From: Pecten maximus
Taxonomy: Eukaryota
DNA: 64,000 nucleotides
Assembly (NCBI RefSeq): GCF_902652985.1
Contig: NC_047027.1
Coordinates: 13,826,001-13,890,000 of the forward strand
Direction of reading: 5' to 3'
Made by a program: the position numbers and the translations under genes. Shown here in pieces: positions 1 to 64,000 of this stretch (within the stretch, counting starts at the first letter, position 1; every line of letters starts with the position of its first letter). The notes under the pieces were generated by a model. That model was given only the letters and a program-made list of their open reading frames with translations, had not been told where the DNA came from and did not search any database.

Positions 1-3000
1 TGGTCTTCTAGTTCTGATTTGTATGGTGGTTAAGTCCTGATTTGTATGGTGGTTAAGTCCTGATTTGTATGGTCGTTAAGTCCTGATTTGTATGGTCGTT
101 AAGTCCTGATTTGTAAGGTCGTGAAGTCCTGATTTGTATGGTCGTTAAGTCCTGATTTGTATGGTCGTTAAGTCCTGATTTGTATGGTCGTTAAGTCCTG
201 ATTTGTATGGTCTTCTAGTCCTGATTTGTATGGTCGTTAAGTCCTGATTTGTATGGTCTTCTAGTCCTGATTTGTATGGTCTGCTAGTCCTGATTTGTAT
301 GGTCTTCTAGTCCTGATTTGTATGGTCGTTAAGTCCTGATTTGTATGTTCGTTAAGTTCTTATTTGTATGGTCGTTTAGTCCTGATTTGTATGGTCTTCT
401 AGTCCTGTTTTATATGTTCGTTAAGTTCTTATTTGTATGGTCGTTTAATCCTGATATGTATGGTCTTCTAGTCCTGATTTGTATGGTCTTCTAGTCCTGA
501 TTTTATGGTCGTTTAGTCCTGATTTGTATGGTCTTCTAGTCCTGATTTCTATGGTCTTCTAGTCCTGATTGGTATGGTCTTCTAGCCCTGCTGTGTATGG
601 TCGTTAAGTCCTGATTTGTATGGTCGTCTAGTCCTGATTTGTATGGTCTTCTATTCCTGATTTTATGGTCGTTAAGTCCTGATTTGTATGGTCTTCTAGT
701 CCTGGTTTGTATGGTCTTCTAGTCCTGATTTGTATGGCCGTTAAGTCCTGATTTGTATGGTCGTCTAGTCCTGATTTGTATGGTCTTCTAGTCCTGATTT
801 GTATGGTCTTCTAGTCCTGATGTGTATGGTCTTCTAGTCCCCATTGGTATGGTCGTTAAATCCAGATTTGTATGGTCGTTAAGTCCTGATTTGTATGGTC
901 GTTAAGTCCAGATTCGTATGGTCTTCTAGTCCTGATGTGTATGGTCTTCTAGTCCTGATTTGTATGGTCTTCTAGTCCTGATTTGTATGGTCTTCTAGTC
1001 CTGATTTGTATGGTCGTTAAGTCCAGATTTGTATGGTCGTTAAGTCCTGATTTGTATGGTCGTTAAGTCCAGATTTGTATGGTCTTCTAGACCTGATTTG
1101 TATGGTCTTCTAGTCCTTATTTGTATGGTGGTTAAGTCCTGATTTGTATGGTCGTCTAGTCCTGATTTGTATGGTCTTCTGGTCCTGATTTGTATGGTCG
1201 TCTAGTCCTGATTTGTATGGTCGTTAAGTCCTGATTTGTATGGTCGTTAAGTCCTGATTTGTATGGTCATTAAGTCCAGATTTGTATGGTCTGCTAATTC
1301 TGATTTGTATGGTCGTTAAGTCCTGATTTGTATGGTCGTTAATTCCTGATTTGTATGGTCGTTAAGTCCAGATTTGTATGGTCTGATAGTCCTGATTTGT
1401 ATGGTGGTTAAGTCCTGATTTGTATAGTCGTTAAGTCCTGATTTGTATGGTGGTTAAGTCCTGATTTGTATGGTGGTTAAGTCCTGATTTGTATTGTCTT
1501 TGAGTCTTGATTAGGGTGGTCTTTAAATTTGCATTAGTTTTAAGTCCTAATGTGTTTGGTCTTTAATTCTAGATTTGTATGGTCAGTACGTCCTGATGTG
1601 TATAGTTTTGAAGTCCTGATTTCGTATGGTCTTCTAGTCCTCATTGGTATGGTCGTTAAGTCCTGATTTGTATGGTCTGCTAGTCCTGATTTGTATGGTG
1701 GTTAAGTCCTGATTTGTATGGTCGTTAAGTCCTGATTTGTATGTTCGTTAAGTTCTTATTTGTATGGTCGTTTAGTCCTGATTTGTATGGTCTTCTAGTC
1801 CTGTTTTATATGTTCGTTAAGTTCTTATTTGTATGGTCGTTTAGTCCTGATGTGTATGGTCTTCTAGTCCTGATTTGTATGGTCTTCTAGTCCTGATTTT
1901 ATGGTCGTTTAGTCCTGATTTGTATGGTCTTCTAGTCCTGATTTCTATGGTCTTCTAGTCCTGATTGGTATGGTCTTCTAGCTCTGCTGTGTATGGTCGT
2001 TAAGTCCTGATTTGTATGGTCGTCTAGTCCTGATTTGTATGGTCTTCTAGTCCTGATTTTATGGTCGTTAAGTCCTGATTTGTATGGTCTTCTAGTCCTG
2101 GTTTGTATGGTCTTCTAGTCCTGATTTGTATGGCCGTTAAGTCCTGATTTGTATGGTCGTCTAGTCCTGATTTGTATGGTCTTCTAGTCCTGATTTGTAT
2201 GGTCTTCTAGTCCTGATGTGTATGGTCTTCTAGTCCCCATTGGTATGGTCGTTAAATCCAGATTTGTATGGTCGTTAAGTCCTGATTTGTATGGTCGTTA
2301 AGTCCAGATTCGTATGGTCTTCTAGTCCTGATATGTATGGTCTTCTAGTCCTGATTTGGATGGTCTTCTAGTCCTGATTTGTATGGTCTTCTAGTCCTGA
2401 TTTGTATGGTCGTTAAGTCCAGATTTGTATGGTCGTTAAGTCCTGATTTGTATGGTCGTTAAGTCCAGATTTGTATGGTCTTCTAGACCTGATTTGTATG
2501 GTCTTCTAGTCCTTAATTGTATGGTCTTCTAGTCCTGATTTGTATGGTGGTTAAGTCCTGATTTGTATGGTCGTCTAGTCCTGATTTGTATGGTCTTCTG
2601 GTCCTGATTTGTATGGTCGTCTAGTCCTGATTTGTATGGTCGTTAAGTCCTGATTTGTATGGTCGTTAAGTCCTTATTTGTATGGTCATTAAGTCCAGAT
2701 TTGTATGGTCTGCTAATTCTGATTTGTATGGTCGTTAAGTCCTGATTTGTATGGTCGTTAATTCCTGATTTGTATGGTCGTTAAGTCCAGATTTGTATGG
2801 TCTGATAGTCCTGATTTGTATGGTGGTTAAGTCCTGATTTGTATAGTCGTTAAGTCCTGATTTGTATGGTGGTTAAGTCCTGATTTGTATGGTGGTTAAG
2901 TCCTGATTTGTATTGTCTTTGAGTCTTGATTAGGGTGGTCTTTAAATTTGCATTAGTTTTAAGTCCTAATGTGTTTGGTCTTTAATTCTAGATTTGTATG

Positions 3001-3355
3001 GTCAGTACGTCCTGATGTGTATAGTTTTGAAGTCCTGATTTCGTATGGTCTTCTAGTCCTCATTGGTATGGTCGTTAAGTCCTGATTTGTATGATCGATA
3101 AGTCCTGATTTGTATGGTCGGTAAGTCCTGATTTGTATGGTCGTTAAGTCCTGATTTGTATGGTTTTCTAGTCCTGATTTGTATGGTCGTTAAGTCCTGA
3201 TGTGTATGGTCTTTAATTCCAGATGTTTATGGTCTTTAAGTCCTGATTTGTATGGGGTTTGAGTCGTGGTTTTGATTGGTGTTATATCCTGATTTGTATG
3301 GTCGTTAAGTCCTCATTTGTATGGTCGTTAAGTCCTGAATGGTATGGTCGTTAAG
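1..3355. repeat. 23-bp tandem satellite (consensus ATGGTCGTTAAGTCCTGATTTGT / ATGGTCTTCTAGTCCTGATTTGT) with a ~1.4-kb higher-order duplication
   Basis: Repeat unit is directly visible. The divergent block GAGTCTTGATTAGGGTGGTCTTTAAATTTGC recurs at 1502 and 2921. Confidence 0.97.
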
Positions 3356-3824
3356 CATTGATACGTAAGCCGTATATTGACAGAGAACCACTCCAAGAAT
3401 TGAATTATCACTTCAACTAGGTCATTTCCACACACTAGATAAATAACATGTTAAGGAAGAAATAAACCCACTTGAAACAGTTGTTTGTGCTAGTATTTAT
3501 TATAAGTAAAAACAAATAGAAAAATACACATTAGATTGAAAACAAATAATACAGTTCTTTTGTCACTATGTACAACTTAAAATTCCCACAAAATGCGTCT
3601 TTGCCGATGCTGCAGTGTTATCTTTGATTAATGTTACAACAGTCTACTTCATTCACTTTTTGACGCAGGAACATTTCTGTATGAAATGCACAATTATCAT
3701 TCATAGAAAGTACTTGAAGCTGTCGCTCAAACAACCTTATTGGTCAAAATTAAAACACATGTCGACCTATTATATACAGATCTGGTCGCAGCAAATGTTA
3801 TTGACAAAATGTGTCTATCCCTAG

Positions 3825-6800
3825 TTACCGAGAGAAAATATTCCGTCGGATGTTTTTGAACATCTTTAAGAGATTTCGGATATCCAAAAGTACCAGACAT
3901 ATTCCTAGTAATCCAAGAACGCATCCACACGTGTAACCTATGACCTTTGACGAGACCCTGTAGTCTGGAGCGGAGATGAGAGAGCGGATGTACATATTCG
4001 TCTTTTTCCGATGGACATACAGCTTTTCCCTCAGTAGTGTCAGCATAGCCGCCAGGTCTTCTTTAGTGTAATTCGCAGTGGAGTTTCTCGAACTACAACA
4101 TTGGCACGACCTGTTCTGCACCAGTGGTGAGGAAGGATCTGAAACAGCAATATAGGACTATTTAGGTCACAAGAAAGGATGGTAATAGGGTTATATAATT
4201 AACAATTTTGGTAAAGCACTTTCAGATCATATTTTCATAAACTCGAGCAAAGCACATACCAAATGAAACCAGGTGAAACTATCCATAACTGAAATGACCA
4301 TCGCTCTTAATATGACGTTTAAGAGTAAAATAGTACAGTAATTCACATCAATGGCATAACTCATTTAGCATGTTCTAAAGTTATAACCAATACGACGGAG
4401 TGAATGCTGTCGGACAATATTGCACACTCCACTATTTGATACATGTATGAAGTTAATTTAAGAACAACATCAAATTTGATATTTTGTAATGGTAGCAGGC
4501 TCTACTAGACCATTTAATTGATGTATATAGGGACGTTTGTTGGTGAAAAATGTGTGCATCACAGTTGAATCAAATACGTCGTAGAAGCCAAATGGTTAAT
4601 TCTCTCCCGATTTGACCTTTGCTCAAAGTAGTATATCAAAGAGTCGAATGCGATTTGTTATCCCTTCCTTCTAAATGTAAAAATTTCCCGTTCGTGTTGC
4701 AAATTGTGTTTGTCAATAAATCTAAGAAGTAGGTATCCACTGGTCAGGAAAGGTAATACAATTATTTATCCTGATAAATAATTAAATCAATTTCATTATT
4801 ACTATTTAATCCAATTGCAAAATATCTATAGTCAAAAGATACCATTGCAAATTTCACGTTTAATAATTAGAAATTAATATTGGCATATTTTAAAATAATC
4901 AAATCAGGCCAACCACCCCTGTATGCGCTGACGTAACGTATAAGCTTTATTTGCTATTGATTAGCAAATACAATATTTATAGGACTTTACAGGCCATTAC
5001 ATGTACTTTTTGAAAACGGCTTGTTTCTACAAATATTCGCCCATGATGAAATGATATAGTCAGATTAAAATTGATGTTTCTAAACAAAACATATCGAGGA
5101 TGTTTGTGCAAATATAATATTTAATTCATTAAATAAATTGCTGTTATATTTTGTATATGTACAGTGTCCTAGTTTTATTGATTTTGAGCTAGAAATACTG
5201 TTTTGGCTTTAGATGATACCTTCTATTGCTATTGAAATACCTTATCCCAGGCTTGTATTGTATTGATTTACTCAATAAAATCAAATGTTTGAAGGTCACT
5301 CAAATAATTACTGATATCAACCGGTTGCCAAAAAATATGGTATATTTCAATCGCGCGTAAATAAGCAAATATAAGCATGTCATAGGCGTAACGGTACATA
5401 TATCTAATAAGTCTTTTTGAAATCGCAACACTAAATCATAAATGCTTGACAGTAAAAGGTTAACCACAAAAATGACCAAAGGGAGGGTCTTCCCTTCCAG
5501 AAATAAAAACGAGGGTCTTCCCTTCCAAAAGTAAAAAGGCGGGTCTTCCCTTCCAAAAATGAAAAGGAGGATATTCCCTTCCAAAAATAAAAAGGAGGGT
5601 CTTCCCTTCATAATATGTAACAGTGGGTAATATATGTTTGCCAATGCGCAAACGAGAGATGACAACCTCTTGAAGATTAGCTCTACTTTACCACACGTAC
5701 CTTCAGGTTGAACATCGCGCTGTTTGTTTTACAGTTTGAGACAAGTGAACGTACATGGACAGTTGAAACAGTAAAGTCGAATGTTTTTCGTGGAGATATT
5801 AGGAAGAATAACATTACGTAGAGAAGATAAAAATACTATTAGATCCCAAATGTCGACAGCTATTACGTATCAATACAATCGGGGAAGCAGTTTCATTTTT
5901 TTACCGTTTTCCCCCTGAATAACTACATTCGTCGATAGGCTGTTAACAATATTATACATGCAGGACATTGTCAGCTATAAGTATAACCGGATAATGTAAG
6001 ACGCTTTGTACCTGCAGAATGTGTTTTGGTGTATTGTGAAATGTCCTATCAACAGCTATGGCCATTGAAGGACGGCCAATTATGTGTTTGATATGCATGC
6101 GTATACAATTAGTATATCTGTTTTGGAAGACTGGATATATTAATGTTTGTCGTCCGCACCAACTGACGATCAGGAGTAGCACCTAGTAACTAGAGACCAA
6201 TACATGAGGCAATGTTTACCAATAGGCGACCTCTATTCGAAAACGGTATTCATCTCTGGGATATAAAACATTCAGTGGAGATGGCTCTTTTGAAATATCA
6301 ATAGAGGTGTTTTTTTCAAATTCATTCCTACGTACGTAAAAACAAAATAAATTATTTTTGGATCAATATATATGTGCTCGATTTAATCTATACTTGTTAT
6401 TAACGGTACATAGCTTATATAAATCCATATATGAATAACAATCAAAAATTCCTCAGTGGAATGTGACAAATTGCCTACCTTCAGTGGAGCTGTCGGGTAA
6501 TCCTGAACTCTCGCTACACGTGACATTTTTATGTTCGCTGTTCCCCTGAATAAAATCAAAGCGAACACCTCAGATAGAATAGCAATTGTTTAATAGTAAC
6601 AAATAGTAAAAAGAAGAAACAAATATTTCATTCATTGATGTGCTTGGCTTGGATTTGTATTGTTTAACGTCCTATCAACTTATTGTCATTTAAGGACGGC
6701 CTCCCATGTTCATCACTTTCACCCAGTCCATATACTGACGTGGCAGTTATAACAACGTTTATTATTTCACACAATGCTATTTAAATCACCTGCTCTGCAG

Positions 6801-9800
6801 ATAGGTCGTGAGAACTGTACTTGCTACCCCTAATAATTGATAATACGGGGCGACTAAATTAGGGAACTTATCTTTTCTCTTTTATTCTTCACATTGCCTC
6901 CTTCGCAACTGGTTCACATTTGGCCTTAAGTTGAGCGTTCGTCTGTGTGAGGAAAGCTTTTGGTTCTGTCCCCTAGTAAAGCCATACCAGAGACATTAAA
7001 ATGGTAGGTACTACTCCTGCTGAGCCCTCGGCATATTAGGGGTAAGAATATCGGTTCGTTCGTTGTCAATGTAATATGATCGGGCTGGGTGTACTTGTAA
7101 AGCGTCTTCGGCAGTACCTTGTGGGTACGTAATTTCGTATATAGAAAACATTCCATCAAATTCATTTTAAATCGAGAGAGAATACCTCTCGTTGTTAGAT
7201 GTACAAATGCGTCGTAAAAGTGAGTGTGGAAACTGATGTGCAAACGCATATAATTGCGCATGGGAACTATTGTTAACTTGGGTGTATTTTGTTTGAATAC
7301 GATCGGGAACGTAATAACGCACACCTAAATAATTTCTGAAATGCTGTTGATAAAGATAGTTATCTACTTTTTTTTGGAGACAAGCAATATCCTTAACTGA
7401 TATTACGCCCAATGCTCTGACTAAACTAATCTTTAAAAAGACAGAAATTGTAAAATTTGAAAGCGTCAATTTATCTTAATTTCTGCTTGAGATAGTGACT
7501 CTCCCTATGGAGCTTATGTAAACAAGGCGACGAAAATGGCGAGGTTTCTGAAAGTTAACGCTGTCATCAGTAATAACTAGTGGACTTTAATTTAGCTTAT
7601 TCTGTTAAATGATATTTTCGTATATATTTGCAAATGCACATCCCATTAAAAAAGATACATTCTAGTATCAATCACGATATAAATGAAAACGAAAGGTCCC
7701 CAACCACTTGGAGGAAAACGCAAAAAAAAATCTTCAGGCGTGCAATATATGTTCTGTGCCAAATTATATATCCTTGCTTTATGTTTCAGTGAGGTAGCAC
7801 TTAAATTCGGCAAAAGTTCCGAACTATCAGAAGGAGACTTAACATAAAGATACTGCAGCCTCCCAAAACACACATATGCACTCACCGCACGCATGCATGT
7901 TGCACCCACGGGAGACCGTCCTTGAACGACATGAACTGTTAATAGGACGTTGAACGATTATAAACAAAACCAAAGTTATTCTAAGGAGGCAAACACTTAC
8001 ATACCGTAGCATCCAAAAACACACAAATCACCATTCGCATGTTGTTGATGGGACGTTAAACAATACTAGAAACGAAATATAAATAATACTTTTATCTGAA
8101 ATATCGGCATTATTGCTATTTGTCATTAAAAGGAATGACTTACCTTAGGGGTATGGTATAAAATCGGATATCCTATTCCTCTATCATCACAATTGTTTCC
8201 TTTACATCTTGTTCCATGAATATAAGCTGAAATCACAAAATGCTGCTTCGTGGATCTGATCGTGTAAGTCTGATTTCTTCGCAGTATTTTTACATAATGT
8301 ATGCATGTATTGATATAACTTGGACACTCGACGTATGTCAAAATCGTTTCATCAGTTGCATTGTTCACTGTAATGTTTTCGTTCGTTACGATAATTAATT
8401 GAGCATTATCCATGGCAGCTGGTACATAAACCATTGTATATCTAACCTCCTCGAGGGCCGGCAGTGTTATCAAACACGGGCGTGTATCATAATCTCTGAA
8501 TATGAGTATGGTTACTAGTATTGGCTTGTTTGAAGTCAGGAAACAGGTTTTGTTGTTAAATTGCAATGTCCTGTACGAGCCAGCTTCTGGTAAATCAAGA
8601 TATTCCGTGACGTTAGTTGAACATGTGTAGTTGACACAAGTATTTGGAAAACCTGACATAATCTTGCAGTCATATGTGAAACCTATTGGACCTGTCGTTA
8701 CGTACGCCTGACCCCAGTTGTCAGATGGCGGTAACTGTTCGACCAGGTGGTTTTTTCCATTATTACGACCAATAAGTTTGTTCCCGTTAAACACACTCAC
8801 AGTTCTAGAAGACCTTATCTCTGTTCCGGTAAAATCACTCGCCGCCGCGTATACTTTCATTGTACTGTATTCATTCAAAATTTCTGTTATAGTGCTTCCA
8901 TTTTTATAAGAGTTACCTTTATACGTTACTTTTGTAAAGGTTGTTCTAAGAAGAACATGTACGCATGTACCGGGATATATGCCAACAATGAGGAATTCCG
9001 ATTGAGAGCTTCCTGTGATAACAAAGTAGTGATTGCCTTGGTAATGGGTTGGAAGAGAAAGAAAACCTTCAAAACCTAATGTATGACGACTGATTCCATA
9101 CACGAACAACTGACGATCAGAGGTAACTTTGATTCCTTTCCGGCTTAAACCTGAACCATCTACTTCGAAGTCTTGATTGAAGGTCTCAGTATGGGCATAA
9201 AGGCTTTGAAGTATCACGTTCCTCAATTGTCCATCTTGGGATGAAATGTTGATAGAAGCATTGTCATTGTTTGGATTAAGAATAATGACATCACATCCAA
9301 GATGATTTGAATTAACTTTATTTTTCAAAAATCCCAGCATATGCATTAACGTTTGATTGGCGTCTCCATTGCTGCAATGCACTACAAATCAAGAATAAAA
9401 TATTCATTTTTTTTTAATTTTATGAAACACTACATAACAAATCTGAACTGATACGAGGGCTGATTGATATGGTGTGAGCATAATAATGGAAGATTTGAAT
9501 TTTGCCGGACATATTGTATTATTTTTCAACTTTATCCCCTTCAGCATCTATACACTTTTGCCAGCGGTGTCCATGCCACTTTTATAAAACTCCTTTTCTT
9601 GGCAGCTCAGAAAGTCATCCACTGCATGTATGACGTCATCATCGGACTGAAGGTTGATGCCCAAAATAGCTGTTTTCAGGTTTGGAAATAGATAAAAGTC
9701 TAATGGATCGAGGTGAATAAGGCGGATGTTCAATCAATTTAAAGTCACACCCCTGAATGGTAGCCATGGCAATGACAGACGTATGAACAGGGGCATTTTT

Positions 9801-11081
9801 CTGATGGAATAGCAAACTTTTAGGAAGTTTTCCTAAGTAAGTTTACAATTTTCCCGTAACTGCCTCATAAGTGAAGCTTTCTATGTGCCATTGATTGTTT
9901 GTCCCTTCTAGAGATAATCTATCAGCAGAATACCATCTGTATCCCAGAAAAACCGAGGTCATTACCTTCCAAGGTCTTCCAGGATTGGGGCGGGGGGGGG
10001 GGGGGGGTCATCCGCAAGGCTCTGTCGGCCGCGCTTAAATTCCGCCACCCACCTTTTTACTGTAGCATATGAGTACTTTCCTCAATACGACGCTCACAAC
10101 ATATCAATCATCCCTCGTATGTATTGATTTGCGACCCATTGATAATTGAAGAAAACAGCGTACATACATAACTTAAGATAAAAGTTAATCGTAAGTTAAA
10201 CCATATATACAGAATATTTGTCGAATAAGAATAACTTCAAAAATGCTAACAAATATTGTTCCATCATCAAAGGAATAAAAGCGAATAATTATTTGACATA
10301 AACACAAAGGCGATGTAGATTCAGATATTCATCAAACACATAAAGGTTTGCTGTACTCACTGTCAAATGGACACAAACAATACCTAGATTAACTACTGGA
10401 CAATTAAGGGATATTAAAAAGATCGTTGATCTGGTCTGCATAATGATGATGAAAAATGTATTGAAGTGTGTTCGACAGAAAGAAAAATAATTCTTTAGAG
10501 TACACTTCCTAAGGAGGAATGTTTAAAAATATTGCATTAATAATTACCTCAACTTTAAATTTAACTCTTTAGATACGATTTACACTGGTGTTAAACATCC
10601 AGGAATCAAATAAGGACATGGAGAACTTTACCTCCACATCACAGCTCAAGGCATCTGAAGATGCTCTGTAAAACAACGGGACCATCAGGCCCAGTTGTTC
10701 AAAAGGTGATAAGTCTAATCATAGTTTAATAACAATATTAAAATCCTGATTAAATGATTTCTAGTAAAACTTATCTGACAACATTTTCTGAAACTATAGC
10801 ACTCTTCAGTCTCTTCATACCCGCTTATTTTGAAGAATATCCCTACAGAAGTTTTTAAGTAAAGGAAAAATGAGTTGTTCACCTCTCAAGTGATTAAGCT
10901 AAACACCTTTTGAAAAACTGGGGCCTGATTGATTGATTTCATGTTGTATGACCCTCATGTATGGCTTCAATTGTCGGTTTAAACAATGATAGAACAATAA
11001 TGACAAGTGATTAAAGATTTTTGTCTTACCTTCAGATGCAGCCAAGAGAAACAGTATGTAATAAAACACCATGGAACCCAT
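3825..11081 (-). CDS. Single-pass membrane protein with IgGFc-binding (FCGBP N-terminal-like) domain, paralog A, ~556 aa
   Basis: Exons 11081-11030 (signal peptide MGSMVFYYILFLLAASE, phase 1), 9381-8144 (domain exon with EGFLSLPTH, FLIVG, DFTGTEIRSSRTVSVFNGN, HLVEQLPP..WG), 6545-6479 (Ser-rich linker) and 4138-3825 (CQCC, SAPDYRVS, TM helix, short tail). All introns are GT-AG and in frame. Confidence 0.88.
5480..5610. repeat. Short tandem repeat, ~29-bp unit (GAGGGTCTTCCCTTCCAAAAATAAAAAG), about 4.5 copies, intronic
   Basis: Directly visible. It explains the spurious ORFs at 5300-5665. Confidence 0.85.
6790..7972 (+). mobile_element. SINE-like family copy split by a ~660-bp insertion (about 7120-7780)
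   Basis: Head and body run 6790-7117 and end GTCTTCGGCAGTA. The element resumes at 7781 with TTTCAGTGAGGTAGCAC and runs to the tail GGACGTTGAAC...AAACCAAA. It is colinear with the copies at 13270-13735 and 28270-28586. Confidence 0.7.
9452..10119 (-). mobile_element. Internally deleted Tc1/mariner element in intron 1 of paralog A
   Basis: Terminal inverted repeats TACGAGGGCTGATTGATATGGTGTGAGC and GCTCACAACATATCAATCATCCCTCGTA with TA at both ends. Minus-strand transposase C-terminal remnant DFYLFPNLK...DDDVIHAVDDFL...FYKSGM. Confidence 0.9.
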
Positions 11082-13269
11082 TTCCTCAGTAAATCTTAAG
11101 TATATCTTGTAACTGCTAATAATTTGCTTATAAATGCTGTCGCATTAACACTTGTTAAACAAAGGACTGCTTTGTTGAAACCGTTTAACAGCTGAACGAT
11201 TTACAGAGTATTGTATTGTTAATTATATGAAATGGAATGATATGATGCACAAAACCATCCACAAGCTGTCTATTACCTTTTATAGTGAAATATGTTGCTT
11301 TGTAGATGGCAGAGCGCTAGTAAATGAAACATACATTTTCATTGGTAGGCATTATCAATACGATACGTGCCTGATGACACTGGAATGCTATGAGGATTGT
11401 GATTTGTTCGCTGCTAACGAATAGTTAGGTTGTAGCTGTTTAGTTTGTTTACATTATTACGAACACGTTATACAGTGATATTTAGTGTATTCGAAACAGC
11501 TATCAGCATTTAAGGACGTCCTTCCCATTGTTAGAGATATGAGATACATGAATGGGCCCGTGTGTTCGTGTTTGTGTATAATTAGCAAGGCAATACCGTT
11601 GGAACTTCTTAACATAAGCCTTTAAATCTTCGTTGCGCTGGAAATAAAGAACAGGAAATGGAAGTAATTATTATAACTTTCCCCCATTCTCATCTTTTAT
11701 TTCTTAACCACTTTCTTCTTACTATGTCTTCCTTGGCACTGTTTCACCTTCGGCCTTTAGTTAATTGTTCGTCCTTTGGCTTTAGATTCTGCCCTTATGC
11801 CGAGACACGCCAGAGTCTCTAACGAATGGACGTTTCTGCTCCACTTCCATCTGGGTGTCTGACTGTAAGCTTTAGTAAGGTAGAATTATAAAGTCGGAAT
11901 CGAGACAAACACGAACATACCGCAGACTCCAAACCACACAGTCACCACATGTATGATCTCGGAAGTAAAAGCCGTTCTTAAATGACTTAAGCTATTGGGT
12001 TGGCGTTTAACATTGTAAAGCTATAATTCATCTGAATGTTTATTGAAAGTGAAATGCTTGAAGATTAAATCGTTGTGGGTAGTGTTGTACTCTGGGTTTG
12101 TTTTTATTTATTGCTGTGTAATATATATCTTACATTCGACACCTATCCCAGGTCCCACTGTCGTCTTCATCTGCAATCATTGTTTCAATAGGAATCTTTG
12201 GGGTCTTTTTAGCTTCCCGACAGACAGTTCGTCCATTACTTGGTTTGATTATTTTAGAACATAAGCGACACCATGGTTCTTTCGAGGTGTGTTTCGGGAG
12301 GTATATTTGTGTTTGTATCCTTACGATATCGCAGAACCGATGCCGTCATTATAGTGCTACCTCACTGAAGCATACTGCCGTAGATAATGAGCAACAAACC
12401 CCTTCTTGTAACATTATACTGACAACGACGATTAAGTCGCCTAACTTCCGTAATTCTTGACATTATAATTATTATGTAAGTATTCAGATCAACACATTTG
12501 GAATCCGTACAGGTGCAAGGAGAGAATGATCCAGCCGTGTTTCACTGTATTTCGTAAGAAACGACTTATTGAATAATCTGGGTTTTTTCGTAAATGTCTT
12601 CTTGTAGGATTTGGAAACCAGATGGCATTTTGATTACCAATTAAAGGGAAAAAACAATTTTGAAAAAAGCCATGTATCTCCACGATCCCCCACTGCTTAC
12701 CATTATAGGACTAAAGGTCACTGAAATGCGTTCATATTCCCCATTCAAAGTCCGAAGCGTTTTGTATAGATGTCCTACTGCAAAAACAATATTGTGATAT
12801 GATGTATGGATGACATTCATATCACCATAAACCGCATGACTGATTCTGGTACACCCCATAAAATCAATAATGCTGCTGATGGTACTGCTAATAAACATCC
12901 GTCTAACTATGAAAATATTTTGCAAACTGGATTATTTTTTTAATTAGGTTTCCCATTTGATAAATATGAATAAATATGCTTCCTATAGCATAAGGTTATG
13001 TTTTATCGTTCTGGGTTTATAGTATATACATGTATAACGTCCTATCAACAGCCATGGTCATTCTGTGTACGTATGGCATGTAGTAAGTGTTTTCAAAACG
13101 GTTTGTCTGACACATCATTAGCCATGTTTACGTTTATGGAAAGAGAGGCTTCATTTACGGCTTCTCAGGTGCGAGATGCAGACAACCATGATGAGTCCAT
13201 CTGTGTGTTGTTTGCGGCTGCGGTATATTGGTGTCTGTCGCCTATTCTACATTATTCTTGTCCTGACAA

Positions 13270-13735
13270 TCCCGCCAAGATATTGGCCGTAATACATGTA
13301 CCTGCTGCCCCATCGCATGATTGTAAGAGGTGACTGAATTTGGGATTTACTTTTTACTTTTACATTTACTTTCCTCTTCCTCATGTCTTCCTTGGTAGTG
13401 CCTCACGTTTTGCGTTTAGTTAAGCGTTCGCCCCAATGAGGAAATTATATTCTGTCCCCTGGCAGGACATACCAGGGCCTTTAACAATGATAGTCGCTAC
13501 GCTTGCTTATCGCTAAGCATTTAAAGAGTCGGATAACTTCTTTGCCCGTTGACAATATAATGTGATCGGATGGGGTATCCTGCTTGGAGTCGTCGGCAGT
13601 ATGCTTCAGTGAGGCACGAGGGCCTACCAAAACACACATGCATACTATATACATGCACAGCGCACGCACGGAAGGTCGTCTTTAAACGACCGTAGCTGTT
13701 GATAGGACATCAAACAAATAAAACCAAAACCAACA
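13270..13735 (+). mobile_element. SINE-like family, near-complete copy. Other copies or fragments at ~11690-12010, 12240-12450, 14760-14905, 17790-17920, 18750-19192, 28270-28586, 29440-29700, 48020-48250, 50050-50460, 54975-55140, 58710-59175 and 61200-61370
   Basis: Shared blocks GTAAGAGGCGACTAAA, GGCCTTTAGTTGAGCGTTCG, GGTAGTTGCT..TCCTGCTTAGCGCTCA, CTTCAGTGAGGTAGCAC, ACACGAACATACCGCAGCCTCCC and tail GCTGTTGATAGGACGTTAAAC(AAACC)n, seen in both orientations. Confidence 0.8.
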
Positions 13736-16419
13736 ACATGATATCATTGTCTCTTCTGAATGGAACAGCCGGCTTGTATGGTTCACATTCTTGGCCATTT
13801 TAAACGACATTCTGCAAATACAAATGTATATATGACTTGACAATAGAAGCTAATTGTAGTCAATATTGATCGAAATAAAGAAAATTAAATCTAACTTTAC
13901 CGAGTTTAATAAGAGGCCCAATGAGCGTTAGTCGCTCACCCTGAATTCACTTCTTTGAGTGTTAAATAGATACATGTCCAGACGACATTAAAGTACCTGA
14001 CGTTCCATATTGTTCTCATTGAACGAGTTGTTTCACAAGCAATGTCAAACATTGGCAAACAATTACCATTGATAATCTAACCACGACTTAATAGATAAAT
14101 TGTTTTAAATTGTGTATTATGCTAGTTCTACACCCATTAACGATTACTAAAGAGTAATTCCTAAACATTTTCCTAATGAAATAATATGGCAGCATTTTCT
14201 TAATATAATAGCATGTATATGTATGATTCATGCACATTAATTGGTTAACTACCAGTACAAGAGCAAGTATCTATAGTATGCTACATTAGCATCCTCTCTA
14301 GCATCTTTGTATTGGGGGAAACCCCGTTGGCTGTGTGAGCTGTAATCTTCCATTTTTTTCATTATCCTCTAAATACTCTAAAAACAGACAAAACAATATC
14401 CGGAAAGTCGTACCAAGGGAAATAACTTCTACTGTCATATCACAGAATTGTCAATCTAGCCATTTCATTACCACAACATATGTCCATGAGAGCTTCAGTA
14501 TGTGTTAACGGATCATGGCAAGAACAAATTGTCTAAAACACTTTAAGTATTGGTGTAATTTGACCAATATGAAGTCAAATAAAATTAATATTGGATGAAG
14601 CTATTTAACACTCATGTTTAGTTGACCAAAAGCATGGTTTGTACTGGCTCTGGACCATCGAGCATGCGAAGTGCGGTATCGTTCCAGACCGATCAATCCT
14701 CAGGGAATCGATTCGCGCACTATCTAATGCTAAGGGACTTGATTACTGCTAATATCGACAGATTTGGTTTATTATTGTTTAACTTTCTGTCAACAGTTAG
14801 GGTCATTTAAGGACGGTTTACCGTGCGTTCGACTGCCAAACGTGTGGTGAATGCGTACGTGTTTTCGGATGCTGCGGTATGTTCGTGTTAAGTATCATTG
14901 TTATAGGCAGGCAATCAAAAAATATTACTTGCGAAACTGAGACTTTTCTCAATCAAATGGACGCTCACTGTGCAAATTGGTGATACCAATCGTACATACT
15001 GATAATACCGATTTTTTTGTTTTCAATTTTACTCAGTATTTAAAATATTTAATATATATACTATTTGTTTGTTTATAGCTCTGTCAGTTAATTCTGTCTG
15101 TTAAATTCCATATGTATATAACAGTGTCATTTTGGGTCATATTATGATTTAGTTGGTGGTAACCATGGTTTACACAGGTCTGGAAAACAAAACAAAAACT
15201 ACTCTTCAAAACTGTAAATCAATTGCAAATGTTCAGATTACAAATATATATACTTTTGTATTGGCAATGTGCAGGTTAAATTGGCTATGTTTACATATCT
15301 CAAACACGTGTCTTAAGGATTTGATAACGTTTTTTACTGAACATTGCTACCTAAGTACTCTGGCCAAGGTCTATCAAGCGCCTATTGATCTGTTTACATT
15401 CTGTAAGAATACTGACACACACAAGTGGGTTTTTTAAAGTTTACCTCATTTCAGTGAGTCTCCTACCTCATTTGAGGTGCACGTGGATGTTGGTCAAGAT
15501 TCAATCATCCTTAGTACTCTAGCCATGACGTTACACACGTCGTATGACCATTTTACATTCAGTTATAATTCTGACGAATGCACATCATTTTTAGTCTCGT
15601 GAGTTACCGTATTTGCGTTTTCTATTTGTGGCTGGTATCATTTTCAGTCTCACTCACACTTGTTTTCTTTCTTTATTCGTTACCCAAATACATAAATTAT
15701 AAAACAACGGTTGTTAGATCTCTCATTTAAAATTTCATTAAAAACACAGCGGCAGTAATCTCTATCCATAACTCCGAAATCTGCGCACTTTATCACCTCC
15801 GTCCCACCAATAAAAAAATAAGTGCCCAGCACAGAAATTTCGACAAAGGTATGATGCAAAACGAATATCTTACATCCTACCAACCTCATGTTGCCATGCT
15901 ATATTTCGCGGAGATCCTGGACATGCCACTTCCACCAACCGATTGTAAACTTCATTTTTTTCCGAATTCAAACCGTTTTGCTAAATTCCTAATATCACAG
16001 TGACAAAGTAAATGGAGCAAATATGTAGACAACAACTTACTAGTACATTAAAGTAACAATCGGTGAATGGTCCCTTAGCTGCAGAGACAGTCATCGATAC
16101 GATGTTTTCCTTATTTGTCTTACACGGTGTCACATATATATTTGCATTCCTTTGTTATCTCTGGGAAAAAATACGGGGGCATTTTTCTGGAACTTCGCCA
16201 ATAGTTTCCTTTGTTGCACTTATTTCATATTGATTATAATTGAAAGAACGAAACGGCCCACAGGCGGCCATCTTAGATTTTGACAATTGAAGTTTATTGA
16301 CAATATTTCTTGAAATGTATTCGACGGATATTGCTTAAACTTAACGAGTAGGTTTCCCTTTGTTCTATATGTACCCATTTCGTCTTGAGTCTGAATTCAC
16401 GTTTAGTTAAAATGTCCAA

Positions 16420-17175
16420 AGGTCAATGTTATAGGTCCAAAACTCTAAGGTCATTTATGATTTTTTTATGTCATGATTAAGCAAAATAGGTCAATAAAAA
16501 AACGGATTCATCTGACCAAAGGCTAAGATCACTGGGTCAAACGTCAGGATAATATTTTATATCGTTCATTGATGAACATGTTGCTAGACATGATTAAAGA
16601 AAACTTGATACGAATTAAGGAGTCAAACGATTTAAAGTTATTGTGTAGAGGTCAAGGTCAGTGGGTCAGGGGCAAAGGTCTTTTTTTTGTTATCGATGAT
16701 AAAAATTGAGATTATGAAGCAAAACCGGTCGGAATTAAATAATAGGGGGAGGGGGGGGGGGGTCAATTGTCTAAAAGAGATCAATGTAACTGGGTTAAAG
16801 GTAAAGGAAGTCTGGTTGAAAAGGTCGAGGACAACATGGATCCCTGAATATGATCCTAGGTCTAACGTCATTTCTGATTTTATTATGACATTATTAAGTA
16901 AATTTGGTCAATTAAAAACGCATCCATCTGACTAAAGGCTTAGGTCACTGGGTCAAAAGTCACGATCATATTGTTTATCTTACAGTGATGAACATGTTGT
17001 TAGCATTATAAAGCAGACTTCATAAGAATCAAAGAGCTAAATGTTTAGGTCATTGTGTGAAGGACAAGGTCAGTTGGTCAGGGAGTCTGTCTAAAAGATA
17101 ATAATGCCACTGGGTTAAAGGTAAAGGACGTTTGGTTGAAAACGTTAAGGACCCCTGAACATGAGCCATGGTCTC
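16420..17175. repeat. Degenerate tandem duplication, period ~416 bp
   Basis: CATCTGACCAAAGGCTAAGATCACTGGGTCAAA at ~16509 and CATCTGACTAAAGGCTTAGGTCACTGGGTCAAA at ~16925, with colinear downstream blocks. Confidence 0.75.
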
Positions 17176-20119
17176 AGTGATATTTTGGATCAAAATGAAA
17201 CAAATAAAATATAACAAATATTTTTATACAAGTATTTCCATTTCCATTCTTGTTTTATAATCACAGTGACAAAATGAATGGATTCAATATGTAAAATATG
17301 TGAATGATCTCCTTCCTGCAGAGACAATCGCTCGGACGAGGTTGTCCTTGTCCGTCTCAGAATAGGCCATACATATATAACGCATCCCTACTTATTGAAG
17401 CGGGAGGACCAGCCCCCGTGCGTCGCATGCAATACTCACCAATCACATATTAGATATGCAGCTCTGTCTATTTATTTGTGGTATTATTATTACTGCGCTG
17501 AATCATACGGTTCCGTATATGGGACACAAGTTTCAAACAATATTGACACAAAGTAGATAAAAACAAGACTTTTATACAACAATTTAATGTAAATATTCTG
17601 GGATCAATAGATGATCCTTTTACCAGTGAAGAATGTTCGCGTAATGATATCACCTATAACACAGAATGGCAATATGGAGAATAGACGTGTGGTTGTTGAC
17701 AGTGTAGGCCGACCTGAAGGAATTATATTTAATCACTATTAGGAAATATGGCCATGGAACCCCTAAGACTGACATTACTAATATGCTTAGCATTTAGCAG
17801 GAGTAGTAAATACCATTTGTATTTATTTACAAAGTCAAGGGAGACGTTAGGAAGAAAAACAAACATTTAGAAGGAAGATCCCAAAACATTACGATCATGC
17901 AATAGGGGCGAAGTGTACATTGTGTTATCTGGCAGATGCCATAATACCTTTAAATGTTGATTTGCGGTTTTTGAGCGGACTGATGGACAGCCCGTCATTT
18001 CAGGATAACATAAACCAGACTGTTTTTATAAGTGATCCAATTTTAAACAAGGCCCCGTTTAACCGCTCCCTCTGTCCGGTATTGCCCCCAGGAATACCTT
18101 TGATCAACGAGCGGTAATTCAAAATAATCTTGAAACGTTGAAGAATGGTCAGTTTTTGGTGAGATATTTGACAGCATTGAACTGTCACAAGCCTATTATC
18201 AAAATCAAAGTAAATACCATTGATATTAAATGAAGTTATCTTTTCAAAAGATTATATACAGTGTGCTCGTATGTTTTCTGATGTGTCTATACGCCACATA
18301 ATCAATATAGAATAACATCAACCAGTGTGTCATTAATGCATTTCTACAAAAATGCATAAATTGTTAATAGGGCGTTTAAAAATAAAAAAAAGATCCATTG
18401 TAACGAAATAGTATTGATCAATAAAAGTCATAACGTTTCCACCTGCAATTAGAAGTGTATTTTTTTTAAACTTCAATATTGAAATATTTACTCCATTTAA
18501 TCGCCATACCATTAGCACTAATCAATAAATATTACATTTAGAATAATTTCAGTGTTCGGGGGAACCATAACAAAGGTAAATTATCAAACTGTGTTTGTTT
18601 GTTGAATGGTATTTGGCATAAACTATTAATGGTATGCCAAAATTCAAGAGGTGCTTTAAAGTGCCACTTAATGTAAATGTCCGGTATCGTTATTAGCGAT
18701 TTTAACACGCTTGTTGTCTCTAAGGGATTAAGAACTGAAATGATACAATGTTTGATTTGGTATTGTTTATATTGTCCTATCAACAGCTAAGGCCATTTAA
18801 GGGTGGCTTCCCGTGTCTGCTACATGCATGAGGCGAGTCTGTGTTTGTATTGGAAGGTTGATGCCGACTTCATTTTGCTACTTCACCGACACATACTGAC
18901 AAAAACACTCAATAGTAAACCCAATCCGCTCACATTACCCTGACAACGGGCAAACCAGTTTTTTCACTCCAAAAATGAGTAGCAAGTACCATTGATAGAC
19001 TCTGATATGTTGCGGTCATAAGACAGTATATAAAGTCTTTTTTTTTGTCAAAAACCTCAACTAAGGCAAGTAAAAAGGATATGTTAGGAAGAGGAAACAT
19101 TTAAAAAGAAAAGATATATCCTAAATTTAGAAACTTCTTACAATCATGGAGAGTGGGATAACAGGTTCAATTCTGACATTCAACCTGCAGGGAAGCTAAA
19201 AGGATACACATGGAAACATAACGATTTTTTATTTGTTTTTCATATGCCTTTGACACTATATTTAAAATGAAATTGTACATAAGGTAGACCATAAATAAAG
19301 TAGGTATCTTTAAATAATTACTGTTTTGATAAAATCAACAAACAATGAAACAATATTTTTTTTCATTTCAACCATTGAGACACATAATATCATGTGACTT
19401 CCAAATGGACTTGAATTTCGTTTAAGTTTTACATTGTATACGTTTAACGACTTATCAAATGCTATGACTATATAAACACGATCTCCCCTGCGTGTGGTGA
19501 GCGCGTATTTAAGAAGGCTGCTTGAACACTTTCTCGTAAACCCCTTGTTCCTGGTAGGGTAAGGCACTTTTTCGGCCGGATGCCAGCAAGATAAGTCAAT
19601 TTGTAATCTGTGAAATTATTACGTAGCTGTCGTCCTTCCGTTCCTGGATTCGTTAATAACTTTATGATTTTTAGTGACACTATCGTACAATTATGTTTGT
19701 TTGATAAGGAGTATTTTGAGTTGGAAATTGGTGTCGACTCTTGGTTTCGTTAGCCTGTCGGAAGTCTGACAGTTGCTGGAAGGAATTATTCCGTGCTGGT
19801 GGCTAATGAATATTTCCGCCCCTTGATCATGGACAATCATGGTTTTCACGAACACCTATTTTAAGCTTCTTCTCAAGTTCCATCAGTAGGTATTCAGTTC
19901 TAACGTTCCTAAAATAATCCTGAGACAATCCTCACCATTTACAATATAACCAGCAATACCACCGTATACTACAATAGTACAAGAATCTTTAGATTCAGTT
20001 GATGATTAAGGCTGATTAAAATTAAGTACATGTATTACGTCTTACATTATGCTACAAGTCAAATTACAGCAAATGTTATTTTCTAGTCATAAAAAATATT
20101 TATATCTGTATCTACCAAG

Positions 20120-23100
20120 TTAATGATTACAAATATTCCCTTTTATGTTTTCCCACATCGCCAGGAGACTTCCGATGTCTAAGATTACCAAACAAATTCC
20201 AAAAATTCCAAGAACACATCCACACGTGTAACCCATGACCTTTGAGGCTACCCTATGGTCTGGAGCGGAGATGAGAGAGCGGAGGTACAAAGTTGTCTTT
20301 TTCGGATGGACGTACAACTCGTCCTTCAGCAGCTTCAACGTCTCTTCCAGATTTACAGTGTAGTTCTTAAAGCTACAACATTGGCACGATGTATTCAGTA
20401 CCAGTGGCGGGGGAGGACCTGAAAAACCAATACCTTCATTTAATGGATTCTTGAAGGGGTTTCACACTGTCAGATAGAGTAACAAAACAAAGCAAAAATG
20501 ATGGTATTGAATTTGACGGCCCATCGATGATTGGAGACATTACGGTCAAAACAAAGCCAGATAAGAAGGATGCTCACAACAAAACGAAACAAAAACAACA
20601 TTAAACTGAAACTTAAATGCGAAGTGGTACAATTCGAACAATAAGAAATTTTAGCTGATTACGATAGCATTACATTTTATGGTATAGTGATATTTAAAAT
20701 AAAATATAAGCGATGCAGATATTGTATCAATCAGTCTAGTTAAGTTTGTTTAACGTCTGTTAAACACTTGTAATCGCATATAAGAGTTTTGTAAATGTAA
20801 CATTTAACAGATTTCACGAGTCTGTTTGATATCACCAATCATCAAAGCTTTACATCAAATAGCATTGCATGATGGGATATATGTATGTCCAATGTGTTTA
20901 CTCGAAAAGAAGTTGACAAAACTGTCGAAAAAGCTTCTTCTCGACAATTTTCTCTTTTAACTCACCAGTCCAAAGTTGTGGCGAGGAAATATTTAGGATA
21001 CGAAGTGTTGCAAAGTGTGCAGAAGATATTTTTTTGTCGATCAATAGCAAACCGGATTATAAGTACAGGCATATTATTTCCCTGCTCGTCCACGGATTTC
21101 GGTTGTGGAAATAATTGAAAAGACAATTTTCAAATTGGTCCTTATTGCCGATTTTAATCGCGAATTTTATCTTCAAATCGGTTCTTATCGCTTTAATACA
21201 GTTTTCAAATACGCGTACCCAGTAACACTATTACCGGATGATTATCAATTTTGACACATTACCTACCCTCAGTGGAGCTACCGGGTAATACTGTACTTTC
21301 TCCACACTTGACGTCTGCATTTTCAGTTGTCGTTTGCTGCTTCTGAAAAACATGAAGCACATCTGTCAAATTAAATGATTATCGATGTTTAAAGTAGTTA
21401 ACAGTCTTATGTCCTATTATATAAGGTCAGTATCAAGTGACCTAATCTAATCCCCTTTTGTCTATCGCCTACATCTATAAACAGTTCACATTTTCGACTT
21501 CTTTTCAGAACCCCTGGAACTAATTTTCATGAAATTTTGCAGAAAACTCCAATGGCCAAATGTCAGTCATAAGTGTGCATTGTAATTAAGGTCCTCATCC
21601 GCAAGTGGGCTGAGGGACCATGTAAAATTGGTTCAAATTAACTGAAATTTCAAAATATTCTTTTCAAGACCCAAAGAAGTTGAAATCAAATACTCTTCAT
21701 GGGTGGGAGGGTCTTAAGGGACTTTATCAAAATTGTGAATTGCATAACCTCTCGTGTTTACCCGTGAAAAATGTTAACTTTCCTATAGTAAATCACAATC
21801 TTTGATCATCAACTGTTGAATTTAATTTGCATTAGTTCAAACATGGTTAAACTATAATGGGTGACAATTTGATGTATGCAAGGGTTGGCGCTTACTGGCC
21901 TCAGGGGCTGATGGGCGGGGCCAGAAATGGTCAAATTGACTGAATTTTTTAGAACGTAGGCGACGGTTAAACAGCATGGACTTCTTTTACATATATTAGT
22001 CAATGCCGGAGAGTAACACGAACATACAACAGCGTCCTAAACACACACATGCATCTCGAAAACGGAGTGGCTGTACTTATTTAATAATACAAAACCAACT
22101 GCCGTCATCCCTCGTCCCGTACTGAATCAGTGACATGTCTCGGCATATTGTGTTATATTCTGGTTATTGGATAAAGGGTCAAAGATCAACGTCATAAGTC
22201 ATAACAAAAAAGACATTTTACAGTTTTGGAATAAATTAATGTCATAATTCCTTACCTGTTAATATAACGTTAAACAATACTAAACCGAACCGAGTAGGTA
22301 CATTGTATATTACTAAGCCTTTGAACAGATAAACTGCATATTCACACAATAACAGGATTATGTTAAGTCCTACACCTGATTGGATATTGGTGGTCAACGG
22401 CCAGCGTGGAATTCACTGGACCACTTTTTACATTAAACAGGTTGCGAACAAGATAACGTTAAAATCCGGACAAATATAACACCACAATGTCACAGTCTAC
22501 ACCTGGGTACAATTTGGTGGTCAATGTTCCGGATTATAGATCACAGGTACTATAACGAAAAAGGGTTGTACAATCCGCCATGAAGGCTAGAACATAATTA
22601 TGTTTTTGGTTGTTGTGTATCTTTACGCGTAATCTTTCACTTTTCATCTTCAATCTAAATATTTAACTCCTAAACTGTATCGGAAGGTCTATATTTTCAT
22701 TTATATACAGAAATGTCGGTCATGAAAACGTATGCTTATTGCTGCACGTCACAGAAATCGAAGAAAAAGACCATTAAAAACCGAAACGTTTCGTTACTTT
22801 GTTTATCAATACTTACCTTATTTGTACGTTGTAAAATGGGATATCCTATTCCTCTACCTTTCATATTAATTCCATGAATATAGACTGAAACCACAAAAGG
22901 TTGCCTCATAGGGGTAATCTTGTAAATCTGATTTCTGTTCAAGTTTTCCACCAGTATTATGCATGTATTGATGTGACTGGGACACTCGACGTATTCCGAT
23001 ATGGTTTCATTTGCAGATTTTACCGTAATTCGTACATTCGTTACGATAACTAATTGAGCATTCTCCATTGCAGCTGGTACATATACCATCGGTTCTCCTT

Positions 23101-25126
23101 CAATTTCCTCAAGGGCCGGCATCGTGATCAAACATGGGCGTTGATTATCATTTGCTACGATTATATTTACGAGTATTGGTTTGTTTGAAATCAGGAAACA
23201 GGTTGAATTGCCAAATGTCAATGTTTTGAAAGAGCCAGCCTCTGGTAAATCAACATGTTCCGTTACGTTAGTTGAACACGTGTAATTCACAAAAGTATTT
23301 GGAAAACCCGACATAATTTTACATTCATATGTAAAACCTTGTGGAGCTGCAGTAACGTAGACGTTACCCCAGTTATCAATTGGAGGTAACTGTTCGGCCG
23401 CGTGGTTTCTTTTATATGCCTGACCAATGCGTTTGTTCCCATTAAATACACTCACAGTTCTAGAAGACCGTATCTCTGTTCCAGTAAAATCACTCTCCGT
23501 GTATACTTGCATTGTACTGTATTCATTTAAAACCTCTGTTATAGTACTTCCATTTGCATATGTGATACCGTTGTACTTAATTTCTGTATTGTTTGACCTT
23601 AGAATAACATGCACACATGTATTTTGATATATACCGACAACAAGGAATTCAGAATAATATTTCCCAGTGATGACAAAGTAGTGGTTGCCTTGGTAATGGG
23701 TTGGAAGAGAAAGAAAGCCTTCTATACCATTCACATGCTGACTAATTCCAAACACCAACAACTGTTGATCACAGGTAAGTTTGATCCCCTTTCGGCTTAG
23801 ATTAGAACCAACGACTTCGACATCACTTGTGAAAGTCTCAGTATGGACACCTCCACTTTGAACTGAAAAGTTTCTTGATTGTCCATCGTGGGATGAAATA
23901 GAGGCATGAACACTATCACTGTTCGAATTAAGAATAACAACATCAAATGTAACTTCATTTGTGGTATGTCGATTTTTCAAACACCCCAGCATATAGACTG
24001 TCATTTGGTTGGTGTCTCCTTTACTGCCATGTTCTACAATTACAGAGTAAACCTTTTCAATACAACAGTGTCGATTGTAAAAGAATGAAGCATTTGGTAC
24101 ATGATAATATGCAATGCTTGATTGTTTTTGTACCTTTTTAACGGTCCAGCTACAATTTTCATATATTTGATTTAGGTCAATTTTGGCTTTAGTTTATTTG
24201 ATTTAAACTTATTTGAAATACATTGTATATTGATCTTATACAAAAAGTTGCGGCGGTTGACAAAAAAACATTTAAAGATTTCAACTCCTTTAAACAATTA
24301 ATCATAAGGATAGAATGCTTGTGTTGTACATCGACTATCAGCATGACAGGCAAGGTCATACTAAAACTACGGTAAAGGGTGTGAGAACCACTTGATCAAC
24401 GAATTCATGTTATTTAAGAAATAATTAACGATGGTTCGTGTATTATTGCAGGATATGCAACGAGGACGAGGATATTTTGCAAATAAATTAATAACGAAAG
24501 CTGCAGGCCTGAGTTGTTAATTAAAATTGCAAAATATCCGAGTCCGAGTTGTATATCCTGCAACAATACACGAGTCAAAGTTGATTATTTCTATTCTACC
24601 ATGTACTGTTTAGTTCTGAGATCGACCTCTTTCTAATAGAAAAACAGCAAAGAAACCCCGAGAAAACCTTGTAATTTATTCCTTGAGAATTGCATTATTT
24701 GTTGATGAAATATACAGGCAATACAGTACTACGATCAAGAGCATCTTTCATATGGCATTGATTTTGAAAATTTAAAAAAAAAAGATAAAAAAAGGGGAAA
24801 AAAGGGGTGGCCTCCGAAGGATTCGAACTAGCGTCGTGATAAAAAATATATTGAAAGACTAACCCATTAACCCACTCGGCTATAGTAACATTTGATGAAA
24901 CGGGTGAATATTAGATATTTAAAATTGTAACAGCCGTGACTCACGACCGTGTATTATGGGCACGAGCGTGGGCTATTGGAAAATAATACATGGTTTTAAA
25001 CCAATCAAAACTGGCGTTACATAGCAAACATGGTAGAATATTGAACAAATCATTTCACGTCTTACCTGTTAAGACACTCAAGAGGAACAGTATCTTCTTT
25101 ACGTACAGAAACGCTGCAAAACTCAT
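20120..25126 (-). CDS. Single-pass membrane protein with IgGFc-binding domain, paralog B, ~550 aa
   Basis: Exons 25126-25066 (MSFAAFLYVKKILFLLSVLT), 24033-22817 (domain exon), 21342-21267 (KQQTTTENADVKCGESTVLPGSSTE) and 20418-20120 (CQCC, SAPDHRVA, TM). Same exon number and phases as paralog A. Confidence 0.88.
24414..25040. mobile_element. Hairpin-headed non-autonomous element (Crypton-like architecture) in intron 1 of paralog B
   Basis: Imperfect palindrome of ~175 bp at 24417-24591, then TATTCTACCATGT whose reverse complement ACATGGTAGAATA ends the element near 25040. The family name is inferred from architecture only. Confidence 0.65.
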
Positions 25127-25809
25127 TTTTTCCGCTATCGAATGCAGTGTACCCGACACTAATTAATTAGGTGAACGTTAGAGACACGTCCTGGTGTTCC
25201 ATGAGTGCATTTGCAGACTGATTTCTGTTCTATTAGAAACCGGTATGCCTATCCCGTGTATAATTTATATATAATCCTAAAAAATCAAAGACATACATGC
25301 TCTCTAAACGAATAGGCTTTACATTGTAGTATACAGGCAAAGCGTTCTCATCAGCTTACTTTATTTATTTAGTTAAGTGCCTGACAACACATACTGAATA
25401 TCATGACATTTTAGGCTGTTGAGTATCGGTTTTGTTCATGCTACATATGCGACATATTTCTAATCAATGGGTTATTGTTTATCGTTGTAATGTGAAGAAT
25501 GTACATTTGAGATCTCCACCACATACTCATCTATAGTATTGTTTGACATCAACAAATAAACCTAAAAAACGAACTGTGTATGAACGTTAGTTTGACATTT
25601 AGTCAAATTCAACGAATTGAGCGACACAATGCATCTTAGCCTCGTTTTATTAATTTACATGTCCGGTACCCATTATTTTATAATTTTCATAATTACAATA
25701 TTGAGCTCCAAAAATATCATTATTCTAAGCTTAATTTTTTTCTATTATAATCATATTTGAATACATTTGTCATTCACAGATCTAAGGCTCGTGATCAATA
25801 GTTGTTTGG

Positions 25810-28040
25810 AACTCCATAACAAGTATAAGCGTGTCTGTTTTGTATCCTCGTAACCAGTATCATCGTGTCTGTTTTGTACCCCCATAACTAGTATCATCGT
25901 GTCTGTTTTGAACCCCCGTAACTAGTATTTTCGTGTCTGTTTTGTACCCCCGTAACTAGTATCTTCGTGTCTGTTTTGTACCCCCGTAACTAGTATAAGC
26001 GTATCTGTTTGTACCCTCGTAACCAGTATCATCCTGTCTTATTGGTACCCCCGTAACTAGTATAAGCGTGTCTGTTTTGTACCCTCGTAACTAGTATAAG
26101 CGTGTCTGTTTTGTACCCCCGTAACTAGTATCATCGTGTCTGTTTTGTACCCCTATAACTAGTATCATCGTGTCTGTTTTGTATCCTCGTAACTAGTATC
26201 ATCCTGTCTTATTGGTACCCCCGTAACTAGTATAAGCGTGTCTGTTTTGTACCCCCGTAACTAGTATAAGCGTGTCTGTTTTGCACCCTCGTAACTAGTA
26301 TATTCGTGTCTGTGTTGTTCCCCCGTAACTAGTATAAGCGTGTCTGTTTTGTACCCTCCTAGCTAGTATAAGCGTGTCTGTTTTGTACCCTCCTAACTAG
26401 TATAAGCGTGTCTGTTTTGTACCCTCGTAACTAGTATAAGCGTATCTGTTTTGTACCCTCGTAACCAGTATCATCCTGTCTGTTTTGTACCCCCGTAACT
26501 AGTATAAGCGTGTCTGTTTTGTAGCCTCCTAACTAGTATAAGCGTGTCTGTTTTGTACCCTCCTAACTAGTATAAGCGTGTCTGTTTTGTACCCTCCTAA
26601 CTAGTATAAGCGTGTCTGTTTTGTACCCTCGTAACTAGTATAAGCGTGTCTGTTTTGTACCCTCGTAACTAGTATAAGCGTGTCTGTTTTGTACCCCCGT
26701 AAGTAGTATAAGCGTGTCTGTTTTGTACCCCCGTAACTAGTATTATCCTGTCTGTTTTGTACCCCCGTAACTAGTATTATCGTGTCTGTTTTGTACCTCC
26801 GTAACAAGTATAAGCGTGTCTGTTTTGTACCCCCATAACTAGTATTTTCGTGTCTGTTTTGTACCCTCGTAACTAGTATAAGCGTTTCTGTTTGGTTCCT
26901 TCGTAACAAGTATAGGTGTATCTGATTTGTACCCTCGTAACTAGTATCATCGTGTCAGTTTTGTACCCCCGTAGCTAGTATTATCGTGTCTGTTTTGTAC
27001 CCCCGTAACCAGCATCACGTGTCTGTTTTGTACCCCCATAACTAGTATCATCGTGTCTGTATTGTACCCCCGTAACTAGTATCTTCGTGTCTGTTTTGTA
27101 CCCCCGTAACCAGCATCACGTGTCTGTTTTGTACCCCCGTAACAAGTATCATCGTGTCTGTATTGTGCCCCCGTAACTAGTATCTTCGTGTCTGTTTTGA
27201 ACCCCCGTAACTAGTATCTTCGTGTCTGTTTTGTACCCCCGTAACTAGCATCTTCGTGTCTACTTTGAACCCCCGTAACAAGTATAAGCGTGTCTGTTTT
27301 GTATCCCCGTAACTAGTATCATCGTGTCTGTTTTGTACCCCCGTAACTAGTATTATCCTGTCTGTTTTGTACCTCCGTAACAAGTATAAGCGTGTCAGTT
27401 TTGTACCCCCATAACTAGTATTTTCGTGTCTGTTTTATACCCTCGTAACTAGTATAAGCGTTTCTGTTTGGTTCCTTCGTAACAAGTATAGGTGTATCTG
27501 ATTTGTACCCTCGTAACTAGTATCATCGTGTCAGTTTTGTACCCCCGTAGCTAGTTTTATCGTGTCTGTTTTGTACCCCCGTAACCAGCATCACGTGTCT
27601 GTTTTGTACCCCCATAACTAGTATCATCGTGTCTGTATTGTACCCCCGTAACTAGTATCTTCGTGTCTGTGTTGTACCCCCGTAACCAGCATCACGTGTC
27701 TGTTTTGTACCCCCGTAACAAGTATCATCGTGTCTGTATTGTGCCCCCGTAACTAGTATCTTCGTGTCTGTTTTGAACCCCCGTAACTAGTATCTTCGTG
27801 TCTGTTTTGTACCCCCGTAACTAGCATCTTCGTGTCTACTTTGAACCCCCGTAACAAGTATAAGCGTGTCTGTTTTGTATCCCCGTAACTAGTATCATCG
27901 TGTCTGTTTTGAACCCCCGTAACTAGTATTTTCGTGTCTGTTTTGAACCCCCGTAACTAGTATCATCGTGTCTGTTTTGTACCCCCGTAACTAGTATCTT
28001 CGTGTCTGTTTTGTACCCCCGTAACTAGTATCATCGTGAT
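25810..28040. repeat. 34-bp tandem satellite (CCCCCGTAACTAGTATAAGCGTGTCTGTTTTGTA) with a 576-bp higher-order duplication
   Basis: Unit is directly visible. The variant block AGCGTTTCTGTTTGGTTCCTTCGTAACAAGTATAGG occurs at 26881 and 27457. Confidence 0.97.
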
Positions 28041-30384
28041 AACACCGGGATTATACATAATTTAAACGAAATTGTTATTTCTTGCATGTTCTTGAGTCTC
28101 CATCATTTAATGTCTATGTTTTACTGGAGTTATGACACTTGACATCTCAAGGTCATTTAGGTCGAAAGTGAAACAGTATTTGTTGTTATTGCGTGGAAAC
28201 AGTTTGTGTGAAGCGAATATTCAGCGAAAATCGCGATTCACTGAAAACCAAATTGTTTCACCAATATGGGCGTTATGTCCCCAGGCCGAGACATACCAGA
28301 GTCTTGCAAATGGTAGTTGCTACACCTGCTTAGCGCTCAAAATTATGGAAGTGGGACGACAGGTTTGACCGATGGCAGTATAATGTGACCGGGTGTGATG
28401 TCCTGCTTGGTGTCTGTGGAAGTATGCTTCAGTGAGGTAGCACTATAAATCGGCAAATGCTCCGGCCTATCACAAGGAGACTAACACGAACATACCATAG
28501 CCACACGCATGCATATCGCACGCAAGGGAGTCTTTCCTTAAATACCCCTAGCTGTTGATAGGACGTTAAACAAATAAAACCAAACCATATTGTTGCGCCC
28601 CGTTATACTAATTGAACTCTCCGCTTGTTATGGTGGATTTGTTGTTAACTACAACATATATTGGACTCGTTACCATACTCGCACACTGATCGTGACTTCA
28701 GTTTTCTGAATATCATCACACATATATAATCACTGAAGTTCAGACAAAATTATCGTGCGTACAGTGATTTTGTCTGAAGTCCAGTCGTGTTTCTAGAGTG
28801 TTAATATGTGTACACCTGAATCACGCATGCTATTCTGTTTGATCGGGAACGCAGTCATGGCTGTTGCTTTGGCGTATTTGTATTTGTACTAAACCAACCC
28901 CGTGCTAGACCTCTGCAGTACGGCATAAGAATTATACCCGCTTCCTCCATGGCTCAACCATATATGTTTGTTTCTTTCTAGACATATCTTCGCCTCACTA
29001 TTAGCCTGTAGTTGAGCGGTCACCTCTGTGAATAAGTCTTTTGGTTCTATCCTCTGACCGGTACATAACCTAGTGTATTACATGGGAAGTTGCTACTCCC
29101 GCTGAACGGTCAGCATTTTACGAGTGAGACGTATGGTTTCGTATTGTTAAAGTCATTTCAAGAACTAAGTAAGTTCATTTGAGTGTGGTCTTCCCTGTGG
29201 GAGAGATGCGGGTAGGTGTGTTTTGTTGTTATTGTGTTTTGTTGTTTTGTTTTTGTTTTTTTGTTTTTGTTTCTTTTTGTTGCTGCTGCATAATGTTGTT
29301 TGTCTCCTCGTGATAGTCTGTATACTTACTCTATATCGCTACCTCACTGAAGATTACTGCAAAGGAAACCCAGTAGAACACCCCATCCGTTCACATTATA
29401 CTGACAACGGGTGAACCAGCCGTCCCTTCCCAAAAATGACGAATGGTCCGTTGTCAGAATAATGTGATCGAATGAGTTGTTCTTTGGGATGTTTATGGCG
29501 GTATGCTTTAATGAGATAATATTATAAAGTCGACATCAAGTCCACGCTATGATAATAAACACGAACATACCACAGCCTCCCACGTACACGTACACTACAT
29601 GCATTCATCGTATACACATGATTGACCGCCCTTTAATATGCATAGGATAATAAAAATGTAGTCACCACAGCTGTTGATAGGACTTTAGACGATACAAAAT
29701 AAACACCAATCCCCTGAACGATTCATCAACTTCAATATTCAAGAGTTTCGGTATATTGTTTGATTGGTCGGTTGTGTTTGAAACCACATCACTAGTTGTT
29801 TTCATGAATACATATCATTTCATAATATTCTTCATTCCATTGAAAATAAATAAAATCCTTAAAATGTGTTTTCCTTTTCGCTGTCTCTAATCGAATTTAT
29901 GAAAGGGTGCCAGATTATAGTCTAGGCGGGAGGCTTGTCATTATATTGTGCTTATAATCCTATATACCGCGACAGGTTTAAGTCAACACACATGACGTCA
30001 ACATGAATAAAAGAGTTAATCGATTACTGCACATTGGAATACATAAACACTGTGCAAATATCATCGTTCATCGGCGCAAGTGTTTCTTTGAAGGTGGCAT
30101 TGACATGTGACAAAGGTAACTATTTATTGATGGTCTTTTTGATATTAGCTAAACCCCAAGCTGTTGACAGGACGTTATAAAACTAAACCTTAACCAACAC
30201 TGCCATAAACAAATTCTGGCTTAAGTATCCGACCTGTCAGCGTGTGTCTGTAAATCCGTTCTCTACCTAAAATTTATCACAATATTGTATTGAAGGAAAG
30301 CCTGTGATAACTTATGATATTGTGGTATTTCGTTAGATATATGTGAAAGAAATTATTTTGTATTATTTGCCTTTTCTATGTATA

Positions 30385-30882
30385 TTTTTCATCAGATGGT
30401 GGGCTATTCAAATCGCCGTGCGTCCGTGGTCCGTCGTCCCGTCCGTCCCTCCGTCCCTCCGTCTGTCCATCCGTAAACAATTCTTGTTATCGCTATTTCT
30501 CAGAAAGTACCTAATGGATCTATCTCAGATTTAATATGTAGGTTCCCCTTGGTGCCTAGTTATGCATATTGCATTTTTTGACTGATCGGCAAACAACATG
30601 GCCGACAGGCAGCCATCTTGGATTTTGACCCTTGAAGCTTGTTATCGCTATTTCTCGGAAAGTATTGAAGGAATCTTTGTGCAATTTCATGTGTAGGTTG
30701 CCCATGGTCTATAGTTATGCATATTGCATTTTGAGACCGATCGGAATACAGCATGGGATTTTTCTCAATTTACACAGATTAGTAAGAGGAAGGGAAAAAT
30801 AGAGGGAAGATCAATCTGACATGGAACCTATAAAGATCATTCAATGGTTGGCGCCAGGATCCCTCTGGGATCCCTTGTTTTA
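30385..30882 (+). mobile_element. pearl/HINE-like non-autonomous element (Helitron/Helentron-associated type)
   Basis: (GTCC)n-like microsatellite near the 5' end, ~156-bp internal core repeats (CTTGTTATCGCTATTTCTC at ~30483 and ~30639), and a 3' short palindrome GGATCCCTCTGGGATCC followed by a T tract. Confidence 0.7.
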
Positions 30883-32732
30883 TGAACAATATTCAAAATA
30901 ACGAATTAGACTAATTGTTCACAATAAAAATTTAACGAAATTTCACAACTAACATTAGAAAAACAATTTTCTTTATTTTAGACATATTATATCAAAGAAA
31001 AAATATTCCCCTGTTCTATTACTGGATTTTGTGTTCATTTCTGAATGCTTAAAACTAGAATAACAAACATACGCTGATATCTTTAATTAATCAAATCAAA
31101 AAGCATTGTTTTTGTATTTACACTGGATGCGATATGTGCTTGATATATGACATATGCAAATTGAATCAATATTTTTAGATTAAAAGTAAAAATACCATAC
31201 GCTGTATTTTAGTAAATGTGTAGGAAGTAATCACGTTATGTGTCCGTCCGTCATTTCGTGTATGAGTCTGTCCGTAATAAGCCTTCGTACAAGCTGTCTC
31301 ATTTACCCCCGATTAATAAGTTTATATTTACAACAACACAACATTATAATCTGATCATGTCTCCTATGTATGACACAATGAAGAAACCAAAGTGGATCTT
31401 CTGTCCCATTGCAACACATTTTTTCTCGTTGCCATGCTTTTCTGTGAGTTTTGTTTGTTTTCTTTCTTTTTTGGGGGGGGGGGGGGGGGGGGAGGGGGTC
31501 TTCTTAAAACGTGTCTCTTTGACACACGTCCGAAAAACCTAAAACAAAAACATACCTTATAAGAGTTCGGTGGTCATAGGTCAAGGTCACACTTGACCTA
31601 TTTCAAAAGCGAATGATTGGACTGGGCTTATGAGAGCCAGACCCGAATGATTTTAGACTTGCTGCAAAAGATCCTGCGATAGCGCTGATCAAATCGTTAT
31701 GTTCGCCCATCTTAAAAAATCGTGCATCAAACGTCTTCTGAAGTTCAACTGTTACCATTTAGCTGAACATTGGTGAAGACATTACGGAAATGGAGCGGAG
31801 AAATTTGTTAATTGTTGGCCTCGTCATTGCGCAATCATGGTTTACTTTAACAATTACTATGTCAGGTTTCTCAAATTCTGTATATGAGATTGATATAAAA
31901 CTTGCCAACATTATCCTGAGACGGGTTGTCCGAGTCTCATTTATTACTCTAGCAGTTCCAAGTCCAAGATTGCCTCTTTCTTAAAAACATTTAAAAACTT
32001 CACCAGTTCGGCTACTGAGCTAAAAATTTCGATAATTTCATGGAAGTATTGTTCCTTATTTAGCATTGTCAAAATTGGAATATCAATAGTTGAAAATGTT
32101 TTATAGTCAGATTAAAAACATCATTTCAATCGTATATTTGGTATATTAATCTGTAGAAAAACTAAACCAAAATTGCAAGATCGTGACAAAATGGATGGAG
32201 TTCAACATTTTAACGTGTTCCATGTTAGAATATTCTTGAATGATTATTTTTACAGTAAATAATACAAAACCACGGTACTGGATAAACACGAATGTCATAT
32301 TTATAACATTTCAGATAAGCGCCTGCACAAACAATCAGTCCGTGTTTGCTATATCGTTTTAGAGTTAGTCACCAGTATATGAATTATCATGTAAAGCACC
32401 CTTCAGAGAGTCTGATTGGCTAAATGCTTCCATAAAAATTTTGCGTACGATTGTGTGATTCGTTATTAGGTTTTAGATGTTTGGTTAGTTAGATAAGATA
32501 CATTAATTCGTGTCTTCATTGTATTGTTTTCTTTATTAACAAAATTACCTGTAAAACCATTTGCGTAGATATTTTGAAGAACAAAAATTCAAATTAGTGC
32601 GCAAAATATTTCAGTTATATCACATTCAGGACAAATATAGTAAAACGTTAAGTTAACTAACCTGATTCAGTTCTCGTTTGCAGAAAATCAGGATGTTTAG
32701 AACAGCTTAACTGTAGTCATGGATGCATTCCG

Positions 32733-32765
32733 TATAAAAACCGATAACTTGTAAAAATCGTCAGT
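32733..32765 (+). promoter_or_regulatory. Candidate core promoter (TATA box plus Inr) of the VWA/chitin-binding gene
   Basis: TATAAAAA at 32733 and TCAGT at 32761, about 30 bp apart and ~80 bp upstream of the ATG at 32843. Confidence 0.5.
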
Positions 32766-32842
32766 GGGAGTTCGCCTGTTGGCAAAGATAGTCGAATACG
32801 GCAAAGACTTCAACTTGAGACGCCCTCGCGTCTGATATCACA

Positions 32843-35800
32843 ATGAAGACATCTGGCCTCGCGAAGTTTCTTGTTACAGGTAATCAACAATATTGGTTTG
32901 TTTTCAGCTGATGCCAGCTAAGGAAGTTCTGATAATGCTAATTCGCTATTCTGTTGTTTTTGATGTTTTAATATATATGTATTTTTCAATGCATGCATCA
33001 ATTTACATTTAGCTTACCTCTGTGTTACAAATTTATCACGAAACTTGTATTCAATGTCATGTTTCTTTTTTTAACCAGTTTTAGGGGGGAAATGTATACG
33101 TTATTCTTCCAATGAGTGAATATCAGATCATTTAATGCTTTACTTAATTTTATTTAGAGCAGTGCCTGTCACACTTCGCAATGTTGCCGTTTTAACGAAA
33201 ACACCTTTTACGATACCACTTGTGGCGGAGATCAGGTGTTTATCTATGTTCAATTCTTGTTTATTTTAGTTTAGGTTCAAATCACTGAGTTTTTTAAACA
33301 ATTTTCCATTCTGGAATTAAACATATCATTTTATAATTTCAAACAGTGCTGTTGCAGTCGTTTTGCAATGGTCAGTCCGATTTGACCATACAGGAGCGAA
33401 CCTTTGGGTCAGCTGTTGTTCAGGCAGTAACTGATCGTATACGGAGTAGTTGCATATACTCAGATGACCGACTGTTTATCAGACGCTTAGCCATTGTTCA
33501 GTCAGATGACGGAGGCGTCAACACTACCTACCGAAACGGATACTATGGCGGAATATGGCAGGTAAGGTTTCCTTTTATCTTAATCCCTCGCTGTTATAGA
33601 CTAGACAGAAAAATACATCACATTAAACCTGAATGAAGCAAAAAGCATTCTACGAACCTCGGTTTAAACATTGAGTCATGAACAGTATAATTGTCAATAA
33701 TTTTTAAATGATTTATCTTGAACTTCCCCTAATCAAGAAAACAATCATATAATAATTTCTAAAAAAAACTGTTCACTATCAGATAAAACTAAATCATTTT
33801 AACGATTCAGTCAATTTACTTTATAATCTTGCTGGGTTCCTAGGCTTACTGAAGTACTAGGTTAAAAAAAAACAAAGCGGCTTACACCGCGAAAACGGCA
33901 TTATAAATTCCACCAACTGATTTTAAACTTTATTTTGCTAATTTAAATCATTTGTTACTAAATATCTTATATCACTGTTTCATAATTGGCCAAGCATTTA
34001 AAACACATTTCTAGCTATTTAAGCATTAGGATCAGTCTCAATTCATCGAATCAACCAGTAACTGTTAGATACATCTGAATTGCATTGACTACACTTTTCA
34101 ACGGTTTGTTTCTATAACACAGCATATATTGTCTTAAAACATTTTGAAATTATGTACCATTAAATTTGTTTTATAGATTTCGTATTGGTTTAATATTTTT
34201 AGTCCTAATAACCTTAACCGTGTTGTTGTGTCGATAAGAATAAAATAACTGACTGGAGATATCTTATCAAACTTACTTTCTGCTAGGAAAAATATGTATT
34301 AAAATTTTAAAAAAAGCACATTTCATCATTGGCTGAAGATATTGAACCTTCTGGTTTATACTTCCTTTCATTTCTGTCAAATCTGCTCACTTACGTCAAA
34401 ATTCATAGTAAAAAGTTATTAAAAATCTAAAACTAGAACGTGAACCGACACTTTTTTTTTATTCAATTTTTTTCCACATAATCACATACATCTATACATC
34501 GCATATGTAATTGGATACATTATTATTCACATTACAACTTAATATTCAATGACAATTTCTAAGAAGATTATTTAAATTTTCATTATATTCCTAATATGGA
34601 TGTACATTACATTACACATGTAAAAAAGAAAAGACATGTAGCTGTTGTTACCTCACGAAACATGGTAAATCTTTAAACAGAAACTGTGTACATTTTGTAG
34701 TTTACAAAACCATTGGTTTAGCAATAGATAAAAATTGTGTAATTTACCAACCAGCTAATTAGTTAACTTTATATTTTACCCTTTCCCTTTTACTGACCTT
34801 ATCTTTATATTCATAATATGCATGTACAAGTACAACATATGTAAAATATGGACATGCATCTGTTAATTGTTACCTAACGAAACATGCTAAAACTATAAAC
34901 AGAAACTTTTATAGTTTACTAATTGGTTTAACAATAGACAAAAATTGTGTAATTTACCAACCAGTTAACTTGTTAACTTAAATGTTGATTAATAAATATC
35001 CATTTATAGTTTACCTTTTCTGGTTTTTTATGATGATATGTATATATCTTCTATTTTGTTGTAATGGTTGATGTATTGTTTGCTTTCTGAAAATATTGGA
35101 GTTGTGTTTTTCAGTTTACACAAATATATATAGTATCTCATAAGCAGCAATACAAAGTTTATCTAATAATTATGTTCTATGTCTGTTACACCAAGACGAA
35201 AGGTCATTGGATGTCTAGGTAAAGTTATTTGGCATTTGTTTTCCAAAATTTCCATAAACAAAAGTTTTGACAACACTACATTCCCAAAATAATAGAAGAA
35301 TAGTTTCTCTTCCAATTGTGCAGAAGGTACATCTTTCAGTTTCTGAAAGTTTACATTTCATCAACTTAGTATTGGTATACAATATCCTGTGTTCTAGTTT
35401 ATAATGAAAGTTAATAAGTTTAGTATCATCAGTTACCTCCCTTGTTAGAAGATAAAGTAATTCCCAAGTTTCATCACTGATGTCAGTATTTAATATTTCT
35501 TGCCACTCTCTTTGGCTATTAATTGATTTTTCAGAAAGAGGTCTGATCATAATATGATAAAATATTTAGTGACTATATCGTGTGTATTCAAATAATTAAT
35601 CAACATATATGGAATTATAGGTATATCTACAATACAATTACTATTCCGTAGAATGTCCGTCCAGTTTCTTGGTATGGCATTCATAACACCAAAGTACTCT
35701 ATAAAGTTTACATTTATACTGTATTTATGAGAAAAAGTTTCATAGGACATAAATATATTGTTTTCTAATAAATCAGAGACAAAAAATATATCTTTTTTAC

Positions 35801-38800
35801 ACCAGTGTTCATAGAGAAAAAATATACTGCCTCTTTTAATATAGTTATTGAAAAAAATAGGTTGTGATATTATTTCTTCGGGGGTTGTGGGGAATACATG
35901 TTCTTGTATAGAGGCCCAAGATATGAAAACTTCCCTCCAAAAAGTATTGAATTTTTTTGATAATTCTGTTAAACCATCTTTAGTCATTTTAAAATTGTAT
36001 CCCCTCCAATACACTCTAATTTATCTAAAAGTATTTTTTTCCAAGCTGCATGATTTGAGGGATCCATAATCTTTTTTATCCACGACATCTTTAAAGCATG
36101 ACAAAAAGTTAAAACATGTGGTAGGCGTAATCCCCCATTTATATAATCACTATACACTATATTTCTCTTGATTTTGTCTGGCTTACCATCCCACAAGAAA
36201 CTAAAAAATGTTTTTTGTAATTCAATAGTAAACCGACACTTGGCGCGTTGAATTACATCGCCGGATTAGAAACAGCAAATCATTGGTTTGTTTATTATAT
36301 ACCGAGAAGTTCCACTGCCAATTTATGGTGGATTTTTACGTTTAACCTATCTTTTTAATTGTTGTTAGACTCGCAATCGCTCTGTAAGTTCTATATGATG
36401 TGATGTTTCCCAATCGTTTTCTTTGCCTTCACGGCACCAATCAGTACATCTGACCAACTTTGGACTGATGCAAGGCTTTGATCGCCAGTCCGCCATTCTT
36501 CAAAACAAATATTGTGATAATGTGTGAATGACATAATGTGTGAATGACATAGTTTGACGATAATGTGTAAGTTCATCTTGTTATCAAACAATAAGCCAAA
36601 AAATGTAAAGAAGGGGAAAGTAGAAATAACTTCCATTCAGTCGTGGACAACAAGATAATTCTAGATGTCTTGTTTATTTTAGATTGATGTGTATCTTTTT
36701 TTGATGTACCTAATACTTAACACCCATAACCTTATTGATTTGGAGACCCATTCACATATCTATTTTAGATTGATGAAGCGAAATTTAACATCACTAGAAA
36801 CTGTAGCTCTTCTGCAATAAGCCAGGAATGCAGCGCTATATTGTCTGAATTCAACATCAATTGGCGTACTGTTCAGTGGACAGACCTCTGGAAACCACTG
36901 TACTCCGGCCTAGCTGCGTCTCTATACCTTAAACTACAAGGTGTTGACCCTGCCCCCGCTGACCTTTCAAGTCAGGCATATCTTTGGACAAATCATTTCC
37001 AGCCGGCCCAAAGCGAGTTAACTTACACGACAAAGATTCAGCAAGCAGAGAGCACTGCCGATGGTAAGTGTTTTAATATGCGATTCTTTTTTTAGAATAA
37101 GTAAAATTATGATCCTTTTAAGATGATAACGAAACGATGTAGTTTCATGAATAATTTCATAATTTATTTTACTTTTTTATTTTAATTTTTTTAATTTTCA
37201 ATGTATGTCTTTTGTAGCATTGAAAATACAATAAGCCATCATCATCTACCAAAATCGGATTTCAGTCTTTTTTTTTTTTCTCGGAAGATCTTACTTTTTT
37301 TTGTTGTTTTTTTTTCAAAGTGGACGTATCCTACATTATTGCTTATTGTGATATATTTTCGTGGGACGCACCCTTCCATTAAACATTAATATCTTCTCTA
37401 ATAACGGTTGGTGTGGCGTACCCTACTCACATGCATTAAGATATATTCTAATACAAATTTATGAGACATACCCTACTCATATTTATTATTATATATTTTA
37501 ATACAGGTTCGTGTGACTACAAACCTATAGATGTTGTTTTCATCATTGACGAGTCCGGGAGTGTTGGGTCTACCAATTTCAACAAAACATTAAATTTCCT
37601 ATCGGAGGTCGTAGACAACCTAAATATCGGACCTAGTACTGTACATGTTGGTCTCGTCAAGTTCAGCTCTTTTGCTACTCTGGAATTCTATCTAGGAACA
37701 CATTCGACAAAAACATCCTTAAAGTCAGCTATTTTGAATACCGCATATAGAAGTGGAGGGACAAGCATCGGGGCGGGTATACAGCACGCAGACAAGTATG
37801 TCTTTCCAGAAATATATGGCGGAAGAAAAGATGCAACAAAAATTGCCATTTTGGTCACGGATGGTGTGTCATCGTCTGCTTCGTTTACTAAACAAGCAGC
37901 AGACGCTGCCAAGGACAACCACATTAGGATCTTTGCTGTGGGGATTGGACGTATCAATATCGTAGAACTCAACTATGCAGCCAGCGATCCCGCCTGTACA
38001 CACGTTTCAGTTCTGACAAATTTCAACCAAATCGATGATATCATTTATGAAATCAAGAAAAGCGCCTGTAGAGGTAAATGTATTTACATTTTACGTGAAC
38101 AACTCTCGTATCACGTTAACAACTTTCGTACCACGTGAACAACTCTCGTATCACGTGAACAACTCTCGTATTGAAGCATTTTCTCATCCATTGGCTGTTG
38201 CGAACACGTTTAAACCCTCTTAAGAAAAAACTGTAATTGTGGTTATTTACGCCGAGGTTAATTTCACGATTTCGATATGTAGACTATACGCGTGCGTGGA
38301 ATTTTCGCGATCAAAAGGCCTTTGCGTAATAAGTGAATGTTTTCCCTCACAAAAAATCGACGTTTACAGTATGTACCTTGCCATGGTTTAGAAATATTTT
38401 AATTAATTTAAAGATTCAGGAAAAAAGGGGAAAACGAATTCAATAAAGATGCAAACAAATGTTTTTAAATAAATCAGATTGATGCGAAACGGTGAAATTA
38501 TCATTACAGTGAAAATCTGAGACAGATAATTGTCAGCCTTAGCTGCAAATTCTTCCTATTTTTGGTTATTAACGGACTATTTTCTTTCAGCGTCAAACCA
38601 GGTAGGAGAGGAAGCCGAAGTGGACGGGGTTGTAACGGGAGAGGACGGATCTACCATTCAAATTGACACTGGCGACGGCAACAACAAGACCATCACTGTA
38701 TGTATATTAAAAAAGCAAAACAAAATTTCACGGTACTAAAAGTGAATGTTGATGTATATGATTTTAGAAAAAAGTAAATAACACTTTAGTTTTGATTTAA

Positions 38801-41800
38801 CATCTTCATTATTTGTTTTGCCTAATCATTATTGCGAGCCTCCTTACAAAAATCCCTTGAGCGATTTCCTACGTATTTGTGTCAATTGATACGAATTTAT
38901 AAATTGTTATCCACCACATTCTCCATTTTCTTAACTTTTGTCATTTGTTTTTTCTTAAGTGGAATGTTTATCTTGATTGCTGTATTATTTTATATCAAAC
39001 GTTACTGTCAAATCTGCTTTGTAAAATGCCTATATTAACTGCACAATTTAAGGCAAACATACATTTATATATCTCTTTGAACGCTACGTAATGCTTGCTT
39101 CAATTCACAGACAGAAGTAGATTGTGGTGAACTGAGCGTGTTCAGTTCATTCTATACGTCACATCCGGGTCCTGCGTTCTACGACCAAAAGGATACTGCA
39201 ATAGAAGGTTCCCCGTCGGTGTTCGTTGTCCACGTGACCGACAGCCGGCCTCTCTACATAACGTTTGTTAGACTTAACCCCGATCCTTCCTGTCCTAATG
39301 CATCGTACACTGTGAACGTTTCCAATGATCATCCAACAGACACGGGTAAGTACATACTGCGTGAAGCTACCAGAATCATTATTTAATATTTGAAGACGGT
39401 GGGGACAAGGTGGTATAGTGGCAGGACACAGGGTCACGTGCCCAAAGTGTCGATAGTTTAAGTCCAGTCACGGGGTTGTGTTGTACCAAGATAATTTACT
39501 CAGTTGTGTTCGAGTGGTGGTAGGGCAGTGCAGACAAATTTAGGGTGTACTCTGTAAAGTGCTAATATTGAAGCTCCTGATGTCAATAGTCCATGTCATG
39601 GACGCTGTGTTATGGAAGCTCCTGATCTTAATAGTTCAAGTCCAGTCATGAGCGTTGTGTTGTATCATTGAACAAGATACTTTATTCCGTTGTGTTGGAG
39701 TGGACTCAGCTGTAAATGACTAGGTAGTAGGGCAGTGCAGAAAAAACTAGTGTGTACTCTGTAAGCGCTGATATGGAACTCCAGATGTATGCTCCTTAGG
39801 GCATTGAGAAATGCATTGGATCTGAGATGGTTACGTTGCTTTGATATAGGGGTATATATATAGAATATTATAATATAATTATCAAAAATTAGTAAAATCA
39901 ACAGAGTGCAATTTAACCATATAAAGCATTGATGGACATAAAGAGATAAACAATATCCCGTTATATACCATAGGGACTTAGGGGTTGGTAGTTTCTTGGC
40001 TACATATATTTTTATAAATCGTTGAGATCCCCCATTGAGATATATAGCATTGCTAGGCATCAAGGGATGAAGTGAGTTAGTTTATTGGTTATATATTTGA
40101 AATATTTGAGATCCCTATCCTTTAACAATATCTTGTTCGATACCAACAATTAAAGCTATTAACATTTGATCCAATCCAACCATGTGGATTATACAGGCCT
40201 TCTGGGCATCTTATCGTTTTAAACTAAACGTTAGTGTTCCTATATATAACTTTATTATTTATCTTATTTTGTTATCAATAAAATGTACAAGTAATGATAC
40301 AACATTCACACACATATCAACACATACTAAGACCGTTACCTGTATATATGTCCACGTTCTCACCGAGTACACTTCATATACATTGTTTTCAGAATTCAAA
40401 ACATAATCTTTCTATACTACTTGTATATACAGAGCATACATTTCAGTCAATGCCACGATATACTTGTAAACAAAGTATCTTTCATTTTCATAAAATACAT
40501 CAATAATCATACATTCAAACCACATATATCATTATATATTTGAATAGTGTGTTAGCCACGTACACACCTCACTCCATAAACAATGTGCCTGATACATGTT
40601 TCAATCAGTCAATTTATTTTTTACGAGTGAAAATAAGGTCAATCAAAAATGCAATATCTTCACTTATTTAACCCACATACAGTATTACTCATATCCTTCG
40701 AGGTCGAGGTTATAAAAATAAAAATACGCTTTTTTATATTTCGCATTTTACTCAATGTTTGTGCTTGTTTCATTATCATTATTTTCCCCTACTGATCTTG
40801 ATCGTATTGATGAGTCGTTTAGAAATTATAAATATATACTACTTTGGTCAGAATTTTGAATATGAATTCAGCATTAAAATTCTATATAAAAATTGTGCTC
40901 TCTCCAGCAAGGAATAACGGCATAATAACAAAACCATAATTAGAACTCAAAACTCGTAAAAACAAAGCTAATATTTAAGCAAAAATATAGATTCCCAAAA
41001 AGGTACAAAGAAATTGAGACCAGATGTTTCGGATGAGAAATCGTCTTCTGGTTCATCGACGACCAACGCCATACAAATTTAGTTCAAATCCGCAAAGTCG
41101 CACTCTCAAAGGACTGTTAGGGTGGTGACAATGGAACCACTTGGCATATCGATAAGCATCAAACAAGTCAAACTCCATATTTCTTTGAGAATTCCAAATG
41201 AGGTTATGATCTCGACCTAGGAACATTCTCGTTGTCTGTAACCTTGCATCTGCCCAAACCTCATGTTCATTTCTCCGTCAGTAGTTGACATCGATCACTG
41301 TAATCGTGATAATGGGAACGAGGCCATTAAATGTCGAATTATCTAATTAAATCATGTTGTATAGCTTACAATTATTTATTTTCTACCAGGTACTGACATC
41401 ATATGCAAAGTGAACGGCAAGTGGCAGTTATGTGGTTCCGGTAATGTAGACGGGGATGACGATTTTAACGAAATATGCGGAGGTATGATCTTAGAATTAC
41501 TGATATATATTTGCTAATGAACACTGTAACAGAATTGTTTAAAGTGTTGATCACTGAGTTGACTACATATATATGTGTGTTTTATGTAAATAATCATTAA
41601 TTATAAAACATCAATCAATATATAGAAATCAATACTCACAGAAAACAATCGAAATGTAGAGTACGATGCTGATGCAAATCAAGGTATTAATAGAATATCA
41701 TATAATTTGTGTTGTAGTGTATGAAAATACCGACTGGAATACTATATCTAATCCCTGTAAGAAGGACGGCGATAAGTACCACTCTCACCCGACAGATCCG

Positions 41801-42824
41801 GCCAAGTTCATCACTTGTGGTGACACACAGAAGATGTACATCACCCAATGTCCTGTCGGTAAACTCTACACCAACGGAGGATGTGCATATGCACACAGGC
41901 TAAGCTTTGGAAACATTGACCATTCTGCAGGAAGTCCGGTCGATGCCCTCAGCTTTCATATAATTCTCTGCAGAGTCAGTGGTAGTCTTGGAGAATGTCT
42001 AAGTAAAGATCTCCCACAGGACTTCTATGAAAAACTATGTGAAGGTACTTTCCGAATTATTCTGATTCTACCTCTTTAATATATTCATTATCAAAAGATT
42101 TTACTTCAAAGCAATATTCTATCTCGTAAACTGAATGAAAACGATGATATTTAGGTACAATCAAATGGCGTTTTCATCGAATGTAGAAGTCCTTTTTGAG
42201 TGGTGATTTCTATCATCAAAATATTCATAAAATGGTCAATTGTCTTTTTCAGGAACAACACCATCGGTGCAAGATCCTTGTACTTCCTGTGCAATAAGTG
42301 ACGGCCATCTTGTACACCCTTTTCCACTGGACGACAACAAATACATCACATGTGAGGACGAGGACAATCACCTCATCACACAGTGTCCTGTCGGAGAGAG
42401 GTTTAGCGTTGCCAAACAGGGCTGTATCTCATCTACAGAGGACGGCGACGACGAAGATAGTGTAGAGGGTAATGGCAATGTTAATCCTTGTGCAGAAGCT
42501 GTCAAGCTACACAAATTTTACTTTCCGTACCCGAACGATAAAACGAAATTTATCCAGTGTGATGAATGGGGCCATTCCTTTATTATGTCTTGTCCATCCG
42601 GTCAAATTTGGTTCGATCAAATTTTGACATGCGCAGTTGATACACCTGGTACAAAAACAGATGGGGGCTATTCCGAAAACTCGTGTACCGGTAATGCAGG
42701 CAAGACTATAGCTCACTCAGACCCGACCAAATACATCAACTGTGATGTAAGCGGCATCGCTCACATCATGTCGTGTCCGAAAGGTCTCAGGTTTTATATG
42801 TCACTGTCTAGGTGTGACTGGTAA
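32843..42824 (+). CDS. Secreted modular protein, ~815 aa: lysozyme-like N-terminal domain + VWA + linker domain + four chitin-binding type-2 (CBM14)-like modules
   Basis: Exons 32843-32879, 33347-33561, 36769-37063, 37507-38073 (VWA: DVVFIIDESGSV, GGT, ILVTDG; MIDAS intact), 38591-38697, 39111-39345, 41390-41482, 41718-42044 and 42253-42824. All are GT-AG and phase-consistent, 2448 nt in total. Repeats of the form C..HP.D..K(F/Y)I.C....I..CP.G..(W/F/Y)....C. Confidence 0.9.
34452..36230 (-). mobile_element. 5'-truncated L1/Tx1-clade LINE, frameshifted ORF2 C-terminus, in intron 2 of the VWA gene
   Basis: Peptides FLWDGKPDKIKRNIVYSDYINGGLRLP and zf-RVT-like CTFC...ETILLLFWEC. Poly(T) at 34452-34460 is the poly(A) tail. 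Target-site duplication AACCGACACTT at 34443 and 36231. Confidence 0.9.
38092..38171. repeat. 20-bp tandem repeat (CACGTGAACAACTCTCGTAT), 4 copies, just after the VWA exon donor
   Basis: Directly visible. Confidence 0.85.
38230..38371. mobile_element. Short MITE-like element with ACTGTAA...TTACAGT ends
   Basis: Short inverted termini and a CG-richer interior than the flanks. Confidence 0.4.
39455..39800. repeat. Degenerate tandem duplication, period ~180 bp, intronic
   Basis: AGTCCAGTCA..GTTGTGTTGTA at ~39461 and ~39639. GTAGGGCAGTGCAGA is repeated. Confidence 0.7.
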
Positions 42825-43374
42825 CACAGATATATACAAACATGATTAATCAAACATGATTAATCAAACAGATCAAACTCAATCGCTTGCAAATGCAATT
42901 ATCCGATAAATGTGTATTTAAAGTATTGCCATAGTTTGATAGAATTCCCCGCGTGTGGTTGATTAAAAATACAAATAAATAGATAAATATAAGACATATA
43001 TATAAATAAACAATAGATTAAATTGACAGAAGGAAATTGTCGAGTGGCTATTTGATTTATACCAAATAGTATGGAGTCGAGAAGTACAACTTAAAAGATG
43101 AAGTTGGATGCACACTATCGTAGCTGCGGATTAGATGGTTATATCATGCAGACATTACAAAAATGTCCACCGTTTCAAAAATTAATAGGGATGGAGGAGA
43201 AATAAATGTAAAGTAGACATTTTTGAATGAATTATCTCTCTTTGGTCAATTACATTTATATACATTTTTTTTTCATTGTAAGATTGCGTTTTCATTTATT
43301 AATTTCGTTTTTATATTATTTTTATTTAAATTGATTTCCAATATTTCCACCTTAGATATGAAAAGAAAAATATA

Positions 43375-43645
43375 TATTTTTGCACTATTACTACCCTTCA
43401 AAAGTTACATATTTTAACATGACTACCAACCCCTTAAAAGTTACATATTTTACACTATTACCACTCTCAAAATGATGTATGTATTAGTTATTACCACTTT
43501 CTAAATGCTACATACATTACACTATCACATCCCTCCAATGTTACATATTCAACACTACTACCGCTCACCAAAAATGCTGACATATTACACTGTCACCAAC
43601 CTCCAAAACTTACGTACTTTATATTTTAACCACCATCTAAAAGAT
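43375..43645. repeat. Degenerate ~32-bp tandem repeat (TTACACTATTACCACTCTCAAAAGTTACATAT-like)
   Basis: About 8 diverged units are visible. Confidence 0.6.
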
Positions 43646-44811
43646 TTGTTTTAATTTCTCTTTATCTTATCGTACTATGCTTTTGTATTTGATATGTCCC
43701 TAACGGCCTAATTAGCGATCCGTTTTAGAAGGATGTTATCAAGATTTTATGTTTGACGTGCTTTTATACCATGGATCAAATGTAACGCGTGTTTGTAACA
43801 GTTTGTATTCTGTCGGCGCTTTAACGTCTTTAGATAATTAATGTTAATTTTCGTAAAAGTTATAATTTGTTCATCTGTTTATGTACTACTTTGAAGGTTT
43901 TACAATAACATTGTGTTTATCCGGAAATAAGCTTACTGGTGTTAATTGCAATTTATTTACTATAAATGCCGACAGATTCTTTGCAATATGCATTTCTGTA
44001 GCTCGTGCCTTTTAGGCAATTATCTATGGAGCATTAACGGCTTAAATTTATTAAACATACAAGAGGCTTTTATATTCAATTGACTGACATGGTTCATACA
44101 GACCTTGAAAAGTGCTAATTTGTTTTTATCTTTACCTAAAGTCTTTGAAAAGTGCTTGAGTTTTGAAATTTCGTTCCTGGGGTTTACTGAGTGCTTGATG
44201 TTTTTGTTTAGTTTCAGAATTAAGGAAATATTATGTAAATTTTCATGTTTATATGTAGATCGCGGATTTTATTCGTATATTATAACTAGGCATTATCTTC
44301 ATGGTTATTTTTTAAAAACGCATTATTTTTTTTACTTACATGATAGATTCGGAAAGGTAATGTTCTTATGCTATTTTAATGTAGATAGAAATAATAAAAA
44401 AAACATTTACCTACAAGTTTGGACAACATAATGAATCTTGAAAATTGAGAAAATGTTTAAAAAGTGTTCGATTTTTTATAGGAAAATCTGTAGGAATCAT
44501 GTGACATCTTTTACAGATGGATATTCTTCAGTAAAGCTTTTTCATAGTTTTTAGTTGTACAACTGCTTTTTTATATTTGTCATTCATGTGTGATGTGATA
44601 TGATGTGATGTGATTAAAAGTCGTGCTGATTGTTTTGCCTCAAGTTGTATCTCAAATTGTAAACGGGGGTATACTTCCTTCAGCTTTCGGATCACAGTTT
44701 TAACTGATTGATCAATTGCTTATTTTGTAATTTGAGTATTCTTCTTTTTTGCCGTTCATCAAAATGTTCTGCGAGCTGCAGGAAAATTGGATTTCAACGC
44801 ACCATAACAGA

Positions 44812-45560
44812 ACGGTGAGCTACTCAAATCACCCTTTGTCATTGGCCTGTCGTCCATGAATAATCCTCGTTGTAGTTATTTATAGGGAAGTATAAGAAGC
44901 ATATCTCTCAGATTTCCTGGGTAAGTTGTTCTTGGTCCTTAGTTTTAAGTGAACAATTTTGGAACTGAGCAGTAAACAAAGATGGACAGACAGTCATTTT
45001 GAATTTCACTCAATGACGATTTTGTTGCTTTATCTCAGAATGTTTTTCATAAATTGTTTTTTTTTTTCAATCTTGTACATAGGTTTTCCTTGTGCTCTGT
45101 GCATATCGAAATTTGAAACTGATCAGAAAGCAAAATGTGCTATCTCGATTTCTCAGAAAGTCCTTCGTAGACTTTCCTTTACTTTTGTATGCTAGTTTCC
45201 CTGGCCGCTTTTGTGTCATTTTGAATGTGTTAAACTTGTGATCGCTATTTCCAATACAGTTCTTCATTGACCACCTCAAATTTCGTATATCGGTTCCTTT
45301 CAGTTTCTCTGGGAACAACTAAAGTATGTTACTACTGTTACCGAGAAGCGGGGAACGATATATTTCTGAAACTCCATTTATACGTTTTCCTCGATCCCCA
45401 TGTGTGCCTGTGCAATTTCGAAAGTGGTTGAAAAAAAAATACTTAAAAAGATAAAGAGGGGAGGGGGAGAAGGGAAAAGAGAGAAAATTCACACTTATAT
45501 AGAACCAATAAAGATCATTCAATGGTTCGCGTCAAGATCCCTATAAGATATCTTATAATT
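44812..45560 (+). mobile_element. Diverged second copy of the pearl/HINE-like element
   Basis: Shares the start GGTGAGCTACTCAAATCACC and the end AAAGATCATTCAATGGTT..GATCCCT..GAT with 30385-30882. Confidence 0.6.
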
Positions 45561-45830
45561 TAACAAAGTATATATGTATATATATATTACATAGACATTC
45601 CCTTTATCATATACAACCTCTTTCATATATACGGACGTTTTGTCAACAATAAGAATAAATAACAATAATAGATGTTAATATTGTAGTACATCCCAGACGT
45701 CATTTAAATGTGAGGTCATATTAACTGATATTACACAAATTAGAAATATATCGGATAACTTTAATAAGATTCACAACAGCTACAGAATATGATCGAATAT
45801 TTTCAAGAAACATTAATAAAGCATTATCAA

Positions 45831-48800
45831 TTACTTCCCTACTGCATGTATTGCACTGCCGTCATCCGGACAGTTTAGAAGGCTCTGATTATCCAGTGTT
45901 GGATTTATACACTTCGCTTTAGCAAAATCACACCTGCAATATATAATAAACTTGTTAAGTAGAATCCCTACGGACGAAGTAATACATAACGAAAAAGAAA
46001 AACTCGATAACACGACTTTAGTACTTTCGTCGGATCTTTGCGATTTCTCATAATGATTATTCCATATTAATCATCATCGATCGTCGTTATGATTCCTAGA
46101 GGATACCACAGTGCAGGAATGGTTAACTTCCCGTTGACATACTTACATGTTTTTGTATAATATTCCATTGGTACCACAGTAGGGTTCGAGATCTTCTATT
46201 GTACAATCAATATTATCAGTATTCTTACAGAAAAACTGCAACAAAACAATAAAGGGCATTACAGGTATATCTAAACACAACATTTCATGTCGGTATAGCA
46301 TGGAGAATAATTCAAAATAGACCGTATCGGTACAGAGGTAGTATACACAACACAATACGAAAACGGGATATATATCCAATGGAAAAATACTATATAAAAA
46401 TCGTTAATTGGCGTGTGTACTATAGGATAGTTGAGTTATATACTTGATAATGATACAATGTCCCGATCGTTCTCGTTTGTCCTCCTCTTCCCCATCATAT
46501 TTCTTTACACGTCATAACACTTTACAACTTTTTATCTGCACTAATTTAGTTCACGTTGTATGTGTTACCTCTAATATGTGGGACCTTCCCGATACTATTA
46601 GGCCCAAAAGGGAGACTTAACACGAACATCAACAGCCTCGTCTCCCAAAACACGTCGTATGTTCGTGTTAAGTCTCCTGTTGGTAGTCCGTAACTTTTGC
46701 CGATTTAAGGTGGTACCTCACTCAAACATACGGATTGCTTAAAGTAACCCATCGGCAACCCTTTTGGGCCTTATAGTATCGAGAAGGTCCCACATATTAG
46801 AGGTTACACATACAACGTGAACTGAACATCACACGCATGCATGTTGCACGCACGGGAGGCCGTCTTTAAATTACCTTTGCTGTTAATAGGACGACAAGCA
46901 ATAATAAACCAAAACCACACCTAAGTAGTTAATCAATCAATATCTACCTCATTGTTTAACACCCTTAATCCAAATCGATAATATACAACGATGCATGTTT
47001 TCATATTATATATTGTATAACTTTCAGTATTGTGTAAATTACCAACCAACTAACAATTCAAAAGAAACAACACTCTTGTCAATATCTATAATTATACTAA
47101 TTGTTACGCCCATCTTATTAAACTATCCATTTGTTGATAAATATTAATTGGATTAATACATGTTAGAATCGTCACCATTAGATAATTCACAATGTAAGCA
47201 TTAGCATTTGTTCCATAGGCTGGTAAGAACTATAATAACTACCGTCGCTTTATAATTATTTTTTTCTCTTTCGAAAAGTTAAAAACTTTAAACATGGCAA
47301 TATCAGCGTTAAAACATCACCATAGTGACGTACCTGTATTATGACGTCAGGGACGGGCGTAGTCGTGTGGTCCGGAGGCAGGGTACTCCGAGGGTCATTC
47401 TCAATACAACTTCCAACATTAGCTATACCCAAATTAATGTTCGCACATCTTGCCTTAGCGTAGTGACAGCTAGAAATGAAATAGTGTTTTAGTCATTGCG
47501 TTTAAATAACTGATTCATATTTCGATATTTATATTTGGTTAATTTTCATATCTTCAACAATCGGATATACATCAACATTCATGCCTGTGAACATTTTTTC
47601 CGCCAATATAAATTGTAAATGTTCTGAGCTTTTACCTTTATTCACCAACCGAAGGGAAATAACTGCTGTTTGTTTCGTTTATCAATGTTGTTGTTTAGAG
47701 TGGGGTTTAAGTAATCGTAAATATTGTTGCTCTCGGAATGTTTGGGGACATTATTAATCATAAAATATGCTAACAAATGGTGACTTCTTAAAAAAATGCA
47801 TCTTCATAGAAAAAATCGCGAATACAGACGCCTTTTATGAACATGTTGTCCAGAATATTGTGTGAATGATTACAAATGGTATTACTAATGACAATGGATA
47901 TGAAAATTAATATTAGTAGCCACATGCAGTAGATCCTTCTGTAGGATATGACTAAATATTTCCTATCTGTGTATTTTGGCTGCATTTTGCTATCATCTCA
48001 TGGTTTGCACGTTGCCAGTATGTGACTGACAGAGTGGGTTTTACTGGTGAATCTTTTGGTAAGATAGTTCTTCAAAGTCGATACTAATTAACTCTACCAC
48101 AAGGAGACAAACACTGACATACCGTAGCCTCACAAAACAAACACACGTTCACCACACCGGGGGGTGGGGTTGGGGGTGAGGGGGGGGGGGGGGTCGTCTT
48201 AAATGACAAAAGCTGTTTATATAAGTTAAAGAATAACAACCGAAAACCGAGATATAAGTAAGAAAACCTATAAAATCAATAGTTTCTACTATTTTCGATG
48301 TTCAGCGTTTTAACCTTGGTGACTTACAAGTTGTCATAGGTAACTCCGTCCATTCCACAGGTCTGTTCGTCTCCGTGACTTACGTATTCTGTATCACAAT
48401 CCATGTCTCCGACTTGTGCACAAAGCTGTTCCAATGATACTAGAGGCAGGGCTGCTTCCCCATGGTGGATAATGGCTGAATCAAGAAAAGGATGAAGTCG
48501 TTCCATTTAATAAATATCATAAAGTGTTTAACGTAGTAAAGATTTCCAAAAATTCAAATTTGTGGAATCTCGACACTCTTAACCAGCTCTATATATAACA
48601 AGTTTCTATTTTGAAGTATTGCCGAATTCACGTAATGATCCCTAAAAAATGTCGTTCTTTATAGTCTGTATTGCTTTCCTGTAGCAAAATCTTGAGTTAA
48701 GGAACGTTGATGACAGTGGTGACTGTTTACAGATCTTATTCTGAATTATTACTTTTATTTTATTCATCAAAATTTGTCCAAAAATAATTGAAATCAGTAT

Positions 48801-51090
48801 CACTTAGAGAATTTATTCTACAAAATGTAACAATTTAAAATAAAACATTCTTAGACAGTGTATTCAGGTTAGTATACATCAGAATGTAGATTTTCTAGTC
48901 ACACATTATCAGCCTACACCGAAATATAATCGACAATGTAATCGATTCTACATAGATATTTTTTACCATATTCGTGTTTGCAGAGCCCAGCATTTTACAT
49001 AAATATAACTACGGAACACATAGTTCTACCTCGAAACCAGTCTGCATTGTATGCATACAGTATATCACCAAGATCTTCTGTTTACTATTTTTTCATTGAG
49101 TGCCTAATTTAGAAGAGTGATATCTGGGAAAAGATATCTATATATCATTATATTTTGTGAATTCTCTCTTAAAATAACTATAAAGAAGTAGCTTATCGTT
49201 TTGTTACTTTTCTCCATATATTAAATTCGTTACCAAGCAAGGCGTTCTAAAATCCATCAAAGAGTGGTACCGGTTTATCCGGAAAACCATGTATTTGAAT
49301 AGTTGGACAGATTTACCTGGCATAGCATGTCTAAAATCTTCTGAAGAGCGAGACTAAATATAATCAGGTATTACATTATCTTTTTAATATTCTCTGATAT
49401 CGTTTAGCAAATTGTTCCGATTATGATGCCAGTTCCGTACGTCTTCCCTTCTCAACGATTGTACAGAAGACACACATGGTAAGAAGCCAAAACAAATTGA
49501 GAAATAGTTCAAGTTCAAGTTCATTTATTACTTTGAGTCTTACGACTCATCAGTGTAAACATATGATATACAGGATATTTACAGATATACAAAATGTTAA
49601 ATTGGCCACAGGAGAATGAACAAAGCAATAATATAATATAATAGCAACATCAATCAATATTATTATTGCAATATATATATATATATATATATCATGTTTG
49701 TGATCGGCACTTATTTGCCGCTAACAGATATTTCCCGAGATTACACAAGTCTTTAACATTATTTGTATTAAGTAATTGAGTAAGCTTATATACACCTGGA
49801 TAATTTCTATAATAATATTTCAAATACTTCTGTTTCCGGTAGAGCTAAAGTAAATTAAACTGTACCATACAGTTGCTTCGTCATTTTTCGGTATCGACAG
49901 TGGATATCTTAAATGATTCTTGGAGGCGACCAACATTTCCAAATAGGTCACATGAAATGTCCAAAAATCCTTATTTTAAAACCATGTGTAAATTCTGAGA
50001 AGCAGGTTACGACAAAAACGGGGAAATATCTAACAAGAGGGTCTTCACAATTGGTTTGGTTTGGTATTGATCTTTTAACATCCTATCAATAGCTTTGGCA
50101 TACCTCAGCCTCCCAAAATACACACGCATACAACTCACACACAGGCTGAGCCGTCCTTAAATGACATAAGTTGTTGATAGGACATTAAAAAACCAATAAA
50201 AACCATATGAACAGCTTTGGACTTCATGGACAGCCTTTCCTTCTAAGCATTCAGTATGTTTGAGAGGTACGACTGATTCGCCAAATTTCGCCATAATGTG
50301 ATGGGCGGCGTGTTTTGTATTTGGCATTGTGCTTTAGTGAGGTAGCACTACAGTTGGCATCAGTTCCGAGCTATCACAAGGGGACAAACACAAACAAATC
50401 AGAGCCTCCCATAACACATCCCTGTTGATAGGACGTTAAAAAACACAAAACCAAACCACTGGTGTGAAAGAGGCATGCAATGTAGTGTTTTAAGAGGTTG
50501 ATGTATGTTTGAGTTTTGCCTTCGTACGATAGTTTGGAACCGATGTTGTATTTTATTTTTGGTCCATTGGGATTCTGATTTCAAAATGTTTACACTGATT
50601 ATCACTGAAGAGTCACAGAGGAGAAGGAAGAAACAGCTGTAATCCTCGGATTTTAATTCATGATACGGCATACACTGTATTAATCACTTCGTGTCCTCTT
50701 AGAGGACTAAATGTTACAATTTCATACGGACCTAATATCAAGCAGTGAACCTCATTGTTTGTCGCAATGTCTGCCATTTCTGACCTACATAGATTTTTTC
50801 GTTCGATGGAACGATTTGTGGATGTTATATGACATGACTTATGAATGAACAATGTAGTCTTTATAGCATACAGTTTCAAATCTTGTCTTTATTTTAATAT
50901 ATGAGCTGTGAACAAATACCATTGAATGTTGATATTGTAGTTTACGAATTCATATTCAATAGCCTACTGGTTGTACTAAATAAAAATATATCACTTGTGT
51001 TATTAAGTGAACAACTGTGGAAGGGGCGTAATTTAATTTTTGTCTCTTACCTGTGAAAAACAGGAAAAAGAAGCAGATCAGATCCTCCAT
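45831..51090 (-). CDS. Secreted two-domain Kazal-type protease inhibitor-like protein, paralog A, ~171 aa
   Basis: Exons 51090-51051 (MEDLICFFFLFFT), 48475-48328, 47469-47334, 46235-46147 and 45933-45831. Kazal signatures TCGMDGVTYDNFCHYAKARC and YCGTNGILYKNMCDFAKAKC, each with 6 Cys. Phases are consistent. Confidence 0.88.
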
Positions 51091-52691
51091 ATTGTGTCGA
51101 TCCAGTGTGTTTATCTACAACCCGACGGCATAGTGGGAGATATTACACTTGAATAAGTACCTAGTGGTATAGTCGTGACACCAATGTCTGTCAAAAGGTC
51201 GTCCGCGACTGATTAGCCTGACAGTGGCGGACATGTAAAACAAAATGACGGGAAACACCTACATTGCTGGAGGTTTTGGTTTTATATCCAATTCTATGAT
51301 ATATTTCTGTTGTGAACTTTCTTTACTTTCATGTATTTTATTTTTGTTTGAAATTGGACTTTGTTAACTGACCTTAGCGTACGTATGTTTTGTATGTATA
51401 CACCTGTATTATGTATTATCAGAAACAACAAACGAAAACCATATGCGAACTATATAATCTAGCCTCTTACACATATCCTTCGTAATGTCTCCTAAGACAC
51501 AGGCTATTGTATTTAGTAGAATGTTGTAACCTATGAGGAAGGTTTTGGGCTTTGTTCCCAGGTACCCCAAAGCCGCTTGAATAGATGTTTGCTTCTCTCT
51601 GCTTGACGGACATATTTAAAGATACCCAACAATTCATGTACTACAGTTGTTGGCCGAAAGAAAATTTACAAAATGTCTGACATTATAGTTAAAAAAAAAT
51701 GTACCTGGGGTGTCTGGTCTAGTTCGACAATGCATGTACCGTAAAGGTGTCTGTTAATTCACTTCATTTCATTTACGTAGTCATAACGATCATATGGAGT
51801 TGTTCCCCTTCGTACAGCTGTTCGGTGAAACCGGGGATGGCGTTAATTAAAAAAGTAACAAAAGTAGTAAAAATTTACTAAAAAATATTTACAACAAATT
51901 GTTTGCGTAACTTGACTGAGATTGAAAACAATTCAGAAATTACTAAAACCCATAGGGGGATCAGATAAATAAGAGACGATATGGGCGACCAAAACTGTCC
52001 ACAAATCAGTATGATATACTCCAAATGGTCCAAACGAATCGGCGCCAGACTTTTTATGACCTAACATCTGGTTTTATCACTCGTTATTGATTTGATTTAC
52101 CGTCTTAAACAGTTCGTCGACGATTGTTTGACAAGGATACAAAGGGTTTGGTCATCTCAGACGCCCCATAATTCGTGCAGGCCATCATTAAAGTACCTTA
52201 ATATGTTAGCACATGTTAAACAGTGCCAAAAACAAACTAAAGTTATCTTAATAAGTATAGGTTAACGTTTAATTAGATCTGATCGAAAACGTATGGAGAG
52301 TGCTAAAAGTACGAATCCAGAGACGAGTAAATGGAATAAAAAATGCAGAGGACTTGAAACGTGTCGTTAATGATATATGGTTTAACCTGCCGATTCATAA
52401 CAAAAATATCTGTCACGGTTTGTCTTACAGATTACGAACATAAACCGAAGTACAGACATCTTTAAGGCGAATTTATATAAATGTTATTGTTTGTCGACGA
52501 ATTTCAAATATGACATACGGCAATATTGTAATTTTTACGTCAGCAATCTTTCGTTTATATATTCCTGTCGTTATGCATAAAACCTAAACCCTAGAAACAC
52601 CATAGAACGTAAACCAAATGATATTTCAGTATTTTGTCAATTAGTACACTAAAGCCCATTTCTTCTTAGTCCAATTGATACACTAAAGCCT

Positions 52692-52900
52692 GGGGTCACG
52701 GTGGCCGAGTGGTTAAGGTGTACCGACACTTCATCACAAGCCCTCCACCTCTGGGTTGCGAGTTCGAAACCCACTATGGGTAGTTGCCTTGTACTGACCA
52801 CTGATCGTAGGCCGGTGGTTTTTCTCCGGGTACTCCGACTTTCGTCCACCTCCAAAACCTGGCATGTCCTAAAATAACTTTTAATAGGACTTTAAACAAG
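52692..52900 (+). mobile_element. tRNA-derived V-SINE-like element
   Basis: A box GGTGGCCGAGTGG, B box GAGTTCGAAACC, V-domain-like GGTTTTTCTCCGGGTACTCCG.CTTTC.TCC, and tail TAATAGGACTTTAAAC. Confidence 0.8.
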
Positions 52901-53469
52901 ATAAAAGTCATTAGGTCCAAACAATGATGATTAGGACAATATGAGCAAAGAACGAAATGACATCAAGGAAACCAAACATGTAAAAATATAAATATACATG
53001 GCTACATTCACAATTAATCAACATCAAAAAGTGGCTATTGTTATTTAAATCTTGTGATACAGACCAACAGCTTTAAGATAGTTAAATTTTATTTTGTAAA
53101 ATGTACTACCAGATCCAGAAAGAGCGTTTAGGCATGATGTGCTGTGATAAAATCTCTCTTTTACAACTTGTACGTCAATTCAATCCAATCAAATGTGTTT
53201 AACGGTAAATGGTTACATAAGACTAGAACCATAAGAAGTCTTTAGAATAAACATTTTTCTAGGCTTAGTGTTTGGGTTGGTTTAGTTTGTAATTAGGCCG
53301 TAACGATCTTATAACTAACCAGCTACTTCATGTTATCTCCCATTTAACTAGTGATTATTGTGTCTGTATGAAACAAAAACAACACTTGATGAACATAAAA
53401 ACGATAGTTTAATAAATAATTTTCTTCAACACTGTATCATTGTTTGCGTCTAGAGTTTCATCTTCTAAT

Positions 53470-53665
53470 CATCACCTTTTGACTCCCTTTACTGTCCTTA
53501 CAGTTACTAAAAGCCTGGAGATCTATGTCTGTTCAAACATTACACCTTTGACCTTCCTTACAGTTACTAAAAGGCTGAAGTTCTATGTCTGTCCACACAT
53601 TTCACCTTTGACCTTCCTTACAGTTACTTAAAGGCTGGAGTTCTAGGTCTCTGTCAACACATTTT
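53470..53665. repeat. 60-bp tandem triplication overlapping the stop codon of Kazal paralog B
   Basis: TCCTTACAGTTACT(A/T)AA recurs every 60 bp. Confidence 0.9.
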
Positions 53666-55882
53666 ACTTTTTGGAACTCGCACCTGTAATACAGGAAAAG
53701 TGGTTGAATAATGACATCACGAAAAATGCGTCGAGAAAGTCTGGGCTAAGAACTTATAGATAGCAAATGTTAAATTGATAGCATGGGACATAACATCATA
53801 GTATTATGACAGTATGGAATGGGAAAATGTGAGGACAGTATGTTTTATAATCAGAGATATTTAAAGAAAGGAATAAATGGATTGATGTCAGATAAAAGAG
53901 ATAGAATGGAAGACAGAATGTTAAGAACAGGGTGCTATTGTGAGATAATGTATGATGTAAAAGGAAGGCAGGAAGCTGGATGAAAGAAGAAGTGAGATTG
54001 GCATCATTAAGCATAATTAAAAGGTATGGGTTAGCCTGGGAAACTCTGGACAGAGTAGTGGACAATGGACCACCTAATAGCTGTCCATCTCAGGACGATA
54101 AGCCCACCCATATCATGTAGTTGACCAATAGAAACATCAGTCAGATAATTTGCATCTCAAGTAAATCCTAACTTAAGTAAAACTAAAGGAGAGTTAGAGA
54201 GGAGACAGTACGAACAGTAGAGAGAAACAGTAGCAGAGTAGCAAGACAGTACGAGTAGCAAGAGAGACAGAGGCAAGAGTCAGAAGGGATAACATCAGGA
54301 GTAGGTTGTCATGCTGGTCCAAGATTGAGAGAGTGAAGCGAGAGCTAGAAAGGATAACATCAGTAGATTGTCATACGTGTCCAATATTAAGAGAAGACCA
54401 ATAAAAGCTGGAACTGGAAATATTACTTGAGTACTAATTCCCTTGACCGGACAGACACCAACAAACAACATCAAGCGTCTGGTCACAGTATTATAATGCC
54501 ATCTATACAAAAAGAATGCTACTTTTACAATGATTACATTTGTATTATGTTATTCTGAACGCTGATAATATTAAGAACCCTGTATTTTTCCGATCTCAAG
54601 GTCCTTAAATGACCCTGGATGTTAATTGGACGTTAAACAAAATAAACGAAACCAAACGAAACCGATCTCATGGAGAACTAATCATCTATAAGCTAACTTG
54701 TATCTTCTGCATACGTAATAACTTGTTCCATATTTTATGATAAAGTGTATTCACACCAAAACACTAACAATGAAACGCTTACAAATTCCCTATAAATACT
54801 CGACAGTGTTATATTTCCTTGGTCACATATCCGTCTCTGTGGTCATTATTGGGTAGGGCTAAAGGCTATAAATTCGAGGGCAGTGTGTCACAGCTAATAA
54901 CGAATATTGAAACATATCATAATTGTCCAACGACCTATGGACAGCGCGGAATTGATTCCAAATCCACATTGCTACGAAGGCTTACCGCCGAATACACCCA
55001 GCAGGACACCTCATCCGTAAGACGCTGATATGTCTCGGCAAAGGGACAGAACCCAAAGCCTTCCTCAAAGGAGCGAATGCTCAACTAAAGAGAGAATATA
55101 AAATCTTAACCTTGGTCGCCTCTCATAATCATATAATGGACGATTTTCTTCGTTTAAAAACTTACACATTCTGGTAAAACTTAAAGTCGGTTCCACAAAG
55201 TGGATCCAGTACATCTGGACAAGGCTCGTTCAGTGAGTTGTTACAAAACTCTTCATTTAGGTGGAACTCGTACTCCGATGATATCGTGTTTACTTCCGAC
55301 TGTGTCATTGTTGTGTCCGATTTTGTCGTGGTCATTTCAACGCTTGTTGTGACATCATTCTGACATTTTCCATCATACGCTTTGTTTATTGTAACGTCAT
55401 TGCATCTAGCCTGGACATGGAAACATCTGAAACATATGGCAACGAAATTAGATTACATTTTGGCACATTTAGATTTAAGTACAATTCCATTTTGTATTTG
55501 TATTGTTTGTTTTACGGTTCATCGACAATTACAGTCATTAAGATTAGAAGGACATCCGCTAGAACAAAAAATAAATAAAAGACAATAAAATAACTGTAAC
55601 TAAAATGATAAAAGGTAACAATAATCACTAATATCAACTAGTTGCTTGAACATATTATTTCTTATTGTATATTTCTATTGCTTATAAACAATCAAATATA
55701 AGCGGCGGAGAAATTGTAACGAATCTAACATAACGTTAAAAAAGGTTTCAAAAATTTCGTAGGAATTGATAACAAGATTTTAAGTATCGTTAAAAATATC
55801 CATTCCATTTATTTAACCAATCGCGGACAGAAGACGATATAGAACGTTAACTTGTATGAGAAGAATATAAACCATATCCCCG

Positions 55883-55914
<32 letters not shown>

Positions 55915-58900
55915 ACCCCACCCCACCCCACCCCTCCCCCTTAATGTCTATATACGCTTACTCTTTAGAAAGACCTAGGTTTATAAACCTTTTATTGCAA
56001 GAGTCACTGGCAATTCGGTATTGTATGGTCATATTTTGCACACAATTATCTATTGTGTTAGAATTGCAGTGGTGTTTTATAATGTCGGTGATCTGTGCTG
56101 TTTTAGATATTATGTATACTTACTTGTTTTTGTAAGTGACTCCGTTTGTCCCACACAAAACTTCCTCTCCGTGTACTATATAGTCTGTAGAACAATCTAG
56201 TCCCAGAACGTCACTGCACATCTGTGTGGCGTCTGCAGGCATACCACGTGACACGTGTATGATACCTGTTAAGTAATGAAGATAATCCTGTATAACATAA
56301 ACCTTTTGTTCATGTACGAGCGTAAATAAAATACTTGTTTGTAACCTTGGTTTGATATATAAACACTATTATTTTAAAATCAACCGTAGTCATTCCTAGA
56401 AAAACAGAACAGCTGCAAGATGAAGATACATTCGTCTTTAGTTCTACCATCTATTTCTTTCAGTTAGTGCTGACCGGTGTATATATATATTTCAGTTTTG
56501 TACGATTTTTGTTTCCTGTTGATAACGAACATATTGCTTTAAAAATACTACCCACACACTATCTGTATAATATCATTAAGCAAAAACAGTCATTCTTTAT
56601 GAAAATCTGTTACCTATCTGAAAAAATCCTTTTGTTGCTAAAGAATCATTATATAATTACCGCATTTCTGTAAAAACGGATTTCTATAAGGATCATCTCT
56701 CTAAAGCGGGGAATAACACTCGTTAATTAAGACCGTTTGATGTCGTCAATTAAGCAGAACATGCTTACCCTTTCGAAACATGTGGTCTTATTTTCTTGCA
56801 TTTTTGGGGGGTATTCGTGAAGATTTATAGTCTGTTCTTATATTGCTCTATTGTTTTCAATTTTGAATTAGAATTAACAATCGTTTCACGTCAGCATTAT
56901 CTGTTTTGCTGGGATAGACCTCTAAGTAAGACATCATCACTTAGACAGCTATACCGATGAAGCTATTTTAACGGTCGTATATCGATCAATAGAATTATAT
57001 CGTAATGATACATCAGTTGTAACTCTACCTGTGCTGGAGCGTGGATACTCACTGCATGTTGTAAGAGGCGACTTAAAGTGGGCCTCCTGAAAATGTTTCT
57101 ATTAAGAGAGTGAAGAGACCAAAATGTTCTGCCTCATTGTAACACTTGGTATCTTAAAGCTTTCCTATCTGTCAATGCTTTGTTTCCTTACTCTTGGTGT
57201 CTCCTAGACACCCGTCCGCAGATGACCTTATCTGTGGCGTAGACGTTTAAAAACCAAACAAAAAACGCGATTGTCTACACAAAACTGTCAAGTTCAACGA
57301 CGCAATTTACTTTCATTTGTTAAAATACAAAACAATTTCAGGATATCTATATAGATGTTTGTATCATGTTCTAAAATTTTGTAATGTTTCAAGTAGGATT
57401 TATTTTATTTTGATAGGAACGTGATGTACCTAGAACAAACCAATGAATAACAACTTTGAAAAAAAATCTAGCAGTAGTAAATTTGTTTTCAATTACGAAT
57501 CAACATCAACTGCCTCATATATTTGTTTCGCCCTTCTATAGGACTCGAATAACAAAAAGCAAAGCTTATAGAAACGGAACTATTTTAAATCACAAACACA
57601 CATATATCAAGTTCAACTTGACAAAAGCTATTGAATTTAAGTGATCTACTTTGTAAGGTTGTTCTCTTAAATAAAGTAAGTAAGACATAGTCTAACAAAG
57701 ATATTATGTCACGTGATGCATTATGTAACGTTGCCATACAAGAATTAAGGAGTAAGTTTCTCAATTTACTTTTAGTTACAATCATACAGTTCTCCAATCG
57801 ATATAGTTTGGGATAATATATAGAAGATATTGAATGGTTTCCCTTTTGATATAACATATATTTCACGAGTATGACAGAATATCGATATTTTCACGAATGC
57901 GAAGCGCGAGTGAAAATATCGAAATATTCTGTCATATGAGTGAACTATTTGTTATATTAAACGGAAAACCATTCAATTTTCTTTTTATTGCAATTGTATA
58001 CTTAAAAACAAAATCAAAAACATCTAAAAATTAATCATGCTAAAAAGTGCGTCATCTCTTTGTGACGTTACTCCACGTCAACTTCACGGCGCCATTTTGA
58101 AAGGACTTATCAACGCATGAATAGCTAATGTCAAGTTAGTGTTTTGTCAAAAACTAGTCTGAATATTTCAGAAATACAGCAGAATAACCAAATCATCTAT
58201 CTTCGCTTCGATTGAAAAAAATCGGCAAGTTTCAATGAGTTGAATAAAAAGGTTCGCAAAAACGAAAAACTTATATTTTCACTGCAAAATCATATATTTT
58301 CACTACAAAATCTTATATTTTCACTGCCTATCGCTGCAGTGAAAATAAAAGTTTTATTGGTTTGATAAATTTCTATATTTTACTGGCAAAAATGCAATAA
58401 ATCTTTATAACTATTACTGATTAAAATAACTCGGTAGTTATAGTTCATGTGTTGGTACAGGTAAGCGATGATTTATGATATGGTAACCGCCCTATCTCTA
58501 GTGTTCAAGTACATTAATATACATTCCTGTGTGTCACATCGTAATTCATTCAATAACAACTATTACAAAACCAAGCAAAGGTTATGATCGAATTACATAA
58601 AAACATTCTGCAGATTAGGGTAGAAGTAGTATATAGTAGTGTAAAATCACAGAACCAATATCAACAATCACGTGATAACACAATGATCAACGAACTATTC
58701 GTATAGAGCTTTGTTTGGTTTGATTTTGTTCTACGTAATAGTGTGAAATATCCATTTAAGGATGATCTCCACGAATATAGGGACCAGTGACAGACGTTTT
58801 ATAGTAACGTATCACGCACCATTATACGAAAATGTCACAGTTGGACACTGTAACGTCACACTATTCCTGGTCAAATGACACTGGAATGACCGAAACTGAC

Positions 58901-59730
58901 CTTACCACCCGATTTACAGCTGGATATTTCGCAGAGAGCAACGTTTAAATGTATAGCGTTAATGTATGTTTCGGCCATGAGACAGAACCCAAAGCCACCC
59001 CCTTAAAATAACGAAACTTAACTAAAGGCCAAAACTAAGGCAGTGTCAAGGGAGACGATGGTTTCTTTCTTTCTGTTTTTGTTTTTTTTTTGTTGTTTTT
59101 TAAGAGATAAGAAATATCCCCGATTTAATCATAAATTAGACGTAGCCTGTACATGTTTTCGGTCCTACCTGCAGGACAGCATACAATAACGTCAATAAAA
59201 CAGACAAGGATAAATATAGACGATACAACATGACTGAGATGACATACTAATAATATAGAGGTACATCCAGTCAGACAGCTTGTTACAACAATGAATCGAA
59301 TGACAACTACTGTATTAGTATATCTAATAAGCACAAAAAGAGGAACAAATCTTAACAGCGTTCTAGAAATGATGCCTTAGAAGAATAAAAGTTACATGTC
59401 ACATATATATGGGTAAAGTACAACATGATTTATCAAGGATACCATTAATTATGCATATACTTCAAATCTAAAAGACGAAAAGAGGGTCTCAGACTTTTTA
59501 AGGGTGGTAATAACGTTCAGTATGTACCATTTGAGCATTGTATAAAAATGTACAACGGCCTTTTCCTTTTTTCAATCGACCATGATAATAATAGGTTGTC
59601 GGAGATATAGTACCATTAAGACTATAGCAGAAAAAGCACACAGAAACACGCAGCTAGTTAGAACAGGAAAACACAATACAATAATATACTTACTCGTTAA
59701 AATTACACACATAATCGCACTGTGATCCAT
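53602..59730 (-). CDS. Secreted two-domain Kazal-type protease inhibitor-like protein, paralog B, ~173 aa (not captured by the ORF track)
   Basis: Exons 59730-59694 (MDHSAIMCVILT, donor GTAAGT), 56265-56124 (..MCSDVLGLDCSTDYIVHGEEVLCGTNGVTYKN), 55426-55166 (CFHVQARC..YDGKC, Thr/Ser linker, FCNNSLNEPCPDVLDPLCGTDFKFYQN) and 53683-53602 (CEFQKVKCVDRDLELQPLSNCKEGQR*). Exon 1 is the least certain. Confidence 0.82.
57821..58401. mobile_element. Second hairpin-headed non-autonomous element (Crypton-like architecture), a different family
   Basis: Palindrome of ~160 bp at 57822-57982 centred on GCGAAGCGC, then TTTATTGCA whose reverse complement TGCAATAAA ends the element at 58401. Internal TATATTTTCACT repeated three times. 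Confidence 0.65.
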
Positions 59731-62567
59731 GATGCCGAACTTCCAGTGTACAATTGATAACAATTACTCCCGAAGTGTATAGGATGTTCCGCTTCAGACC
59801 TTGTTTACTTTGTGTCAGAGTAGAGTCTCGACACAAGGAGAACGTCCTGCATTGACACAGTGAAATGTATTGGAGCAATAAATTTTGTTCAGGGCTTCGG
59901 CGTTATTTTGGGACTACTTTCGTGGGTATAGGTCTTGACGGCGAATAGGAATAGAAACACTTCCGATCATGAAGTAGATTATTTAAAAAGTGTTTGAATA
60001 TTTATCGAGAGGATAGCCAATATATAATGCTGCCTTATGTTTCTATTAAAGCGAATGTATCTTCAGTGGGAAACTGGTCAGTACTCGTAAATTAAACAAA
60101 GCTGGCATTGAAAGGACAATAGGATTAGACAAACGTGAAATCGTTCCGTTTTTGTCCAATCTGTCGGTGTTTGCTAGAAAAGTCGACCTCTTCCACGCCA
60201 GTCCGACACTGAAATGTACCCAGGGAGCTGTTTTATACAGGGTAGGATGGAGGGCTGGGCCGTCGACGGGTTTAGATAACCTTACCCTCACCTCCAGGTG
60301 GCGTAAATACTGTGATAGTCGGTGACGTATAACAAGGTGTCAAGCATTTACTTGGTCCAGATTTTCTTGAGTGGTCTGAGGGGTTTATGAGGTCAAGTTT
60401 TCCTGTTTATCGAAATTGTGTTAGCATCTACAACGAAGATGTTGTTTTATGTCTTTTAGGTACGATTCATTTCTACTTGAATATGGCATGTTAATACAAA
60501 GTGTTTCGTGTCTGTATGATCTAACGATGAACTCCTCCTTCTAATCTGCAGTTATGTTAATCAGAGGATAATTACTGAAATGAATCTGTCAGATTAATTG
60601 GTTCATCATATGACTACCTATACACAACCGATAAGCTGAGCGAGATAACATATGCCACCTTATAGAGAACTTGAACATTAAACATAATTGGGGACAAAAT
60701 GGATCGAAATATTACTCTTGCTCTAAAAGTTGAACAAAGAATAGTTATTGACGGGAATAATGATAGGTGTTAACGGTGGGCATGAGAGATGGCAGCAAAT
60801 CGTTGTAACTGCATGACTTAAGGTTGAAATGATCGAGTGATTTCATTGTATGAATGTTTTGTTAGAGGGTGCGTTTTTCTGCACTGATTTCACAGTGAAT
60901 CGTTTACGGTGTAATGCAAATTGCATGATGTACATTGATCTACATGTCCTGTATGTTCATTGCATGCATCTAATGCTCATCATCGGTGTAATCATTTGTA
61001 CCCCATCTTTGTTGTTACATCATTATATTCAGTGAATACACTATTTTTTTCTATAACACGATATATTGTGGACTCGCAAGAGTTCATCAGTCAATCAATA
61101 AATGACCTTTTAACAACAATATACTTTTTGTTGTCTTTAATTTGCGAGTCATCGTTTTGGCAACAAACACGCTTTTTAAAATTAAGATTATGAACATTTC
61201 CTTTGGTTTGGCGCCTTATCATTTGGTTTCTTAATTTAAGGAGAGCCTTCCTGAGTGCGAGACGCATGCGTGTAGTTTAATGCGTGTGATCTGAGAGGCT
61301 GTATTATTTCCATGTTTGCCTTCTTGTGATAGCCCGAAACTATTGTCGACTTTATATAACGTGTATGTTACTTCAAAACATAAGCTCTGTAATGATTGGT
61401 TTTCCGATTAGATGTCTTTATACAGTGAAGATGCAATGAGTATCTGATAGATGGTTAAACCTCACGTAAATCAAGTAATGATAATGTTATTTCATGATTT
61501 CAGTTCCATCGGAAGTTATAAAATTCTCCGAAGGGAAGATATCCTTAAACTAAACTAACGCATATGAAAGAAAACGCTGAAGTACACTTGTTCCATAATG
61601 GGCTATCGAGGAGTTGTTATCTGAAGAGGAAAAACAATGATGTTGAGATTTCTGATAAAGAACTCTTCTATGACGATAATCTGACATAAACAACCAGACA
61701 TCATTGTTACTCTATCATGACTGACGTCAGTTTATATCGATAGCGATATGATATGTTATTGTCGTTCAAAAGTGTTTAATCTTTGAAACAGTGAAGTGAT
61801 AGAGATCTCCTTAACATACAAACAACCATAATCTCGATAGGAATAAAAGAAGTGGCCATATCAACATTGAACTGCGTCATTCCAGCTTTGGCTTAATTCA
61901 ATGATAATCAAATGTAACGGATTGGTATATATATATTATTAATAATAAATATTATTCGATCATACGTCAAAAATATTTCTGGAAAATAAATCTGTCACGG
62001 TCGACCAGTGGTTTACTTTACTTCCTCCCTTTATCTTCTATCTAAATGCAATTGAAGTAACTTCAATTATCAAAAACTTCTGAGTTTATGTTGTTACTTT
62101 TTAATCCCAGCTGTTTCAATTTATTTTGTGTTTTCCGAGATTTACAGGAATTATTTTCATATGAAACATCATTTTGTGACGAAAAGATTGATTCATTGAA
62201 ATTAAGATTTTTGCATGACTAAGGGTTTAAGTTATTCAACTACAGAGTATACCTGCGCGTGGCAGTATATTATTTTCTGAGATCTTAAGCGTGTCATTCA
62301 AGGTAGGCATTTATCAGCAAATAAATATCTGCCACTTGGCAGCGATCTTTAGACCCAATCGAGCCAAATTTATAGCTGTGACTTCATCAGCTGTTTAGAA
62401 AGCGTTATTTATGATATAGGAAATCTATAGGATTATCAATTTATGCGTCATGTCCTAGTAAATGCTATCCTACTGTCCCACGTATTTGATACATTGAAAC
62501 TACATTATAAAATCATCTTACATTTCAGTGCATGACTCCCATTGTTCAACTGAATATATCATAAGGA

Positions 62568-63090
62568 TCAACACGTGGTATATCCGATGACGGGGAAATG
62601 ATGAAGGGGCAACACGTGGTATATACGATGACGGGGAAATGATGAAGGGGCAACACGTGGTATATACGATGACGGGGAAATGATGAAGGGGCAACACGTG
62701 GTATATACGATGACGGGGAAATGATGAAGGGGCAACACGTGGTATATACGATGACGGGGAAATGATGAAGGGCAACATGTGGTATATACGATGACGGAAG
62801 AAATTATGAAGGGGCAACATGTGGTATATACGATGACGGAAGAAATTATGAAGGGGCAACATGTGGTGACGGTAGAAATCATGAAGGGACAACATGTGGT
62901 GACGGTAGAAATCATGAAGGGACAACATGTGGTATATAGGATGACGAAAGAAATGATGAAGGGGCAACATAGGATAGGGGCAACATGTAGTGACGGTAGA
63001 AATTATGATATGTTCCATTATATTGACAGGATAAAAATGAAGGGTATAACATTATACCACGTGTGACGACGGGGGAAAACAATGAAGGAT
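62568..63090. repeat. ~41-bp minisatellite (ACACGTGGTATATACGATGACGGGGAAATGATGAAGGGGCA), degenerating to the right
   Basis: Directly visible. It explains the repetitive ORFs at 62518-63223. Confidence 0.92.
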
Positions 63091-63796
63091 GCCGCGTGTT
63101 GTGACGGGAGAAGAACTGGAGGATGTCACATGTGATGATTGAAACAAAATGAAGGATACTAGATATGTGGATGTCAGAAAAAGTGCAGCTGTTGATGTAG
63201 ATATCTGAAATAATGAAATACAAAAATAAAATCTGCCATATTTAGCTGTTGTTATATTAATGATTTTTGAGATTTTATAAGAAAGAAAGGGGAAATTTGT
63301 TTATGTATCCGACACATCCTGGCTGAAATGACCTTGCGTTTTTTACCATGATCCGGATAATCGTACCTCAAATACTAAGTGATTTATACTTTTCTATGCT
63401 TCAGTTTCGTGTAAATAAATTGTTACCTTTTATACAATGACCGTTCCGGATTTACTGAGGTGTTCTGGTGTGAGATCAATCGTTACAAACAATTCATATA
63501 CTGAATTATTTAACAAAGAAAATAAATCAAATACATTTAAAAAAAAAATTTAACCCATGCAGGAGTGGGGAAAGAATACAAGTCATTGTATGTTGTAAGA
63601 GGCGACTAATTGTGGATCCTCTGTGGATCCGGGATTTTTATTGGAGATCTGCTGTCCGCTTTGTAACACTAGAATTTAGTATGCTCCTTTCTCTCTTCTC
63701 TTTCTTTTTGGCCTTTGTTGATCTTTTGGTGTATCTTGGATGCTGTGAGGACACTAAATATAGTAAAATGAAAAAAAGAAAACATAACGTGATGTG

Positions 63797-64000
63797 TACG
63801 AGGGGTGATTGATATGTTGTGAGCTTCGTATTGAAGGAGGTACTCAAGGATGTTCTTTTTAAGTCCCACTTTTCTCTGACTATATAGGGCCGTGTACCCA
63901 TCGACTAGTCTCGTTAAGTTAGTTTATATCGACGAGGTAGCACTCTAAAGTAAACAAGACAAGCGGCTCTTGCAAAATGGATAACATCGGTTAGGGTTAG
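63797..64000 (+). mobile_element. Left end of a mariner element related to 9452-10119
   Basis: TA-CGAGGGGTGATTGATATGTTGTGAGCTTCGTATTGA matches the reverse complement of the end at 10082-10119. A possible transposase start ATGGATAACATC lies at ~63977. Confidence 0.75.

What the first reader, a model, noticed from the sequence alone, without database searches (positions are those of the whole stretch)
33347..37063. Unnamed lysozyme/transglycosylase-like domain with Gln at the putative catalytic Glu, fused to VWA and chitin-binding modules
Seen: exons 2-3 splice to DLTIQERTFGSAVVQAVTDRIRSSCIYSDDRLFIRRLAIVQSDDGGVNTTYRNGYYGGIWQIDEAKF...INWRTVQWTDLWKPLYSGLAASLYL...PADLSSQAYLWTNHF. Established: lysozyme-like/SLT-fold enzymes carry a helix ending in catalytic E-S, followed by a G-x-x-Q motif and a later helix. 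Inference: the order of elements here (RLAIV-QS ... GGIWQI ... YSGLAA.LYL ... QA.LW) fits that fold. As I recall, related invertebrate and phage sequences have VES/xES at this spot. Here it is VQS, which suggests a catalytically dead glycan-binding pseudoenzyme, or an altered mechanism. It is joined to an intact MIDAS VWA and four chitin-binding modules, so it is a candidate chitin/peptidoglycan cross-linking matrix or pattern-recognition protein. It differs from the Pif/BMSP shell proteins, which are not described with this domain.
Basis: partly seen in the sequence, partly recalled or inferred. Interest (0 to 1): 0.78.

Follow-up and report, generated by a model that had tools for sequence, protein, structure and literature searches.

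The report
Dead lysozyme-like domain, scallop matrix protein
A well-expressed scallop gene encodes a secreted protein whose first domain has the fold of bacterial cell-wall-cutting enzymes but carries glutamine where relatives carry a conserved glutamate at the presumed catalytic site, so it probably binds sugar chains rather than cutting them.

Summary
GT..AG joints appear in RNA contigs of three runs.

Together the two exons encode a domain of about 160 aa with no Pfam, NCBIfam or PDB sequence match. It belongs to a large unnamed family of 747 clusters at 50% identity. Named members come from molluscs, an annelid, a brittle star and a whitefly, nearly always followed by a VWA domain. The family also has phage relatives (phrog_3108, unknown function).

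An AlphaFold model of a family member (pLDDT 91.6) matches only lysozyme-like structures in the PDB. The best match is E. coli MltE (Z 9.1, 129 aa). The other top matches, all at Z about 8, are Slt, phiKZ gp144 and a GH23 chitinase.

The family's Glu-Ser/Thr sits at the end of helix 2. Aligned ranges of five enzymes place their catalytic Glu there, within about 2 residues. No residue-level superposition could be printed.

Glu is kept in 213 of 249 full domains. The window gene has Gln (CAG, 33499-33501), as do its orthologues in three other scallop genera. The rest of the motif set is conserved.

I read it as a non-catalytic glycan-binding module in a mantle-secreted VWA plus chitin-binding matrix protein. 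That function is inferred, not shown. This scan noted the same family before, on the two chromosome-2 paralogues (s1-784566).

The parts
32843..32879 (+). Exon 1 as supported by RNA. It encodes MKTSGLAKFLVT plus the first base of a Val codon, the start of a signal peptide.
   Evidence: Translation. The joint 32879|33347 (GT..AG) is seen in RNA contigs of X2 and X3. The RefSeq model P0151 instead uses an upstream first exon at 23696-23773.
33347..33561 (+). Exon 2: the end of the signal peptide, then helix 1, helix 2 and the loop of the lysozyme-like domain.
   Evidence: It is 55% and 52% identical (alignment; 56% by the genome search) to the two paralogues on contig C2.
33499..33501 (+). CAG codon for Gln (Q78 of P0151), at the family's conserved Glu and the presumed catalytic acid position. 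The next residue is Ser.
   Evidence: Read from the sequence. Family table: E 213, Q 11 and other residues 25 of 249 domains. RNA contigs of X1, X3 and X5 show no difference here.
33547..33561 (+). The G-G-I-W-Q motif, the counterpart by order and spacing of the G-L-M-Q motif of SLT/GEWL enzymes.
   Evidence: W is present in 248 of 249 domains and G in 234 of 249. The correspondence to GLMQ is an inference from motif order and from one non-significant hhalign run.
33562..36768 (+). Intron 2 (3207 bases). It holds a fragment of a non-LTR retroelement on the minus strand at about 35215-36196.
   Evidence: Joint. ORFs. Weak zf-RVT match, E 6e-5.
36769..37063 (+). Exon 3: the second half of the lysozyme-like domain, with K-P-L-Y-S-G-L-A-A at 36892-36918 and Q-A-x-L-W further on.
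   Evidence: P122, S125 and Q149 (P0042 numbering) are almost invariant in the family.
37507..38073 (+). Exon 4: VWA domain with a complete MIDAS motif (D-E-S-G-S at 37548-37562, then Thr and Asp).
   Evidence: Pfam PF00092, E 7.5e-45. RNA contigs. pLDDT above 90 in the model of P0151.
38590..41481 (+). Exons 5-7 (about 38590-38697, 39111-39359 and 41389-41481): a linker and a beta-sandwich domain with no Pfam match.
   Evidence: tblastn of P0151 on the window. The model gives strands over residues 388-492 at pLDDT 88-93. No Pfam match.
41717..42049 (+). Exon 8: the first chitin-binding (peritrophin-A-like) module, below the Pfam cut-off.
   Evidence: CBM_14 at E 0.0014, 19.1 bits against a cut-off of 22.1. 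Mapping.
42252..42824 (+). Last exon: three CBM_14 chitin-binding modules and the stop codon.
   Evidence: CBM_14 at E 6e-18 in 3 stretches. Mapping.

Best explanation
The gene (Pecten maximus LOC117340464) encodes a secreted mantle protein. Its domains, in order, are a signal peptide, a lysozyme-like domain, a VWA domain with a full MIDAS motif, a beta-sandwich domain and four chitin-binding modules.

The first domain belongs to an unnamed family within the lysozyme-like superfamily. In structure it is closest to the GH23 lytic transglycosylases and g-type lysozymes. Its nearest sequence relatives outside animals are phage proteins (phrog_3108).

In most family members a Glu-Ser/Thr pair ends helix 2, where GH23 enzymes place their single catalytic acid. 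In this gene, and in its orthologues in three other scallop genera, that Glu is Gln. The other conserved residues, which I take to line the sugar-binding groove, are kept.

The most likely working: the domain still binds a GlcNAc-type glycan chain (chitin, possibly peptidoglycan) but no longer cuts it. Together with the four chitin-binding modules it holds the protein on chitin. The VWA MIDAS site then links it, through a metal ion, to other matrix proteins during shell building or repair.

Shown here: the gene model, its expression, the family, the fold and the Glu/Gln pattern. Inferred: that the site is the catalytic one, that activity is lost, that the domain binds glycan, and the matrix role.
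For: Gene model and expression. Spliced RNA contigs at high depth confirm the model.

Family. The profile search found 747 clusters. None of 81 members has a Pfam match that recurs or reaches Pfam's cut-offs; there are only scattered hits at E 0.018 or weaker. The PDB sequence search gave only two weak matches, E 0.1 and 0.95, to unrelated proteins.

Fold. The AF2 model of P0042 has pLDDT 91.6. All 50 top rows of a search against 48,161 PDB chains are lysozyme-like: MltE Z 8.9, GH23 chitinase Z 8.6, phiKZ gp144 Z 8.5, Slt70 Z 8.2. In the second look, MltE reaches Z 9.1 over 129 aa. Of Foldseek's 248 candidates only 51 reached Z 2, and the unrelated helical proteins in that list (UreF, SMU1, P450 and others) are not among the rows shown. 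The BFVD search gave phage proteins at E 9e-6 and then LT_GEWL/SLT proteins.

Site. The Glu lies 31 residues after the aligned start of the model. The catalytic Glu lies 29 residues after the aligned start in MltE (E64) and Slt (E503), and also in MltF and g-type lysozyme. Glu35 of human lysozyme maps to about model residue 62. E61 is the only acid in that helix end.

Conservation. E in 213 of 249 domains; S or T next to it in all but one domain (one Asn). All four scallop orthologues have Q. Non-Glu forms keep S62, D64, Q81, Y124, S125 and Q149. Among scallops the N-domain is 66-78% identical, against 78-83% for the VWA domain.

Loss of activity. PDB titles name MltE E64Q and Slt E503Q as inactive mutants. 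MltE-E64Q was crystallised with bound chitopentaose.

Role. The Yesso scallop orthologue A0A210Q121 heads the paper's table of candidate mantle proteins raised after infestation by the shell-boring worm Polydora (3.56-fold; PMC9641012).
Against: No profile comparison by sequence links the family to SLT. The hhalign runs were non-significant and gave different alignments under different settings.

The best Z of about 9 is moderate for a helical protein.

No residue-level superposition could be printed, so the Glu equivalence rests on aligned ranges and topology.

No member of the family, animal or phage, has a tested activity.

The window protein itself does not reach phrog_3108 at E 0.01.

The tissue of the RNA runs is unknown to me. 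The shell-matrix role rests on one proteomic study of an orthologue.
Confidence: 0.6

Rival explanations
1. The domain is still an enzyme with a shifted mechanism. A nearby acid does the work of the missing Glu: either the Asp-Asp that follows Gln-Ser in scallops (QSDDG), or the Asp-Glu after GGIWQ-I. Alternatively the Gln acts with substrate assistance from the N-acetyl group.
For: All other conserved residues are intact in non-Glu forms. The scallop orthologues share an extra Asp right after Q-S. Gln has been kept over four scallop genera and has not drifted.
Against: In other clades the same site is A, V, M, I, L, K, S or N, with no recurrent compensating acid. E-to-Q mutants of the closest structural relatives are named inactive in PDB titles. 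Loss of Glu goes together with loss of the Y-N pair near the C-terminus: N158 is present in 111 of 205 Glu forms and 3 of 34 non-Glu forms.
Confidence: 0.12
2. The protein is chiefly an immune pattern-recognition or opsonin-type molecule. The dead lysozyme-like domain would recognise bacterial peptidoglycan, and the VWA and chitin-binding parts would tether captured microbes to chitinous surfaces. On this reading it is not a structural shell-matrix component.
For: The closest structural relatives act on peptidoglycan. The phage relatives also point to peptidoglycan. The orthologue rises on infestation of the shell.
Against: The Polydora paper lists the orthologue under melanisation in its table and, in the discussion, among proteins directly associated with biomineralisation, raised in mantle tissue. 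Four chitin-binding modules suggest a chitin scaffold. GH23 also includes a chitinase (3w6b, Z 8.6), and MltE-E64Q binds chitopentaose. The two roles do not exclude each other.
Confidence: 0.2
3. The family only shares the lysozyme-like arrangement of helices and was never a glycan-active enzyme. The conserved Glu would be structural or serve another ligand, so Gln here would say nothing about lost catalysis.
For: There is no significant sequence or profile link to any lysozyme family. Z of about 9 is within the range the tool warns about for helical proteins. phrog_3108 has no known function.
Against: All 50 top structural rows belong to one superfamily. Of Foldseek's 248 candidates only 51 reached Z 2, and the unrelated helical proteins in that list are not among the rows shown. 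The order and spacing of four conserved motifs parallel SLT (E-S, then G-x-x-Q, then P..x..AA.L.L, then Y-N). Phages commonly carry this kind of enzyme. In an IMG/VR contig the domain is the C-terminal part of a 462-aa protein.
Confidence: 0.08

Closest known systems
GH23 family-1 lytic transglycosylases (E. coli MltE/EmtA, Slt70, MltC, MltF; phage phiKZ gp144)
   Same: They are the best structural matches (Z 8.2-9.1 over 119-129 aligned residues). The layout is the same: two helices, an acid followed by Ser at the end of the second helix, a loop, then a G-x-x-Q motif. There is a single acid catalyst position.
   Different: There is no detectable sequence or profile similarity; Pfam SLT does not hit. 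Identity in the structural alignments is 9-16%. The window protein has Gln for the acid. It is eukaryotic, secreted and fused to VWA and CBM_14 domains.
Goose-type (g-type) lysozymes and the GH23 chitinase of Ralstonia sp. A-471
   Same: Same superfamily and catalytic layout. The chitinase (3w6b, Z 8.6) shows that this fold can act on chitin. G-type lysozyme occurs in animals (4g9s, Z 5.8).
   Different: The structural score to g-type lysozyme is lower than to the bacterial transglycosylases. There is no sequence match. No activity is known for the present family.
Phage family phrog_3108 (for example Klebsiella phage phiKO2 Gp54), function unknown
   Same: These are true homologues by sequence. 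The family member P0042 hits the profile at E 3.7e-13. phiKO2 Gp54 hits at E 3.7e-53 and an IMG/VR phage protein at E 1e-6. They carry the same motifs (E-S/T, G-x-W/F-Q, KPLYSALAARL).
   Different: The phage proteins stand alone at about 160 aa or sit at the C-terminus of a larger protein. They keep Glu. The window protein itself does not reach the profile at E 0.01.
Pif, BMSP and other VWA plus chitin-binding shell-matrix proteins of molluscs
   Same: They combine a signal peptide, one or more VWA domains and peritrophin-A chitin-binding modules, and are expressed in the mantle. An orthologue is discussed among biomineralisation proteins.
   Different: As far as I know (from memory, not tested here) Pif and BMSP have no lysozyme-like N-terminal domain. 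Whether this protein is in the shell has not been shown.
Glycosidase-derived lectins: chitinase-like lectins (YKL-40 type, GH18) and alpha-lactalbumin (from c-type lysozyme)
   Same: They share the logic: a glycosidase fold kept under selection after loss of the catalytic acid, and reused for binding.
   Different: They have different folds or families and arose independently. This is an analogy only (my own knowledge).

Membership tests
Lysozyme-like superfamily (GH23 / SLT / LT_GEWL type) | Lysozyme-like three-dimensional fold, mainly helical, with a substrate groove | tested here: met
   The model of the family member P0042 has pLDDT 91.6. All 50 top PDB rows are lysozyme-like, the best being MltE at Z 8.9-9.1 over 125-129 aa. 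In the model of the window protein P0151 the N-domain has pLDDT 92-98 with the same order of helices.
Lysozyme-like superfamily (GH23 / SLT / LT_GEWL type) | Sequence match to a curated family model (Pfam SLT PF01464 or another lysozyme-clan family) | tested here: not met
   No Pfam hit for the exons, for 10 full proteins or for 81 members, even at E 10. PF01464 finds nothing in this genome. hhalign against MltE and Slt70 is not significant.
Lysozyme-like superfamily (GH23 / SLT / LT_GEWL type) | Catalytic Glu at the end of the helix before the loop, followed by Ser | tested here: not met
   The window protein has Gln-Ser (CAG at 33499-33501). The family at large has Glu-Ser/Thr in 213 of 249 domains. 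The equivalence to the catalytic Glu is inferred from aligned ranges.
Lysozyme-like superfamily (GH23 / SLT / LT_GEWL type) | Cleavage of beta-1,4 bonds in peptidoglycan or chitin | not testable with these tools
   This needs enzyme assays. No member of the family has been assayed, as far as my paper searches show.
phrog_3108-like family (phage and animal homologues) | Significant profile match and shared motifs | tested here: met
   The window's exon 2 is one of the three rows of the query profile, which found 747 clusters. By blastp its best match is 72% identical (P0009). The member P0042 hits phrog_3108 at E 3.7e-13, whereas P0151 itself gives no hit at E 0.01. tblastn of P0042 against phages gives E 2e-10 and E 3e-3.
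Pif/BMSP-type shell-matrix proteins | Secreted protein with VWA and peritrophin-A chitin-binding domains | tested here: met
   VWA at E 1.8e-43 and CBM_14 at E 3.7e-18 in P0151. Signal-peptide-like exon 1.
Pif/BMSP-type shell-matrix proteins | Presence in the shell matrix, or orthology to Pif or BMSP | not tested
   The only evidence is a mantle proteome of an orthologue. No comparison with Pif or BMSP sequences was made.

The most novel reading that the evidence does not exclude
An old, unnamed animal protein family joins a phage-related lysozyme-like enzyme domain to a VWA domain. Named members occur in molluscs, an annelid, a brittle star and a whitefly. Within molluscs the catalytic Glu has changed at least 11 times on the family tree (direction not inferred), while the groove has stayed under selection. 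On this reading a cell-wall or chitin-cutting enzyme was turned repeatedly into a chitin-holding matrix organiser used in shell building and repair. The Glu-bearing and Gln-bearing paralogues in one scallop genome would be a natural enzyme and pseudoenzyme pair.
Probability: 0.35. Interest if true: 0.72.

Novelty: new variant of a known kind. Interest (0 to 1): 0.6.

Why it matters
The fold and the idea of a dead glycosidase reused as a lectin are both known. Three things appear to be undescribed:

- The domain family itself has no Pfam model, and its PHROG has unknown function. My paper searches found nothing on it.
- Its regular fusion to a VWA domain across several animal phyla is not described.
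- Neither is the repeated loss of its conserved Glu in molluscs.

The finding gives a concrete, testable hypothesis for a set of abundant 'uncharacterized', 'cartilage matrix protein' and 'matrilin-like' mantle proteins. One of them is the scallop protein that heads a published table of mantle proteins raised after a shell borer attacks.

It also provides a natural Glu/Gln paralogue pair within one genome. That pair could be used to ask whether mollusc matrix assembly uses glycan cutting, glycan holding, or both.

Tried and rejected
**Sequence searches that found nothing**
- Pfam, NCBIfam and PHROGs on the single exons gave nothing useful.
- PDB sequence searches with exon 2's profile, with P0042 and with the 81-member profile found no lysozyme.

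**Profile and structure searches that were weak**
- hhalign of the family against Slt70 or MltE gave E 0.1-0.2, and the alignments changed with the settings. Only one run paired the family Glu with E64. I do not count this as evidence.
- Foldseek against the PDB was not significant on its own. The best hit was phiKZ gp144 at E 0.52.
- The word search with MltE returned only close EmtA orthologues, which were useless for building a broad profile.

**Readings I rejected**
- 'Stand-alone' 180-230-aa family members are not stand-alone. P0042, the one whose contig was examined, is an exon-level gene call on a contig that looks eukaryotic, with a VWA exon next to it; I take the others to be the same kind of call.
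- The only hit in the bacterial genome collection is a contig labelled as a Stappiaceae MAG. It carries two intron-containing copies of the N-domain plus VWA and EGF exons, so it looks eukaryotic. I therefore claim no bacterial member.
- A recent phage-to-scallop transfer is rejected, because the domain-plus-VWA architecture occurs in several animal phyla.
- Decay of the N-domain is rejected, because it is about as conserved among scallops as the other domains.

No typed or joined exon sequence was sent to any tool. The exons were searched one by one by reference, and the public record P0151, which holds exons 2-4 verbatim, stood in for the spliced protein. A fold of the domain cut out of the window protein was therefore left out.

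Full report
**What is in the sequence**

The window holds a multi-exon gene on the + strand.
- RNA contigs from three runs of one study carry the GT..AG joints 32879|33347, 33561|36769 and 37063|37507. A run from a second study carries the last joint. Contig depth is high, about 715-785 in two runs.
- RNA supports a short first exon at 32843-32879 that encodes MKTSGLAKFLVT. Together with the start of exon 2 this reads as a signal peptide.
- The Gln in question is CAG at 33499-33501. RNA contigs of X1, X3 and X5 cover it, and their differences lie elsewhere.
- Exon 4 (37507-38073) is a VWA domain (Pfam E 7.5e-45) with a full MIDAS motif.
- The last two coding exons carry one sub-threshold and three clear CBM_14 chitin-binding modules.

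The public protein P0151 (XP_033758115.1, 'uncharacterized protein LOC117340464', Pecten maximus) contains exons 2-4 verbatim and maps wholly onto the window. It differs only in using an upstream first exon.

P0151 stood in for the spliced product.

**The domain is a family without a name**

The exons have no match in Pfam, NCBIfam or the PDB by sequence.

The same genome has two tandem paralogues on contig C2, each also followed by a VWA exon. One reads ...AYVES..., the other ...AYVQS....

A profile of the three copies of exon 2 found 747 clusters at 50% identity with E <= 1e-3, and 403 with E <= 1e-10.

Full-length members are typically about 700 aa, with the N-domain followed by VWA and then CBM_14. 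The N-domain itself is never covered by Pfam.

Named members come from the following groups:
- scallops, oysters, mussels, a clam and a freshwater mussel;
- many gastropods;
- the annelid Owenia;
- the brittle star Amphiura, where the domain is fused to VWA, EGF, MAM and LDLa domains;
- the whitefly Bemisia.

The database also holds many 180-230-aa 'proteins'. P0042, the one whose contig I examined, is an exon-level gene call on a contig that looks eukaryotic, with a VWA exon next door. I take the others to be the same, so I do not treat them as stand-alone forms. The contig labelled as a bacterial MAG has the same look.

**Phage relatives**

- tblastn of a family member against phage genomes hits a 636-kb uncultured phage (E 2e-10) and Klebsiella phage phiKO2 Gp54 and its kin (E 3e-3).
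- An IMG/VR contig encodes a 462-aa protein whose C-terminal 150 aa are 37% identical to the animal domain.
- The family member P0042 hits phrog_3108 (function unknown) at E 3.7e-13. phiKO2 Gp54 hits it at E 3.7e-53.
- The phage copies read KES, TET and the like, so they keep the Glu.
- The ESM Atlas look-alikes of the window domain are also unnamed phage clusters (score 0.93-0.94). That result is a lead only.

**Fold**

An AlphaFold2 model of the member P0042, built with a 50-row alignment, is confident (mean pLDDT 91.6, pTM 0.85).

Foldseek against the PDB was not significant. Its weak list was led by phiKZ gp144, MltF, MltE and human lysozyme.

An exhaustive structural alignment against 48,161 PDB chains gave 50 top rows that all belong to the lysozyme-like superfamily:

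| Match | Z | Aligned residues |
|---|---|---|
| MltE-E64Q | 8.9 | 125 |
| GH23 chitinase 3w6b | 8.6 | not noted |
| phiKZ gp144 | 8.5 | not noted |
| Slt70 | 8.2 | not noted |

Below these come GH73, GH19, destabilase, g-type and c-type lysozymes and alpha-lactalbumin.

In the second look at Foldseek's 248 candidates, MltE reached Z 9.1 over 129 aa. Only 51 candidates reached Z 2, and the unrelated helical proteins seen in Foldseek's list are not among the rows shown. That serves as an internal control for a Z value that the tool itself calls middling.

Against predicted viral structures, the first hits are phage proteins at E 9e-6 to 3e-2 (TM up to 0.68). I take these to be the family's phage kin; their membership was not checked. 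They are followed by LT_GEWL and SLT proteins.

The model of the window protein itself (P0151) has pLDDT 92-98 over the N-domain and the same order of helices. Q78-S79 end helix 70-79.

**Is the Gln at the catalytic place?**

Within the family the alignment is unambiguous: Q78 of the window protein is E61 of P0042.

E61 is the next-to-last residue of the second helix of the aligned core, 31 residues after the aligned start (model residue 30).
- In MltE the alignment starts at residue 35 and the catalytic Glu is E64, 29 residues later.
- In P. aeruginosa Slt the start is 474-476 and the Glu is E503.
- In human lysozyme the alignment starts at residue 1, and Glu35 maps to about model residue 62.

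E64 and E503 are named in the PDB titles. Glu35, and the MltF and g-type lysozyme numbers, are from my memory.

The model's loop between helices 1 and 2 is a few residues longer, which accounts for the offset of 2. The helix end (LLRRIAYVET) holds no other acid.

The order of conserved motifs also parallels SLT enzymes: E-S/T, then G-I-W-Q after 17 residues (15 in MltE), then KPLYSxLAAxL, then Y-W-x-x-Y-N.

I put the equivalence at about 85-90%. It is not measured, because the tools give aligned ranges and not residue pairs. hhalign was unstable and non-significant.

**Pattern of the site**

| Residue at the Glu site | Domains (of 249 full domains) |
|---|---|
| Glu | 213 |
| Gln | 11 |
| Ala | 8 |
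| Val | 5 |
| Met | 4 |
| Ser | 3 |
| Asn | 2 |
| Lys, Ile, Leu | 1 each |

The next residue is Ser or Thr in all but one domain, which has Asn.

On a tree of 180 domains, built without that column, the Glu versus non-Glu state changes at least 11 times. Nearly all non-Glu rows lie in the clade of VWA-fused proteins whose named members are molluscs. Two exceptions (P0006 and P0287) lie among the unnamed rows.

The window gene groups with its orthologues in Argopecten, Mizuhopecten and Ylistrum, and all four have Gln.

Non-Glu forms keep Ser/Thr62, Asp64, Gln81, Tyr124, Ser125 and Gln149. They tend to lose the C-terminal Tyr-Asn pair.

Among scallops the N-domain is 66-78% identical, against 78-83% for the VWA domain and 63-69% for the chitin-binding region. 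The domain is therefore maintained, not decaying.

**How it most likely works**

E-to-Q mutants of the closest structural relatives are described as inactive in PDB titles. MltE-E64Q was crystallised holding chitopentaose. A Gln form of this fold can therefore be expected to hold a GlcNAc chain without cutting it.

With four chitin-binding modules and a metal-dependent VWA adhesion site, the simplest reading is a secreted cross-linker of chitin and matrix proteins.

The Yesso scallop orthologue (A0A210Q121, named 'Cartilage matrix protein') was found as protein in mantle. It heads the paper's table of candidate proteins raised after infestation by the shell-boring worm Polydora (3.56-fold). 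The authors list it under melanisation and discuss it with biomineralisation proteins (PMC9641012).

The rival readings are a peptidoglycan-recognition role, a shifted catalytic mechanism, and a family that was never an enzyme. None is excluded, and they are scored separately.

**Novelty**

My paper searches found nothing on this domain or on the accession numbers beyond that proteome table.

Another agent of this scan reached a similar reading for the two C2 paralogues (s1-784566). I had seen those genes independently.

I class the finding as a new variant of a known kind. The fold is known. What is new is a family whose sequence is not recognised by current models, an undescribed architecture, and repeated loss of the presumed catalytic residue.

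Noticed in passing
window 35215-36196 (- strand), inside intron 2: A run of ORFs that looks like the C-terminal part of a non-LTR retrotransposon protein (weak zf-RVT match, E 6e-5). It accounts for much of the 3.2-kb intron.
   Followed up: partly
window 25817-28038: A satellite array of a 34-bp unit, 65.5 copies at 87% matches, about 5 kb upstream of the RNA-supported first exon.
   Followed up: no
window 23696-23773 versus 32843-32879: The RefSeq model starts with an exon 9 kb upstream (MGWKRKK...). RNA contigs of two runs join a different first exon (MKTSGLAKFLVT) to exon 2. These are either alternative first exons or a mis-predicted start. The RNA-supported start gives the cleaner signal peptide.
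   Followed up: partly
window about 38590-39359 (P0151 residues 388-492): Between the VWA domain and the chitin-binding modules lies a confidently predicted beta-sandwich domain (pLDDT 88-93). It has no Pfam match and is conserved in mollusc homologues. Its fold was not searched.
   Followed up: no
L014 (OZ219963.1, labelled 'MAG: Stappiaceae bacterium ... chromosome: 12'): This contig carries two copies of the lysozyme-like exon, each with what look like introns, followed by VWA and EGF-like exons. It looks like animal DNA binned as a bacterial genome.
   Followed up: partly
G000 C2:28134642-28149199 (L002, L003, L005, L006): Two tandem paralogues with the same architecture, one with Glu-Ser and one with Gln-Ser at the site. 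On the tree the Gln paralogue sits next to a Glu-bearing clam protein, apart from the window gene's clade, so it appears to be a separate loss.
   Followed up: partly
window 33514 and 33405: RNA contigs show variants in exon 2. G>C at 33514 in run X2 would change Gly to Arg two residues after the Asp-Asp. T>C at 33405 appears in run X1. These are probably alleles.
   Followed up: no
P0092 / P0438 (Bemisia tabaci): The whitefly is the only arthropod among the named members (N-domain plus VWA, about 515 aa, on a 64-Mb scaffold). Whether this reflects sparse retention in arthropods or a separate acquisition was not examined.
   Followed up: no
P0002, P0003, P0004, P0006 (ENA contigs): Some unnamed members carry three tandem copies of the lysozyme-like domain and no VWA domain. 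In P0002 all three copies keep Glu-Thr but have Gly or Asp where the others have the Gln of GGIWQ.
   Followed up: no
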